Source: Fistulifera solaris (Eukaryota). From it: a stretch of DNA of 64,000 nt. Below are positions 1 to 64,000 of this stretch, piece after piece. The translations under genes and the position numbers were made by a program. Every line of letters begins with the position of its first letter. Position 1 is the first letter of the stretch. The notes under the pieces are model-generated. The model made no database searches, had not been told where the DNA came from, and saw only the letters and a list, made by a program, of their open reading frames with translations. The stretch lies in assembly GCA_030295235.1 (NCBI GenBank), contig AP026126.1:186001-250000 (forward strand). Reading direction: 5' to 3'.

Positions 1-1
1 A

Positions 2-301
2 AGCACTGCAGAATCAGTCGAACCTCGTTGTACAACGGATACTGTCATCCAGGAAGCTTGCGAAGCGAGATGGATAGAGGATGGTGGAGATTCAGGAGAA
101 TCTAGTGGTTCGGAACCGCCATCGGCACCCACTCCATCATCTTCAAAAGAACCTAAGCCCTCTCCAGCAAAAGAGCCTACCGAAGAGATCCCCCCAAAGA
201 CAAACTCTACCGCTGCTCCGACGGCCCCTACTAGTGATGTTCAGTACATTACTGCGATGTTCTCTTGCTTCGTGGGCTTATTGATAATTGTGCTCCTGTA
301 A
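2..301 (+). CDS. 3' end of a surface protein with Pro/Ser/Thr-rich stalk and hydrophobic C-terminus (possibly GPI-anchored); runs off the window start
   Basis: Frame 2 is open from base 2 to TAA at 299-301: ...SEPPSAPTPSSSKEPKPSPAKEPTEEIPPKTNSTAAPTAPTSDVQYITAMFSCFVGLLIIVLL*. Not in the ORF track because it has no start in the window. Confidence 0.6.
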   Translation, partial: STAESVEPRCTTDTVIQEACEARWIEDGGDSGESSGSEPPSAPTPSSSKEPKPSPAKEPTEEIPPKTNSTAAPTAPTSDVQYITAMFSCFVGLLIIVLL

Positions 302-645
302 AGCTACTACAATATCGCATAAAAATATGTTTATCTCGAACATTGTAGCGTCATCCATTGGCGTACGTTACCCTATATGAGACTGCTGCATAGCTCTAAT
401 GGGGGACCAGATAATGGTCTAATGTGTTCCGTTTGAGTTTTTGGCATAATGACCCATGTTCGTGTTCGCTACCGCCAGAGCTCATGACTATCCCTTTTTA
501 GTACATGCAATCGTAATTCTGTGTCTCGAAGTGTCACATCAAAATCCATTGGAATTTTTTTTGGCCCCTTGCTTCCCATTATTGTCAAAAGAATAAACAA
601 CGCGAAGACCTTTGATTGCAGCGTTCCTCTCATAATGAAACAAAG

Positions 646-2994
646 ATGAGTTCAATCGAAGAAGCCCGTAAGGCCTTGAAGAAGAGAGATAAGCCCAACA
701 AGAAAGAGGAAAAATGCACTCCTTTGATCAGTCCTCGAACGAAACGTCCTTCGTTCCTTCGTCGTGAAAGTAGTAAAGACCTCGACAAGCCGGTGGCGAC
801 TGCCAAGCCCCCGGGCGTGAAGAAAATGATTCAGTCGAAAATTACCAGTTTTTCCGAAAAACCGAAGCAAGTGACGCCATCTCCAAAGAAGCGAAAGAGT
901 TTGCTAAAGGCAGGTGTCAAATTGGCACCAGCTCCCGCTCTTGACAAGGAAAAGAACAAGAAGGAGACACAAAAGACAACGGGAAAGTCTGTTTGTAAAA
1001 TCAAAGCTTCGAAAATTACCATTAACGGCGAGATCAAAAAGTACATTGATACGTTGAAGCAATATCATGTGCTGGCGGATATCACGACGACACCTCGTGA
1101 CAACGATCTCGTCACAGCGATCATCCAAGCGACCTGTTGCGATCCTGCTGCGGGGTCGATTGTCTGTGATGCCGATCCTCGTCACATCAGTCCTTCTGTG
1201 CTGCTTGATTTCGGAGACGCGTTGCGCTACAATGTATACTTGACGAAGCTACAGCTTTCGCACATGGAGTTGGGCAATGCTTTTTTGAGTGCTGTAGCCG
1301 ATTCTTTGCCCAAAAATTATACCCTACAAAAATTGAACTTGAGTCACAATCAATTCACAAGCGACGCATTGGTAGAGTTCTGCTTGGGTATGAAGAAGAA
1401 CAAAGCATTGACGAGTGTCGATTTGCGGTATCAAAATTCGAAAATCTTTACGCATCACGAAAAGGACGTTTTAGAGGCGTTGTCGGAAAACAATTACATA
1501 CAGGAATTTCACGTCGAATTCTTAACTCCCAAGTGTGAAAAGGTTATCGAATACGTTTTAGATCGAAACCAGAAGAAAGAGAAGAAGTTTCTGTCGCGTG
1601 AGAAGAAGGTGCTCGAATTTTTGAAGAAAGAGAGTTCGGACGCACAAGCTGACGCGAAAGGATCAGAAGAAGAGCAGGAGATTTCTCGTGAGCTACGCGA
1701 ACACGAAACTGAGTACTTCTACGAACTCGAACAAATCGCAAAGAAGCATAAGGTTGATTTGACAACTGACAAGGAGAGTGTTTTTTCGAAACCAGGAAAC
1801 AGTACTTTTGCGTTTGTTGGTTCCCCCGCCGCAGAGGTTTTAAAATTTCCAGCAACGCCCATGACCGCCGACGGTGCTTTTCTAACCGCCGGCTTCATTG
1901 ACAACTTTCTCAAAACGGGAGACGATGGCGTGTTGATATTTGAGTTCACCAATCAGTTCAAGCTCTTTAAACGCTTTGGGACCGACGATCCTGCTCGATC
2001 TGTTATTGTCAAGAAGTTTGTGAAAGTTTTGCTCAAACATCCAAAACAGGATAGTATCAATATCCTTAATATGGCCAATACATGTATAGGAGATGATTTT
2101 GTGGAAATGTTTTGTCGGTCATGCGCAACCAAGAAGAAGTTCGCACATTTGCATCAACTGAACTTCGAAACCAACTTTTTAAGCAACGGTGGTTTGCTGG
2201 CACTTGCCGACAATATCTTGAACCCTGATATTTGGAAGTATCTGCAGTGCGTGAAACTTGACAATCAGAAATCTCCTATCAAAACGGCTGCAGAGATTGC
2301 CTTGGCCAAAGCGTTGTGGACCAACCGAAGTGTCATTCGTTTTTCTTTGAGGATACGGAATCTGCGAGAGCGACAACGCATTCAGCAGTCGATCCAGCGG
2401 AACATTGACTATTTACGACAAGCTCGCCAGCTTCATCGCAAGCAGACTGGTACCCTCGTTCAAAGGAAAAGGAACAAAATGGAACAGCTATTCGACAAAA
2501 TTGCAGGAAATGATGCATGTTGTACTTCGGTGGAACTTGTTGGCGATCCACTTTTCCTTGCTTTGCATCAAAGGGAAGTTGTCAAGTCGGCATTGGCGTT
2601 TGCAACCAATACGCATGTCACCAAACTAAAAATGAGTCTACTTAAACTAGATGACGAATGGGCCACTCACTTTGCGGCAAGTTTGAAACAAAATGAAACG
2701 TTGGAGATCGTCGTCCTGGACAGTAATGCAATCGGATCTGCCGGGATCACAGCTATTATTGAAGCTTTGTCGGTGAACAAAAGTGTTACGGAGTTACAGC
2801 TCCGCCATCAGAGCAAGCCCGTAAGCAGCAAGGACGAAGAGACATTGCCTGGACTTCTGGGGAACAATACACACTTGGTCAAATTGGGAATGGACTTCCG
2901 CAGCACTCAAGCGCGTAATCTGATGGACAACAAGATTAGAAGTAATCAAGAGCTAAAGCGGAAGAGTAGAAGTTCCCCAAGCAAGGGTATATGA
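646..2994 (+). CDS. Protein with basic disordered N-terminus and three tropomodulin/leiomodin-type LRR domains
   Basis: Three RNI-like LRR blocks, each ending in the Tmod-like pattern L(R/D)xQ...E..(L/A)..N.....R N: DLRYQ...RNQ, KLDNQ...RNID, QLRHQ...SNQE. First ATG at 646. Confidence 0.75.
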   Translation: MSSIEEARKALKKRDKPNKKEEKCTPLISPRTKRPSFLRRESSKDLDKPVATAKPPGVKKMIQSKITSFSEKPKQVTPSPKKRKSLLKAGVKLAPAPALDKEKNKKETQKTTGKSVCKIKASKITINGEIKKYIDTLKQYHVLADITTTPRDNDLVTAIIQATCCDPAAGSIVCDADPRHISPSVLLDFGDALRYNVYLTKLQLSHMELGNAFLSAVADSLPKNYTLQKLNLSHNQFTSDALVEFCLGMKKNKALTSVDLRYQNSKIFTHHEKDVLEALSENNYIQEFHVEFLTPKCEKVIEYVLDRNQKKEKKFLSREKKVLEFLKKESSDAQADAKGSEEEQEISRELREHETEYFYELEQIAKKHKVDLTTDKESVFSKPGNSTFAFVGSPAAEVLKFPATPMTADGAFLTAGFIDNFLKTGDDGVLIFEFTNQFKLFKRFGTDDPARSVIVKKFVKVLLKHPKQDSINILNMANTCIGDDFVEMFCRSCATKKKFAHLHQLNFETNFLSNGGLLALADNILNPDIWKYLQCVKLDNQKSPIKTAAEIALAKALWTNRSVIRFSLRIRNLRERQRIQQSIQRNIDYLRQARQLHRKQTGTLVQRKRNKMEQLFDKIAGNDACCTSVELVGDPLFLALHQREVVKSALAFATNTHVTKLKMSLLKLDDEWATHFAASLKQNETLEIVVLDSNAIGSAGITAIIEALSVNKSVTELQLRHQSKPVSSKDEETLPGLLGNNTHLVKLGMDFRSTQARNLMDNKIRSNQELKRKSRSSPSKGI

Positions 2995-3564
2995 TAACTG
3001 AACGGTCAATGAAATGAAAGTCAATACTCTTTAGTTTTGACGTCCTATCTGGACACCTAGGTTTTTATGATTCGGACTCCTGAGTACCGGGTAGTTAGCT
3101 TAGCAAGAGGCGAGCAAAGTCTACTGTGTGTGTCGACAGTTGATACGAACTGAAACGTAGCGGTCCTGCATTAACCTTAGCTGTTGGTAAACTTGGACGC
3201 GAATTTAATTGGGTCTGGAGCCCGTTGTCCACGACGGGATATTAAACTGCTAAAGACACGATTTGCACATGAATGAATAGCAGAGTAACCGGTTGTTCGC
3301 TGCGAAGAAAACCATTTCGTGCAGATTCCCCGACTCCCCGACTAACCGAGTTGTACGAGAGTCGAAAATACTGGGACCATCACAAAGGACAAAGCGCAAA
3401 GCACAGGAACAAATCTTTCGATTTGCCCTGCCAAGAAAATCTTGGAGAATTCATAAAAGTGCCAAGCGGTCCATCCACCTGCAAAAAGTAACTCAACATA
3501 AAGAAGCAAAGAGTATCATGTACCAGCTTGAAAAGGACAAAATGCCAACTGGGTAACACCAAGA

Positions 3565-4162
3565 TTGTTTCCAAAATCAGACTTGGCATCTCCGCACGCC
3601 GCCCACGTCAACCAGCTTGCTGTATCCTTGATACCGGCGAATCGACCAGATGAAGCCATTCGTTTGATCAAGAGAGGTTTTCGTCAAATTCTTCACTTGC
3701 TCCAACAATCGACTGTGACCAAGCAACAGCCAAAACTGAGTTTTTTCTCACAAGTTGCACCTCCAATCCAACTGAACAAAGAGCAACTTGTTTCTCCTGA
3801 TGGTATCTTTGCCTTTTATAATAATCAGGCGCTTACAATTTGTGGACCAACATCTGACAAGTCGGCCATTCGTTTGCTCTTGTATAAACCAACGCCGTGC
3901 CATGGAGCGGGGATCGTCACCCAGATTGTTGAGAGCCGCTCTCCGGATGTACCACCAAGCGCAGAAACTTGATGGTCCTTACATTCTGGCGTTCGCATTG
4001 ATGAACAACATGGGTCAGGCATTGTCCTCTTGGTTCGAACATGAGGCTGTCAAAATATGCCAACTCCACTTTGCTACGAATCGCTACCGTTATCGAAAGC
4101 TGCTCTTGCCAGAAAACTATTACATTCTTCAACCTAACACTGCTTGCGCTCCTAGGGTGTAA
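3565..4162 (+). CDS. Hypothetical protein of a common diatom helical family, frameshifted (or pseudogene)
   Basis: Motifs HVNQLAV, FAFYN.AL, LLY, ALRMY, LMNNMG are split across ORFs 3565-3972 and 3788-4162; start uncertain. Confidence 0.4.
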
Positions 4163-4592
4163 TCATTCATAACGTGTAAAACAGCATTCTGCAACGGAAA
4201 TCTATCTATCAAGAAGTAAGGTCTCTCTAGTAAACGATCCGATAAGATGCAATCCTGGTAAGGTCTGCGTACTTGTAATAATAAAGGTTTGTTTCACTTG
4301 CATTTCGAAAAAAGCGTTTTATGATGGTAGTACCGATCCGATACAATGTCGGACTTGAAATAACTGATGAGTCAGTCTCCGCATTTATTCTCATCCATCG
4401 CATATCGCATGCCTTTTCTTGCTGGACAACACTGCAAAAGATGAAGCAAGTGTTGCGGGTTGAGCCTACATCGTTCTTTCCCACACATCTGTCGTATAAA
4501 CCATGATATGAACTCACAAACCACTCTCCGGTTTATGTTGCATCAGACGAAGACTTAATCGAAAAGCCTGTGTTAGTACTTTGTATACTGAG

Positions 4593-6918
4593 ATGAGCCG
4601 TCGCGTGGTGAAACAGTCTTTGCGAACGCTATCGATAGGAAGTTTATTTCTTTGGACATCAAAACAAACACCCGACAATCAATTATCTTTTCATAGCACG
4701 TCCGACAACTGCCATTTGGCATCCGTCTCAAAGCCTTTTATCAAAGCCCTGCTTAACGACTTTCGTAATGTGCTGAATCATTCTTCTTCCAAAACCCTTT
4801 TGGATGCAGCCCGTTTGCCCAATATACAATATTCACACTTTGCGAATGGAAAAACGGCCTTTGAATACGATTTTGTAATTGTCGGTGTAGGTAACGCAGG
4901 CATGAGTGCCCTTTGCATTTGCAAAAGAATGCCCGTCTGCCAAAATCGCCGTTGTGGATCCTATTCAAAAACCGACGAAACGTCAAAATGTTGATATCTT
5001 CTCCGATAAAGCAGCACGTCTCGATCCAGCGAAGCATTTAGTTTATTTAGATGCCAACACGGCGCTGTTTTATAAGCACGCAGTATTACTGGCGACAGGG
5101 GTGCGTGGCGCTCCTCCTCCGACCTATCTCGTGGACGAGCGTGCCAAAGAACGTTTGCTCGAAGTCCGACCGACGTCGTGGACGACAGGTACATCATCGC
5201 ACTCTGTCAATGACATTCGAATTACAATCATGGAGCGGGCGAGACAAGGGGAATCTATAGGAATTTTGGGATCTGGTTGGGAGGCGCTGGATATGGCAGT
5301 GCTGGCGAGCCTATCGTCCCGCAAACCATCCCAAACGCACATTTTCTACGGAAGTTCGATACCGCTAGGGAGGGCTGCCCCATCGTATTTAGGCAGCTTA
5401 ATCACCAAGCGTCTGAAGAGCAAAGGTATCCATATTCACGATCAAACAATGGTTCGATATTTGTCATGCCCCCACCATGCGGACGATAGCCAAAACGATG
5501 GAGTACCCTTTGACATTTATACTGCGAATTCCAACGACTTTATGGATACAAAGAAGACTACCTTACACTGGTTGGTTGTTGCTCCTGAAGTATCAGGGCC
5601 ATCGGGTTGTGCTTCACTAGCAACTAATGAAGTACCACCGCACCTTGTAGACTCGTCGGAAGGAAGACCATGGTACCAAACCTGGGCCAATCTTAGCAGA
5701 ATGACGTCGTCTGATCCCTCTTGGATAGTTTGTTTTAAGGATGATGGACGAATACTCGTAAATTCAGAGCTCAGTGCGTGTACAGGAGTATTTGCAGCTG
5801 GTTCTGTAGCTAAGTGTGCCAACTCCTTGAGCGGAAACGCGGATGTTGCTGGCAGGGGGGTCGTCGACGCCATCGATGCCGGTCGTATTGCTGCTTGGAA
5901 TATGGCAAGAACGATGGACGGAGCTGGTCTTTTTAAATCGGAGCGTCGAGCAACTCTAACTCGAGAGTCAATCGGAGTATGGAGGTCCGACGTGCGAGCT
6001 CTACAATACAACCTTGGCAGCACGACCTTAGAGACAACATCTTTATCTAAGATTGGCATTTCTGCGCTTTGTGTTGGAGACTGTGATGCCGAGCGCTACG
6101 GGACGCATGCGATTTGGTGGACGAATCGCGCAGCGCAGAAACGATTGCTCAGATTAGTAGAGCACGAAGACACTACCGGAAGTGAAGATCAAAGCCTCAA
6201 GCGCAAGCGAACACAAAAGGTCGCAACTAGTCAAACACTGCCCATTTATGGATTTGGGGTTGTCTATTATCTGGATCGCGTTGGAAAAATTCAGGGCATC
6301 ATGACCTGGGGGTTGCCATTCAGTAATAAGGAAGACGGCTCTCTGAATCAAAGCCTCGTTTATTTCTTGAAGTCAATAATCCTGACAAATGGAGGGATCA
6401 CCTCGTTAGATACGGAAAGGGATCATATACGCATGTCCGAGTACTTATCGACTGCAAGTAAGCGCGTCGTCGCAACTGCGTTCAAAGAGAGCCAGGAGTC
6501 CCTTAACGATCACTACCAGCTGGTGGGATCACAGGTGGAACTATTTCCACGACCGCTGCATCGGTTCACGGAAGCCCGTCCCCCAAGTGCGCGGAGTTTC
6601 AGTGTACTGAAGAGGCGCGATGGTCTCAGCCACGGGATTCTTGGTCAAGATCTCTTTGATGCTTTCGCGGAGCCCTTGGTAGACGACCCTATACCTATTC
6701 CTGATCCGTCGCAGAACGTCGGATTTGCCGCACGAGAAGCACAAAGTATGTACGAATGGGATGTTTATCAGCAGAAAGAACGCCGTTGGGATGAAAATGA
6801 GAGTCGTGCCCGGCCTCCCAAAGAAGAACAGCTATGGATTCGCAAAGGAGACGAGTTGCGCAACATGACTGCCCGCGATTCACTATATTCGGCTTACGGT
6901 AGCGCAATGGGAAGATAA
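4593..6918 (+). CDS. Apoptosis-inducing factor (AIF)-like FAD/NAD(P)H oxidoreductase, probably mitochondrial
   Basis: FVIVGVGNAG (FAD-binding), VLLATG, ILGSGW.A.D, GRILVNSEL, VFAAG, and AIF-C-like YGFGVVYYL..GKIQGIMTW. Basic N-terminal presequence. One frameshift near 4910 joins ORFs 4581-4994 and 4906-6918. Confidence 0.75.
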
Positions 6919-6979
6919 CATAGTCTATAAAAATTGATTAATGAACAACTCACATAGTTGTGCGGATGGTCTCGTTGGC

Positions 6980-7570
6980 TTAGATGCGTCGTCTCTTTGT
7001 TTTGTTAGCTTCAAAATGAGCGGGATGCTTCAGGCATCCTTGAGAATCGTAGGAGAATGCATCTTCTTCGACCACGCCCTCCACGTCGCATCCTTCCCAA
7101 AACCATTCAATGCGGTTCCTCTTGGCTTGATTACGGAGAACTTGCAAGCTCGTCCAGATACTTCGTTTCTCTGTAGGCGTGTAGTCTCGGTGGCTTGGTA
7201 TTTCCACCACCGAGTCGACTGGCGTGAAGCGAACATGCGGTTGCGGGCTAATACGGGCCGGTGATGATTGTGCGGAATGCACCCGCTCGCTCCAATCCAT
7301 CTCTTCTTCCGTTGATTCCGGAAGAGGAGGAGGAAATGATAGCACCGACGTAGTATCGCAAGTGTCTTCGACCTTGCTGTGTTTCACGTTGTGAATGGCT
7401 TTCGTGGGAAGACCACGCTTTTGACCGCGGTTCGCGTAGGAGAGCTTCAGTGATTGCAAAACAGGCAAAACCGGAGGACTATCTTGAATAACAACATGAT
7501 CGGATCGTTGTTGTCGACTAAAGGAACAAGGCAAACGCCGGAAAGCAAGAGGGTTACGAGCTGCTTTCAT
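6980..7570 (-). CDS. Hypothetical protein of an expanded diatom family (VRF...EIPSHRDY...IW motif)
   Basis: 196-aa ATG ORF with VRFTPVDSVVEIPSHRDY..EKRSIW..RNRIEW.WEG.D...VEED.F. Confidence 0.6.
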   Translation of the reverse strand: MKAARNPLAFRRLPCSFSRQQRSDHVVIQDSPPVLPVLQSLKLSYANRGQKRGLPTKAIHNVKHSKVEDTCDTTSVLSFPPPLPESTEEEMDWSERVHSAQSSPARISPQPHVRFTPVDSVVEIPSHRDYTPTEKRSIWTSLQVLRNQAKRNRIEWFWEGCDVEGVVEEDAFSYDSQGCLKHPAHFEANKTKRRRI

Positions 7571-8721
7571 CTTATACGATTGATTTTATGGGGGTTGGCG
7601 AGATTATGACCGGCACTCATACTGCTGTATTTTTTGGAAGCGCCAAATAATTCGATCGCTGGCGTTGTTTCGCAGTGCCGGTCCATGCAGGAGTTGTGTG
7701 TGAAGATGTGACGAAGCGCGCGTTTGACGGAAACCGATTGTTGCTGGTTTTGGATTGCGTGGGGCTTTTTGTTATTTTACACGATAGATTTCTGTAGGAA
7801 TCTCCCACCGAAAAGCTTGTGTTTTTCGAGGTGAGACAGGCGTTACTTGATGAAGTTATAGTATTTAAAGTATTATGAGGATGCTTTGACTTAATCCTGT
7901 TCCGTGTTCCTTTCGTATTAAATGTCACGGAGAAAATCGTAGGAATGACGATGCAGAACACAAAACTTCTAAATCGAAGACGGCACGCTCGCTTTTCACG
8001 CCGGCATGGCCAATGCGTTTTTCTCCTCCTCGAAAGATATAGACGGCAAAGTACCTGGTACCAGGTAGGCAGTTCAACGTTACAACGTAAAAAGGCGCTG
8101 TTCAACACCCCGTTTGGAGATAGTAATCGTCCACCACCACCACAGATCGAGCGATGACGAGACACGAAAACAGAAGGACCCCATCACGATTCATTCGTAC
8201 GTACTGTTCTTTCTCACAAGTTTGTACTTTTGGGCGACGCGAATTCGTTGTAATTTTTTCTTCTGCTTCCGTTACTCGTGCTTCATTCCATGAATTGACG
8301 GCGAAGAAGAAGGACGGAGTATCTTCTGAATGCAATCACGTTTTAATTCCATTGCGGAATTCTAAACAACTATTTAAGGGACTGTTTTCCCTAGACTAGC
8401 AAGTGAATAGATGTCACTGGAATGTATCACGTGCTTCACGGATATCATATCTTTCCGTTAACAACGTTTCAACTGAAACTCTTCCGCTCTTTTTCTAGAG
8501 CACGAGCGTGAGGCGCTACTACAATTTTGCCAGCAACGATGACAAGACCGACGTCCTAGCGGAAGGCTGTATTTCGTTTGCGTTTTGATCGCGGCTTGAT
8601 TTAAAAAAGAGTCTTGTTTTTGTCTACGTGGTGTTGTAACGAAGCTTTGCGATATCTATCGATCGAACAACAATCAACCACTCACGGGATATATAAATTT
8701 TTTAGTATGTGCATGCAATAA

Positions 8722-9872
8722 TTATTCAGACGCAATGGACCACTGTACTTGCTCTCCCGATCGCAAGGGCACGACTTGGCTCCCTGGCCCGAAATCGAAC
8801 GTTTTGGGCACATCCTGCGGTAGTTTGACCAAGGTCAGTGTTGCGGTCGAACGCGGAAGTCCGTAATGATCGGCTCCAAACGAACTGCAGAAGTCTTCCA
8901 ACTTATCCAGGGCATCCACCGAATCGAAAACTTCGGCGTAGAATTCGACAGCCGCATGCGCCGTATACACCCCAGCGCATCCACAAGCAGTTTCTTTGTT
9001 GTCCATGGCATGTGGTGCGGAATCCGTCCCCAAGAAAAATCGCGGACTGCCCGATGTTGCTGCAACAATTAGTGCTTGACGGTGTACTTCGCCTTTGAGG
9101 ATAGGGAGACAATACAGATGAGGACGAATACCACCCACCAGTAGATCTGTCATAGAACAAGTTGAAGTAAGAGCATTTTGGTAAAACAAGTTTCTTCTTC
9201 TTTGTCCGAAAGCGAGTCGAATAACAGCAGCTAGCACTTACGGTTGCGATTGAACAAGAGATGATGACAGGTTATACTCGCTTTGACATTATCGGGTGCC
9301 GACAAAACATAGTCGACTGCTTCCTTCGTACTAATGTGTTCCATGGTGATCTTAAGTTTGGGGAAGTCTCTTACGAGCGGTTTCATAACTTCTTCAATAA
9401 AAATGGGTTCGCGTTCAAAAATATCCCCGTGAGTCACCTCTGAATGAATACATAGCATCATTCCTTGATCGGACATTTCTTGCAAGGCCGGATAACACTT
9501 TCGAATATCAGTGACTCCATGATCAGAGTTCGTTGTTGCACCCGCTGGATAGTATTTGCATCCCGCAATGCCTTGCGCGGCGGCTTTTTGAATTTCTTCC
9601 GGTGTCGTTTGGTCGGTCAAATACAACACCATGACGGGCTGAAAATGAGGAAAAGATTTATCGTCGGGCATGGACGCGTGAATATGTTGTTTGTAAGCTA
9701 GTGCCATTTCGGTCGTTGTGACAGGGGGCTTCAAGTTGGGCATCATCAAACATCGTCCGAAGCGAGGACACACGTGCTGCAAAATGGTGGCTGTTTTGGG
9801 ACCGTCGCGGGCGTGGTGATGAAAGTCATCCGGCAAGCGGATCGTGAGCTTCGTTCCGGGAGCTGCGGGCAT
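8722..9872 (-). CDS. pyrC: Dihydroorotase (homodimeric, PyrC/Ura4 type)
   Basis: [53 protein letters not shown]. One GT-AG intron at 9241-9147 restores [12 protein letters not shown]. Confidence 0.95.
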
Positions 9873-10434
9873 GATAGTGTTTGTAAGAGAATAGAATAGT
9901 GTTGTAATGAAGGCCTGGGGCCAATATTATGGAGAGATTGCGATGCTTTTTGAATCCATCAACAAAGTGAAAATAATAATAAGCGAACGCTTGAATGTTT
10001 GTACTACGTACCTGGTAGTGATGCGATGGGTGCGTGATGTAGGATACGTGAATAAATTTCCCTAAGGGTCACGACACGAATGTTGCCTGCCGTCCGCTCG
10101 TCGATGCCGGTCATTTCATTGCGAGCGGCGGTCATGCGTGAAAAGTGAGATCAAAAGAACGAAAACTGATTGAAAATCGAAACTGAAAAACGACGATGAC
10201 AACACGAAACGAATGCAACGTGAAAAGCACCTTTCTTTCGCTGGCTTTTTACCGTTTCTGTCACCGAAAGACACTAACGAAACGACTCCGTGTCAACGTG
10301 GACTCGCTAACTTGGGACAGAACAAACTAGTAGAGAAAACAAGATGCTTATTGTTTTGAAGCGACGACACTTAGCCAGTGCTTGTTGGCGTTGTGCAGGG
10401 ATTGGGTTTTTCTCCTCGAGGGACCTCATTAACC

Positions 10435-11306
10435 ATGGCATTATATAGCGATGTTGACGACGAAGATAATCATAGTTATATGTCTTCCTCATCCGTGCAT
10501 GGTCATCTTCACATGCCTTTTCCCCTGTATTGTGATCAGCGGGATAATGGCCCTGTGTACCACTATCCAAGCTATCCCTATTCATCCATACAGTACTATC
10601 GTGAGCAGGAGCATACCCCTCCTGTCTACATGACCACGACAATTGGTCGACATGACGTGTTATGTGGGCGGGGCGGGGCTACTAACTCCAACAACGGTAA
10701 CAAGGTCTTCCGTCGATTGGTCAAGGAACACAAAGATGAGTATTTAAATGCAAAAAGATCAATAAGCCTGCCATCGCAGCTCGTGTTGTTGAATCTGTGC
10801 GTAGCAAAGGTGGGCATTTTTTACGACAGCATGGGACGTCGCAGGATGGGCGACATATTTACTGGGTCGAAGTAGGAGATGATAAAGCCAAAGAAAAAAC
10901 CTGCCAGGCCTTACGAGAAGGGGCTCCCGCCATTTTACGTCAGCAACGCGCCACGAGATACTCTGCCGTCTATTCGGCGGATGAGGAGGATGAGAAAGTG
11001 ACTGTTGCTCAATTCGGAAATATTGAGGGAGCTTTTGTACATGAAAAGCAAACCGTTTCTGCCACCGATGCGTCTTCATCGGAATCATTATCATCTTCCG
11101 TCGAAGATACAATCCTGAGACCCTGGAAGCGTCTCTTTGTACCCTTGGGCTGGGACTGTGAACCCATCTCTCTTCATCAGCTGCCTCCGGAAGAACGCGA
11201 TTTATATCTCCGTGTATTCTTGCCTCCGTTGCCGGAGGCTCATAAGAAAATCTCGTGTGTTGAAGTAAATCTAGAGAAAATAGTTAAAATGATGTTAGAT
11301 AGTTGA
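10435..11306 (+). CDS. DUF6824-type domain protein (putative diatom transcription regulator)
   Basis: HDVLCGRGGATNSNNGNKVFRRLV...GGHFL...WVEVGDDKAKEKTCQALRE. Frameshift in an A-run near 10752. Confidence 0.8.
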
Positions 11307-11453
11307 TTGAGCTAGAAACTCCCACTACGACAGAATTGAGAATGTTTCATTCCCGACTTCGCACGACTCGATTTTTGGATCGCACCACCTTCAACAAAAA
11401 TCAGTTGCGCCTTGCAACATGCGTCGAGGAAACGGAACAAAAAAATAGCCAAG

Positions 11454-12464
11454 ATGAATTTTCGTTTTACATCGTCTTTGTTCTACTTTATCGTCTTCCT
11501 TTCGACACCTCATGGCACTTTGGGGCTACTGAACCCATTCAACGCGTTTCCCTCGACACAAACGCTATCCGATGGAAGAAAGACGGCTGAGGATGGAGCA
11601 CGCTTTCTCGAACAACTTCAATTACAATCTCCTACAACACCGAGATTGGCGAAAGCTCGTCTCGAAAAAATTCCTTCTTTGCTAGTAGCTTCGGCACCGT
11701 TAGTATTAAGGGGACTCAGCGGTCTTTTTTGCCTGAATTACAGATTTTCCGTGACAGAACGTGACAACAAGCAATATGCTTATCTGACGTTAGGCGATCG
11801 GCAGACGCAAGAAACAGGTTTCAGCAATATTCCTGAACTACCACTGATTCTTTACGATGATGAGCAGTCTGCATCGTGTCGAATTGTCCGTGAAGCCTGT
11901 TCCATTCTGTCGTTGCCGGTGACATTCCGACCTACCAGTGGAGCCATCTTTCGTTCTGAATTGAAAATCAAGTACGGTGTGAAGCAGGCGCCTTATATGA
12001 TTGATTCGAATACAGGAAAGGAAATTGCGGGTGGTTGTCAGAAGATTCTGGATTATTTATTTCTAAGAAACGGAGGGGGATCCATCCCACAGAATCTAGA
12101 TTCACGTCGGGCGGGTATACTGGCTTCGGCTTGGTTGAGTTTGAATATTGCTAAGCTGTCGGGTTGGAGTCGCCAGACTCGACTGTCAAAGAAAGTGGAA
12201 AAACCTCTTGTTCTTTGGATGTACGAAGGGTCGCCGTTTTGCAAACAAGTGCGCGATCTGTTGAATGCTTTGGAAGTCGAACACACAGTAATATATACAC
12301 CACGAGGGAGTCCAAATCGGCAAAAGCTGTATCTTAAGACAAGGCGTGTCCAATTCCCGTACTTGGAAGATCCAAATACAGGGGTTGCTCTCTTCGAGTC
12401 AGATGCAATCACGGAGTACATCGAAAAAGTGTATGCAGTAAATCTTAAGGTAAAATACATGTAG
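11454..12464 (+). CDS. Tandem GST-N/glutaredoxin-like domain protein with signal peptide
   Basis: Two thioredoxin-fold repeats: SCRIVREA...PYMIDSNTG and YEGSPFCKQVR...QFPYLEDPNTGVALFESDAITEY. Confidence 0.8.
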   Translation: MNFRFTSSLFYFIVFLSTPHGTLGLLNPFNAFPSTQTLSDGRKTAEDGARFLEQLQLQSPTTPRLAKARLEKIPSLLVASAPLVLRGLSGLFCLNYRFSVTERDNKQYAYLTLGDRQTQETGFSNIPELPLILYDDEQSASCRIVREACSILSLPVTFRPTSGAIFRSELKIKYGVKQAPYMIDSNTGKEIAGGCQKILDYLFLRNGGGSIPQNLDSRRAGILASAWLSLNIAKLSGWSRQTRLSKKVEKPLVLWMYEGSPFCKQVRDLLNALEVEHTVIYTPRGSPNRQKLYLKTRRVQFPYLEDPNTGVALFESDAITEYIEKVYAVNLKVKYM

Positions 12465-12808
12465 CGAGTGAAGTAGTCTAAGAAGCTTACTAAAATCTTT
12501 GCGCTGAGCTCCGATGCTTTTTATGGGAGCATTAGTTCACAAAGACTTTGCTTTTGATGAATGTCCTTTAAAAACGTAACAGTAACACATAGATTAAACG
12601 CGATACGACAGGGACGGCTGAGAGCAAGACAATAGCCTTAATGTCAATTCGTCTTTCGTCACTCACGACATGACACATGACACACGACTGCAAGATAAAT
12701 GAATCATCATCATCATCAACAACAAAAAAAAAAACAAAGCGAAAAGCGAAATTAACCTTGCTTTTTTTATTCGTGTTCATTATTTTTGTGCATTGTTAAA
12801 TAATCACA

Positions 12809-13500
12809 ATGATATCCGCTGCTAACATTCTCCTTATTATCCTGGCGAGCTTTCTGGGCGACATTTCGGCTTTTACAATTCCTTCCCCAACGACGGTACA
12901 TTCCGACTTTCGACGAAGTAGGTCACTTGGTGCAACGGGGGATCCTATTCGTGCAGCGACCGGCATTCGACCATCCTTACATCCCGTTACCATCAACGCG
13001 ATTGCCGAGGCGTTACGACAAAGAGCCAAACCGTCCGGTGATCCACTCAGAGGCGTGGCACCGTTGGAAATCGCACAAGCTGCGGGCAAACTCGCGATCG
13101 AGGCGATAGTGCAACGACAAAAACCAGTGCACAAGATGGCATGCAACTAACGCGTGAAGAAGAGCAGACTATTGCGGGTCGTGTTGTCGGTGTGGTGATG
13201 CGGTTTGACGAGCTAGAAGGTGTTTTGAGAGAGAAGTGCCAATCCGTGGGCTGGATTGCCAAATATCAGGAGTGGTCAAGTTTCGGTCTTTTGGCGGAGG
13301 AAAACACGAAAGCTGTGGATGAACAGATATTGACGGATCCTTTGTTTTGCATGAATCGAGCTGAATGTCTTCTGGCCTTGTTCTTATCACGCGTGGAAGT
13401 TCCTTCTCTTTTACAATCCAAACAACACGTACCTGGGGGCTCATCTGTTGATTTCATAGATTCGGATCGACTAGATGTCTTGCTAGATAAATATCAATAG
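12809..13500 (+). CDS. Unknown plastid-targeted protein
   Basis: Signal peptide followed by ISA-F transit motif; ORFs 12809-13150 and 13141-13500 join through one frameshift near 13125-13140. Confidence 0.6.
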
Positions 13501-13672
13501 TAAGTAAAGAATGGCCAAGAATCAAGGCTAAATGCTGCGGCCTTCAGTTTTAGTTTTCTGGTACCGCTACGATTTACTAGTGTGACGTCAGCATCACATA
13601 GGCGCGCAATCGTTGTTTTAATTTTTGACGATGAAAACGACAAACAATGACAGCCCCGCACTTTTCATGACG

Positions 13673-14134
13673 ATGATGCCATTAAAGCAAAATATTTTCT
13701 TTTTTCTCGTTACGCTCTTGTGCGTAGCCAACCGGGTCACTTCTTTTGTTAGCAAAGCCCCGCAACATGAGAGAACGTGTTCTAGCTTGAACATGAACTT
13801 TTTAGAAAATGCCCAAAACTTTCTCAAATCCTTTTCACGACGTGCCGAAGCCTCGCACATTCTCATCAAAGGTGGAGGTGCGGAGACAGAATTCAAGCTA
13901 CAGGACTTAAAGCAAGAAATTGACAATAGCCCGGTCAAATTTGTGGCCGCGGCGGCTCAATATTCTGAGTGTCCGTCTGCCCAGCGTGGTGGCAATTTGG
14001 GTAGCTTCGGACCTGGTGCTATGGTGAAAGAGTTTGATCAAGTTGTGTTCAATGAAGCCGTGGGACAAGTACATGGGCCCATTCGAACACAGTTCGGCTA
14101 TCATTTAATCTACATTCATGAGCGAAGTGACTGA
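13673..14134 (+). CDS. Parvulin (PpiC-type) peptidyl-prolyl cis-trans isomerase, probably plastid-targeted
   Basis: ASHILIK, SECPSAQRGGNLGSFGPGAMVKEFD, GPIRTQFGYHLI; N-terminal signal plus SF motif. Exact ATG uncertain. Confidence 0.92.
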   Translation: MMPLKQNIFFFLVTLLCVANRVTSFVSKAPQHERTCSSLNMNFLENAQNFLKSFSRRAEASHILIKGGGAETEFKLQDLKQEIDNSPVKFVAAAAQYSECPSAQRGGNLGSFGPGAMVKEFDQVVFNEAVGQVHGPIRTQFGYHLIYIHERSD

Positions 14135-14458
14135 TGAGCTTCATCGAAAAATGCTTGCTATGCGATAAACATATTTAACCTTCAACCAACCGATCGCACC
14201 ATGTTTTTAAAAAATTAAGTGCACCATTCTTGTTGTCATGAAAGACTAGAAGAAGTAGTCTTCCATGTTTTTGTTGAAGCTATTGATTCCGACTACAGAG
14301 TACGCCGTTTTTTTTATTCACACTGCCCCCCTAGCTCTGTCTGTCCTCCGCTGCTATTTTATTTCGAGCCGATCAATCAAAATACTCGGAGTAGTGATTT
14401 TACAAGTACATGTACGGACACATTTTTTTGACCACGATATAACGAAGCCAACGCGACC

Positions 14459-15535
14459 ATGACCCGCCCCATACGAGTTTTAGTTATCAGTGGAGGTGGT
14501 GAACGAAAAGCTACGTTGGAAGAACTCTTTGCACAAGATGATCGGTGGGATGTCACCTGGACGGCGGGGATTGCGAGCCGTTCTTTACGAGGAAGGCAAA
14601 GTTGTTTAGAGCACTTGCATCAAGCTGGTCTCCTACCGTCGGAAGAATGGGATGTGATTTCACAAGTACCTCCGAGTGAGCTCTGGGAAACGATGAAACA
14701 AAGGATTCCACTGTCGTCTCCGAACGAAGAGCAGGATAATAAAAGACCGAAAGAACATTACAGTTTCGAGTTTTGGAACAAATCCAAAACGGTCAATAGA
14801 GGAAGATCTGTCTTGGGATGCTTATTGGCACATCTAGTAGCAATGAAGCAGTTTGTTGGAGGCAATTTTGATGTCTTGTTAGAAGACAATGTGCGCTGGA
14901 CGAAAGATGCCGTAGATCAACTGGTAGAGTTATGTCAGAGTGAGGACGTGAGGGCGCAACGAGGCGACTTGCTCTACTACGGCTGGCTAGGAAGTAAGGT
15001 GAATATAGAATGGCTTTTTCAGCATTTTATCACGAATTCAGATGAAGCCGTCGTGCCGTTTCCGACGACACAAGATATTGAACGAACCGTGGGCTTGAAC
15101 AATAGCGACAAACAACATCCGGGCGGTACACCCCTGTGGGGTATGTATGCCTACTGGATCTCCAAGCAAGGGTATGAAGCGATCATGGAGGTTCTTCGAC
15201 GGGATATTGGGTCAATGTTATGGAAAGGCAAACGAATGAGATATTACTCCGTCAAACCAGCAGACAAGATTTTTCCAAGAAGTTTACAAAAGCACAATTT
15301 GGATGTGCGAATCGTCACCCGACCCCTCTTTTTTCGTGCTCCTATGCTGTACAGTCGGATACACCCACAATGGGATGCTCTCTTTTGCGAAAGTACCACC
15401 GTTCAATTAAATGGCAGTGGTCGCGATTGGTTCGATCTTTTGTTAACTCCTCGTGAAATGAACGTTGTCGATTTATACAAGGAAACTGGCGAATGGAAAC
15501 GTTTAGAAGATGAAGAGCCACAAGACGAAGATTAG
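14459..15535 (+). CDS. Glycosyltransferase family 25-like protein
   Basis: GCLLAH, VLLEDN, WGMYAYWISKQG and PAD match the GT25 motif order. Confidence 0.6.
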   Translation: MTRPIRVLVISGGGERKATLEELFAQDDRWDVTWTAGIASRSLRGRQSCLEHLHQAGLLPSEEWDVISQVPPSELWETMKQRIPLSSPNEEQDNKRPKEHYSFEFWNKSKTVNRGRSVLGCLLAHLVAMKQFVGGNFDVLLEDNVRWTKDAVDQLVELCQSEDVRAQRGDLLYYGWLGSKVNIEWLFQHFITNSDEAVVPFPTTQDIERTVGLNNSDKQHPGGTPLWGMYAYWISKQGYEAIMEVLRRDIGSMLWKGKRMRYYSVKPADKIFPRSLQKHNLDVRIVTRPLFFRAPMLYSRIHPQWDALFCESTTVQLNGSGRDWFDLLLTPREMNVVDLYKETGEWKRLEDEEPQDED

Positions 15536-15571
15536 TTATGCAACGGAAATTTGCTTATGGTTTCAGTCTAC

Positions 15572-17023
15572 CTATTCAGTATTTGGTTGATGACGGCTTT
15601 CGAGTACATTCCATCCTGTAAACTGATCCGCGAGATCTTGCCAACAAGCCATGTAATCTGTATCCAACTGTGTCTCCTCCAATGGCGCAACTTGCAAAGA
15701 CAAGCTCGTCTCAAACATGAAAGCCAGCCCGCCCTCGAATTTAGCTGGAGTTTTGCATTCGTCTTGGACCGCCTTGTCGTACGATTCTCGATCCGGGCCG
15801 TGGGGTGTCATGCAATTATGCAACGAAGCGCCACCCGGCTGAAAACCCGCTTTGGCGTCATACGATCCAGAAATTAAACCCATAAACTCGGACATGGTGT
15901 TGCGATGAAACCACGGAGGGCGAAACGTGTTTTCGTCGGTTGCCATTATGCGTGGAGGGAAAATTACAAAGTCTGCCAGAGCAGTTCCTGTATGGTCACT
16001 GGGACACGTTAAAACTGTGTAGATACTGGGATCTAAATGATCGTATGTGACCGAGTTGATTGCGCAAAACTTGGTCAAGTCATCTGTAACGCAAAAAAAG
16101 GCTGGTGTTAGACTAGTTTTTTTTTCTCGCGCAGATCATCTAATTTCGAGAATGAACATACATTTGTATGGCAAATAGTTTCCGTGCCATGCCACAACAT
16201 TGAATGGAGAATGATCTGATTGCTTCATGTACAGTTTGGAATGTATCTTGCAATAAATTGTCGATGGCCGACGGTAGTCCTCTCTGGATAACACACAGTG
16301 AGCTATGGGGTAGTGAAAGTCACGTGCATTCGCCAAACCGTTCGACCCGATCGGCCCAAGTTCCGGTAATTGAAAGCCTCCATTGTACACCTCCAAAACG
16401 TATCCGCGAGAAGCACTGTTTAAATCCACGTTAAAAACGAAACCACGGGGAATGACAATAATTTCATTGGGTTGCACTTGGAATCGACCGACTTCAGTTT
16501 GAATCCGTAGCTCGCCATGTTGAGGAACAATTAGAAAATCTCCGTCGCTATTATAGAAATTGGTATCATCCATGCCTTTTCCGCATATATATATATAGAT
16601 AGCCAAGCCATTCTTGGTGATAGGATCCCCCGCCGCGCACATTAGTTTCATCCCAGTAAGGAACGTATGCTGATCGGCTTGCTCCATAGATGCCGGTTTC
16701 CACCGCAGCGGATCCACTTGTGCATGGCACTCCGAAGGAGCTATCCCGCCGAAAAAATGACCCGTGTCTTCTGCAGCGGATACAACGACACTGGGTTGAA
16801 TTCGGTACAACCAAACTCGACGATTTTCTGCTCGGGGTGCGGTAAAGGCCGTTCCTGACAATTGTTCTGTGTAGAGTTGAAACGGAACCAATCGAGGATT
16901 GTTTCGTCCTGTGGGCAAAGCACCAGGAACGCATTCACTCTCAAAGGAATTTCCAAATCCAGTTTGATACGAAATCCCATCTTGTTCAATGATGGTACCG
17001 CGTCGCGACAATGGATTGCTCAT
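15572..17023 (-). CDS. HGD: Homogentisate 1,2-dioxygenase
   Basis: [73 protein letters not shown]. Intron at 16161-16084. Confidence 0.96.
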
Positions 17024-17395
17024 TCGTTTGGTTTGGACGAAATTGTACTCCGGTCGTCGTGAAATGTTTGAAGTTTTTTTTGCTCGATATATCTTTGAGA
17101 AAGAAAAACAAAACGCGTTAATCTGTCTAAAGTGATACCCCGGTATTGCCTCTTTTTCTTGCAAACGTTGTTGGAAAGATCAAGTGTTGTGGATGAAAGC
17201 ATTCTGACAGCCCGAACACATCCATCATCCATCATCATGGTTGAAGGCTTCTCTCATCGAACTTATTCCCCCTGGAGATACAGACAACGCCAGAGTGACG
17301 TCATGTACGTAAAGCACAATAGGTCGCCGTTTTCGTTCGAGGTAGAATTAATGAACTATGTACTTGTAGTTATTGACTAACAACACCTGTTTACA

Positions 17396-18051
17396 TTAAA
17401 ATCGACTATCCAACTCTTTCCAAATATAACTGACCACTTCCTGCAAACAAAACGACAAACTTTGCGCTAATTGAAGACGCGTGCAACCATTTCCGTTCCG
17501 ACGTTTGATATGGTTAGGATTGAAAAAATTCAAATGATGGATGGTTTTGAGAGCGGCGCTATGGATGACTGCCGTATGTAACGGCGTGTTTCCGTGTCGA
17601 TTGACCAGTGTTGCTACACTGGGTCGCTGTAAAAGCATCATGTCTACCGAAACGGTATCGTTTGGTTGGTGTCGTAGCAAAATGTGTAAGGAAGTCAGAT
17701 TCGAATGCTCTTGCTATCGAATGGCAAGGGCATCAAAGGTAGTGAGCATTTCTGGAGCTGCTGTGGCAAGAAGTTTAATCACTTTTTGGTGACTGGTTCC
17801 ATTCCTTCTTTTTGGAGTATTTTCATGAATGCCTCGGAAGGTGCTCCAAATACAGAGGCCACATGTAGACTCATATTTTTATTGGAGTCGATGGGGATGC
17901 TCGTTTGCTTGGTGCGTGCCAACTCTTTCAAAGACTCGAAAGGTAAAACCCGTTTCTTCAAGGGAAGTGAGGTATTTGACAGTCCAATATGGGACATGCT
18001 ATTCATCGATACGAATCGAGTCTGCGTTGTTGAAAGATCACCTTGTGTCAT
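17396..18051 (-). pseudogene. Degenerate ankyrin-repeat gene
   Basis: Ankyrin motifs SLHVA..FGAP, TSLHIL and GNTPLHTAV, interrupted by a frameshift near 17800 and an in-frame TAG near 17715. Confidence 0.55.
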
Positions 18052-18521
18052 GGTCGAACGGAGTCCATCATCTGTGTCTCACCCACTACTCTCTCTCATT
18101 ACTCATCAATCGTCACTCATCACTCATCACATGACCGATGATTGCGTAAATGAGTGACGAGTCACGTAGATGTGCTACAAACCTTTTTGGAAGAGCGACG
18201 TTGATCAAACACGAGTGATGAACGAGACCGAGTGCCAATGGTGATGATGATCATCCCTTGTCATTGAACATTGAGCAGTCAGCATACTCCGTACATCGAG
18301 TCCAGACGAAAAGTCCCGGGGTTTCCGATTCCCGAGCTGGCAATGTCAAGCTGTCAACATCGTTACACTTCGTTTTTACGGATCAGATAGCAGCGACGTC
18401 GGAATTCGGAAAAGGTGCGCGATAAAACTCGATGCTTTAAGCGACTCCTCATTCACGTTAGAAAAACTCCTAGAAACGCAATCAAAGACAATGATCGTTC
18501 AATACAGAAACAAGCTCTTAA

Positions 18522-18892
18522 TTAATACAACTTCATCAGGTCGTCTATGCGGATCTTGCAGTCGAGCAACATCGTTCTGGTTCCACCTTTGCGAAAGAGT
18601 GTTGGACGTCCAGTAATTGAAGGCGACGGTGCACATTCTTTTGCAGCTGTCGTGCTTCTGTTAAATGTTCCAGCCCTAAAAACGTTTGCCCTTTCGATTC
18701 GTGGAATTTTCCAATGCGTTTGAGCTCCAGTAAAGTATGGCACACTCGAAGGATTTTGTCGTAATCCGATTTCGTGTACCAAACATCGTGCTTGTATTGG
18801 GAAGGTACTTTTTGAACCGCGTGCACGCGCACTGTTTGGTCAAATGTGACCGAGGGTCTTGATGAACGACGTGTTGATGCAGACATCGACAT
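18522..18892 (-). CDS. Small hypothetical protein of an expanded diatom family (VTF...VWYT..DY...GLE)
   Basis: SVTFDQTVRVH...DVWYTKSDY...FLGLEH; C-terminus possibly frameshifted. Confidence 0.55.
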
Positions 18893-19406
18893 TATGAAAA
18901 TGAATAGCTATGAATTTGATTTGCTTCGGATGGTGAGTGTGTGTGAGACCGTTTATTTTTTGGAGAGCAAGTCGAAGGATTGAGAAGTGAGAAGAGAGCA
19001 GGGTTTTCTTGTTTGGATTCTCATCTGTGTCCAGGCCGCATTCTTTGTTATCCTCGCGGGCAACGCGAGAGAAAAGTCGTGTTTAACGCAAAGCTTTTAC
19101 TGGTAGGTTTTTGAATTGAAAGAAGTGACACTTTCGGAAGCTTTTTCCAAGTTCTGTGTTCTTCCGCTTATAAACATTATACAAAAACCATTGTTGATTT
19201 TGACATTCGAGTCCCGGAAGTTTGGATCCCGAGCAGTTGATCATCTTTAAAAAACCTGCCGGCGCGAAATCGAGGAGTCAGCAATGACATGTGCTCGCAC
19301 ACGACATTTCGCTCGAGCTCGACTGGACGAGCAATTTAGAGAACGCATGGGTTGTCATTGGAGGAAATATCTTTAGTATTGCTGATCGATCCCTTTTCGC
19401 TCAACG

Positions 19407-20744
19407 ATGGTATCCAGCTCCAGCAAATCAAACAACGACTGGTCGAGTGGGAAGGGACTGCTTCCTGGGCGCGAAGTTCTCGGTCCGTTGATACTCATGG
19501 CGAGTACGCCGTGCGTGAGCATCATTTTCTTTCACGTTTGTGCGAATATGCAAGGAAACTTTATTGCATTTGCCAGTACTTGTATGGAAAAGGGTTTCTT
19601 TTCCTTTCTCAACGAGATCTGGCCGAATCCTTGGAATCCTATCGTTTGGAAATGGATTTTGACCTTCTTTGCGTTCCAGTTGTTTTTGATGAAAGCGGTT
19701 CCTGGAAAGACATTCGAGGGCAATTTAACGCCCACGGGGCACCGTCCCGTCTATACAGCCAACGGTACGGCTTGTTACCTAATTACATTACTCAGCATTC
19801 TCTTGCTGGGCTACACGGGTGCTTGGAATCCTGCTCAAGTTTATGATCACTTTGGAGAAATTCTCAGCAGCATGAATATCTTTGCTTGGTGTTTCTGCAC
19901 TATGCTTCTCATCAAAGGATACGTGGCTCCCAGTTCGACTGACGGTGGAACCACGGGTATTCTGGTGCAGGATTTCTTTTGGGGCATGGAATTGTATCCT
20001 CGCATCCTTGGTTGGGATGTGAAACTCTTCACGAATTGCCGAGCGGGGATGATGTTTTGGGCGGTTGGTATTCTGTGTTTTGCCTACAAGAATCACGAAC
20101 TGTACGGGCTGCAAGCTGGTATGGCTGTATCCGTAGCACTTCAGCTAGTTTACATTTCCAAGTTCTATCACTGGGAGATGGGATACATGTGCAGCATGGA
20201 TATTCAACACGATCGGGCCGGATATTACATTTGTTGGGGATGCCTTGTGTGGGTTCCTGCTGTCTACACAAGTCAGGCGTTCTACCTGACGAAAAATGCA
20301 CCGGACTTGAGTATCGGGGCAGCGCTGGCGATTTTCCTGGCTGGTTGGCTTTGTATTTTCATTAACTATGATTCCGACCAACAGCGTTTCTTGTTTCGAC
20401 AAACCAACGGACATTGCAAGATTTGGGGCAAAGTTCCGGACAAGATTGTTGCCAAGTACAAAACTTCGAGCGGTCAAACACGTGAATCGCTCTTACTTGT
20501 TGATGGCTGGTGGAAATTGTCGCGCCATTTTCATTACGTCCCCGAGATTCTGGCCTCGTTCTTTTGGTCGGTCTCAGCGTTGAACAGTGGTTTCGTCGGC
20601 CCTTACTTTTACACCATTTATTTGACAATCCTTTTGACCGATCGAGCCTTTCGTGACGATGACCGTTGCCGCAAAAAGTACGGTCGTCATTGGGAGGAAT
20701 ATTGTAAACAAGTTCCTTATAAGATTGTGCCGGGGGTCATCTAA
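19407..20744 (+). CDS. DHCR7: 7-dehydrocholesterol (sterol delta-7) reductase, ERG4/ERG24 family
   Basis: FFWGMELYPR, TNCRAGMM.W, MDIQHDRAGYYICWGCLVWVP, LLVDGWWKLSRHFHY, RDDDRCRKKYG..W..YC..VPY; intact 445-aa multi-TM ORF. Confidence 0.92.
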   Translation: MVSSSSKSNNDWSSGKGLLPGREVLGPLILMASTPCVSIIFFHVCANMQGNFIAFASTCMEKGFFSFLNEIWPNPWNPIVWKWILTFFAFQLFLMKAVPGKTFEGNLTPTGHRPVYTANGTACYLITLLSILLLGYTGAWNPAQVYDHFGEILSSMNIFAWCFCTMLLIKGYVAPSSTDGGTTGILVQDFFWGMELYPRILGWDVKLFTNCRAGMMFWAVGILCFAYKNHELYGLQAGMAVSVALQLVYISKFYHWEMGYMCSMDIQHDRAGYYICWGCLVWVPAVYTSQAFYLTKNAPDLSIGAALAIFLAGWLCIFINYDSDQQRFLFRQTNGHCKIWGKVPDKIVAKYKTSSGQTRESLLLVDGWWKLSRHFHYVPEILASFFWSVSALNSGFVGPYFYTIYLTILLTDRAFRDDDRCRKKYGRHWEEYCKQVPYKIVPGVI

Positions 20745-21309
20745 ACTTGATTTACAGTGTGAATCTTTGCAGAACTACATATCAACGAGTTACAAATGTC
20801 CTAGAATGCTAACCAACAGTTCCATTACTTAAAGAGTCTATATACTTGCGGTTCGATTTCTCCCTTTCAGTTCATAGAGATGAGCCTCTTTACCATGAAG
20901 GAGACTAGCAAGCTAGCAAGCGGTTTCACCCTCTAGAAGTTACTCCGTACTACTTTCAAGGCAAGGACTGGTTACGCAGTAAGGTCGTGTCGCGATTTCT
21001 CAATGTCTACACTCTGTGTTACACGAAAGAGTCGCAACGAAAATCTCACACCATAGTAAAATACCCGCACCGGTCATAATGGGGAGCCGATTGATCAAAC
21101 AAAGTCCTCTTGACATTGTTTTTAATTTAATTATACAATTAAGAATAGGCAGTTCCAATGGTTCTTTTACTTTCATCATAGTTGATTGGGTTGTGGAGAA
21201 AGCTTATGATTCGATTCCACCCTTGCTTTTTTTACCGCAGAACATCGACTCACTCGAGAGCTGTATCTTAGACACAGAAGCGTCAAAGTTGTGGATATCG
21301 CATGAGTAG

Positions 21310-24300
21310 CCTTCTATAAATAAAGAAGAGGTACACAGAAAAATCAAAGAAGTCTACGGAGACCATCCCCATAACAACGACGGCACCCATCTCACGGGAG
21401 GAATACCAGCGGACATTGATGCAAAATGGCAAGAATGGTACTACAAATTGGTATCTTACCCATCCCGTAGCTACATGCTGTCTAAATGTGCGACATCAAA
21501 AAGATTCCTAAACCTCCTAGTTGAAGAAATGAAGAATGTCCGAGTGCATAGAACAGCCAACTTTGAACGAGTAATTGTCTTCTGCATTGTCATCCTGGAA
21601 CGATGCCCAACAGTCAAGGGACATAAGAACATCACGAACAGGCTCAATGACCGAATGGACATGTGGGCAAACGAACATTTCGAAGCACTGTTTACGGACA
21701 CTTTGTACACAAAGGCATCGCGCTTCCCGGAAGTGCAAAGAATCGATGGAAGAGCTGGCACGACAATTCGACCTCACATTAAAGTCAGGAAGAACAAAAG
21801 AAGCAATGCAACAGCTCAAAACTACCCATCAAAAAGGCGGTGTACTTGACCCTGATGAAATCGATGAAAAAACAGGACGCAAAGTCATAGACGTGTTAGA
21901 AGAAAAACACCCTGAGATGCGAGTCCCTGACCTTGATCGACCCGGGGGGCACAGTGCTTTTGAACACCATGACAACCTCCCACCAGTGATACCGCCTTCG
22001 AATCTCATCAGATGCCATTGAAACAACGGCTACCAAGCTACACGGAAGTGGAGGACCAAGCGGGATTGATTCTGTCACATTCAAGAATTGGCTTCTTGCT
22101 CATGGCAAAGCATCCTACCTCTCAGAAAAGAAATGGCAGAATGGACGGAATGGATTTCTAATGGTAATCCACCATATGCAGCTATTCGGGCTCTGATGAA
22201 TGCTAGATTGATTGCTCTAGACAAAAAGCCAGGAATTCGGCCTGTTGCGGTTGGCGAAATCTTCCGAAGACTTATGGGTAAACGGTTCTTAAAGTCACAG
22301 GATACACTCGCGACCGTTGTTTGTGGAAATCTTAATCTTTATGGGGTTACCGTCCGAATGGAAGGCGCTGGTTCATGCAATGCACCAGAAATACATCAAG
22401 AAGCGCCAAGCAACAGCAGAAAAACAAATCACTCACTTGGAAGGCCACGATATATACCCTACAGCACTAGAAGTTCAAATGGAAGTTGAAGATACAGAAG
22501 AGATTTATGATTATGATGATTTCCTTGATGACGATCTAATTGAAGAATTTGTATCCGACCCCCGAATTAATGCTTTTGGTTGATGCACGAAATGCATTTA
22601 ATGAAATCAGCCGACTTTCACTTCTCTGGACTGTCCGCCATCTTTGGCCACAAGGATCTCGATTTGCATTCAATTGCTATCGCCATGCTTCAACTCTCTT
22701 CATTCGGAAACAAAATGAATTTGCCATGACGATCCAAAGCAGAGAAGGAGTTGCTCAAGGAGACCCCTTGAGCATGATCCTTTATGGACTAGCTCTTGCT
22801 CCAATTACCCAAACCATTCGCACCGAAGTCGATGACATTGTATCACCTTTCTACCGACGATGCAGCATTTGCAGGTAAAGCTTCCAGTATTGACAAGGCA
22901 ATGCAAATTCTTATGCAACTTGGTCCAGATCGCGGTTACTTCCCAGAACCCGAAAAGAGTATTGTTGTATGCCGTAAATCCGACGAACAAAGCTGCAAGC
23001 TCATTCTCGAGAAATATGGGTTTCAGTACACACGCCGGACATCGATACTTGGGAGGATTTATTGGCTCATCAGTCAAAACGCGACAAGTGGGTAACGGCA
23101 AAAATCAACGAATGGGTAAGCACTCTGACGACACTTTCCGAAGTTGCCAAAAGATACCCCCAAGCCGCCCTATTCAGGATTTTGTCGGTCACTCCAAATG
23201 GAATGGCAATACGTCCAAGGAGTCATTCCTGGAATATCTCATCTCTTTGCACCCCTTGAGAAATGCATCCAGAAGAAATTCCTCCCGGCACTACTTGGCG
23301 AAGATCAGCCGATCACGGGTGACTTGCGGGAAATTCTCTCTCTCAGCACAAAAGCAGCGGGGATTGGCATTTGGAACCCGGTAAAGACATGCGAACACAA
23401 CTTCTCTACCTCACAAGAAATCACGAAACTCATCTCAAACAGTTTATACAGCAACACAGAATTAAACGTTGGAGAGCATCTTTCACATGCCACAGTAGAG
23501 AAAAACAGTGCCGCAAAAATCCGATTTCAAAACGAAATTCAAACGCTTGACAAAATCTGTATTGGAAGACCAGATGAAAGGCGAAGACTTCTTCGAGCAA
23601 AATCGACAGGAATTTGGCTCTCGGTGCGTCCACAGACATTCACGGACACCCAACTCTCAAAAGACGAATTCCGTGACAGTCTACTTAATTCGCTCGGGAC
23701 TCCCAATTCTTGATATCCCCAAGAAGTGTGATGGATGCAATAAACCGTTTACAGTCGAACATGCATAACAATGCAAAAACGGTGGACTTGTTATCCAGAG
23801 ACACGATGATCTGAAAGCGGAATTCATGTCTCTTTGCACGCAAGCCTTTGGACCCAAATCTGTTCAGCGATGAGCCTACCATTCACACATTTGGCAACAG
23901 CAACAACAGTACACAGGTTCAAGAGCTTCGAGGAGATGTTTCGGCCTATGGCTTTTGGAATGAGAGACGAACGACCATTTTCGATGTCCGAGTTACTGAT
24001 ACCGACGCACCGTCATACAGAAACCGTGACCCGATTAAGGTTCTGGCTTCTCAAGAGCGTGAAAAGCGTAGCATGTACGGACCCCCTTGCCACGAACGCA
24101 GACGAGACTTCACTCCCCTGGTCTTTTCCATTGACGGAATGATGGGACAACAGGCTATTTCAGCATTGAGACAGCTTGCAAGAAAACTTCAGCGGAAGTG
24201 GAACAAGCCATACTCCGAGATCTGTGGCTTCATCCGGGCGCGCATGAGTCTTTCCCTGGTCAGGTCAGTTAGTATGCTTCTGCGAAATCCAAGAGAAGGA

Positions 24301-24506
24301 ATGCCAAAACGGAATCCCCCTCATTGGGAAACGGGCTCGGGACTGGCCCTCTACTAGCGCACTAAGGCTAGAGAGTTAGAACCAAAGCTTACTCAGGGAA
24401 GTGTCAGACTGAAATATATGTGAATGAAAAGTGGAAAATTCAGTCGAATGTCAAGATTAGATTCTGACGATTAAAAAATTAGGAATAAATATCAGTATAA
24501 AAAAAA
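21310..24506 (+). mobile_element. Non-LTR retrotransposon with C-terminal restriction-like endonuclease (CRE-like clade), fragmented by frameshifts
   Basis: RT motifs LDKKPGIRPVAVGE, LVDARNAFN, GVAQGDPLSM, FYxDD, GYFPEPEKS, RYLGGFIG; CCHC CDGC...EHA..C followed by RHD; endonuclease RGDV...FDVRV...EKR..Y...FTPLVFS. Stop at 24357, AATAAA at 24484, A8 at 24499-24506. Both boundaries approximate. Confidence 0.9.
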
Positions 24507-24824
24507 TAATAGCTATCAAGTGGTCCAATTTCCACAATTTTGGAGGTCTCTGACAAAAGTATTTTGCCGTGGAGGTCGATTGATGAAGAGATGTTTCGAC
24601 TATACAATATAATGTAGTTTCGTTGGAACATGTACTATTTGAACGAGACGACCTTTGCAAAAATAACCAGCCCTTTAATAGTAGATGACGACAAGGCTTC
24701 ATCATTACAAAGTATCGACAAATTAAAAAAAAGAGAGACCAATGAACAGCAAAACAGCTATCTGCAAAACATAAACACATTTAACTTGCAAAATAACGAC
24801 CCATCAAAAAGTGGAAACGGTAAA

Positions 24825-25764
24825 ATGAGTGAAAAAGAAAAGATCGTTCTGACATCGGCACCGCCACCGGTGCATTCGATTGCCGTCGTTTTCATCATGA
24901 CGATTGTGTTTGTAGGACTCTTTCCTTCGATGGAATCCGTCGATCGAGTTGCTACAGTAGATACCTTCACGCGTCGTGTCTTTCCCGACCTGATCACGGT
25001 AGAGCAGATGGCGTACATCCGCTTGGCAATCGCGGGAGTTATCTGGGCGACATCCTTCCACACCATGTGCCTCTCACCCGGTTGGATCCAAACCACCAAT
25101 TACCTCAAAGGAACGAGACTATTACGAGCCCCAAATACTTTGTATGGCATTAAAACGATGTTCCCATTTACTTCATGGGCTTGGAATATGTTGGGCGTTA
25201 GCTTTACATTATCGGGTTACATTGCCCTGAAACAAGAAGCATCGCCTCTGCTGTTACGGTCAGCTCTTTTTTTTCTGGGAAGCTTCGGCTCCTTTCAGTT
25301 TCTTAGTCGCCACCGTAATTCGATACGCCATCTGGCCGGGCGTTCTCAAGGGAGATGGTGACACGACGAATTTGAAAAAGCTGCGCAACAAGTTGATGCA
25401 CAATGCCAACGTCATGATGAGTCTCACCGAGGCCGCTCTACTCGGAGGTTTACCCGTTCATTGGAAACATGTTTCGATAGGTCCGTTGGTCGGAGTGGCT
25501 TACATACTGTTTACTTGGGCAATGTCCACATCGTGGAACGATACATCGAAAGTGGGACCCCAATTTATCTACTTCTTTTTTGACACAACGTTGCCGGGAT
25601 ACACACCCACCATTGCTTTGCTGGTGTTATTGTTGGTGCTCATGTTGTTTTTTAGCTTCTTTGCGGCGTGTGACTTTCTCCTTGGCTTAGTGCCATTCGG
25701 TGTTGTTGGTCATGCACTTTTTGCACTAGGACTTGGCTCGATCATGATGCGCTTTCGTGATTAA
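24825..25764 (+). CDS. Multi-pass membrane protein of unknown function
   Basis: Several hydrophobic helices with FT.W.W, MHN.N and IYFFFD motifs; frameshift in the T-run near 25267-25274. Confidence 0.65.
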
Positions 25765-25848
25765 GCAACAAACTCAATCAGTTTGTTTTCAATTTATTGT
25801 AGAAAGACCCTATTGCAATACTTAGAACAGGAAATGACCAATTTGACT

Positions 25849-27688
25849 CTAGCTAGATGTTCGGATACAAATGTAGATGTTAGCCCCCCGCAGCATCTGA
25901 TATAATAGTCCTGTTCTGAGCAAGAGCCTCCAGGGCGGCTTGCTTTTCTTTTGACAGTTTCCACGCCATCCACAACATACCCTTAAGAGAGGATTGGGGT
26001 GTTCTTGAAGACACATAAAGGTATTGCTCGACGCTGACCCACAACCCGAGTATAAGTAGTCCGCCAACAATATGTGAAAGTTGGAACAGCAGTTGCCGAT
26101 ACTGTACCGAGGTTTCATTTGAAACATCAGTGAACTCATGGCCGATAGCATCACCTCATCGGCACCACCAAAACGGTGAGCCATTTTTAACAATCCCGTG
26201 TCCGGAGTCACATCTTTTGTGTTTGTCACAAAGTTGAAGGTGTGTCGAAATTTTGTTCGTCGGTCCGTATTGTTGACGTAAGCGAGCTGATCTGCTAAAA
26301 CAGATTTGCTTTCAGTAGTAAACACAATGGTTGGATCAACATCGCTCTCGTGCTTGTTTGCTTGCCACAAATCATCCACTACTTGCATGTGCTCATCAAA
26401 TGAAAGACATTCACTCTCCTTGAGACACTTGTCGGAAGCTCGGATTGGGAGGCCGATGGATGCTTCTACGTTCAAATCATCGGGAACCACTTCGTCCAGA
26501 ATGTTGTGAAGCTGGTTGTAAGCGATCGGATTTGGTCGCATAGCGTATATTGCTGCAGCGTGTGCTACCTTATGGGTGGATGCCGCGTAATGATATCCAT
26601 CTCGATCGGCATCGAGTATCGCAATAGAATCTGCCGCTTTTCGCAGAATGGCAATGCGTGGATCGGTATCCGGTAGCTGGTCAATGATTTCGTGCGCCAA
26701 TTTAGATAACTTCTCCATTACAGGTTTTGGCGTTGCTGGAAACGGCTGAAATAGCGAAACTACTCGAATGATGCGGTCGTCCTTGTGTTCCTCCGGAAGT
26801 AAGCCCTCTTTCGTCAAAAACATTCTCGAATCATGCTTGGGCATTATCCAAGCGCTGTTCAAATCTTCGATCGTCAGAACACAGGGTGATGACGGAAAGA
26901 AAAAAGCATTGATGATCACCTCGATCACACGATACAAGAGGCCAAGAGGCCTTACTGAACACGCTGGCTTCGGCCGGTGCTTTGTTGATGAACAAAACTA
27001 TCCGGTCACTCAACAATCCCATCATGAGAGCCACGGCGGCCCCGCCCCGTATATTCGCCCCAATACCAATTCCAGCCAAATCGAAAATCGCATACTTGGT
27101 ATCTCGACTGCATTCAAAATCAAAAGGACCAATGTCATGTTGTTCGAGCTCTGTCGCCGTACAGGTTAATCGGACTTTGGCTTCCCGCTGTGCCAAACGA
27201 TTTTGGTGATAATGAAAGGCCAGATACGACAATCGAACGGCCCATATGCGAACTGCTTCCGCGTCATTGGCATCGGTTTCGTCCGTGCGTGTCACAAAAC
27301 GGGAGTCTTTCATACACATGGATTGACCCAGCAAATGGTGAGGAGCTTCTAGTAAATGATCCAGATCGACCAACATTCGTTGTGTCATCTCATCCGTGAT
27401 GCCTTCACGAATATTACCAAACCGTGGTCCTTTCAACCACTCTTCTGAATTATATTGAAAACAAGAAGGTCGTTTGGGAGTATCGATAGGTGTTGTAGTG
27501 CCAGGAACGTCGTCTTCGGGTAATATAATCGATTCAATGACTTCTCGAACACGAGGGAAATCGTAGGTGAATTGGGGTTGTAATACAGATTGAATTCGTT
27601 CCAAATCCAAAAATATAAAGACGAAGCGCATGATGAGTACACTGGCAAACGCCGTTAAGAGCGCGGGGAAAGCACGACTCTCTGTCAT
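25849..27688 (-). CDS. Type II membrane glycosyltransferase-like protein (alpha-1,6-fucosyltransferase/GT23-like), paralog A
   Basis: N-terminal TM; G.GAN.R, GLPIRASDKCLKESEC and GNCCSNFH motifs; frameshift near 26900; C-terminal end uncertain. Confidence 0.65.
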
Positions 27689-28162
27689 GGTTTTGAACGG
27701 CGTTTCTTTGTCAAGTATGCGATGCCACTACAGTATATCGGTCGGGCTCGCACAAGACCGGTAATTGCGACCGGCTTTTACAATATTGCTACAACTGCTT
27801 AGAAGGAAGAACAGGAGAGCTGTCGGAGGAGTTCCATCTTTCGTCAACCTCCTTATTGTTTTGTTGTGAAGGATGTCGGCGGCGGGTCATTATTTTTTCT
27901 GTTTTTGGTTTCCTAAAAAAATGCACATGTTCGGGTCATCGGTTCGAAAGTGACGTCTTATACTTGACCGATTGTGCGGGATGTTTCGTGGGACTGAGCG
28001 AAGACTTCCCGCCGCTTGCGTGAGAACTGCGCTTCTGTTTGATTTCATTCTTTTTGTGCGGGAAGCGTTGATAATCATTATAAGGTTAAAATCTATTATT
28101 TTGTCTCTTCTTTCTCACAATTCCTATCGTTCTCAAGATAGATAGAAAGCAGCTAAGCAACA

Positions 28163-30459
28163 ATGGGATCTGAATGGGGCGAGGAGGTAAGAAATTCTGG
28201 GAGGCCAGCATGATCATGAATGAAACGTCTAACGACGCGTATCATTTTATCGTATAGCCCGATTGGTTTAGCGATGGCAGCGAGGATGACGATGACAATA
28301 CGTCACAAGAAGAAGACGGAGCGCTGCATCTAGGATCCTTCCATTGCCTCATCCTTATCGATTGTGGATGTCCAGGAATGTTTGATCTTTGCCCCGCTTT
28401 GCAAAACCCGAATTTGGAAGAGGAATTGCTTTCCCCGATGGATTTTGTCGTCCAAGCTGCCGAGGGAATGGTGCGATCGAAAATTAAATCCACCATGATT
28501 ACCAAGACAGGAAAACGAGATGCATTTGGGATTCTCTTGTACAATACTCGCTGTCGTCGACCGGTAAATGAAGAAGAACCGTTACGCGACACACATGACA
28601 GTGATGAAGAGGATGATCATCTTCTCGTCGGTACTGTGCGAACACGAGCCACAACCGTACATACATGGATCCCTCTCGAGCCTCCGGGTGTCTCTACCGT
28701 AAAGGCGCTACGGATAGTCCAAGATGATCCTATTGTAGGACGCGAAAAGTCACTCGAGGAAATGTATAAATTGAGGAAAGAGGATGACGCGGACGAATGT
28801 GGTCATGGTTGGTCCGAAAATCCCTTACACACTGCGCTTTTGGAAGCCAAGGAAGTCTTTCAGTCCAGTAAGCACGTCAATCGGAAAACAAAGCAGCAAA
28901 TACTCGACACGAAGCAGATATGGATCTTTACGACAAACGACGATCCTTGCCAAGGAAACGAACAGCTGATCAACGTTGTCAAAACATCGATTGCAGATGC
29001 GCAAGAGGATGACATCCAGGTGTGTATTTGGCCGCTACCGTATGGTGATGTCAACGGTCACCCGCAGAAGACGGTACAACAATTTGATTACCAAAGGTTT
29101 TATGACGTTGTTGGAGCAGTGGCACCGCTCAAGAGAGATGATGATTCCCCTCAGTCGGACGAAGAGTTCAATTTGACAACCATCATTGATGATATGCAGT
29201 ATCGGTGGAAGAAGACAAACAAATCATTCGCTCTACCACTCTTATTGCCGAACTGGAAAACAAATCGAGATTACCCAGGAATATGGCTCGACGTTTTCAA
29301 ATTAGTGCAAGTCGGGAGACGCCCTCTAAAAGTACATGTACATCAGCAGACTGGTCGGTGAGTATTCTGACGTCGACACATAGTCCGATAAGTCGTTTTT
29401 ACAAACATCACTCATTGCTGTGTTAGAATGTTGACAAAGGTTGAGCTCATCTCCAATAGCACCGGACAGATTCTTTCGAAGAAAATCGGTGGGAAAGTAG
29501 TCGATCGGGCTGCGGCGTTGCAAGATCGAGTCATCAACTACGTTGAATTTGGTAATGAACGTGTTCTCATGTCCGATGAAGACAAGATGACTCTGAAGCA
29601 AGCCGCGAATGCTAACTCGGATTTTGCGAGTTTGATCTTACTTGGTTTTAAGAATGCAACGTCCATACCGGTGACGGACATGGTGGGACAGTCGTATTTC
29701 GCTTATCCCAATGACGAGCACACGGCGGGAAGTAAAGAGGCTTTTGCTTATCTACATGATAGTATGCTGCGAAAAGAAGTTTTAGCTATTGGAGAGATGC
29801 TTTCGAAAAAGACATCCACGTCACGACAAGTAGCCATTTGGGCGCTGGAAGAAAGTATAGACGAAGAAAGTGGTATTACAACACGCCCACCGGGGATGAT
29901 GATCGTGGAACTCCCTTTTGAAGAAGAAGTCCGACAAATCGGTGATGACGCTGCTGTGCAAGAGCTTTTGATGACAGGTACAAGTTTGGCGACTCCTGAT
30001 GTTGTTGATGCGTTCTTAGCTATTGTCGAAAAGCAAACGTATGATAGTGTCCGGATTGGTCAGAACTTTGAGAATGCCGATTTAACCATGGTTTGGGATT
30101 ATGTCGAGCACGTGGCGCTAGGTTTACCAATGCCTGCCAAGCGGACCGATTGGGATATTATTCCAGATGAAGCTGCGATATCAAAGCTTGTTTTACAGGA
30201 AGTAGAAAAGGTGGTCGGTCTTCTTCCCGAAGATGTCAAGCCTGAGAAGAAAAGTAAGCGGAAGAGAGAGCTGGTAGACGATGACTCAGGTGTTGATTGG
30301 GAAGCCGCCTATCACGAGGGTGCACTGGAAAAATGTAAATCAGAAGACATCAAGAAGAAGCTAAGGTCTATGGGATTGAAAGTCAGTGGAAGAAAAAGTG
30401 AGCTATTAGAGAGACTCATGCCGTTTCTCCATGAAGAGTTTAATGACAAAGAAAACTGA
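28163..30459 (+). CDS. KU70: Ku70 (vWA, Ku core and C-terminal SAP domain)
   Basis: LILIDC..GMF, RDAFGILLYNT, IWIFTTNDDP, LILLGFK, PPGMMIVELPF, SAP-like LRSMGLKVSGRKSELLERL. Introns at 28187-28257 and 29358-29426. Confidence 0.9.
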
Positions 30460-30800
30460 AATGGTGGTGAGTTTCTTTCTTCTTATGAGTCTACAGACTG
30501 CGCCTGCCTAATTTTGTGACTAGATTTGCATTGTGCGATTTCTTTTCTATACGTTAATAGACTAGTCGGTAGACCTACGTATACATGCACAATTCGTACA
30601 CAAGGACGTGATAAGCCTATGGAATTAATAACCCTAGCGACAACAGCGAGTCCTGAGTCCTAAGAAATCTGTCGTCTGTCCCTCGATGGGACCGATACAT
30701 CGACCAATCAAACTATTTTTTCATTTTGATTTTGTTTGCGCGAATCTTTCCGTTTTGCATGATAACAACAAAAAGACGAATCCTTCTAGCGTGCAGCACA

Positions 30801-31763
30801 ATGAAGGACGAAGATGTTAACCCGGAAGATGAAGTCGAAAGTGGCTCCGATGAGGAAAAGTCGACTTCATCGGAAGAATCGGAGGACGACGATTTGGTGC
30901 TGGAAGGAGTTGTGATGCGAAATCCGGAGGTTCCATCCTCGGACGAAGATAGCGAGGATGAGGATGAAAAAGATACAAAACCTCGTTCGAAAGAGAAACG
31001 AAAAGAATCAGTGCACGAAAAAGTGGGCAAAAAGAAACGGAAGAAAATTGCCGACGATGAGGATCTCCAAGTGGAGTTTCTTTTTTGTGACATGGACGAA
31101 AAGTTCTTTCACGGTGTCAAAAGTCTTTTGAATAACAGCAGTACAATTTATCAAACACACGCATCCAGCCTCGTCGATTTGATGATATCAAACGTGCAAG
31201 TGGGGACGGTCGTTTCCACCGAAGGAGATGAAGACGGCAATGTATTCGGCTTTGCGTCGGTTCTGAATGTAACAACTTACCAGGATGCACCAGCCATTCA
31301 ACATTTGAAAGAGGAGTGTCTGAGTAATTGCCCGAAGGATCATAAAGAAGAGCTTGAAGTTGTACTTTCCGGAAAAACAAAGCGACCAGCTGGTTTTCTG
31401 ATACACGGACGAATGGTCAATCTGCCGCTCGAAATTGTAGATGTTTTGCATGATCAACTAGTTATGGATATGGATTGGGCAGTGAACAATGCTGAACCAG
31501 AAGACCGAAAGTCGTTTGATTTCGGCGCTTTTGTCGTCTTGGCTCCTTGTCAGAAAGAAGGAGGGTCCATGGTGTATCGTTACTTTGATGACGAGATTTT
31601 TGCTGATAGAGCTGAATTCGTTTTCACTTTGGATGCCCCAAAAAGCTTTTCCAAAGAGGAAAAACAATACATCAATGTCATTGTCTTGACTAAAACGGGC
31701 CACCGAGATGCAATGAATGATTTGAAAAAGATGATCCATGGAGCGATACCAGTGCAGTCTTAA
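30801..31763 (+). CDS. BCP1: BCP1/BCCIP family protein
   Basis: Acidic N-terminus, VEFLFCD...FHGVKSLL, VGTVV, VFGFASVLN, GFLI..RMVNLP.EIV, F.DE.F. Confidence 0.88.
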   Translation: MKDEDVNPEDEVESGSDEEKSTSSEESEDDDLVLEGVVMRNPEVPSSDEDSEDEDEKDTKPRSKEKRKESVHEKVGKKKRKKIADDEDLQVEFLFCDMDEKFFHGVKSLLNNSSTIYQTHASSLVDLMISNVQVGTVVSTEGDEDGNVFGFASVLNVTTYQDAPAIQHLKEECLSNCPKDHKEELEVVLSGKTKRPAGFLIHGRMVNLPLEIVDVLHDQLVMDMDWAVNNAEPEDRKSFDFGAFVVLAPCQKEGGSMVYRYFDDEIFADRAEFVFTLDAPKSFSKEEKQYINVIVLTKTGHRDAMNDLKKMIHGAIPVQS

Positions 31764-31827
31764 GACACATAACATTAGTGCTGTTGTTTTTCAAGCATAA
31801 ACATTAGTCTAAGTCGGAAAGTTGTGC

Positions 31828-33535
31828 TTATGCACTCACGCGGCTGAAGGCGGTATCGCACTGGACGAGCCATGGGCATTGTTCGTGGAGAAACTCCCAC
31901 GCTGCGACGGACCCTAGTTCGCTCTCCGAGGATGAAGCCAGAAGGCGGTAGCGTAGGTCGTCACTACTACGTATTGCGTATACGGCATCCACAAAAGCTC
32001 GAAGGCGGGGCAGTACAATGGTTGTCCAGTTTGTCTTGTGCTGCAGAGCGGGATCGTCCAATGACACGCGCGAGACAAGCATGTGTGGCTTTCCTTCTTT
32101 ATGCTGGGACTCTGATACTTTCCCAGCTTTGGCGCTATCTTGCGTCAAGTCGGATTTAAGAAAGTCTTTGATTGTCGACTGTGGTTCTCTGTTCGATTCT
32201 CCGTCATTCGGCGTCGTCTTGTCATCCTGTCGAAGTACCTGGACGATGTCGGCGTCATTAACCCCGTACATTAAGCAATAAATTGATACCTGAATCTGCT
32301 CATAAAGTGGAGGAGGAGAATGAAGACGCCTCATTCTCTGCTTACATTCAACGATTATTGATCGGATGCTCCAACTGTCATCGTCATTAAGGTCCGCGGC
32401 CTCTTCGTTTTCGAATGGTGATGTCAATTCATCACGGATCCCGTCGACACTCCCTAAAATATAAAAGTACGGAGTCACTTTATCTTCCACCTTTTCCATC
32501 GTGACTGAAAGTGTGCTCTTTGTAGTTTTCAACATATCCTTCTTTGTGTCGGTTGATATTGTCAGTTCGACCTCTGCTTCGACGAACGCGTCTAGTTCTA
32601 TCAAATCATTTTTCTCTCTGCCGCTCGAATTGGCTTTCGATGATATACAAGACGCGGAAACGGAAAGGGGAGATCGATCAGCATTCAATTCTACTGATGA
32701 ACTCGGCATGCAAGCGTCGACTTTGCATTTGGAATCGACCGTCTCTGAGACAATCGTCAAATCTATAACCGTTTTTTGCTTCTTATTGTTGGGTGGGCTA
32801 ACACAATCACCGTGTTCCGTCGGACGAACGGGGAGAGACTCTGCCTCCTTGATGGGTACAGCGGTTTTCAAGTCTCCCATGTCTGGCTCGTCGGTGAAAT
32901 CTTCCGATCGCGCAAAAGCCCAAGAACGGATCGCGGCGTTTCGTTCGCTGACCGGCCATCCACACAGTTTTTGATATTCATCCAACGCCGCATTTTCATG
33001 TACTACTCCATAGTTTGTATCCACCGCACTTCGAACCCCCTCTCGAAATTGTTCCCATTCTCTAGGACTCAAGTGTCTCTTGACCTCTTGGGATGCCAGC
33101 GTCGACTTGAGGGCTTGTGCTTTTTCAATGGTCGTCACTTTCCCCCCTCTTGACGGTCTGTAAAGCTTCTCTTAAAGTTTTGTCGACTCCCGCCTTTTTC
33201 GCAAGCGCATTCAATGCTTCTTGTGGAGTGATCATTGTCAATCCCAGCAATTGCGCGTCTTTTTGCAGTAAAGCTCCTCCCCAATGTCCTTGGTAAACGA
33301 GCTGCAGAAGAAGCTCCGGTAAATTCTTGTACGGATGATAACCCGCCATGGCTGCAACGTTGGATGCGGATATTCTCAATGAATGATTTTGAAATTGAAA
33401 CTCGAGCAAGCGCGCTTGCATGACATCGAGCATCGTTAGGCTCGTATTTTCCGTTGTCGGGGGCAATTTTGCACTGTGATCTGTCATCGATGTATCATTT
33501 CCAATGCGCTCTGTCGGTTCACATTGCTGGTCCAT
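31828..33535 (-). CDS. YqaJ/lambda-exonuclease-like PD-(D/E)xK nuclease
   Basis: ISASNVAAMAG.HPY, GVVHE..AL..Y, ILGSVDG, IVECKQR, PLYEQIQVSIY; two ORFs joined by a frameshift in the C-run near 33141-33146. Confidence 0.75.
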
Positions 33536-33925
33536 GGCATAAGTCTACTGTAGCAATGTAGATTATTGTCGCACGCTTTAAGTAAAAAGCTTTTACAAGA
33601 ATCTATAAAAAACGATACTGGTAAAGCAAAGAAGATGAGCGCCATATGGTCGCCGCTCTACGTTTGTTTTGATACGAATGAATGATTCACGTAAGAAATT
33701 CTCTAGAGTATTACGTTATACGTAGTCGCGGAGTGATTACGTAGTACGGTTTACCATTAATGGTTCGTTATGGCAAAAAAAACAACTCCCGTAGGACGAT
33801 AAAAATGGATACAAGGTCTTACATCTTCGATTATTCCGTATCCATGCCATGGTATTTGCTGGAATGTATGCTTTATGAATTCCGTTGACTTACACATCAA
33901 CGCACTCAGAGGTAAAGGTCGGCTG

Positions 33926-34852
33926 CTATCTGCAAAGACATCGAAACAGGCATCGCTCTTCATCATCGTCGCTGATAGTGGGGCTTGCACTAACCGTTGG
34001 TTCACTGCTTATCGAAGGGGTGCCGCTAGGCATCGAAGTGATCGAGGGCGCCAAGGACGGCTGCCATGAAGGGGCTGCACTGGGTCCACAGCGGGCCGGT
34101 GGGAAAGAGGATAGCTCACAAATCCCGTTCTGTATAAATTCGTCGTAAGCGCTGACTTTCGTATAAATGGCCGACGTATTAACTCGTGCGCAACCAATGC
34201 CCACGGATACGATTCCCACTTGCAGATTGGTTCCAGCTACTAGTAAGGGACCTCCCGAGTCACCATCGCAGCTATCTTTTCCCCCCACCAATTCACCGGC
34301 ACATATTTGCGTATTTCGATCGCCCAAAATATTCATGTTCGGCATCGTCTGACAAACTTCATAGTCTTGGACGGTAACTTGCACTTGCTGCAATGTAAAC
34401 GACAACACCCCGGTCTCGGATGTCTTACCAAATCCCATGACATCGACTTTCGAATCGAGCGCCGGAATCAAACTGTTTGTGTTAAGTTCAACGAGTGCAG
34501 CAGAACTCGGATTTTGTAATCTCAATAGTCGAATGTCATTTTCTTCATTGCCGGTGGCGTTGAAGGCAGGATGTACTAGCGTGCCGATGACCAGTTTCGA
34601 TTCGGCCCCATTGCCATCCAACCGTTTCGCGCCAATCGAAACCGTCCGACCGACGAAGGATGTACAATGTGCCGCCGTTAACACGATATCCGGATGAATG
34701 AGAGAGCCGCCGCACGTTGGGTTGAAAAGGTGAACATAATACGGAAAAGAACCGGCTGGAACGGGTGTTCCTCCAACGACGCTTGTAGAAACGCTGGCGC
34801 TCACCAGCTGAATTATAAGGGAGATAAGCGAGAATGCAACGAGTAGTTGCAT
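33926..34852 (-). CDS. Secreted trypsin-like (S1) serine protease
   Basis: Signal peptide, VVGG, LTAAHC, NDIRL, DSCDGDSGGPL; Pro/Ser-rich tail. Confidence 0.95.
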   Translation of the reverse strand: MQLLVAFSLISLIIQLVSASVSTSVVGGTPVPAGSFPYYVHLFNPTCGGSLIHPDIVLTAAHCTSFVGRTVSIGAKRLDGNGAESKLVIGTLVHPAFNATGNEENDIRLLRLQNPSSAALVELNTNSLIPALDSKVDVMGFGKTSETGVLSFTLQQVQVTVQDYEVCQTMPNMNILGDRNTQICAGELVGGKDSCDGDSGGPLLVAGTNLQVGIVSVGIGCARVNTSAIYTKVSAYDEFIQNGICELSSFPPARCGPSAAPSWQPSLAPSITSMPSGTPSISSEPTVSASPTISDDDEERCLFRCLCR

Positions 34853-35124
34853 TTGGTAGTTCTCTCTATATTGTCTGTTGTTGCTTGTGCCACATTATGT
34901 TGATCATGTCCTTTCTTTTATGTGCTTCGAATTTCGAATATTATTGCATGACTTCGTGGTTACGCGCACCTCTGTCAAATGACTATTCGAAAAATTCGAA
35001 AAGTCCTACCGGTAACGGAGTGTACCATACTGAGTGGTGGGAGTGGGCAGTGTCATGAAGCTAGAGAGCGAACGACGAGTCTTAAGTCCTAAACCGTCAA
35101 GTTTTCTTTCCAACCGCGCTCTCT

Positions 35125-37014
35125 CTAATGCTTTTTCTTGTGATGATTCGTTCGACGTTTATACTTTGTCATGTGGGATGAATTGCTTTCGGTAGGTTTT
35201 GATGTCTGAAATTTCGCCAGTTCTTCCCACAACCAAGTCTTCCAGATATCGACAACATAGTCCAGTTCCGGCAGACGATCGACCCATTCTGCCGCAATAA
35301 GTGTAAGTGTGATAGTCTTCTCTTGCATGTCACGATGTGATCTTCGTGTATGCCTTTTGCTGAAAGCGTAGAATTTGTGGACGATTGGTTTCAGATGAAC
35401 GTACAGAAGGACGCTGATCATAATCATCCACGCCAGATACTCGATAGCTGAAGTCAACCAAGGAATTGCAGAATTTTCGAATGAATGATAACTGTCTAGC
35501 TCGGGAGTGAAAATTGCTTGAAGTGATTGTATCCTTTTGTTGAGCAGTTCCATCGTAACGTGAGCCTCTCGGTTCAACAACTCATCGATGAGCGAAACGA
35601 ACCAAACCAATACATCGTTCGGTTCCAAGGATGGTGTCGAGACATTGTGTTCAGCACCAATAAACTTCAAAATTGCTTTGCCTAATTCTCGTGGGGATTG
35701 TGGATGGTGCTCCAAGCACAAGATGGGAGGACCCACGTTCTGTATGACATCATAACCTCCTCCATTGCAGCTCGTCACAATACCAACCACTGGCTTGAAA
35801 CGCACGAGACTATCCCAAACGTATGCTGGGTGTTCCATGGTCACAAAAGCGGGTTGAAGTTCTTCGAAACTCTCGTCCCATCTTACCACGACGAAATTGG
35901 AGGGACCGCTCCATCGCTTTGCTCTGCCGGCGTTGTCTTCTGGTTCCATTGCACTAGTCTGAGCAATTTCCTGCAAAGATGCCCGTGCTAAGGAAAGAGC
36001 CTGCATCAATGTCCGAGATGATATTCTTCCCTGTGAAGTGTCCGGAAATGTCACGGCCAAGACCAAAGTGGGTGTATCTGTCAAAGCAATAGGGCTACCA
36101 AGTGCTGCAGTGTTCGAAAATGCATTTGGTAGACAAGGAACACAAGGTGAAAGGAGTGGTGATGGGATGCGCAGTATATTGGAAATCGACACATTTTGAA
36201 GTGTCATCAAAAGTTGATTCTCTCGCGTCCAAAAATCCGATAACGTTCGTAGACGATCCAATCCAAACTGGGTGCGAAGGCGATTCAACTCCACAAACTC
36301 CTTCATTTGATCCAGTATCTGTAGACGATCGTAAATGACCCGTATAAACCAAGTATACCACGGTTGATTTGATGCGATTGGTCCGAAAATTCGGCGTAAA
36401 TGGTTGGTTCCTTCCAAGAGGACGACTGTGGGCAAATGAAGGAGTTCGGCCACCACCATCCCGGCAACAAAGATTCCATCCGTCACGACCAAATCGAAAG
36501 GATTCGATTGCAGTTCACTGTGCAGCTCCTTGACAAGCCCAGCAGCACTTTGAATTTCGCAAGCAAAGGCGTCATTACAGTTAAAGGAAGGCTGGTCGAA
36601 GGCCCGAAACGTTAGTAAGGATTGTGCCTGAGTGTGATCGGCACAAGGTATCCTTGGCAATAGATCACGTAGAATCTGATGTTCGGAATATTGATAAAAT
36701 AATGTGACTCGGTAACCACTGGTTAACAAGCCTGCGGTGATACTCATTAAAGTATCGACGGAAGCTTGACTCGCAACTAAAAACAAAGCAATGTGTGCAT
36801 TCCCCTCGGGTGCATACAACGAAACGCCCGGCTCCTCGTACATGCATAACTCGCACGAACTCGAAACAAAACTTTGCATTGCATTTTTCGTATTGTTCGT
36901 TGAACGACATCGTTGATATTGGGAAGTAGTCGATGATGAGGAAAGAGTCGTGATGCTCACGACGCAAAGAACCAGAATAATCAGCAGCATCGTCCCTGCA
37001 CGTCGAACAATCAT
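35125..37014 (-). CDS. UDP-glycosyltransferase (GT1)-like ER membrane protein, divergent
   Basis: Signal peptide, L.SGYRVT, PFDLVVTD...G.VVAELLHLPTV, LNRLR..FGL, late TM helix and C-terminal KKKH. Confidence 0.5.
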   Translation of the reverse strand: MIVRRAGTMLLIILVLCVVSITTLSSSSTTSQYQRCRSTNNTKNAMQSFVSSSCELCMYEEPGVSLYAPEGNAHIALFLVASQASVDTLMSITAGLLTSGYRVTLFYQYSEHQILRDLLPRIPCADHTQAQSLLTFRAFDQPSFNCNDAFACEIQSAAGLVKELHSELQSNPFDLVVTDGIFVAGMVVAELLHLPTVVLLEGTNHLRRIFGPIASNQPWYTWFIRVIYDRLQILDQMKEFVELNRLRTQFGLDRLRTLSDFWTRENQLLMTLQNVSISNILRIPSPLLSPCVPCLPNAFSNTAALGSPIALTDTPTLVLAVTFPDTSQGRISSRTLMQALSLARASLQEIAQTSAMEPEDNAGRAKRWSGPSNFVVVRWDESFEELQPAFVTMEHPAYVWDSLVRFKPVVGIVTSCNGGGYDVIQNVGPPILCLEHHPQSPRELGKAILKFIGAEHNVSTPSLEPNDVLVWFVSLIDELLNREAHVTMELLNKRIQSLQAIFTPELDSYHSFENSAIPWLTSAIEYLAWMIMISVLLYVHLKPIVHKFYAFSKRHTRRSHRDMQEKTITLTLIAAEWVDRLPELDYVVDIWKTWLWEELAKFQTSKPTESNSSHMTKYKRRTNHHKKKH

Positions 37015-37465
37015 ACTGAGAGGACCATGACTTCCTCTTCTTCCAGCTGAGAGTATAGAAAGTAAGGTAATTTAATCATCAAGCGTGCAAATGTTGCAAA
37101 CGAAAGGCAAAATGCGACGAATGCAAAAAGTTGTAAAAATCGAATGGAGCGACGTGCGACGACGATTCCTCATTTTTTCACTTATTTCCTTCTATTTTCT
37201 TCACACAGACCGCTAAGACACTTTCCGGCACCCATATCGATCGAGCTTTCAGAACCTTAACGCTATCGGAGCGACTGCTTTTTGCAGCAGTCACAATCAC
37301 ATTATTTTCATTCTTTTTCCATCATATGATGATGATGAATAAATGAAAAGAACATGCCAGAGACGATTTGAAGTATTCATCATTGATCGAACGTGTACCA
37401 ATCTGTTTTGGTTTGCTGGCTCGTCTGCTCAATTGGCTTGTTCGTTCGAAAAAGAGCGCAAGATC

Positions 37466-39250
37466 ATGCGTTCGTACGTTCTCGTCATGATACTGGTGGT
37501 GGTCCTTGTAGCAATCCGGTTCTATCAAATTATCTGGATCGGTCATCCAGATTATTCGTTTAGTAATGTAGAGAAAGAATCCAATGATTCACGCAGTAAT
37601 TCACTTAGCATATCACATATCACCGAATGTCTCGGTTTGAATTCGAACGAATGGATCCAAGGTCCGCGTCGCGGTAATGTGGATCATGAAATGGATGATG
37701 CTTTCCTTCAGACGATGATACTGAATGTACCTTATATATTGCGAGATGGAATCTCATCGATTTTAGATACGACATTATGCCATCGCGATTCGCGATTTCG
37801 GAATGAAACCGAACAGGATGATGAGGATGAAAGAACCATCCGACTTTGGGTAGTCCGATTAGTCTATCTGGCATTTCATTATCATCAACATCAATGGGCT
37901 GTTCCAGAAGCCGAGAAGCGTGGGGACAACTGCAAGTTGTCAGAACAAAGTATTGGGAAATTTGATTTCGAATGCCCCGACGCCAAATTTCTGTTGGTAC
38001 CTTTACGAGGACATGGACTTGGAGCCAATCTTCGTACCGACATTGTACCAGCACTCTTGGTGGCACTGGTGTCGAATCGAGTCGCTGTTTTCGTCAACAA
38101 TGCGCCCGAAGGAGATGAAGATGTCACCAAGCCGTGGCCGCTAGCGTCGTGTGATCGGAAGGACTATCAATGCTTTTATCTCCCCGAGACCCCTTGTACC
38201 TTGACCCTGCAAGATATCCGTGAAGCTCATGTATTCCAGAATCGGGTCGATTTCCGTCGGGCCCTCAAACAAAGTATCCTTCCCAGCGGGTTTCATGACA
38301 AAAAGGTCTGGCTGTTCAAACATACGTCCGGTCATACTATACAATTACCCAAATTGGCCGTCGCCAGACTCCAAAATTATTCAAATCACTTGTTGAATCA
38401 GTTACCTGACAATGATTATCGGCTGCCGACACTACGAAAGGCTGTGGAAGCGATAGGGTACGAAGATCCGCCGAGAGAAGGTCTCAATTATGCCATGGCG
38501 AATCTAAAAGTACATCATGCGTTAGAATTTTACGCCATGCGACCCAGTCTTCCAAGTAAACGGAAACTGAAGCAAATTTTGCAAGATGTATTACCCAACG
38601 ACTTTGATCCCGAATACACGGTTGGTTTACCAGTGCGAGGTAAGGTTGCGTACCGTGGCCGTGGTGTGCAATAGCAACGACAGGAAATGTGTCTCAGTTT
38701 GAAGCGTCTTTCTCAGCCTCCGACAAGTGTCGAAAAGAAAGCGAATGCATTAACTTTGAGCTACACATGCAAGCTGCTGCGGAAGTTTGGAACAAGCATC
38801 TGGATGCCACACACGGAACCCGAAATCCTGTCGTGCTTTTTTACATCGGAATCGCGCCAGGTGGTAGCCGAACAAAAACAGTTCACAAGCAATTCCTCGT
38901 TCTTTTACGAGCAACACAACCTCTCCTTTGCGTTTGACTTTGTCGTCAATCACCATGACGTGACACCCGACACGGGATATCTACCCGACGCCGCAGAAGC
39001 ATTCTCCGCCGATGACGCAATGCTTTCCGCCGTGTCGAGTTTTCAACTCCAACTACTGGCCAGGACATCAGTGGGGAACTGCTGCTCTCATTTTCACCAC
39101 CTACTGAACGATTTCCTCATCGAAGGCTGTGGTGCGACACACGAAAACCAATTTATGTGTTTGCAAGAATCGGCCGATCCGCTTTTGCATGTATGCTGTG
39201 CGTGGCATAGTGAATGTAAAAGGGCGAAAGCGTTGAAAGCACTGGAATAA
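37466..39250 (+). CDS. Type II membrane glycosyltransferase-like protein (GT23-like), paralog B
   Basis: Colinear with 25849-27688 (W.VRL.YLAFHYHQ, FDFEC, PL.SCDR.D.QCF, DVTPDTG, GNCCS.FH, CLQE). Intron at 38640-38716; frameshift near 38835. Confidence 0.7.
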
Positions 39251-39380
39251 ATGCAAGTATTTCTAATATTACGGCGTTACGGTATTGCGGCAACGCATAC
39301 GACGCGATCAAACATGTCATCAGCAAACTATAGATGCCGCTTAAGGGTACAGTCGGTCCAGCTAGATTGAGTGCTGCAAA

Positions 39381-40232
39381 TCACCTTCCGGGCGAGGTAC
39401 ATTCATCATGTACAGCTGCCGGAGCCAGTGTCTGGCCTCGAACAAATTGTTGACGACAGCAGGGACAACCTTGCGATTTCGTCGAATGCCGTAGTAGCCA
39501 CGGTTTAATACAATCGTCATGAAAGCAATGCACGCAACTTCTGTTTGGAGACCAGACAATAGTCTCGTCTACTTGGTAAGGTTCTCTGCAGATAGCACAT
39601 TCTTCCGACACGACTCGAAACTTCATTAATTCGGATGTCATGGATTCTCCAGGTCGGGGTACCATCCATTGAAGTCCATGATCCGGATCATTTCCGGTCT
39701 TCTTTTTCGAGTAATTTTCTAAAATATGATTTTCTTCTAGAACCATTGAAAATCCTTTTAATCTCTTCTCAAGTTTGCGTCTTCGGCGATTCAACGATTT
39801 CTCACTGCGGTCATCGTGTGGTGCTTCCCCGTAGTTCGACCAAACAAACGAAGCAATCGAAAGGCAAGCCGGAACGACGACTCCTAAAAAGATGGAAATC
39901 AGCCACGGAAGTACGACCCGGAAATGCCCCGAAAATAGCGTAGGCCCCAGCGCCAGCGCGGTCTGCTCCGAAGGCTGCCGTCCGTCCCATAAGGCCACCC
40001 ATACTTTTTCGAATTGCATTTCAAATTCACCAAAATCAATGACTCCCGCTAAATGAGGTTTTCCCTGCTGTTCATTGAGTTGCAATTTCATTGAAGAAAA
40101 AAGGATGTAAATGGAACCCAACGGCGCCAAACTGAGGAGCAGTACGACGAGTGAAAGGATTCGGGATGTCGCGGAACGTGTTGTTCGTAGAATCCGCCAG
40201 AGCTCATGGGAATGTGCTAAAACGATCGTCAT
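39381..40232 (-). CDS. Membrane-anchored RING-H2 E3 ligase-like protein
   Basis: CAIC...CVHCFHDDCIKPWL...CPCCR with upstream TM segments. Confidence 0.85.
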   Translation of the reverse strand: MTIVLAHSHELWRILRTTRSATSRILSLVVLLLSLAPLGSIYILFSSMKLQLNEQQGKPHLAGVIDFGEFEMQFEKVWVALWDGRQPSEQTALALGPTLFSGHFRVVLPWLISIFLGVVVPACLSIASFVWSNYGEAPHDDRSEKSLNRRRRKLEKRLKGFSMVLEENHILENYSKKKTGNDPDHGLQWMVPRPGESMTSELMKFRVVSEECAICREPYQVDETIVWSPNRSCVHCFHDDCIKPWLLRHSTKSQGCPCCRQQFVRGQTLAPAAVHDECTSPGR

Positions 40233-40944
40233 TGCGTGGATTCAAGAAATACAATTGATCTGCTCTTTTTTCTTGTAGAGGTTACTGATGGAGGACGGCA
40301 ATGGTAAGATGACGACTCGAAAGGAAAGAATAATACCCGGTAGATCAGAGGAGCACGTCTAAACAACAAAACAACAGAGAGTGAATCTGACGAAAATGGA
40401 GCTTGCGGCGCATGTTTTGGCATCCTGCCAAAATCTACGGCAGCATTTCTAATGGCGAACCATGCGAACAGAAAAGACTTCGGTTGGTCCAGTAGCGCAT
40501 GAAGTCCTCTGGTACTTTTGAGTTAATAGAAATGGTTTTAGTATGCAAGAATTAGAAATTTTTTTGGCCTTTTTCGTCCAATGCATGTGCATTATGTTCC
40601 GACTTTCGGTATCGTTTAAGCTCCCAGCAGAAAAGTAAAGAAGACATTAGGCATGTCACATAAGTGATAATCAACAAACGCTAACTAAACTGTGTTGTTA
40701 TTGTCCACCTTAGCTTTCCAATTACAGAGATAAACTGCAACGGAATTTCTTCTTCTTGATATCTATCGCTTTAAGAGTGTCTCGATAGTCTGGACTTGAG
40801 ACATTCATACGCGCTTTAATCTTTTATCTTGCCGCCGGACGCAGGATGCACTATAACCTCTGCAACAAAACACAAAACCTGCATCCATTTTTTTGCCTAC
40901 CTGGTAGCCATTTTCGTGATGACGGGCAACCATCATGTCGTGCC

Positions 40945-41961
40945 ATGCGCCCAATAACCAAACTCATTCTTTATGCTTCTTTTACGCTGTTACTGATCGA
41001 AAACGTCCTGGTAGGATTCTATTGGATGGGCACAATTAGTGTGCAGGAATTTCCGGCTCCTCCCTCGTTTCCTCCACGGCGATTGACTCTTGCTGAATTG
41101 ACGGCCAGCAGTAACAAGCATTGTCAATCTCCATTACTGCACATCGACAATCAACAAATTTCTCTGCCGCGAAAGGCCCCTAGCAGCAAAGAAATACCGC
41201 ATATCATCCATCAAACATCGAAATCACGATGCGTGACGCCACGATTGGCAAAAGCTATTCAGACATGGCAAACATGGTCCGAGTGGGAGTATTATTTTCA
41301 TGACGACGAAGCCGTCGACCGTCTCATTCAACAATCTGCGCAACATTTCTCCTTATTGGGTGATCTGTACCCTCATTGCTTAGTACATGGCACAGTGCGA
41401 GCCGATTTGTGGCGTTATTTGATTCTTTGGGAATACGGAGGTGTGTATGCCGACGTGGATGCCGTACCCGCTTCGTTCACGCCCGACTGGCTCAAAGATA
41501 ATGATGCGTTCTTTGTGGTAGAGCAGTACCACTTATTGAGCCAGTATTTTATCGCCGTAACGCCCCGGCATCCATTGATGTGGTACGCGATTCAAGTTGC
41601 TTTAAGTAATTTATGGAAACTCAGTGACACGGGCGGTGTCGCGGCGGCTGTCACGACAGGACCTCATGCACTCCACCAAGCCTTCACGTTGTTTGCAAAG
41701 GACGGTGGGTTGGTTATAGAACCTGCAAGACCCGGAGAAAAGCCGGTAAAGGCTGGTACATACGTAGGGACGCAAGGGCGCTCTGTAACAGCCATGGGTG
41801 TCGCTGAACGACAAAATGAAATTATTGATCGAGATGTTCTGGGAAACTTCAAAAAGCGAGAATATAGTAGACTGAATATGACATTTCATCAAGACGACAA
41901 AAAGAAACTATCGAGGAAGGCGTGCTTCGCAGCCATTCAGGAATCAAAATTTGGCAAGTGA
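40945..41961 (+). CDS. DXD-motif glycosyltransferase (GT32-like)
   Basis: IPHIIHQT, RADLWRYLILWEYGGVYADVD, TTGP; N-terminal TM. Confidence 0.9.
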   Translation: MRPITKLILYASFTLLLIENVLVGFYWMGTISVQEFPAPPSFPPRRLTLAELTASSNKHCQSPLLHIDNQQISLPRKAPSSKEIPHIIHQTSKSRCVTPRLAKAIQTWQTWSEWEYYFHDDEAVDRLIQQSAQHFSLLGDLYPHCLVHGTVRADLWRYLILWEYGGVYADVDAVPASFTPDWLKDNDAFFVVEQYHLLSQYFIAVTPRHPLMWYAIQVALSNLWKLSDTGGVAAAVTTGPHALHQAFTLFAKDGGLVIEPARPGEKPVKAGTYVGTQGRSVTAMGVAERQNEIIDRDVLGNFKKREYSRLNMTFHQDDKKKLSRKACFAAIQESKFGK

Positions 41962-42002
41962 AGTGCAACAAATTTTGAGCAGCATGGGATGAAAACTATA
42001 AG

Positions 42003-42866
42003 TCAGATAAAGCACTTGAAACTACTCTTATGCATCGGCGTTCCCTCCGGAAAATGTCGATTCATGAAACGACTAGCCGCGATAGCGCCCAAGATCTGGC
42101 CTGTGAGGTGAGAGGACTCCACTTTTTCTCCTCGAAATGCTTGAGACAAGAGAAAGAATGGATGCAAAGTACTGGTTATTCCCACAGAGGCGTGACAGTA
42201 CAGAGGGTACATGATAATGGACGTCCAATGTACGGAAATGTGGTTGATCGTCAATAGGACCGGAATCACGCGCATCCCCACCACAAACGAAAAAGTCAAT
42301 AGCGCTTCATGAGTTACAACAGACATACTTGAGCACTCGTCTTTGTATTGAATAACAGGTAGTATGTGCGAGTAGTTCTCGTTGGAAACGAAATGGTGAA
42401 TCCAGCCAAATATCACTGTCGATATCAGCAGGTGTGTAGCCGCCACGCCCAAGAGCTCTTTCAAAGTCAATAGTCCCATTTGCTGTTGAGATAGGCGGTA
42501 AGAAAAATTGGGCATGATGTTTGTTCTTTTTTGAAGGAAGAGAAGCATCCAAGGTGGGGAGAGCGAAAGGGCGGGATATCGAAATGATTTGATATCACCC
42601 AACAAAATACCCAAAAGCCACCGGAACGGCATCGTCAAGGTGGAAGTGAACCAGTACTTGTCCCACAGATTCAATTGCAAGACAAGGACTCGTATCAGAA
42701 CAAATGCAAGAGTATGAGCCGCCACAACGACTGATTCAAGAAGAAGAAAGCCAATGAATTGCGTATCTTCACCCACAAAGCTGTCTCCGGTTTCTTGACG
42801 TTCGTTTTCTCTACTTCGTCGCAATTCTTTCCTTGAAGTGTCGACTTCCAGTTTGTTGCGAGCCAT
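42003..42866 (-). CDS. Divergent MIP/aquaporin-like membrane protein
   Basis: About six hydrophobic segments, EALLTF in the helix-4 position, C-terminal GQILGAIAA; NPA positions read SPP and HPF. Confidence 0.5.
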   Translation of the reverse strand: MARNKLEVDTSRKELRRSRENERQETGDSFVGEDTQFIGFLLLESVVVAAHTLAFVLIRVLVLQLNLWDKYWFTSTLTMPFRWLLGILLGDIKSFRYPALSLSPPWMLLFLQKRTNIMPNFSYRLSQQQMGLLTLKELLGVAATHLLISTVIFGWIHHFVSNENYSHILPVIQYKDECSSMSVVTHEALLTFSFVVGMRVIPVLLTINHISVHWTSIIMYPLYCHASVGITSTLHPFFLLSQAFRGEKVESSHLTGQILGAIAASRFMNRHFPEGTPMHKSSFKCFI

Positions 42867-43287
42867 TCTTCAAATCAGAAATGTCGTTAGTAAATTGTTA
42901 ACAGTTTCACCAGGTAAGGCTACAGCGACGCACATGAAAGTCTTTCTGGAAGAAACACGGTGTGCCATCGAGCGAAGAAATGCTTCCACGTTGTTGCGAA
43001 AAGCGAAAAAGAAAGAATTCTACACAGTAACAGTACGACTCTCAAAGACCAAAAGACGTTTCATGAATACTACGTAATCATAACGAAGAACTAGGATGCT
43101 TCTGCAATTTTGAAACGACTGACGAAAAAAGTGGCGCAGGTCTCCTGGTTTTAAGAAAGTAAAAATTCGAAAGCATCAAATTTGAATTTACGCAATGACA
43201 TGCATTGATCCCGTAAGTGTTTCGATATAGCACGAAAAAGTCATGCAGATTCCCATTCTATCCAAAGGTATTTTTTATGTCGACGGG

Positions 43288-44059
43288 TTACATACGACGG
43301 TGAATGTATTGCGGATCCCACGCTTGCAAGCGATACAATGCTTCCAACACATAACGATCCTCCCCAGCGGCCTCCGCGGCCTTGGGGTCCAGTCCAATCC
43401 ATCGATAATTTTCTGACTGGTCATCCAGCTTGATATCGGTGGCATCCTCTAAAATTTCGACCAGAACAATCGGATTGACCGTTTGCGTGCCTTTCGATTC
43501 TTCTGTATCCCAACTTGATCGTGGAAAGAAAGTATTCCACACTCCCAGTACTTGAATTGGCTTCACGTTGGATAATCCTGTTTCCTGGAAAGCCTTTCGT
43601 TGGGCGGCCGCAAAGAATGTTTCTCCTTTCAATAAACGACCTCCCGGAAGCCACCAGAGTCCTTTTGCCGGTTCGCTGCTACGCTCCACGACCAACGTTT
43701 CCTTGCGCCCGGCGTTGTATCGCACTAGCAGTATATCGACACAACACACCACCGTATCGCGGACCAAATTTCCGTACACGTCCGCAGGCAAGAATTTGCG
43801 ACGATCGGTAATGGTGGTTAATTCGTTTTCATCACCATAAAACAAGGAAAGATCATTGCCTTCTACGGTGGCACCCGCTTTCAACAACAAGTTGAGACGG
43901 CATTCTGGCGTACTCTCACGCACACATTATTTGTCCACGAAACATCGTACCATTTTTGCGTCGTTTGCCTTGCGTCCAGCGTTCGTACAAATTCTGCATT
44001 AAAAAGGATGCCAGGACTCCCGCAGCAAACGGAATCAAGGAGCTGTGAGATGGAGGCAT
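43288..44059 (-). CDS. Nudix hydrolase, GDP-mannose mannosyl hydrolase-like
   Basis: CVDILL, R..EPAKGLWWLPGGR..KGE...AA.RK...ETG, LDDQ. Upstream ATG at 44059 needs a frameshift near 43925. Confidence 0.8.
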
Positions 44060-44512
44060 TCTCTCTGTGATTTCGAAAGCCAAGAAGAAAAAGGTTGTTC
44101 TTATTATGTGAATACAATAATAATATGATAATTACGTGTGTCGTTTTTGTCCTTTTCGCACTTTTGCAAAGGAAGAATGAGCGCGAAAGAGGGGATTGAA
44201 AATAAGGTCCAGTAAGTTCGGGAAGGACGTTAAAATTCTGCCTCCCAGTACAAGATTCCACGTTGCGTCTACGACGAGGCAGAATTTTAACGCCGTTCCC
44301 CCGGTGTGTGTGGTAAGTACCCTTATCCGGTACTCCGTACTGTGAAACAGGTTGAGCAGATGTCTTGCTTCACGATCGACGATCGAGATTGACGTAGAAA
44401 AACGTCACCATGTTGTGCATGCCGCAGAACAGCAACCACATTGAGCTCGTAAAACCGCGTATTTCACTTAAAAAAGCAAACTCTTTCGTTCAATAAGCTT
44501 TTTTATGAAGAC

Positions 44513-45721
44513 ATGAGAAGGCAAGGCTCATCGTGTATGCTTCTACCGAAAAGCGGCGATGCGTCCAAGACTCGTTCCGTCACCATCATCAATCGCGAAG
44601 ATCTCCCTTCGTATTCCTGTGAACGTTTTTATCTTTTGAGTGAACTGCAACAACGCGCGCATTCTTCCGTGTTTCTCTCCGATCACCTTCAGGAAGACAA
44701 CTCAACGCAGGGTACCACATCGACGGCACCGGACGACGACAGTGATCTAACTGGAGAGCATCTGGGGCAATTTGCTCTGTTGTACTTGTTTTGGAAGCCA
44801 GACATGACGGACGATTCGACGGTATTTATCGAACAGCATATTTTGCCGCAAGTGCAGCAGTTGCAGAGTCTACGAACGGTAGTCACTTCGATGCCTAGTC
44901 TCGATCGACCGAGCATAAGTGGAATAATACACAGGAGGAAAAATGAAGATTCCCAAGTAGAGGTAGATCACTATGATGATGATGATGCCAAAGACGAGGA
45001 AGGGGAGGCTACTATTAGTATTTATATAGTGGTAGATCGGCTCTGTGCTTGTGGACCAGTGGATGCATCCGATCCCCTCGAGAGCACACGAAAGCAGGAA
45101 CAACTTTATCATAACGAAGAAATCAAGATTGAGGACCTGGCTAAAAAAGTGGCAATCCATGAACAGCTCCGAGACTTGTGTGAGGGCATCACCGTTGGTC
45201 TTTCTAATCACGAGCGCTGTGCTCCGGGATTGGAAGCTTGTGCGGATGCTGTGGCATGGGGTGCCAAAGAACGTCGGACGGCACTCGCGTCGATGAAAAC
45301 AGAAGACGACGGAAGGTCCGCCTTGGGAATCGTTGCAAACGAACCCAATGACCTTCTTGGCTTACAATCCGAATCAACGACGGATGCTGCACAAGGCGTG
45401 ATGCAAATGCGTCTATCGACAGAGTGGAATGGACAAGGGAACCTGAAATCATTTGCCGAGCGTGCTCAGTCGTTCTGGCGTCAACAACACGGTCTTGTTG
45501 ATATTCAAAAACTGACTTGTCGTAGAATCATTTCTAGGAAACGACGTTTACCGGCTGGGATGAATCCCGGAGAAATGAACGATTTTTTCATCAATGGACT
45601 TGCTCTTCTCTTCATCGTTGGCTATCTTTTCTTTCATCTCCGGAATGATATGCACAACTTGATATACTATTTCGACCCATCCAATTGGGACAACTTCATT
45701 CAGCGATTGCGTTCATTGTAG
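44513..45721 (+). CDS. Hypothetical protein with C-terminal TM helix
   Basis: Intact 402-aa ATG ORF; hydrophobic FFINGLALLFIVGYLFF near the end; no family recognised. Confidence 0.65.
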   Translation: MRRQGSSCMLLPKSGDASKTRSVTIINREDLPSYSCERFYLLSELQQRAHSSVFLSDHLQEDNSTQGTTSTAPDDDSDLTGEHLGQFALLYLFWKPDMTDDSTVFIEQHILPQVQQLQSLRTVVTSMPSLDRPSISGIIHRRKNEDSQVEVDHYDDDDAKDEEGEATISIYIVVDRLCACGPVDASDPLESTRKQEQLYHNEEIKIEDLAKKVAIHEQLRDLCEGITVGLSNHERCAPGLEACADAVAWGAKERRTALASMKTEDDGRSALGIVANEPNDLLGLQSESTTDAAQGVMQMRLSTEWNGQGNLKSFAERAQSFWRQQHGLVDIQKLTCRRIISRKRRLPAGMNPGEMNDFFINGLALLFIVGYLFFHLRNDMHNLIYYFDPSNWDNFIQRLRSL

Positions 45722-46364
45722 AGATTTACACCTTTCTGTTTGCCGCTAGCCACTGTGAAATTCATATTGATACTAATAATAAAATGATAGCCACTATTCA
45801 GTATCCCCTGCTCTGTATGTCATTTTGTTTAGCGACTGAATCCTTCATCGCTTTGTGAATCAGATCACAAACCTATTAGTCTTCGAAGTTCAATCTATGG
45901 GTTAGTTTTCTCGTAGCTAGCTCGCTGTTCCTCTCTAGCTATTGCTTGTAATGATTCATGTTTCACTCCTCTAGAGCGCTTATCTCTCAAAAAACAATGG
46001 ATTTGCTTGATAAACCTATCAAATGGAAAGTACGTGTACAACCCTCACTAGTCTAGAAATCGTTCACAAGTACCAGGTACCTGGTACACATCAGCGCATT
46101 TATCTTGTGTGTGTAAAGTTGATACCGCTACGATAAGAGACTCGGGAGCGAGTTCCGGGAAGGGCGAGCACAAAGAAAGCTCCACGCAGGAAGATGAGGG
46201 GATTATGCCCTTACATTCATTAATGCATGGTGTGTAGTGTGTAGGCCCTCTCGTACCGGTACCTTAAAGTATTGTTCGACATTACTATATTATACTTTGA
46301 TGTGCGCGTTTTTAATATGCCTCTCTACATTCTTCGCCCACGCCGATAATTAGTTAGACTGAAA

Positions 46365-46611
46365 ACTCTCATCAAATTCTGATGAAAGTGTACTACTTCA
46401 TCAAGCAACGGAAATTTTCGTCGAAATGTGATGGAAGTAGTAGACTTTCATCAGAATTTGACGAAAGTTGAAAACTTTCAGCAAGGCCGCGTTTAAGTGC
46501 AGAACAACTTTCATCAAATTTTGATGAAAATCTACTACTTTCATCAGATTTCAGTAAAAGTGTACAACTTTCAGGTTCCAACGGAAAATTTCATCAAAAT
46601 TTGATGAAAGT
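46365..46611. repeat. Array of degenerate 25-bp palindromes ACTTTCATCA-N5-TGATGAAAGT at ~30-bp period
   Basis: Units start at 46365, 46414, 46444, 46474, 46507, 46537, 46567 (partial) and 46587. Confidence 0.9.
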
Positions 46612-46953
46612 TGAGTACGCTTATTATATACAGTCTGCGCTTATTCCAACAAACTTTACTTAGAGGAAGATATTTAAGCCCATAGTTTCCGGTTTTACCT
46701 TAGTGCAGATCTACATGATCTGGCATTCAATTGTACTTTGTTGTATTCTGAGTCGTGACGTGGTGTGACATTTCCCGCATCTTCCAGGGAAAAGACGCCG
46801 TAGGCGGTTAGTACAAGTACCAGGTACAAAGGAGTCCGTCACCAGTGGTAGATTGTCACCACGAGGTGGACAAACGGCGCTCTAGTGAATACATCTAGGC
46901 CCTCTTCAAACATAAGATAATTATAGATCTCTTATCACCGACTAGTTCATCCT

Positions 46954-47576
46954 TCACAATGGAGAACAGAGCAAAGCCAAAACAACAGTAGCTATGATCG
47001 CCGTTAAATACTTGGATCCGCAAGCAGCCGCTGCGGATGGTGCAGAAGGAGGAGCCGCCGGTTGGCCATCAACTGGGGAAGGAATTGGTGCTTCGACATC
47101 AAGTGGAGCAGGCTCATTAGGGTCAGTAGGAGGCTCAACGTCAACCGGAGAAGCAACAGGAGCGTCAGTGGTAGCTGTGCCTGTGGGACAACCACAAAGT
47201 TCGGCAACTGCGGTAAACTCTGAACAAGCATATTCGCCGGAACCTGCACCAGAAAAGTAAACACCACAAGGATCACCTTCGACTTCTAATTCAAAATCCG
47301 GAGGACGACTTCCATCGGCACAAAAGAGCACCCTCCAGGAGGTAGTGGGCATCCGCATTGAATGCCCGCGTAAAAGTAACCGTCGCATGACTCGTCTGGT
47401 CCGGCCAATATCCCAAGAGTGAGCACATCGGCACAAGTCAAACCTCCTAAGCCCGCAGGCACAAAACTAAGATATTCCGACGGGGGTAAAGATTCGTCGT
47501 AACAGAGAGAACACGGGCCCGCACCAGTGCATCCCAGGAGCAGAGCAAAAAAGAAGGACGAGTAACAGTAGCGCAT
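46954..47576 (-). CDS. Secreted, probably GPI-anchored protein with two Cys-rich CxxC...CGCP repeats
   Basis: Signal peptide; CSLCYD...TC...C...CGCP and CxxCADG...C...C...CGCP; Pro/Ala/Asp stalk; hydrophobic tail; frameshift near 47325-47335. Confidence 0.75.
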
Positions 47577-47700
47577 TATCAAAAGATATTTTTACTGTTG
47601 CTTTGCTAAGTATAACAAGCCCGTATGATTTCGGACAGAGTTTCCGAGATTTTGTGAGACGAGCGGATTGCGAATTGCGATGAGGAATGAGGATGGATGA

Positions 47701-47897
47701 GGCTGAGGATTGCGAACAAGACGCCTTCGAAAGCCTACTGAAACTTCCTGTAGACTAGACAAATCTTTCTGGTTGGGCGGAATAGGCTGAGGATTGCGAA
47801 CAAGACGCCTTCGAAAGCCTACTGAAACTTCCTGTAGACTAGACAAATCTTTCTGGTTGGGCGGAATAGGCTGAGGATTGCGAACAAGACGCCTTCG
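47701..47897. repeat. 84-bp tandem repeat (2.3 identical copies)
   Basis: Copies start at 47701, 47785 and 47869 (GGCTGAGGATTGCGAACAAGACGCCTTCG...). Confidence 0.95.
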
Positions 47898-48070
47898 TGG
47901 TTCGTGGGCGGATGAGGGATGAGGCGGATTGCGAACAAGGAACAAGACGCCTTCGAAATTTCTTGTTGAGCGGAGAAACCTGAAAAAGTATCTTTTGACC
48001 GATCGGCGATCGGCCTCTCGACAGTGGAGGCCATTTCTCTGTCCTGTCTATATGCTATATACCACTAACT

Positions 48071-48633
48071 TATAGTTCGGCACGTGTTTATTTGGTCAAT
48101 AAACATAAACTGTTTAAACGGTTTATAAACGTGTTTATTTGTTTACGATTTTTCATAAACATGTTTATGCCTTTAGCGTCTGTGCGTGGTACGGGTTTGT
48201 GCGTGCATTGTGTGCATGCGTGAATCATTACAGAGCAACCAAATCATGGTTTTCGAAGCCCTGAGCATTGAACCAGCTACACAACCTTGACATGAACAGC
48301 TCAAAAGCTTGAATGATCTCAAAATCATTCGTTATGCTTTGGATAGCCGGGTTGCCATTCAACCAAAAGTCCGCTAAATATAGATAATTTGATGAAAAAC
48401 TTGAAAAGGCGCATAAACTCATCCAACATTCAAGGCTTACCATCAAAACAGTTGTTGACCATGCAAATGTGCAGCAATTTACCATGCTTAGATAATCATT
48501 GAAAGACGGGATAACCCCTGCTGGTGCGAGCGGGACGAGGGACAGACAATAAACTGAATAAACTTGCATAAACATGCATAAACTTGCATAAACTGCATAC
48601 GATTTTTCATAAACATGTTTATGACGAACTATA
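48071..48633. mobile_element. Non-autonomous DNA transposon (MITE), 563 bp, with 8-bp TSD
   Basis: Termini TATAGTTCG / CGAACTATA; perfect direct repeat CACTAACT at 48063-48070 and 48634-48641; clustered ATAAAC/GTTTAT subterminal motifs. Confidence 0.88.
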
Positions 48634-48860
48634 CACTAACTAATCACGATTCTACTACGTAGTAATATATATTCCTAATTTCCTAACGTCAGACGTCAGA
48701 ATGTAATTACACCACTTCCTTTTCCCTTTTAACTACTAATTTTAGTAAATTATTCACAATTCATAATCATACAGTTCATTATTTATTGACTTATTTATCG
48801 CAGTAGAGGCCATTTCCCTGTCCTGGACAGGGCTATCATATCCCTAAGGAAGGTTCGACA

Positions 48861-48906
48861 GCAAATTTGCAGAGATCAAAAATTACTATTATCTCTGCAA
48901 ATTTGC
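48861..48906. repeat. Perfect 16-bp inverted repeat with 14-nt loop
   Basis: GCAAATTTGCAGAGAT at 48861-48876 and ATCTCTGCAAATTTGC at 48891-48906. Confidence 0.9.
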
Positions 48907-50108
48907 AGCTTTACGGCTCCCCGTACCATACTAGTAGGTTTTCTACAGTGATGCTTTTTTCTCCCCCTCGACAAAACAACAAAAACGTTTCCTTTGTCGA
49001 CCTCCGCCAAATTATTGGATGTTTCATCAAATAAATGGTATCTTTCACCCTTAATTAACCCACAAATATCTTTATTGCTCGTAAATATTTGTGTGGGTTT
49101 GCGGGAGGCGAGGGCGGAAGGATAAGGAATAAAGCGTGCCATCTGCTCGGATGCTCGCATCCTGCCGCCGCAACGCCGATCACACTGAAGGCAATGCAAT
49201 GCCTTTAATCGTCAGCGATGATGGACTCCGCTTCAACCCACATCATCTTTTAGCAATATCAACATCTTTTTGTTCAAGTATGCACAGAGATGCACCATTT
49301 GTCCGCTGTGAAATCAGCCCTGGAGTCATGAAAAATTCGGGGCAAATGTGTTGACGACGCCAGGTAAGAGCCCGGATCGTTATATAGAGCAGGTTAAACA
49401 AGCCCTACGTTTTGTATCTGCTCTTCTATTCTCTTCCTAACTGTTGCATACCTCCAACAAAGCTAGGTCCTGCTGTCGGGTTCTCAAACAAGGGAACGAT
49501 ATGCATCCATTCAATCATCGCATTGTCGAATCCTATCGATAGCTTCATAAGTGAAGGCAAAGCTGTTTCTTGGACCAGTCCATATTGTATTTGTAATGGA
49601 TTGTCGTTTATCGCCCGTTTATCCTGTCGCAACAATCAACCACTGCTTCGAAAAGTGTAAGAATATTTTGCTTAGATTACTCTTCCTGGTGTTGGATTCG
49701 ACTTATTGATACGAGCCGTCAATCCGCATTGGGGCTGCGCCTTTCAAAGACTTCCTTTGTGCTGAGATGTTGCTTCATTTAGTCTGGTTTTTGTTTTGTC
49801 TTGTTCAAGAAACCGGCTCGTAAGGCAATTGAGATAACTTTCAAATTGGCGTGACCGGGTGCACCAATGTGGTTTCGCAACTTTTTCCCTATCCGATGCA
49901 AGGGCGACACGTGCTGTATCTTCCAAGCAAAGCCCTTTAGCCACAACTATATTTTTAACGATAATACCCCAATACTTGATTCGTTTGGTTGCACCCTTGC
50001 TTCTCTCGATACTTGCTGGAGCCTGCTCGGCAGACCATTTACTTAGCCTAGGCGGACCATTGATTTGATGTACCACTTTTTTTTCCTTTTCCATCTACTC
50101 CTTTTTAG

Positions 50109-53012
50109 TTGATTAACCTGGATGAAGGCCGGATGTATGTCGTAGTGGCATGTCTCACGGCACTAAACTGGTGGAGAACTCCACTGTCCGTTCAGATCGC
50201 CAAATTAGATTTTATTAGCGTTGAGGAACTTTCCCGCCATTTTGCTTTATCTATGGTTCGTGCTCTGTACCGGTACGTCGAAGATGACCTGCCCATTGTT
50301 GACCCTGAGAGAGATGGTGATGATCTTTCCCACCATTATTATCGAGAGGATTATCTCATTGACTTGCTCAATCTTTATACTTTCGCAATAAGCAACCCGA
50401 AACATGCCCAAAGGCAAAAGTGAATCACCATAGAGTTATACTTGCCAATCTGCTAAAGCGCATGAGGGGAGAGCTGCTACGTAGCGAGGATAGAGTGTGG
50501 GCTTTTTGTCATAAAACTAAATCCTTTTCAATGAATCCTACAAATTCAATTAGAAGTGTCACCTCAGAGAGACAAATAATGGGAAATCAAAAGGAAAGGT
50601 TCGCCGAAATTTCAAGCTGCCAAGAGGAAAAGAAAGAAGCCCGAAGTAGCTGCGATGCAAGCATCACAGAACGCTCCAGTTCACGACACCCAAAACTGCC
50701 CTCCGATAAAAAGTACGACACCGATGTCCCTCAAAGGCCACAACGTCGTGACTCAACAGCGACAGTGAGCTCTGAATCCTCATCATCTTCAGGATCTGTG
50801 GCAAGGACTCCTGAGCATCAAATACGTGATGTTCGAACATTCGATAAGAGAAATGTGAATGAGCTCTCGGTTCAATCATTGTTTACTACTTCTGGTCGGG
50901 ATCGCAAAAGCAACAGTCACCTGCTATGCCACGCTAGTAGAATAGTACCAGACGCTTCTGACGACGCACTCGAGAGATATGCTAGTCGGATACGACAGGA
51001 ACTTCGTCATAAAGAAATGATGGAGCTCGCTGAGGCTGCCGAACGAGCAGCCGAGGCCGGTGAAGAAAGCTTCGCAGTACGCCCTTCAACGTTTGGAAAC
51101 AACGAATGGAGTAATGCAATGGACGATTCAATATTGAAAACACCTACAACTGCAGCTGTTACGCGTACCCACGGGTTGACTCCTTTGCTCATCCGAAAAA
51201 GAGTCGAAAAAATAGGCGTGACGGAATTAAGAGATGTACATGAAGTTTTTCCTGACTTTGGTGGGTTTCATACTCATTTGAGGACGCATTTAGTACGGAG
51301 GGGAGTCGATCGGAAGGCAACAATATTTAAGGAAAAATTGAAGACTGACACGGGTTTGAACTTTTTCGAGATCTCAATGATTGGATGTCACCCTCCACTG
51401 ATCCTGCATTAGAGCAGAAGCACTCACAAAATAGCTGCATATCGGCTTGGGATATTGGGAATATTCTTGGGGAGCACATAGATTTGTCCGGTTCGACAAC
51501 GCAAGCCACAGGGTCTTTACGGCACAAAGTAGAAGAAGGTTGTAGTGCCAGGCAGCCTATTGCGATCGATGCCTATCCACGCCCTGTCAAATACGAGACT
51601 CATAAAGTGCATTCATCGACGCGAAGGAGATTGCGTAGAGCATTGTTTGACGACAACGAGGATGATTTCCCTCGATCGCTGCCTGAAACGCAAACCTTAC
51701 AACACACCCAGACGTCAAACAAGCAACAAGCGCCCGATATGTACTCCAACACTCAGGACGCTAGAAAATCCTTGACAGATTTTGTGACACCTGTACGATT
51801 ACGAGACATCCGTCGATTGACCGATACGGACGACCAATTTGACGGATATATGTCACCATCCTCGTTGCTCGATAGTCCTGTGTACATGGTAAGCGAAAAC
51901 GAAGAGCAAATAGAGCAAATTGGCACGGCTTTGCACAATTCAAGAGCATCTCTCTCATCGATCATGTTGCCAAGTCTGGCATCTACTCACTCAGTAGACA
52001 TGAGAGTGGAAACGAGAGACGCGCGTATGATGGAAGGAACACAGCCATGCAAAGCTGTTGAAGATTCACGCGATGAAGCCAGCGAAGATATGCCCATAAG
52101 TGGGTTTCCCATCTTGGGACCTCTGCTTCTGGATGGGGCGACGCCGTTTACCTCTCGGGAGAACATCAGGCTGGCGGAAATAGAACTTCAATCGAATGAA
52201 GGGTTGCTCAATGCCCAACTCGTCCGCTTAAATCATGAGCCCAGCAACCACCACTATACGAGCTCCATCCAAACACCTATGCAGGACGGATGCGGGTGTT
52301 TGGGCATTTCCACGAATTCGTCGTTGGATTCGAACGAGCCTTCATTGTTGACACCTCAAGACGGTCAGTTATCCAAGCTCGCAACGGTAAAAGAAGATCG
52401 CACGTTGTCAACACGAGTCAATCCTCTCGCAAGTTTGATATCAAGAATGTCTCCCAGCAGCAGCGTTTTTCATTCCATGAAAAATAATCGTCTGTACTTT
52501 CGCTCCAAAGCGAACGACGCCTTTTGAACAATTATCTTTACTGCAGTAAATCGGTCGACCGTAGCCACACTGAGCGGTTGAGCTTGTTCTCAAAGACGTG
52601 TCACGAAACTCCTAGCTCGTGCATGGATTTAAACGTGAACTCGTGTTGTACTGCCATTCTCCCCGATACGTTCAGTGACGTCCCTAACATGAAACCGACA
52701 AATAACACTGCGCCGCTGCATAGTTTCGTTTCCCTGGGTAGAACGTCATCGTTGAAGAGTAAAGCAGAACTATGGTTTGATCGAGCCACGGAAAATTTTG
52801 ATCATTTTCTAGAGAAGTTATCCGGTGCGCCTAGCACCAATAGTGCAAGGAATATTTCTTTTCAAGCACCTACGTTGAATAAGAAGATAGTCTCTGTGCC
52901 GCATTCGGACCTACCTCCTGCTTCACCCGTCAGCGCTGTGTCGGATATTGGAACAGTGCTCGATCTAGATTCTATTTCACTGAAAACGATGGATCTCTCA
53001 ACCAACAAATAA
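50109..53012 (+). CDS. Large Ser-rich hypothetical protein split into abutting ORFs; upstream exons may lie at 49.2-50.1 kb
   Basis: Four head-to-tail overlapping + ORFs (50109, 50420, 51385, 52524); acceptor-like TTTTTAG ending at 50108 and GTAAG donor-like sites at 49364 and 49657. Confidence 0.5.
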
Positions 53013-53209
53013 AGCGTTACCTTGAACTTTATGTGCCACCATGCGAACCGACAACATGTATAATTAAAAGACCGTGGTGAACGCACTGGTCATGTATAGT
53101 CTTGTCTTTTTTATATCCAAATCAAATCTCCTACTGAACCAGTGATAAGCATGTCTATTACTCCGTATTATTATTTGTATTACCGTAAAGTATGCTCTAA
53201 TTCATTCAT

Positions 53210-54061
53210 TCACGCCCCCGGCGGAGCCAGATCTTCTTCGGATTCCGTCACGGCACTGAATCCCCGAAACGCCTTGTTTTTGCGCACCAACACTTCCGGA
53301 ACACCACTGCCATCCCGGACGACCAACAAATCATCGTCCACGAAAGTCACAAAGAGTTGTCGTTGATACTGCAGTTGCGCCGGAATGGCCACTTCCCGAT
53401 CCAACACGTACGCCTTTTCGTACGTTTCTCGCAATCGCACCCCTGACTCGGCTTCCAGGGCCGCCGAGACGCGGACTTTGGAGGCGGCACCTCCCAATAA
53501 TTTGACATCAATCGATGCTTCGACCCGCGGTTGACTCCGACTAATGGCGATTTCCAAATTTCCCGTCATTTCCACCAACGCGGCCGGCAGTTTTTGGGCC
53601 AACGTGAGCGCAAAGATTCCCGGACTGTAGCCGCCGGAATACAAGAAGAGCGCCAAATCGCGGGTCGGTGAGGGCAACGCCCATTCGGGGGCGTATCCTC
53701 CGACATATTTGAGTTCCCAAATTCCATTGATTAGGGGTGAAACCGCCGGATCGGGAGTCGGATTCAATGTTTCGAGTCGCAACAAGGCTTCGTTGATGGC
53801 GGCACGTGTTTCTGTACTCACAGTACCCGACAACGTCGAAGGCAATAAGTTGATGACTTTGTTCACCCATGCTTCCGAATCGGTGGGAATCACGTCTTCC
53901 ACTTCATCGACCACGACAACGTAATCGTCACTATCATCGACATTGACATCGGAAGGTTCACTGCGAAAGACCGTGGAGATATAACGGCTCCTCATCATCG
54001 GCATCGATGGGGAAAACGCCGTCACATTCGCGACAAACAGGAAAGCCCAACTGAAACGCAT
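53210..54061 (-). CDS. Plastid lipid-associated protein (PAP/fibrillin)
   Basis: Bipartite TA-FSP presequence; LE.LNPTP.P..SPLINGIWELKY; VTFVDDDLLVVRD..G.PEVL.R. Confidence 0.9.
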   Translation of the reverse strand: MRFSWAFLFVANVTAFSPSMPMMRSRYISTVFRSEPSDVNVDDSDDYVVVVDEVEDVIPTDSEAWVNKVINLLPSTLSGTVSTETRAAINEALLRLETLNPTPDPAVSPLINGIWELKYVGGYAPEWALPSPTRDLALFLYSGGYSPGIFALTLAQKLPAALVEMTGNLEIAISRSQPRVEASIDVKLLGGAASKVRVSAALEAESGVRLRETYEKAYVLDREVAIPAQLQYQRQLFVTFVDDDLLVVRDGSGVPEVLVRKNKAFRGFSAVTESEEDLAPPGA

Positions 54062-54450
54062 TTTGAATTGTTGCTTTGTCGAGAAATCAAAAGAATATGG
54101 GATAGACACGTCTCTCTAGATAAAGGAGCTTGTGTCAAAAACGCCAGCTTCTTGTTTCCTTGTTTGCAACGCATCGAAACGTCCAAGATGCATGATGACG
54201 TGTGTGCGCGAGGAATGCTTTTGGTTCGTTCGTCGCTCTGTGCTGGTTTTGTCACGCTTATTTTCATTCTTACGATTGAAGTATCAGTTTGACATACGAC
54301 ACAGATTTTTGGCTATGCCCTATCGTCCCTTTTTTCACACATTGTTTTCGTTCCGATGAAACATTGTTATTATGTTACCTGGTACTCCTAATTACTTGCA
54401 AGTCAACGAAACCTACCGTTATTCCTTCTCTGAACAGGCTCGCATAACCA

Positions 54451-54729
54451 ATGTCCCAAAATGACCAAGACGATGATTTGTACGACGATGTTATGGACGT
54501 CAAACCCGCCGCGAAAACCGATCGGCAGGCTCCTTCCGATCCGCAGGCTGGGATTCTTCCGTTGTCACTGACCGACCAAGTTCAGATGCTACAAAGACGG
54601 GTGTCGGAACTCGAACGAGAAAATGAACAATTGCAACGGAATATGGGTACCTTGTATCGAACGGCCAAGGCCGAGTTGCAACGCAAAGATGATCTCATAC
54701 AGCAATTGATGAAGGAAACGAAAGATTGA
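54451..54729 (+). CDS. Small coiled-coil protein resembling the FLASH/CASP8AP2 N-terminal domain
   Basis: DDLYDD followed by ENEQLQRNMGTLYRTAKAELQRKDDLIQQL. Confidence 0.65.
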   Translation: MSQNDQDDDLYDDVMDVKPAAKTDRQAPSDPQAGILPLSLTDQVQMLQRRVSELERENEQLQRNMGTLYRTAKAELQRKDDLIQQLMKETKD

Positions 54730-55031
54730 TGTATAGGGGAATGCAGACTTAATTCGGTTTCGAGGGCTAATGTCATTCTTTTGAACTCAACATTATTATT
54801 TGCAAACGAAGCTGCCCCTACTGCATACGATGGAAGTACATCTGTGAATCTGGATTTCCTATATTATTTTCGGAGCGATCGCCACGATGAAAAGTCTTTG
54901 ACATTCCCTTCTCTTTGTTTCTTAAAGGTCTCTTTGTTTCTTAAAAGCTGAAAGCTGTGCTCGATGACTTTCTTCACAGATCAGTCGTACGCAAGGGCGC
55001 TCTACGCACTACCCACACGTAAAAACCCCGA

Positions 55032-56432
55032 TCATCCATTACAGAGATCACGTTTTTGGGGTAAACACATTCTCTGATGGGATCCCACCAGTGGTACACC
55101 CGTTCCGCCTTTTATAGTAAACAGTGGATAGCCAATTAAACGATAATGCGTCTCCATGATAGTTGCTGGATTGTGGTAATCAATGTCATCCCGGAGGAAT
55201 CCGCAGTACACCCAACTTGACCGGCAGCCAGCATTGAAGCGTACTTCATCCAGGACTAGTGGATTGGCGCGGTGTGCGGGATAAAAACGACCATGGTCGC
55301 AACACGCCGAGTCATCGGGATCAAGATCGTGAACAACGGAGAAAAGTCCTTGCTTGGGTAACACTCGATTCACCACCGTCTGTGGATCCACCAAGGGAAA
55401 GTCACGTTCATGGGGAACCGCCTCCGTTCGGTGAGCAGCCATCAAAATGCCTTCCCGAAGCAATTCAGATATGGCGGGAATAGCATCGTATCTCATATTT
55501 AATACTAAATCCGGTTCCGAAAAATACACGTACTTCCATCTACTGGGGTTGGACCCTAACCAGGCTTGAACGTGATCGGGCTCGATCTGTTGATCGAGTT
55601 GTTTGAAGGCAGTCTGGAGTCCGAGAGCGGCCAACTTCGCGACAAGACGCTTTCCTTCCAGAGATACACCGTCATACTCGATCGAATGCAGCTCCATGGC
55701 CCGCCCAAACGACGCCATCTGGTCTCGCACCAGAGCAAAACTCTGATTGGCCAGAACTTGTTCGTGTTCCGAAATTCCCACCACAATCGCACGTCCCATA
55801 CCCACTTTCCATAACGAAATCAACGTAGCCGCGAGTTCCAATGCCAACAAATCATTTTCCTCGGCGATCCCTGATGTTACGCGTACCGGTAAAACAGCGA
55901 GGGTCGCCGGAGCGACCGCGTCCGGGGAAAGATCGTACGGTTCGGTGCGTTGTATGTACTGGGTGAGAATAGAAGTAAGTTGCTGGGTCACATTGTGTTG
56001 TACCGGAAACGCCATCATCCGTTTGACATATTGCGACCAATGCTCGACCATAAAATCCAACCAATCTTGCGTCAGGCGGATATCCCGGTAATGATGATAA
56101 ATGTACGATTGAAAGGCGACATCTTCCGGGACGCCCATGTCATCATAGTTTGTGTTCAAGAAAGAGTCCAGCCGTTGCCACCACATACCGCTATAATATT
56201 CACCGTACGAACCAAAATCAGAAGGATGCAAGAAATGGACGGTGCGCTGTGTTGGATGTTTGGGTGATGGACGCGTTTCATTGTCAATTGGGAGTTGCGT
56301 GAGGCTCGTGTTCTTTTCATATTCACAAAAACGGAATGACAACTTTTCATTCGTTAAGGAATAAAGTGAAAGAACACCGAGAAAGAAAAGAAGGAAAGGA
56401 CCCGATCGAATCTTTCCTGTCGTGTTTCCCAT
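55032..56432 (-). CDS. Type II membrane hypothetical protein
   Basis: Intact 466-aa ORF, N-terminal TM, WKYVYFSEPD..L..R motif, Cys-rich C-terminus. Confidence 0.7.
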   Translation of the reverse strand: MGNTTGKIRSGPFLLFFLGVLSLYSLTNEKLSFRFCEYEKNTSLTQLPIDNETRPSPKHPTQRTVHFLHPSDFGSYGEYYSGMWWQRLDSFLNTNYDDMGVPEDVAFQSYIYHHYRDIRLTQDWLDFMVEHWSQYVKRMMAFPVQHNVTQQLTSILTQYIQRTEPYDLSPDAVAPATLAVLPVRVTSGIAEENDLLALELAATLISLWKVGMGRAIVVGISEHEQVLANQSFALVRDQMASFGRAMELHSIEYDGVSLEGKRLVAKLAALGLQTAFKQLDQQIEPDHVQAWLGSNPSRWKYVYFSEPDLVLNMRYDAIPAISELLREGILMAAHRTEAVPHERDFPLVDPQTVVNRVLPKQGLFSVVHDLDPDDSACCDHGRFYPAHRANPLVLDEVRFNAGCRSSWVYCGFLRDDIDYHNPATIMETHYRLIGYPLFTIKGGTGVPLVGSHQRMCLPQKRDLCNG

Positions 56433-57354
56433 CGATGATTCTTGTCACCTCATGGGGTTTTGTGGATATAAAGTTCGCGGCAAGCGAAATAAATTAGCAG
56501 ATAGCAGTAATATCTTGTAGATTTGATAATGAGAAGCGCCTGCGTCTCCCGTAGCCTTTTAAATTAATCAAAGCAATCTTTCATTATTGTTTGTTCAAAT
56601 GTTCGAATCATCATCAGCATCATCAGCATCATCACAATAGCAACTTTTTCTTCGTTGTCATTGGAGAGGCGGAGAGCCACCGAAGCGAAGGATTACCGAT
56701 AAGACACATTTTCAAACTACTAAAAGTTCCGTCCCTCTCCAGAGAAGCAACAGCATTGGCATGCGACAGGCACGCACTTCCACTTGTTTCTTGGTACGCT
56801 GTTTTACGTGGCAAAAATTCGGCAATACCAGTAGGGTGTAGGGTCGCGTGTCGCGTCTCGTTTGTGGTCGCCGCGAACAAATACTTTGTACTTTACGCAG
56901 CAGTGGCCAAGGCTTCACCCTACCTTGAACCGTGAAGTCCTGATCCGGTCTACATCCAGATAAAGAGTCTTTCTTCATCCGGTACTAAGAAACATCCGGA
57001 TCGGAAATCGGAACAGTTCGCTTCAAGGCAGTCGACACCGCCATGTACATTTGGTTGGAGAGTTCGGAGACCGAAGGCGACGTACTTTCTCTATCCAATT
57101 CCGAGGACGAGAGGTGGCGAAAACAAACGTGGGTGCGACTTCGCGTTTCGGGAGCTTTGGCATGCCGTTCAAATAACTCTGTTCGCTTTTACTCGCCTTT
57201 TTCGAAGTCACTTGTCAGCGGTCCCCTTGCGTCGATTGCGAACTCGATTGATCGCAATGTCAATCGAGTTGACTATCGACTTGTAAGAAAGCGAAAAACG
57301 AGCTAACAGAGAGTCGACAAGGCATCGAAATCTGCTAGTCGAGAACTACCAGAA

Positions 57355-59656
57355 ATGAGTAAACTCAATGCTAATATGAGCAGTATACTACAAACAACAA
57401 CAACAACAAACTTGATAAATGCCACCGCGCCTCCCTGTCGCCTTGTAGAAGATGAAGCAGATCATAGAGCACACGTACTGGCAGCAGCATTGACGGAGGC
57501 GACGGGAATTCCACTCGAAGCCAGAAACGGAACCATCAACTTGCGTGGACCGGCTACCACAGATGCCTTCCTTCAACCACCAATAAACGAGAATACAGTC
57601 CTCATGACCACCATTGGACTCGGCATCGATCCATTCTTTGGACCGACTTCCATGACAGCCACGTTTGCGGCCATCAAAGCGGTACGGGATGCCATGGAGC
57701 GAACCATCTTGCGGTTTCCTTCTGACAACTCCAATCTACGTTTACACGTTCAGTTGGGCGTGCCTGCGCGGTTTCCTCAGCAAACCGCACCCATGCACGT
57801 GGATATTCAGCAAATTACTCCCTTATTGCCTTCGTTTGTGCCTCTCTTGCCCGTGGAAGTGGTAGTGGGTGGTTTGTTGAGTGGGTTGACAACTGCGACA
57901 TTTCCGCAAAACATGACTTGCACGGTTGTGGCTTGTATTTCTCTTCGCAGGATCACTTCTGTTCTGGAAGTGAGACCACCCAATTTGGTAAATCTCCCGA
58001 CGCAGTGTGAGGAGAAAAGTCCAGGAAAGACCCCCGCGCGAGTGGAAGTCGACAAGCCCGTGCATGTATGCGCGGCCAGCATGGAGGCCGCGGAAGTTTT
58101 GAGTGGATCTTTAAGTCAATCGCGAAAAGAAAACAGGTCTTTGAGGAAACAAAACAATATCGATGTACTGGCTCATATTGGTGCCGAACTTCATGAAGAA
58201 GAACCCAAAGGCGCAGCCGCATTTGGAGGCGGAGGATGCTGCTGGTAACTATAACTTCAAAAAGTTACCGCCTGGTATGACCAGCAAGAAGAATAAACGA
58301 CTGTTCGTTAAGCACAGTTACCGTGACTACTCTCACGAACATCCCTTGCCGGACGAGCTAGATTTGATGGAAACAGGGAATGCACGGACCGTGAATGCGG
58401 CTTTTCCACTGAAACTTCATGAAACGCTCTCTTTGATAGAAAAGGATGGAAATGATCATATAGTGGGATGGTTATCGCACGGTCGTTCGTTCAAAATTCA
58501 TCAGCAGAAGGAGTTTGTCGAGATGATATTGCCCCAGTATTTTGTTATGACGAAAAAGTCTTCCTTTTACGACAACTTAATCTGTAAGTTCGCTTGATAA
58601 GTTTTTAACTGTCGGAAGCTGTGATTCAAGCTAACACCTCTGTTTTTTAGGTATGGATTTAATCGCTTGTCGGGGTCGGGTGCCGATCAGGGAAGTTATT
58701 ATCATGAGAAATTTCTACGTGGAATGAAGTTTCTTTGTCGACGCATTCATAGACAGAAGGTAAACGGTAACGGGATTAGGGCCGCGGGAAATCCGGAAGG
58801 AGAGCCAAGTACGTAAATTCAAATCACCTTGTAGCAAAAGCACAACAGAGTGTTTGCTCACTCTTTCCGAACTTCAGGTCTCGGTATCTTCCCATCATGT
58901 CCTCTGAAACCATCGGAACGTCAATTAAATTCTGAACAAACGAACGGAATGCAGTTGCCCTTGTCGTCGCCTCCAGTGGTTGCAACACAAGGGAATGGGA
59001 GCCTGACATCGCTAGCTGCGTACACAAGAGTATATTTAGCTGCCAAGAAGCAAAACGAAGTCGTGGGTATTACGGAAATCGATAGAATAGACGAGGATCA
59101 GTCTTCTGCTGAGGACTCTGGATTGTCAGAAGCGGCCAAGTCGACTCAACCTCCGGCATCCTTCATCTCTGCCAGTTTTCCTCTCAAGCTCCATTGCATT
59201 CTCGATAAATTGGAATCAGAAGGATCCAAAGATATTATCTCGTGGCTACCTCACGGACGGGCCTTTCTCGTTTCTGACGTGGATCGCTTCGTTGAAGAAC
59301 TAATGCCCCGATACTTTCATATGAGCAAGTACGCGTCATTTCAGAGACAGCTGCATATGTATCATTTTCAGCGCATCACAACCGGTCGCGACAAGGGAGC
59401 TTATCATCACCCTAGTTTCCTGCGCGGCTCTTCCGATCTGTGTCTGAGTATGACGCGAACGAGGGTCAACGGAAAAGGAACGCGTAGACCCGGCAATCCA
59501 GAGGGAGAACCTGATTTTTACGAAATGGACGCCATGCCCGCCATTCCTCGTGGGTCAATCGTTGAATTTCCTACGGAGACTTCCACACCTGAACCAGCCA
59601 ATCCGGTAGCGAAGAAGCGTGTGAGAGTTTCCAGCTGTGGTAGCGAAAGCAGCTAG
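57355..59656 (+). CDS. Heat-shock factor with two HSF DNA-binding domains and an N-terminal Lin0512-like domain
   Basis: Two FPLKLH...W..HGR.F...YF...SF.RQL..Y.F.R...G.Y.H..FLRG blocks. Introns at 58584-58650 and 58809-58877. Frameshifts near 58200-58240 and 58565. Confidence 0.8.
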
Positions 59657-59953
59657 ATCGGCTGAAATTTGTTTGGGGTTTGTGTCTATAAAAATGCGCG
59701 ATGTTCTGGGATTAGGCCGCATAGACGAATGTATTTTTAAGTAACGTGGAAATAGATCTTGTGTTTTTTCGCTCGCAATCGCTAAGGGTTTCATGCACTG
59801 AAGTCGGTCCGGTACTGCTCTGCCGATGACGACTTCAGATTTCTCGAGTTTTGAGCTACGGTACCATCAAACGTATTTACACGAACAGGTCTACCTTATT
59901 TAAACTCTTTGCTTGTTTGTATTATTTCTTCTTCGTCCCATTCTCGAGCATAC

Positions 59954-60962
59954 ATGAAAGCACAGGAAGTACTCCGTCTCGCCAAAGCTTGTCTCCAAGA
60001 CGATTCTCTTACGGAGCGGTCGGTGTCGACCCGACGCGTTTGCAGTTTATGGTCCGGTATGGGTTCCATTTATGAACTGCGCATCAATAATCGCCTCCAT
60101 GTCGCCGTCAAACACGTACCCGCGGCAAACCCGAAAGAGATGAAAGACTTTGGCGAACGCCGCAAAGCTGTCGCTTACCAAGTGGAGGGGAATTTTTACG
60201 AACATGCGGCACCCCATTTTCCAACACTCCGTTTGCCACAACTTTATCACATCGAACGTTCCGAAAATTCCATTACCCTGTGCCTGGAATGGATGAGTGG
60301 ACCTCGCTATTCCTCCCTCGTCGCGTGTGGAAGACGCATTGACTTGGCTGGCGACCTTGCACAGCGAAAGTTGGGGACGTGCCGATGCCCTTGTCGCATC
60401 GTGTGGATTGCACGCACAGGGAACGTACTGGCATTTGGACACGCGACCCGAGGAACATGCGCAAATGTCGTCCACAGGATGGGAAGGACGGTTAAAACGT
60501 GCGGCACGGGCGATTCATGATGCGCTGGAGCGCGATGTCATGCAATGCATCGTACACGGGGATGTGAAGGAGCCCAATTTATTACTCGACCCAGATGGGG
60601 GCGTGACCATGTGCGATTTTCAATACACCGGAAAAGGTTCACCCACCCAAGATTTGGCGTATTTTTTCTGTTCGTCAGTCGACACGGAGGAATGCGATGA
60701 AGAGCAATTGCTAGAGCATTATCACAAAATATTGACGCAGAAGTTAGTCGATCAATCCGCTATTCCTAGCTGGGATCACTTACAGCTTTCGATGGACCTC
60801 GCTTATTGCGATTTCTGTCGATTTATGAGTGGATGGGGTTACTGGGGTTCGGTGGATATCATTCAATCGAGAGTGCAGGCAGTTTTGAATCGCATAGATA
60901 ATGGCAAAGATTTGGGCTCGGAAGAAGCGTACGACGCTGCTATTCGCAATCATTTTTGGTGA
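59954..60962 (+). CDS. Choline/aminoglycoside/ecdysteroid kinase-like protein
   Basis: LWSGMG.I, VAVK, YQVEGNFY, LATLH, IVHGDVK..N, CDFQYTG.G..TQDLAYF; frameshift near 60305. Confidence 0.85.
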
Positions 60963-61236
60963 TTTGAAGCGAAATAATGCTGTGAGATGTGAGAATTGTA
61001 TTATTGCTAAACTAGCTAAAGCAAAGATTTATAAAGAGTGAAATGGCTAAAAGCTGTTTTAGAGAACGAGTTCATCATTCGTGATTGACAAAAGTCCCGG
61101 AAGCCGTCCGTCGTCGTTCACTTCGATGCGTTTCGTTTCCCTTCCGACACTTATTTCTCAAGGTTTGTTGTGCTGTGCTTCTTATTGTTTCCTTCTTAAA
61201 GGAATAATCAAACAACATCTGATTACTAATACACAA

Positions 61237-62168
61237 ATGGAACGACTACAACAACTGATGAACAGCATGCCCGGCGGCATGGGCGGTATGGGCGGAGGTG
61301 ACTCGCCGTCACCGGATTGCTCCGAAAAAGTACACGTGTCTTCGTTAGCCTTGCTGAAAATGTTGAAACACGGACGTGCGGGGGTTCCTATGGAAGTCAT
61401 GGGACTCATGTTGGGGCAATTTGTCGATGATTACACCATTCATTGTGTCGATGTCTTTGCCATGCCGCAATCGGGAACGACCGTCTCCGTTGAGGCCGTC
61501 GATCCGGTCTTTCAAACGAAAATGATGGAAATGCTCAAGCAGACGGGTCGTCCGGAAATGGTCGTGGGGTGGTATCATTCTCATCCCGGTTTCGGGTGTT
61601 GGTTGTCTTCTACAGATATTAATACGCAATCCTCGTTTGAGCAGCTCAATCCCCGCACGGTAGCACTCGTGGTAGACCCCATTCAGTCCGTGAAAGGAAA
61701 GGTTGTTATCGACTGCTTTCGTCTCATTAATCCGCAGCTCATGATGTTGGGACAAGAACCACGACAAACGACCAGCAACATCGGTCACTTGCAAAAACCC
61801 AGCATCCAAGCACTCATTCACGGCCTCAACCGACACTACTACAGCATCGTCATTGACTATCGCAAGAACGAGCTCGAAGAGCAAATGCTCATGAATTTAC
61901 ACAAACGGAACTGGACGGCCGGACTTAAAGTACAAAAGTACGAAGATCACCAAACGTCTACCGTTGAGCTGGTGGAAAAGATGGTCAAGCTCACTCGGGA
62001 CTACAACGAGCGAGTGCAACAAGAAGAGGGGAAAACGGTCGAGCAAATTACGGTGGATAATGTGGGAAGATCGACCCGAAACGGCATTTAGAAGCCAGTG
62101 TCATAGATTTGATGAGTTCTAACATTATTCAGTGTCTGGGAACCATGTTAGACACGGTTGTTTTTTAA
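61237..62168 (+). CDS. RPN11: 26S proteasome deubiquitinase subunit RPN11 (PSMD14)
   Basis: [26 protein letters not shown] and [18 protein letters not shown] motif. The conserved tail IDPKRHLE...[10 protein letters not shown] is in a shifted frame after 62068. Confidence 0.97.
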
Positions 62169-62653
62169 AACGTAAAGCTGCAAATGGATTGTATGTCATC
62201 AACAGCAATATTGAAATGAAACACAAGTAATAGTATTAGCCATTACAGTAGAAGTTTTGTTTCGTACCTCTTGCTTGCTGAGATCAGGTAGTCTTGTTCT
62301 TGGATAGACGGAAATAGAGCGCTATGATGCGGGTGTTCGAGCCGTCGCGTTCCTGAAAATAGACCACTTCACTGAAAATCACGGGTTTTACTCTGTGCTT
62401 CATCTGAAACGGCAAGTACCGGTACTCCTCTTCCCCACACCCTACCAGTAGGATGTCGAGTCGACAATCTCGCCAGATCCGAGACGCTTGGTTTTGATTC
62501 TCATTCATACGTTTCATGCTTTGTGCGGAACAAGTAAAGACGCATTGGGCCTCTCCACCAAAATGACAAGCAAGTCAACCTTTACGTTGCTCATAAAATG
62601 ATTTATTTATAGTTGATTATATCTTCAGCTACCGATCTCTTCACCATGACGCT

Positions 62654-63706
62654 TCACTCCTCTGATTGTGCCGCCTTCCACTTGATGTAGTCTGCCTTCT
62701 GCTGTGCCAAGCGTTCCATCATGCCAAAGTAATCAAATTTGAGAGAACCCTTCCCTCGGTTCGAGCATTTGCCTTCTTCTGGATAGAATCTATCATGATC
62801 TGCCGTTCCACTCAAAAACGTAGGAATGTCGTCCTCTCCGTTCATCAATAGATCCGCAAGCTTGGGCTTGGCCTGATCGATTCCCATCAACATGACTTTC
62901 GAGGCGAGTCTTCCCGGCATCAGTGGCAGCAGTAGATTCATTACAAATTGAACAATGCTGCTGACTGGAGCAGAGATAAGGAGACTGAGACGATCCGGAT
63001 AACCACGAACCAAGGCCTTTAGCGTATTAATCATGAATTGAGGGTTCGGCGGCGGAGGAGACCCACTGTCTGCCACCACGACAAAATCGGTGACACCATC
63101 GGGCATGGAACGAATACCCGCATCCGCAAACAAAATCAAGGCATCGACTTCGGCATCGACGTTTGGATACCAAGGCTTGCGATTTGTTCGAATCCACATG
63201 ACGGGTCGACCATCTTTGGTAAACCCGTGCCAGTAGACAGAACCCGTGTTCAGACTGGTGACAAGTGCCTGTGCTTTCGACAATTTGTCCGGCTGTTCGG
63301 TGGCTTCCGGAGAGTACGGATCACCGTTCGCCAGATTGACAAGATCCTCCATCTCCGGTGCACCTGCCTCTTTACGCCATTGCATAACGTGAGTGAGCTT
63401 TTCCTGGGAGTATTCCAGAGGACGTCGCTTCTTGGGGTCTTTTGAGTAAGGTTTCGATGCGACCGAACGAATGTACGCGTCCGACAGATACATTGCATCC
63501 TCCGGAAAATCCGTGGCGATCGCAGCTCGTAATGTCGCAAGTTCTTCATCTGTTACGGCGAATTCACCTCGAACGCCTTCGTCTGCGTCTTCCTGTAAAG
63601 CATCTTCGAAGTCGTTGTCTACTTCAGCAGACATTTGTGCTTTCACTTCATCCTCGTTGTACTTGGCCGGCTCGGGCTCGGATGAGAAACCCAGCAAATT
63701 GAACAT
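62654..63706 (-). CDS. CRAL-TRIO (Sec14-like) lipid-binding protein
   Basis: YWHGFTKDGRPVMWIR, GYPDRL..L...P, L.P.RLASKV, IPTFLSG. Confidence 0.85.
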   Translation of the reverse strand: MFNLLGFSSEPEPAKYNEDEVKAQMSAEVDNDFEDALQEDADEGVRGEFAVTDEELATLRAAIATDFPEDAMYLSDAYIRSVASKPYSKDPKKRRPLEYSQEKLTHVMQWRKEAGAPEMEDLVNLANGDPYSPEATEQPDKLSKAQALVTSLNTGSVYWHGFTKDGRPVMWIRTNRKPWYPNVDAEVDALILFADAGIRSMPDGVTDFVVVADSGSPPPPNPQFMINTLKALVRGYPDRLSLLISAPVSSIVQFVMNLLLPLMPGRLASKVMLMGIDQAKPKLADLLMNGEDDIPTFLSGTADHDRFYPEEGKCSNRGKGSLKFDYFGMMERLAQQKADYIKWKAAQSEE

Positions 63707-64000
63707 GAGATCTTCCTTTCCTTTCTTAACTCGTGCACCGAAAGAGGTTATTCTCACGAGCAATCGATGAGAATGGCGATGATGATGGCTTTATTTCTTC
63801 GCGTGACTTGCACACTTTTTTCTCGTTGCGTTTCTACGTGCTTTTGTAGCTGCTTGTTTGAGGTCAGCAATGGCTCGAACTTCGAACGAAGTCGACCGTG
63901 CGTGCCGCGCCCGTCGGTCCATAATGAGTGTTCACTACTGCGCATCGGTACTAAATTACTCGAAGTAATTCGAGTTCCGATCAGCAACAGATTAACGGTC

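Follow-up and report, generated by a model that had tools for sequence, protein, structure and literature searches.

Canonical heat-shock factors (HSFs), among them human HSF1, HSF2 and HSF4 and yeast Hsf1, carry a single winged-helix DNA-binding domain (DBD; PF00447) per chain, and in the canonical trimeric factor this domain is followed by an HR-A/B coiled coil. HSFs lacking the coiled coil are common in stramenopiles, as far as the available parts of two reports indicate (PMC11267843 and PMC12899012); they include factors of kelp, most of those of diatoms and many of those of Phytophthora, in which only seven of 17 HSFs have a coiled coil (available part of PMC11267843), which raises the question of how such HSFs achieve avidity and switching. 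According to the accessible portion of PMC4827209, HSFs form the largest transcription factor family in Phaeodactylum (67 members, 34% of the transcription factors), and haptophytes have PAS-HSF fusions, in which a small accessory domain of alpha+beta type is attached to an HSF DBD; a LOV-HSF fusion is likewise reported in the available text of PMC13737086, and PtHSF2 is presented as a single-domain HSF in that of PMC11986044. The Lin0512 family (PF09585, TIGR02058; Npun_R1471, PDB 3C8L) is a family of unknown function whose free proteins keep a set of polar invariants.

In the window analysed here, a stretch of 64,000 nucleotides from Fistulifera solaris, one gene encodes a Lin0512-like domain together with two HSF DBDs, as seen in profile searches and in comparison with a second copy of the gene. 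The factor shares the winged-helix DBD and its S-F-x-R-Q-L sequence with canonical HSFs, but differs from HSF1-like proteins in having two DBDs per chain, an N-terminal Lin0512-like domain and, in DBD2, His at the position of Asn74. As in the coil-less stramenopile HSFs, no coiled coil is detected in it, but it differs from them in its folded accessory domain and its additional DBD; its basic tail and VxHxYxD leader are shared with other HSFs of this genome. Compared with PAS-HSF and LOV-HSF, its accessory domain has a different, uncharacterised fold with no known ligand, and the DBD is present twice. Literature searches for the Lin0512 family, the 3C8L structure, the gene identifiers and combined terms showed no description of this architecture among the papers listed, and the matches listed for two-HSF-domain proteins included none on diatoms. 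The architecture is real, conserved and built from two known families, and apparently undescribed, while the mechanism outlined below is a proposal. The gene ties the Lin0512 family to gene regulation, and it represents a low-copy, deeply conserved HSF whose accessory domain is folded, whose two DBDs have diverged from each other and whose linker motif hardly varies.

Gene structure

The gene occupies positions 57355..59656 of the window and was modelled with three exons.

57355..58583, + strand: exon 1, from a predicted ATG at 57355; N-terminal tail, Lin0512-like domain, linker and start of DBD1, with both 1-nt indels inside
58584..58650, + strand: intron 1, 67 nt, GT-AG; spliced in a contig of run X4 whose letters are of the C5 type
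58651..58808, + strand: exon 2, from the three-exon model and read contigs
58809..58877, + strand: intron 2, 69 nt, GT-AG; spliced joint in three of four runs
58878..59656, + strand: exon 3, with linker 2, DBD2, C-terminal tail and stop
59612..59626, + strand: basic patch KKRVR in the sequence, a possible nuclear localisation signal

A second copy lies on contig C5 (locus L004) and is 89% identical to the window copy over 2772 bases; the gene is low-copy, with one per genome copy. In the C5 copy, a single open frame runs from the Lin0512-like domain into the beginning of DBD1, and splicing of the three exons yields 711 residues with a lone terminal stop. The initial annotation had read the locus as a single gene running through one frameshift. 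The single gene is borne out by the open C5 copy, by the joining of the three exons and by full fusions in relatives; in place of the one frameshift, there are two 1-nt indels relative to the C5 copy and two GT-AG introns. In the favoured reading, the gene is expressed and its product is a nuclear HSF-type transcription factor.

Origin of the frame breaks

58207..58209, + strand: A-run one base too long, an assembly error; the C5 copy is open at this site
58565..58568, + strand: T-run one base short, a probable assembly error; the C5 copy has the base

Contigs from four public runs of one study were aligned to the gene. Across 58150-58260, where a check of reads had been suggested, the extra A was absent from a contig in each of the four runs. 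Three listed window-type contigs without it showed no other difference from the window and one gap, and because such contigs otherwise match the window, the extra A is an assembly error. For the missing T, no correcting row was found among the indels listed from the contigs of the four runs. Splicing of intron 1 was seen in only one of the four runs, on the C5-type contig mentioned above.

The reading that the locus holds two separate genes, or that the window copy is a pseudogene, draws on the two frameshifts of this copy, on the missing T, for which no correction was listed, and on the observation that no single read contig from the four runs joins the Lin0512 domain to DBD1. It is nevertheless extremely unlikely. 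The C5 copy is open, the first indel is corrected by reads, and independent full fusions are found in P0078 and P0095, both proteins from MMETSP transcripts, and in the unbroken 640-codon frame of L014. Moreover, both downstream genes have one 1-nt homopolymer break each and are open in the C5 copy: an EcKL/APH-like kinase gene (window 59954-60962, + strand), with an extra C near 60317 and an open 377-codon frame in the C5 copy, and a gene for the RPN11/JAB proteasome subunit (window 61237-62168, + strand), with a missing G near 62064. The break in the kinase gene is probably an assembly error, and the contig stretch around RPN11 carries uncorrected homopolymer errors. Between the window and C5 copies, dN/dS is 0 to 0.23 in all nine segments; as judged from such sequence comparison, the gene is under purifying selection. 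Both gene copies are most likely intact.

The Lin0512-like domain

57595..57945, + strand: Lin0512-like domain, with a 3C8L / FtsZ-C-like alpha+beta fold, in which the polar invariants of the free family are lost

Profile searches matched both Lin0512_fam and HSF_DNA-bind above their cut-offs, in line with the initial assignment of the two families. Residues 84-194 of the open reading frame from 57355 (~57604-57936) match Lin0512_fam (PF09585) at E 1.4e-7 and 32 bits, against a Pfam gathering cut-off of 23.4 bits, which confirms the proposed N-terminal match. The domain was found to have a 3C8L-like fold, and in the predicted structure it folds confidently in isolation, in the absence of the linker helix; PDB entry 3C8L lists two chains, a chain count rather than a biological unit. 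With the stricter TIGR02058 profile (NCBIfam cut-off 56.85), the C5 domain scored 19.3 bits and the free C45 paralog 102, while the domain of the window copy gave no match. The DxHG, TKAA and NxxPG (NSxPG) invariants of the free proteins are missing from the fused domain, with H, G, K and P in none of 64 fused rows and N in one of 64, and so are FPYG and the acidic hairpin. New conserved polar residues have appeared: helix 1 carries E/D/R and strand 4 a Cys. In the tree, the fused domains form their own clade on a long stem.

The family had been described as mostly prokaryotic, but it is not foreign to diatoms: in the present genome, the Lin0512 search gave nine matches, and the two fused copies account for just two of these, leaving seven others. 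The free genes are L005 4058-4741 (- strand) and L007-L012 (G000 contigs C45, C46, C23 and C24). One free paralog is identical to a protein recorded at NCBI under Fistulifera solaris. Those of the C45/C46 type have a basic, presequence-like N-terminus, and the C46 copy looks frameshifted; those on C23 and C24 are tandem pairs, one gene of each having a signal-peptide-like start by eye.

DNA-binding domains

58403..58807, + strand: HSF DBD1 with basic tail, by Pfam match; intron 1 splits the domain
59177..59521, + strand: HSF DBD2 with basic tail, Pfam 76 bits; best PDB match the human HSF4 DBD, E 6.9e-16

Three pieces matched HSF_DNA-bind, at 41.5 bits (profile 1-56), 13.5 bits (profile 59-100) and 76.1 bits (profile 1-99), against a Pfam cut-off of 22 bits. 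The 13.5-bit piece, below the cut-off alone, forms one DBD with the 41.5-bit piece, the two being split by the intron. The two DBDs claimed earlier are thus supported at 41.5 and 76.1 bits, and two such stretches are also present in full-length relatives. The R.(K/R)VNG..NP..EP tail noted after each DBD is indeed there but is not special to this gene, as similar tails come after the DBD of further HSFs in the genome, L021, L025 and L042 among them, and the feature is a general one in diatom HSFs. Among the 150 HSF matches listed for this genome, judged by eye, no other pair of DBD-start matches was seen within 1 kb.

The recognition helix S-F-x-R-Q-L is intact, with the Arg corresponding to HSF1 Arg71 in 45 of 48 DBD1 rows and 19 of 21 DBD2 rows. 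DBD1 retains R-Q-L-N, whereas DBD2 reads R-Q-L-H in 15 of 20 family rows, with His at the position of HSF1 Asn74. According to the available part of PMC8379338, the HSF1 Asn at that helix position makes a water-mediated contact with the base before GAA; by analogy, DBD1 and DBD2 may therefore differ in flanking-base preference. A quick tree places DBD1 and DBD2 in separate clades (SH-aLRT 96 and 91), which puts the origin of the two-DBD layout before the family spread.

Linker motif and coiled coil

58156..58197, + strand: linker motif S-x-E-x-L-A-x-I-S-x-E, family-specific
58259..58327, + strand: conserved pre-DBD extension KKLPPG...VKHSYRD, with Y and D in 58 of 58 rows and H in 55 of 59

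The linker motif, which was absent from the initial annotation and is newly found here, is near invariant in alignment A2 (L 58/59, A 58/59, S 56/59), and none of the remaining HSF frames in a scan of 32 frames matched its regular expression. Judged from its sequence, it is probably an amphipathic helix. For the stretch 58259-58402, which includes the pre-DBD extension, dN/dS between the window and C5 copies is 0.06.

The absence of a coiled coil, remarked on at the outset, was borne out in a crude, home-made heptad scan: no HR-A/B coiled coil was detected in the C5 model (score 0.39) or in 20 relatives (at most 0.56), and a control pair scored 0.76-0.78. As a distinguishing feature, this absence is weakened, since only two of 16 other HSF frames of the genome scored as coiled in the same crude scan, the other 14 being coil-less. 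The two (L036 and L040, on G000 contigs C5 and C6) are the only scanned HSF pair in which a coiled coil clearly follows the DBD and are candidates for the canonical HSF of this genome.

Distribution in diatoms

A phmmer search with the Lin0512-like domain alone gave 68 representatives at 50% identity, comprising four free Lin0512 proteins, one spurious match and 63 others. At least part of a DBD is present in 54 of these 63, and two DBDs in 25; six of the nine lacking a DBD still have the linker motif and are apparently truncated, either at an intron or where the contig stops. Four named species were found among 28 fusion clusters looked up. Seminavis robusta, Mayamaea pseudoterrestris and Cylindrotheca closterium have two DBDs each, so that the fusion sought in other diatoms is found, and Nitzschia inconspicua has one DBD in both annotated alleles (P0016 and P0094), which end ~100 aa past DBD1, short of DBD2. 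The single DBD could be due either to loss or to a short gene model. All four species are raphid pennate diatoms. On this comparative evidence, the architecture is common to many diatoms and deeply conserved, with raphid pennates as its established range.

Proposed mechanism and alternatives

The Lin0512-like domain had been suggested to provide either oligomerisation or ligand sensing. Since it has kept its fold and lost the ancestral polar site, we favour, at roughly even confidence, an oligomerisation or interaction module. The domain would stem from the duplication of a Lin0512 protein resident in diatoms, be non-catalytic and be retained as a protein-protein module, and could oligomerise the factor via the face of its sheet that carries no helices, as a dimer or trimer with four to six DBDs per complex. 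From HSF structures, each DBD would read one nGAAn unit, making one chain bivalent, and the conserved linker helix might dock on the domain as a switch or recruit a cofactor. A bolder version, itself unlikely, is that a duplicated Lin0512 protein became a globular, ring-forming hub replacing the HSF coiled coil and giving a factor of four or six DBDs of two kinds, gated by the linker helix or by a metabolite also handled by organelle-targeted free Lin0512. If true, such a hub would represent a novel mode of HSF assembly and switching, and it would give the Lin0512 family its first functional handle.

The sensing branch is weakened because the fused domain has lost nearly every polar residue that is invariant in the free family, and oligomerisation is the better guess. 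A one-component sensor, in which the domain would have a remodelled pocket for a small molecule and control the DBDs allosterically, is a real if unlikely possibility: the algal PAS-HSF and LOV-HSF fusions are precedents, at least from the available parts of their reports, the new polar residues on helix 1 and the Cys in strand 4 would suit it, and in Listeria innocua 6 bp separate the Lin0512 gene from a MarR-like HTH regulator gene upstream of it (L049 3542-4366). However, this neighbour is absent beside the Azospirillum Lin0512 gene and thus present in one of two contexts examined, and no ligand for the family was found in the literature searched. In a quite unlikely monomeric arrangement, the linker helix would pack on the domain within the chain, or both would recruit a co-regulator, with no oligomerisation; against it, the isolated domain is predicted to fold confidently with the helix removed. 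The fused domain might also be a divergent subunit pairing with a free Lin0512 protein, for which the free paralogs in the genome and the two tandem Lin0512 domains of P0069 could speak. This is very unlikely, as the free paralogs look organelle-targeted: the first 40 aa of C45-type free proteins are basic and acid-poor (median 7 R+K and 1 D+E, n=77), unlike those of fused proteins (3 and 4, n=65), and the C23/C24 type starts, by eye, with the signal-peptide-like stretch.

Additional observations

A weaker conserved helical motif, D-x-R-x-x-E-T-A-A-x-L, is present near the family N-terminus (window 57460-57500). Upstream and divergent from the HSF gene across ~900 bases is a 470-codon open frame (window 55032-56444, - strand) with an N-terminal hydrophobic stretch and no Pfam match. 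A Lin0512 gene on a contig labelled as a Pirellulaceae MAG (L051 1-2852) groups with a centric-diatom protein in the tree; Lin0512 was above cut-off in only one of 401 genomes of that phylum, and the contig is likely algal contamination.
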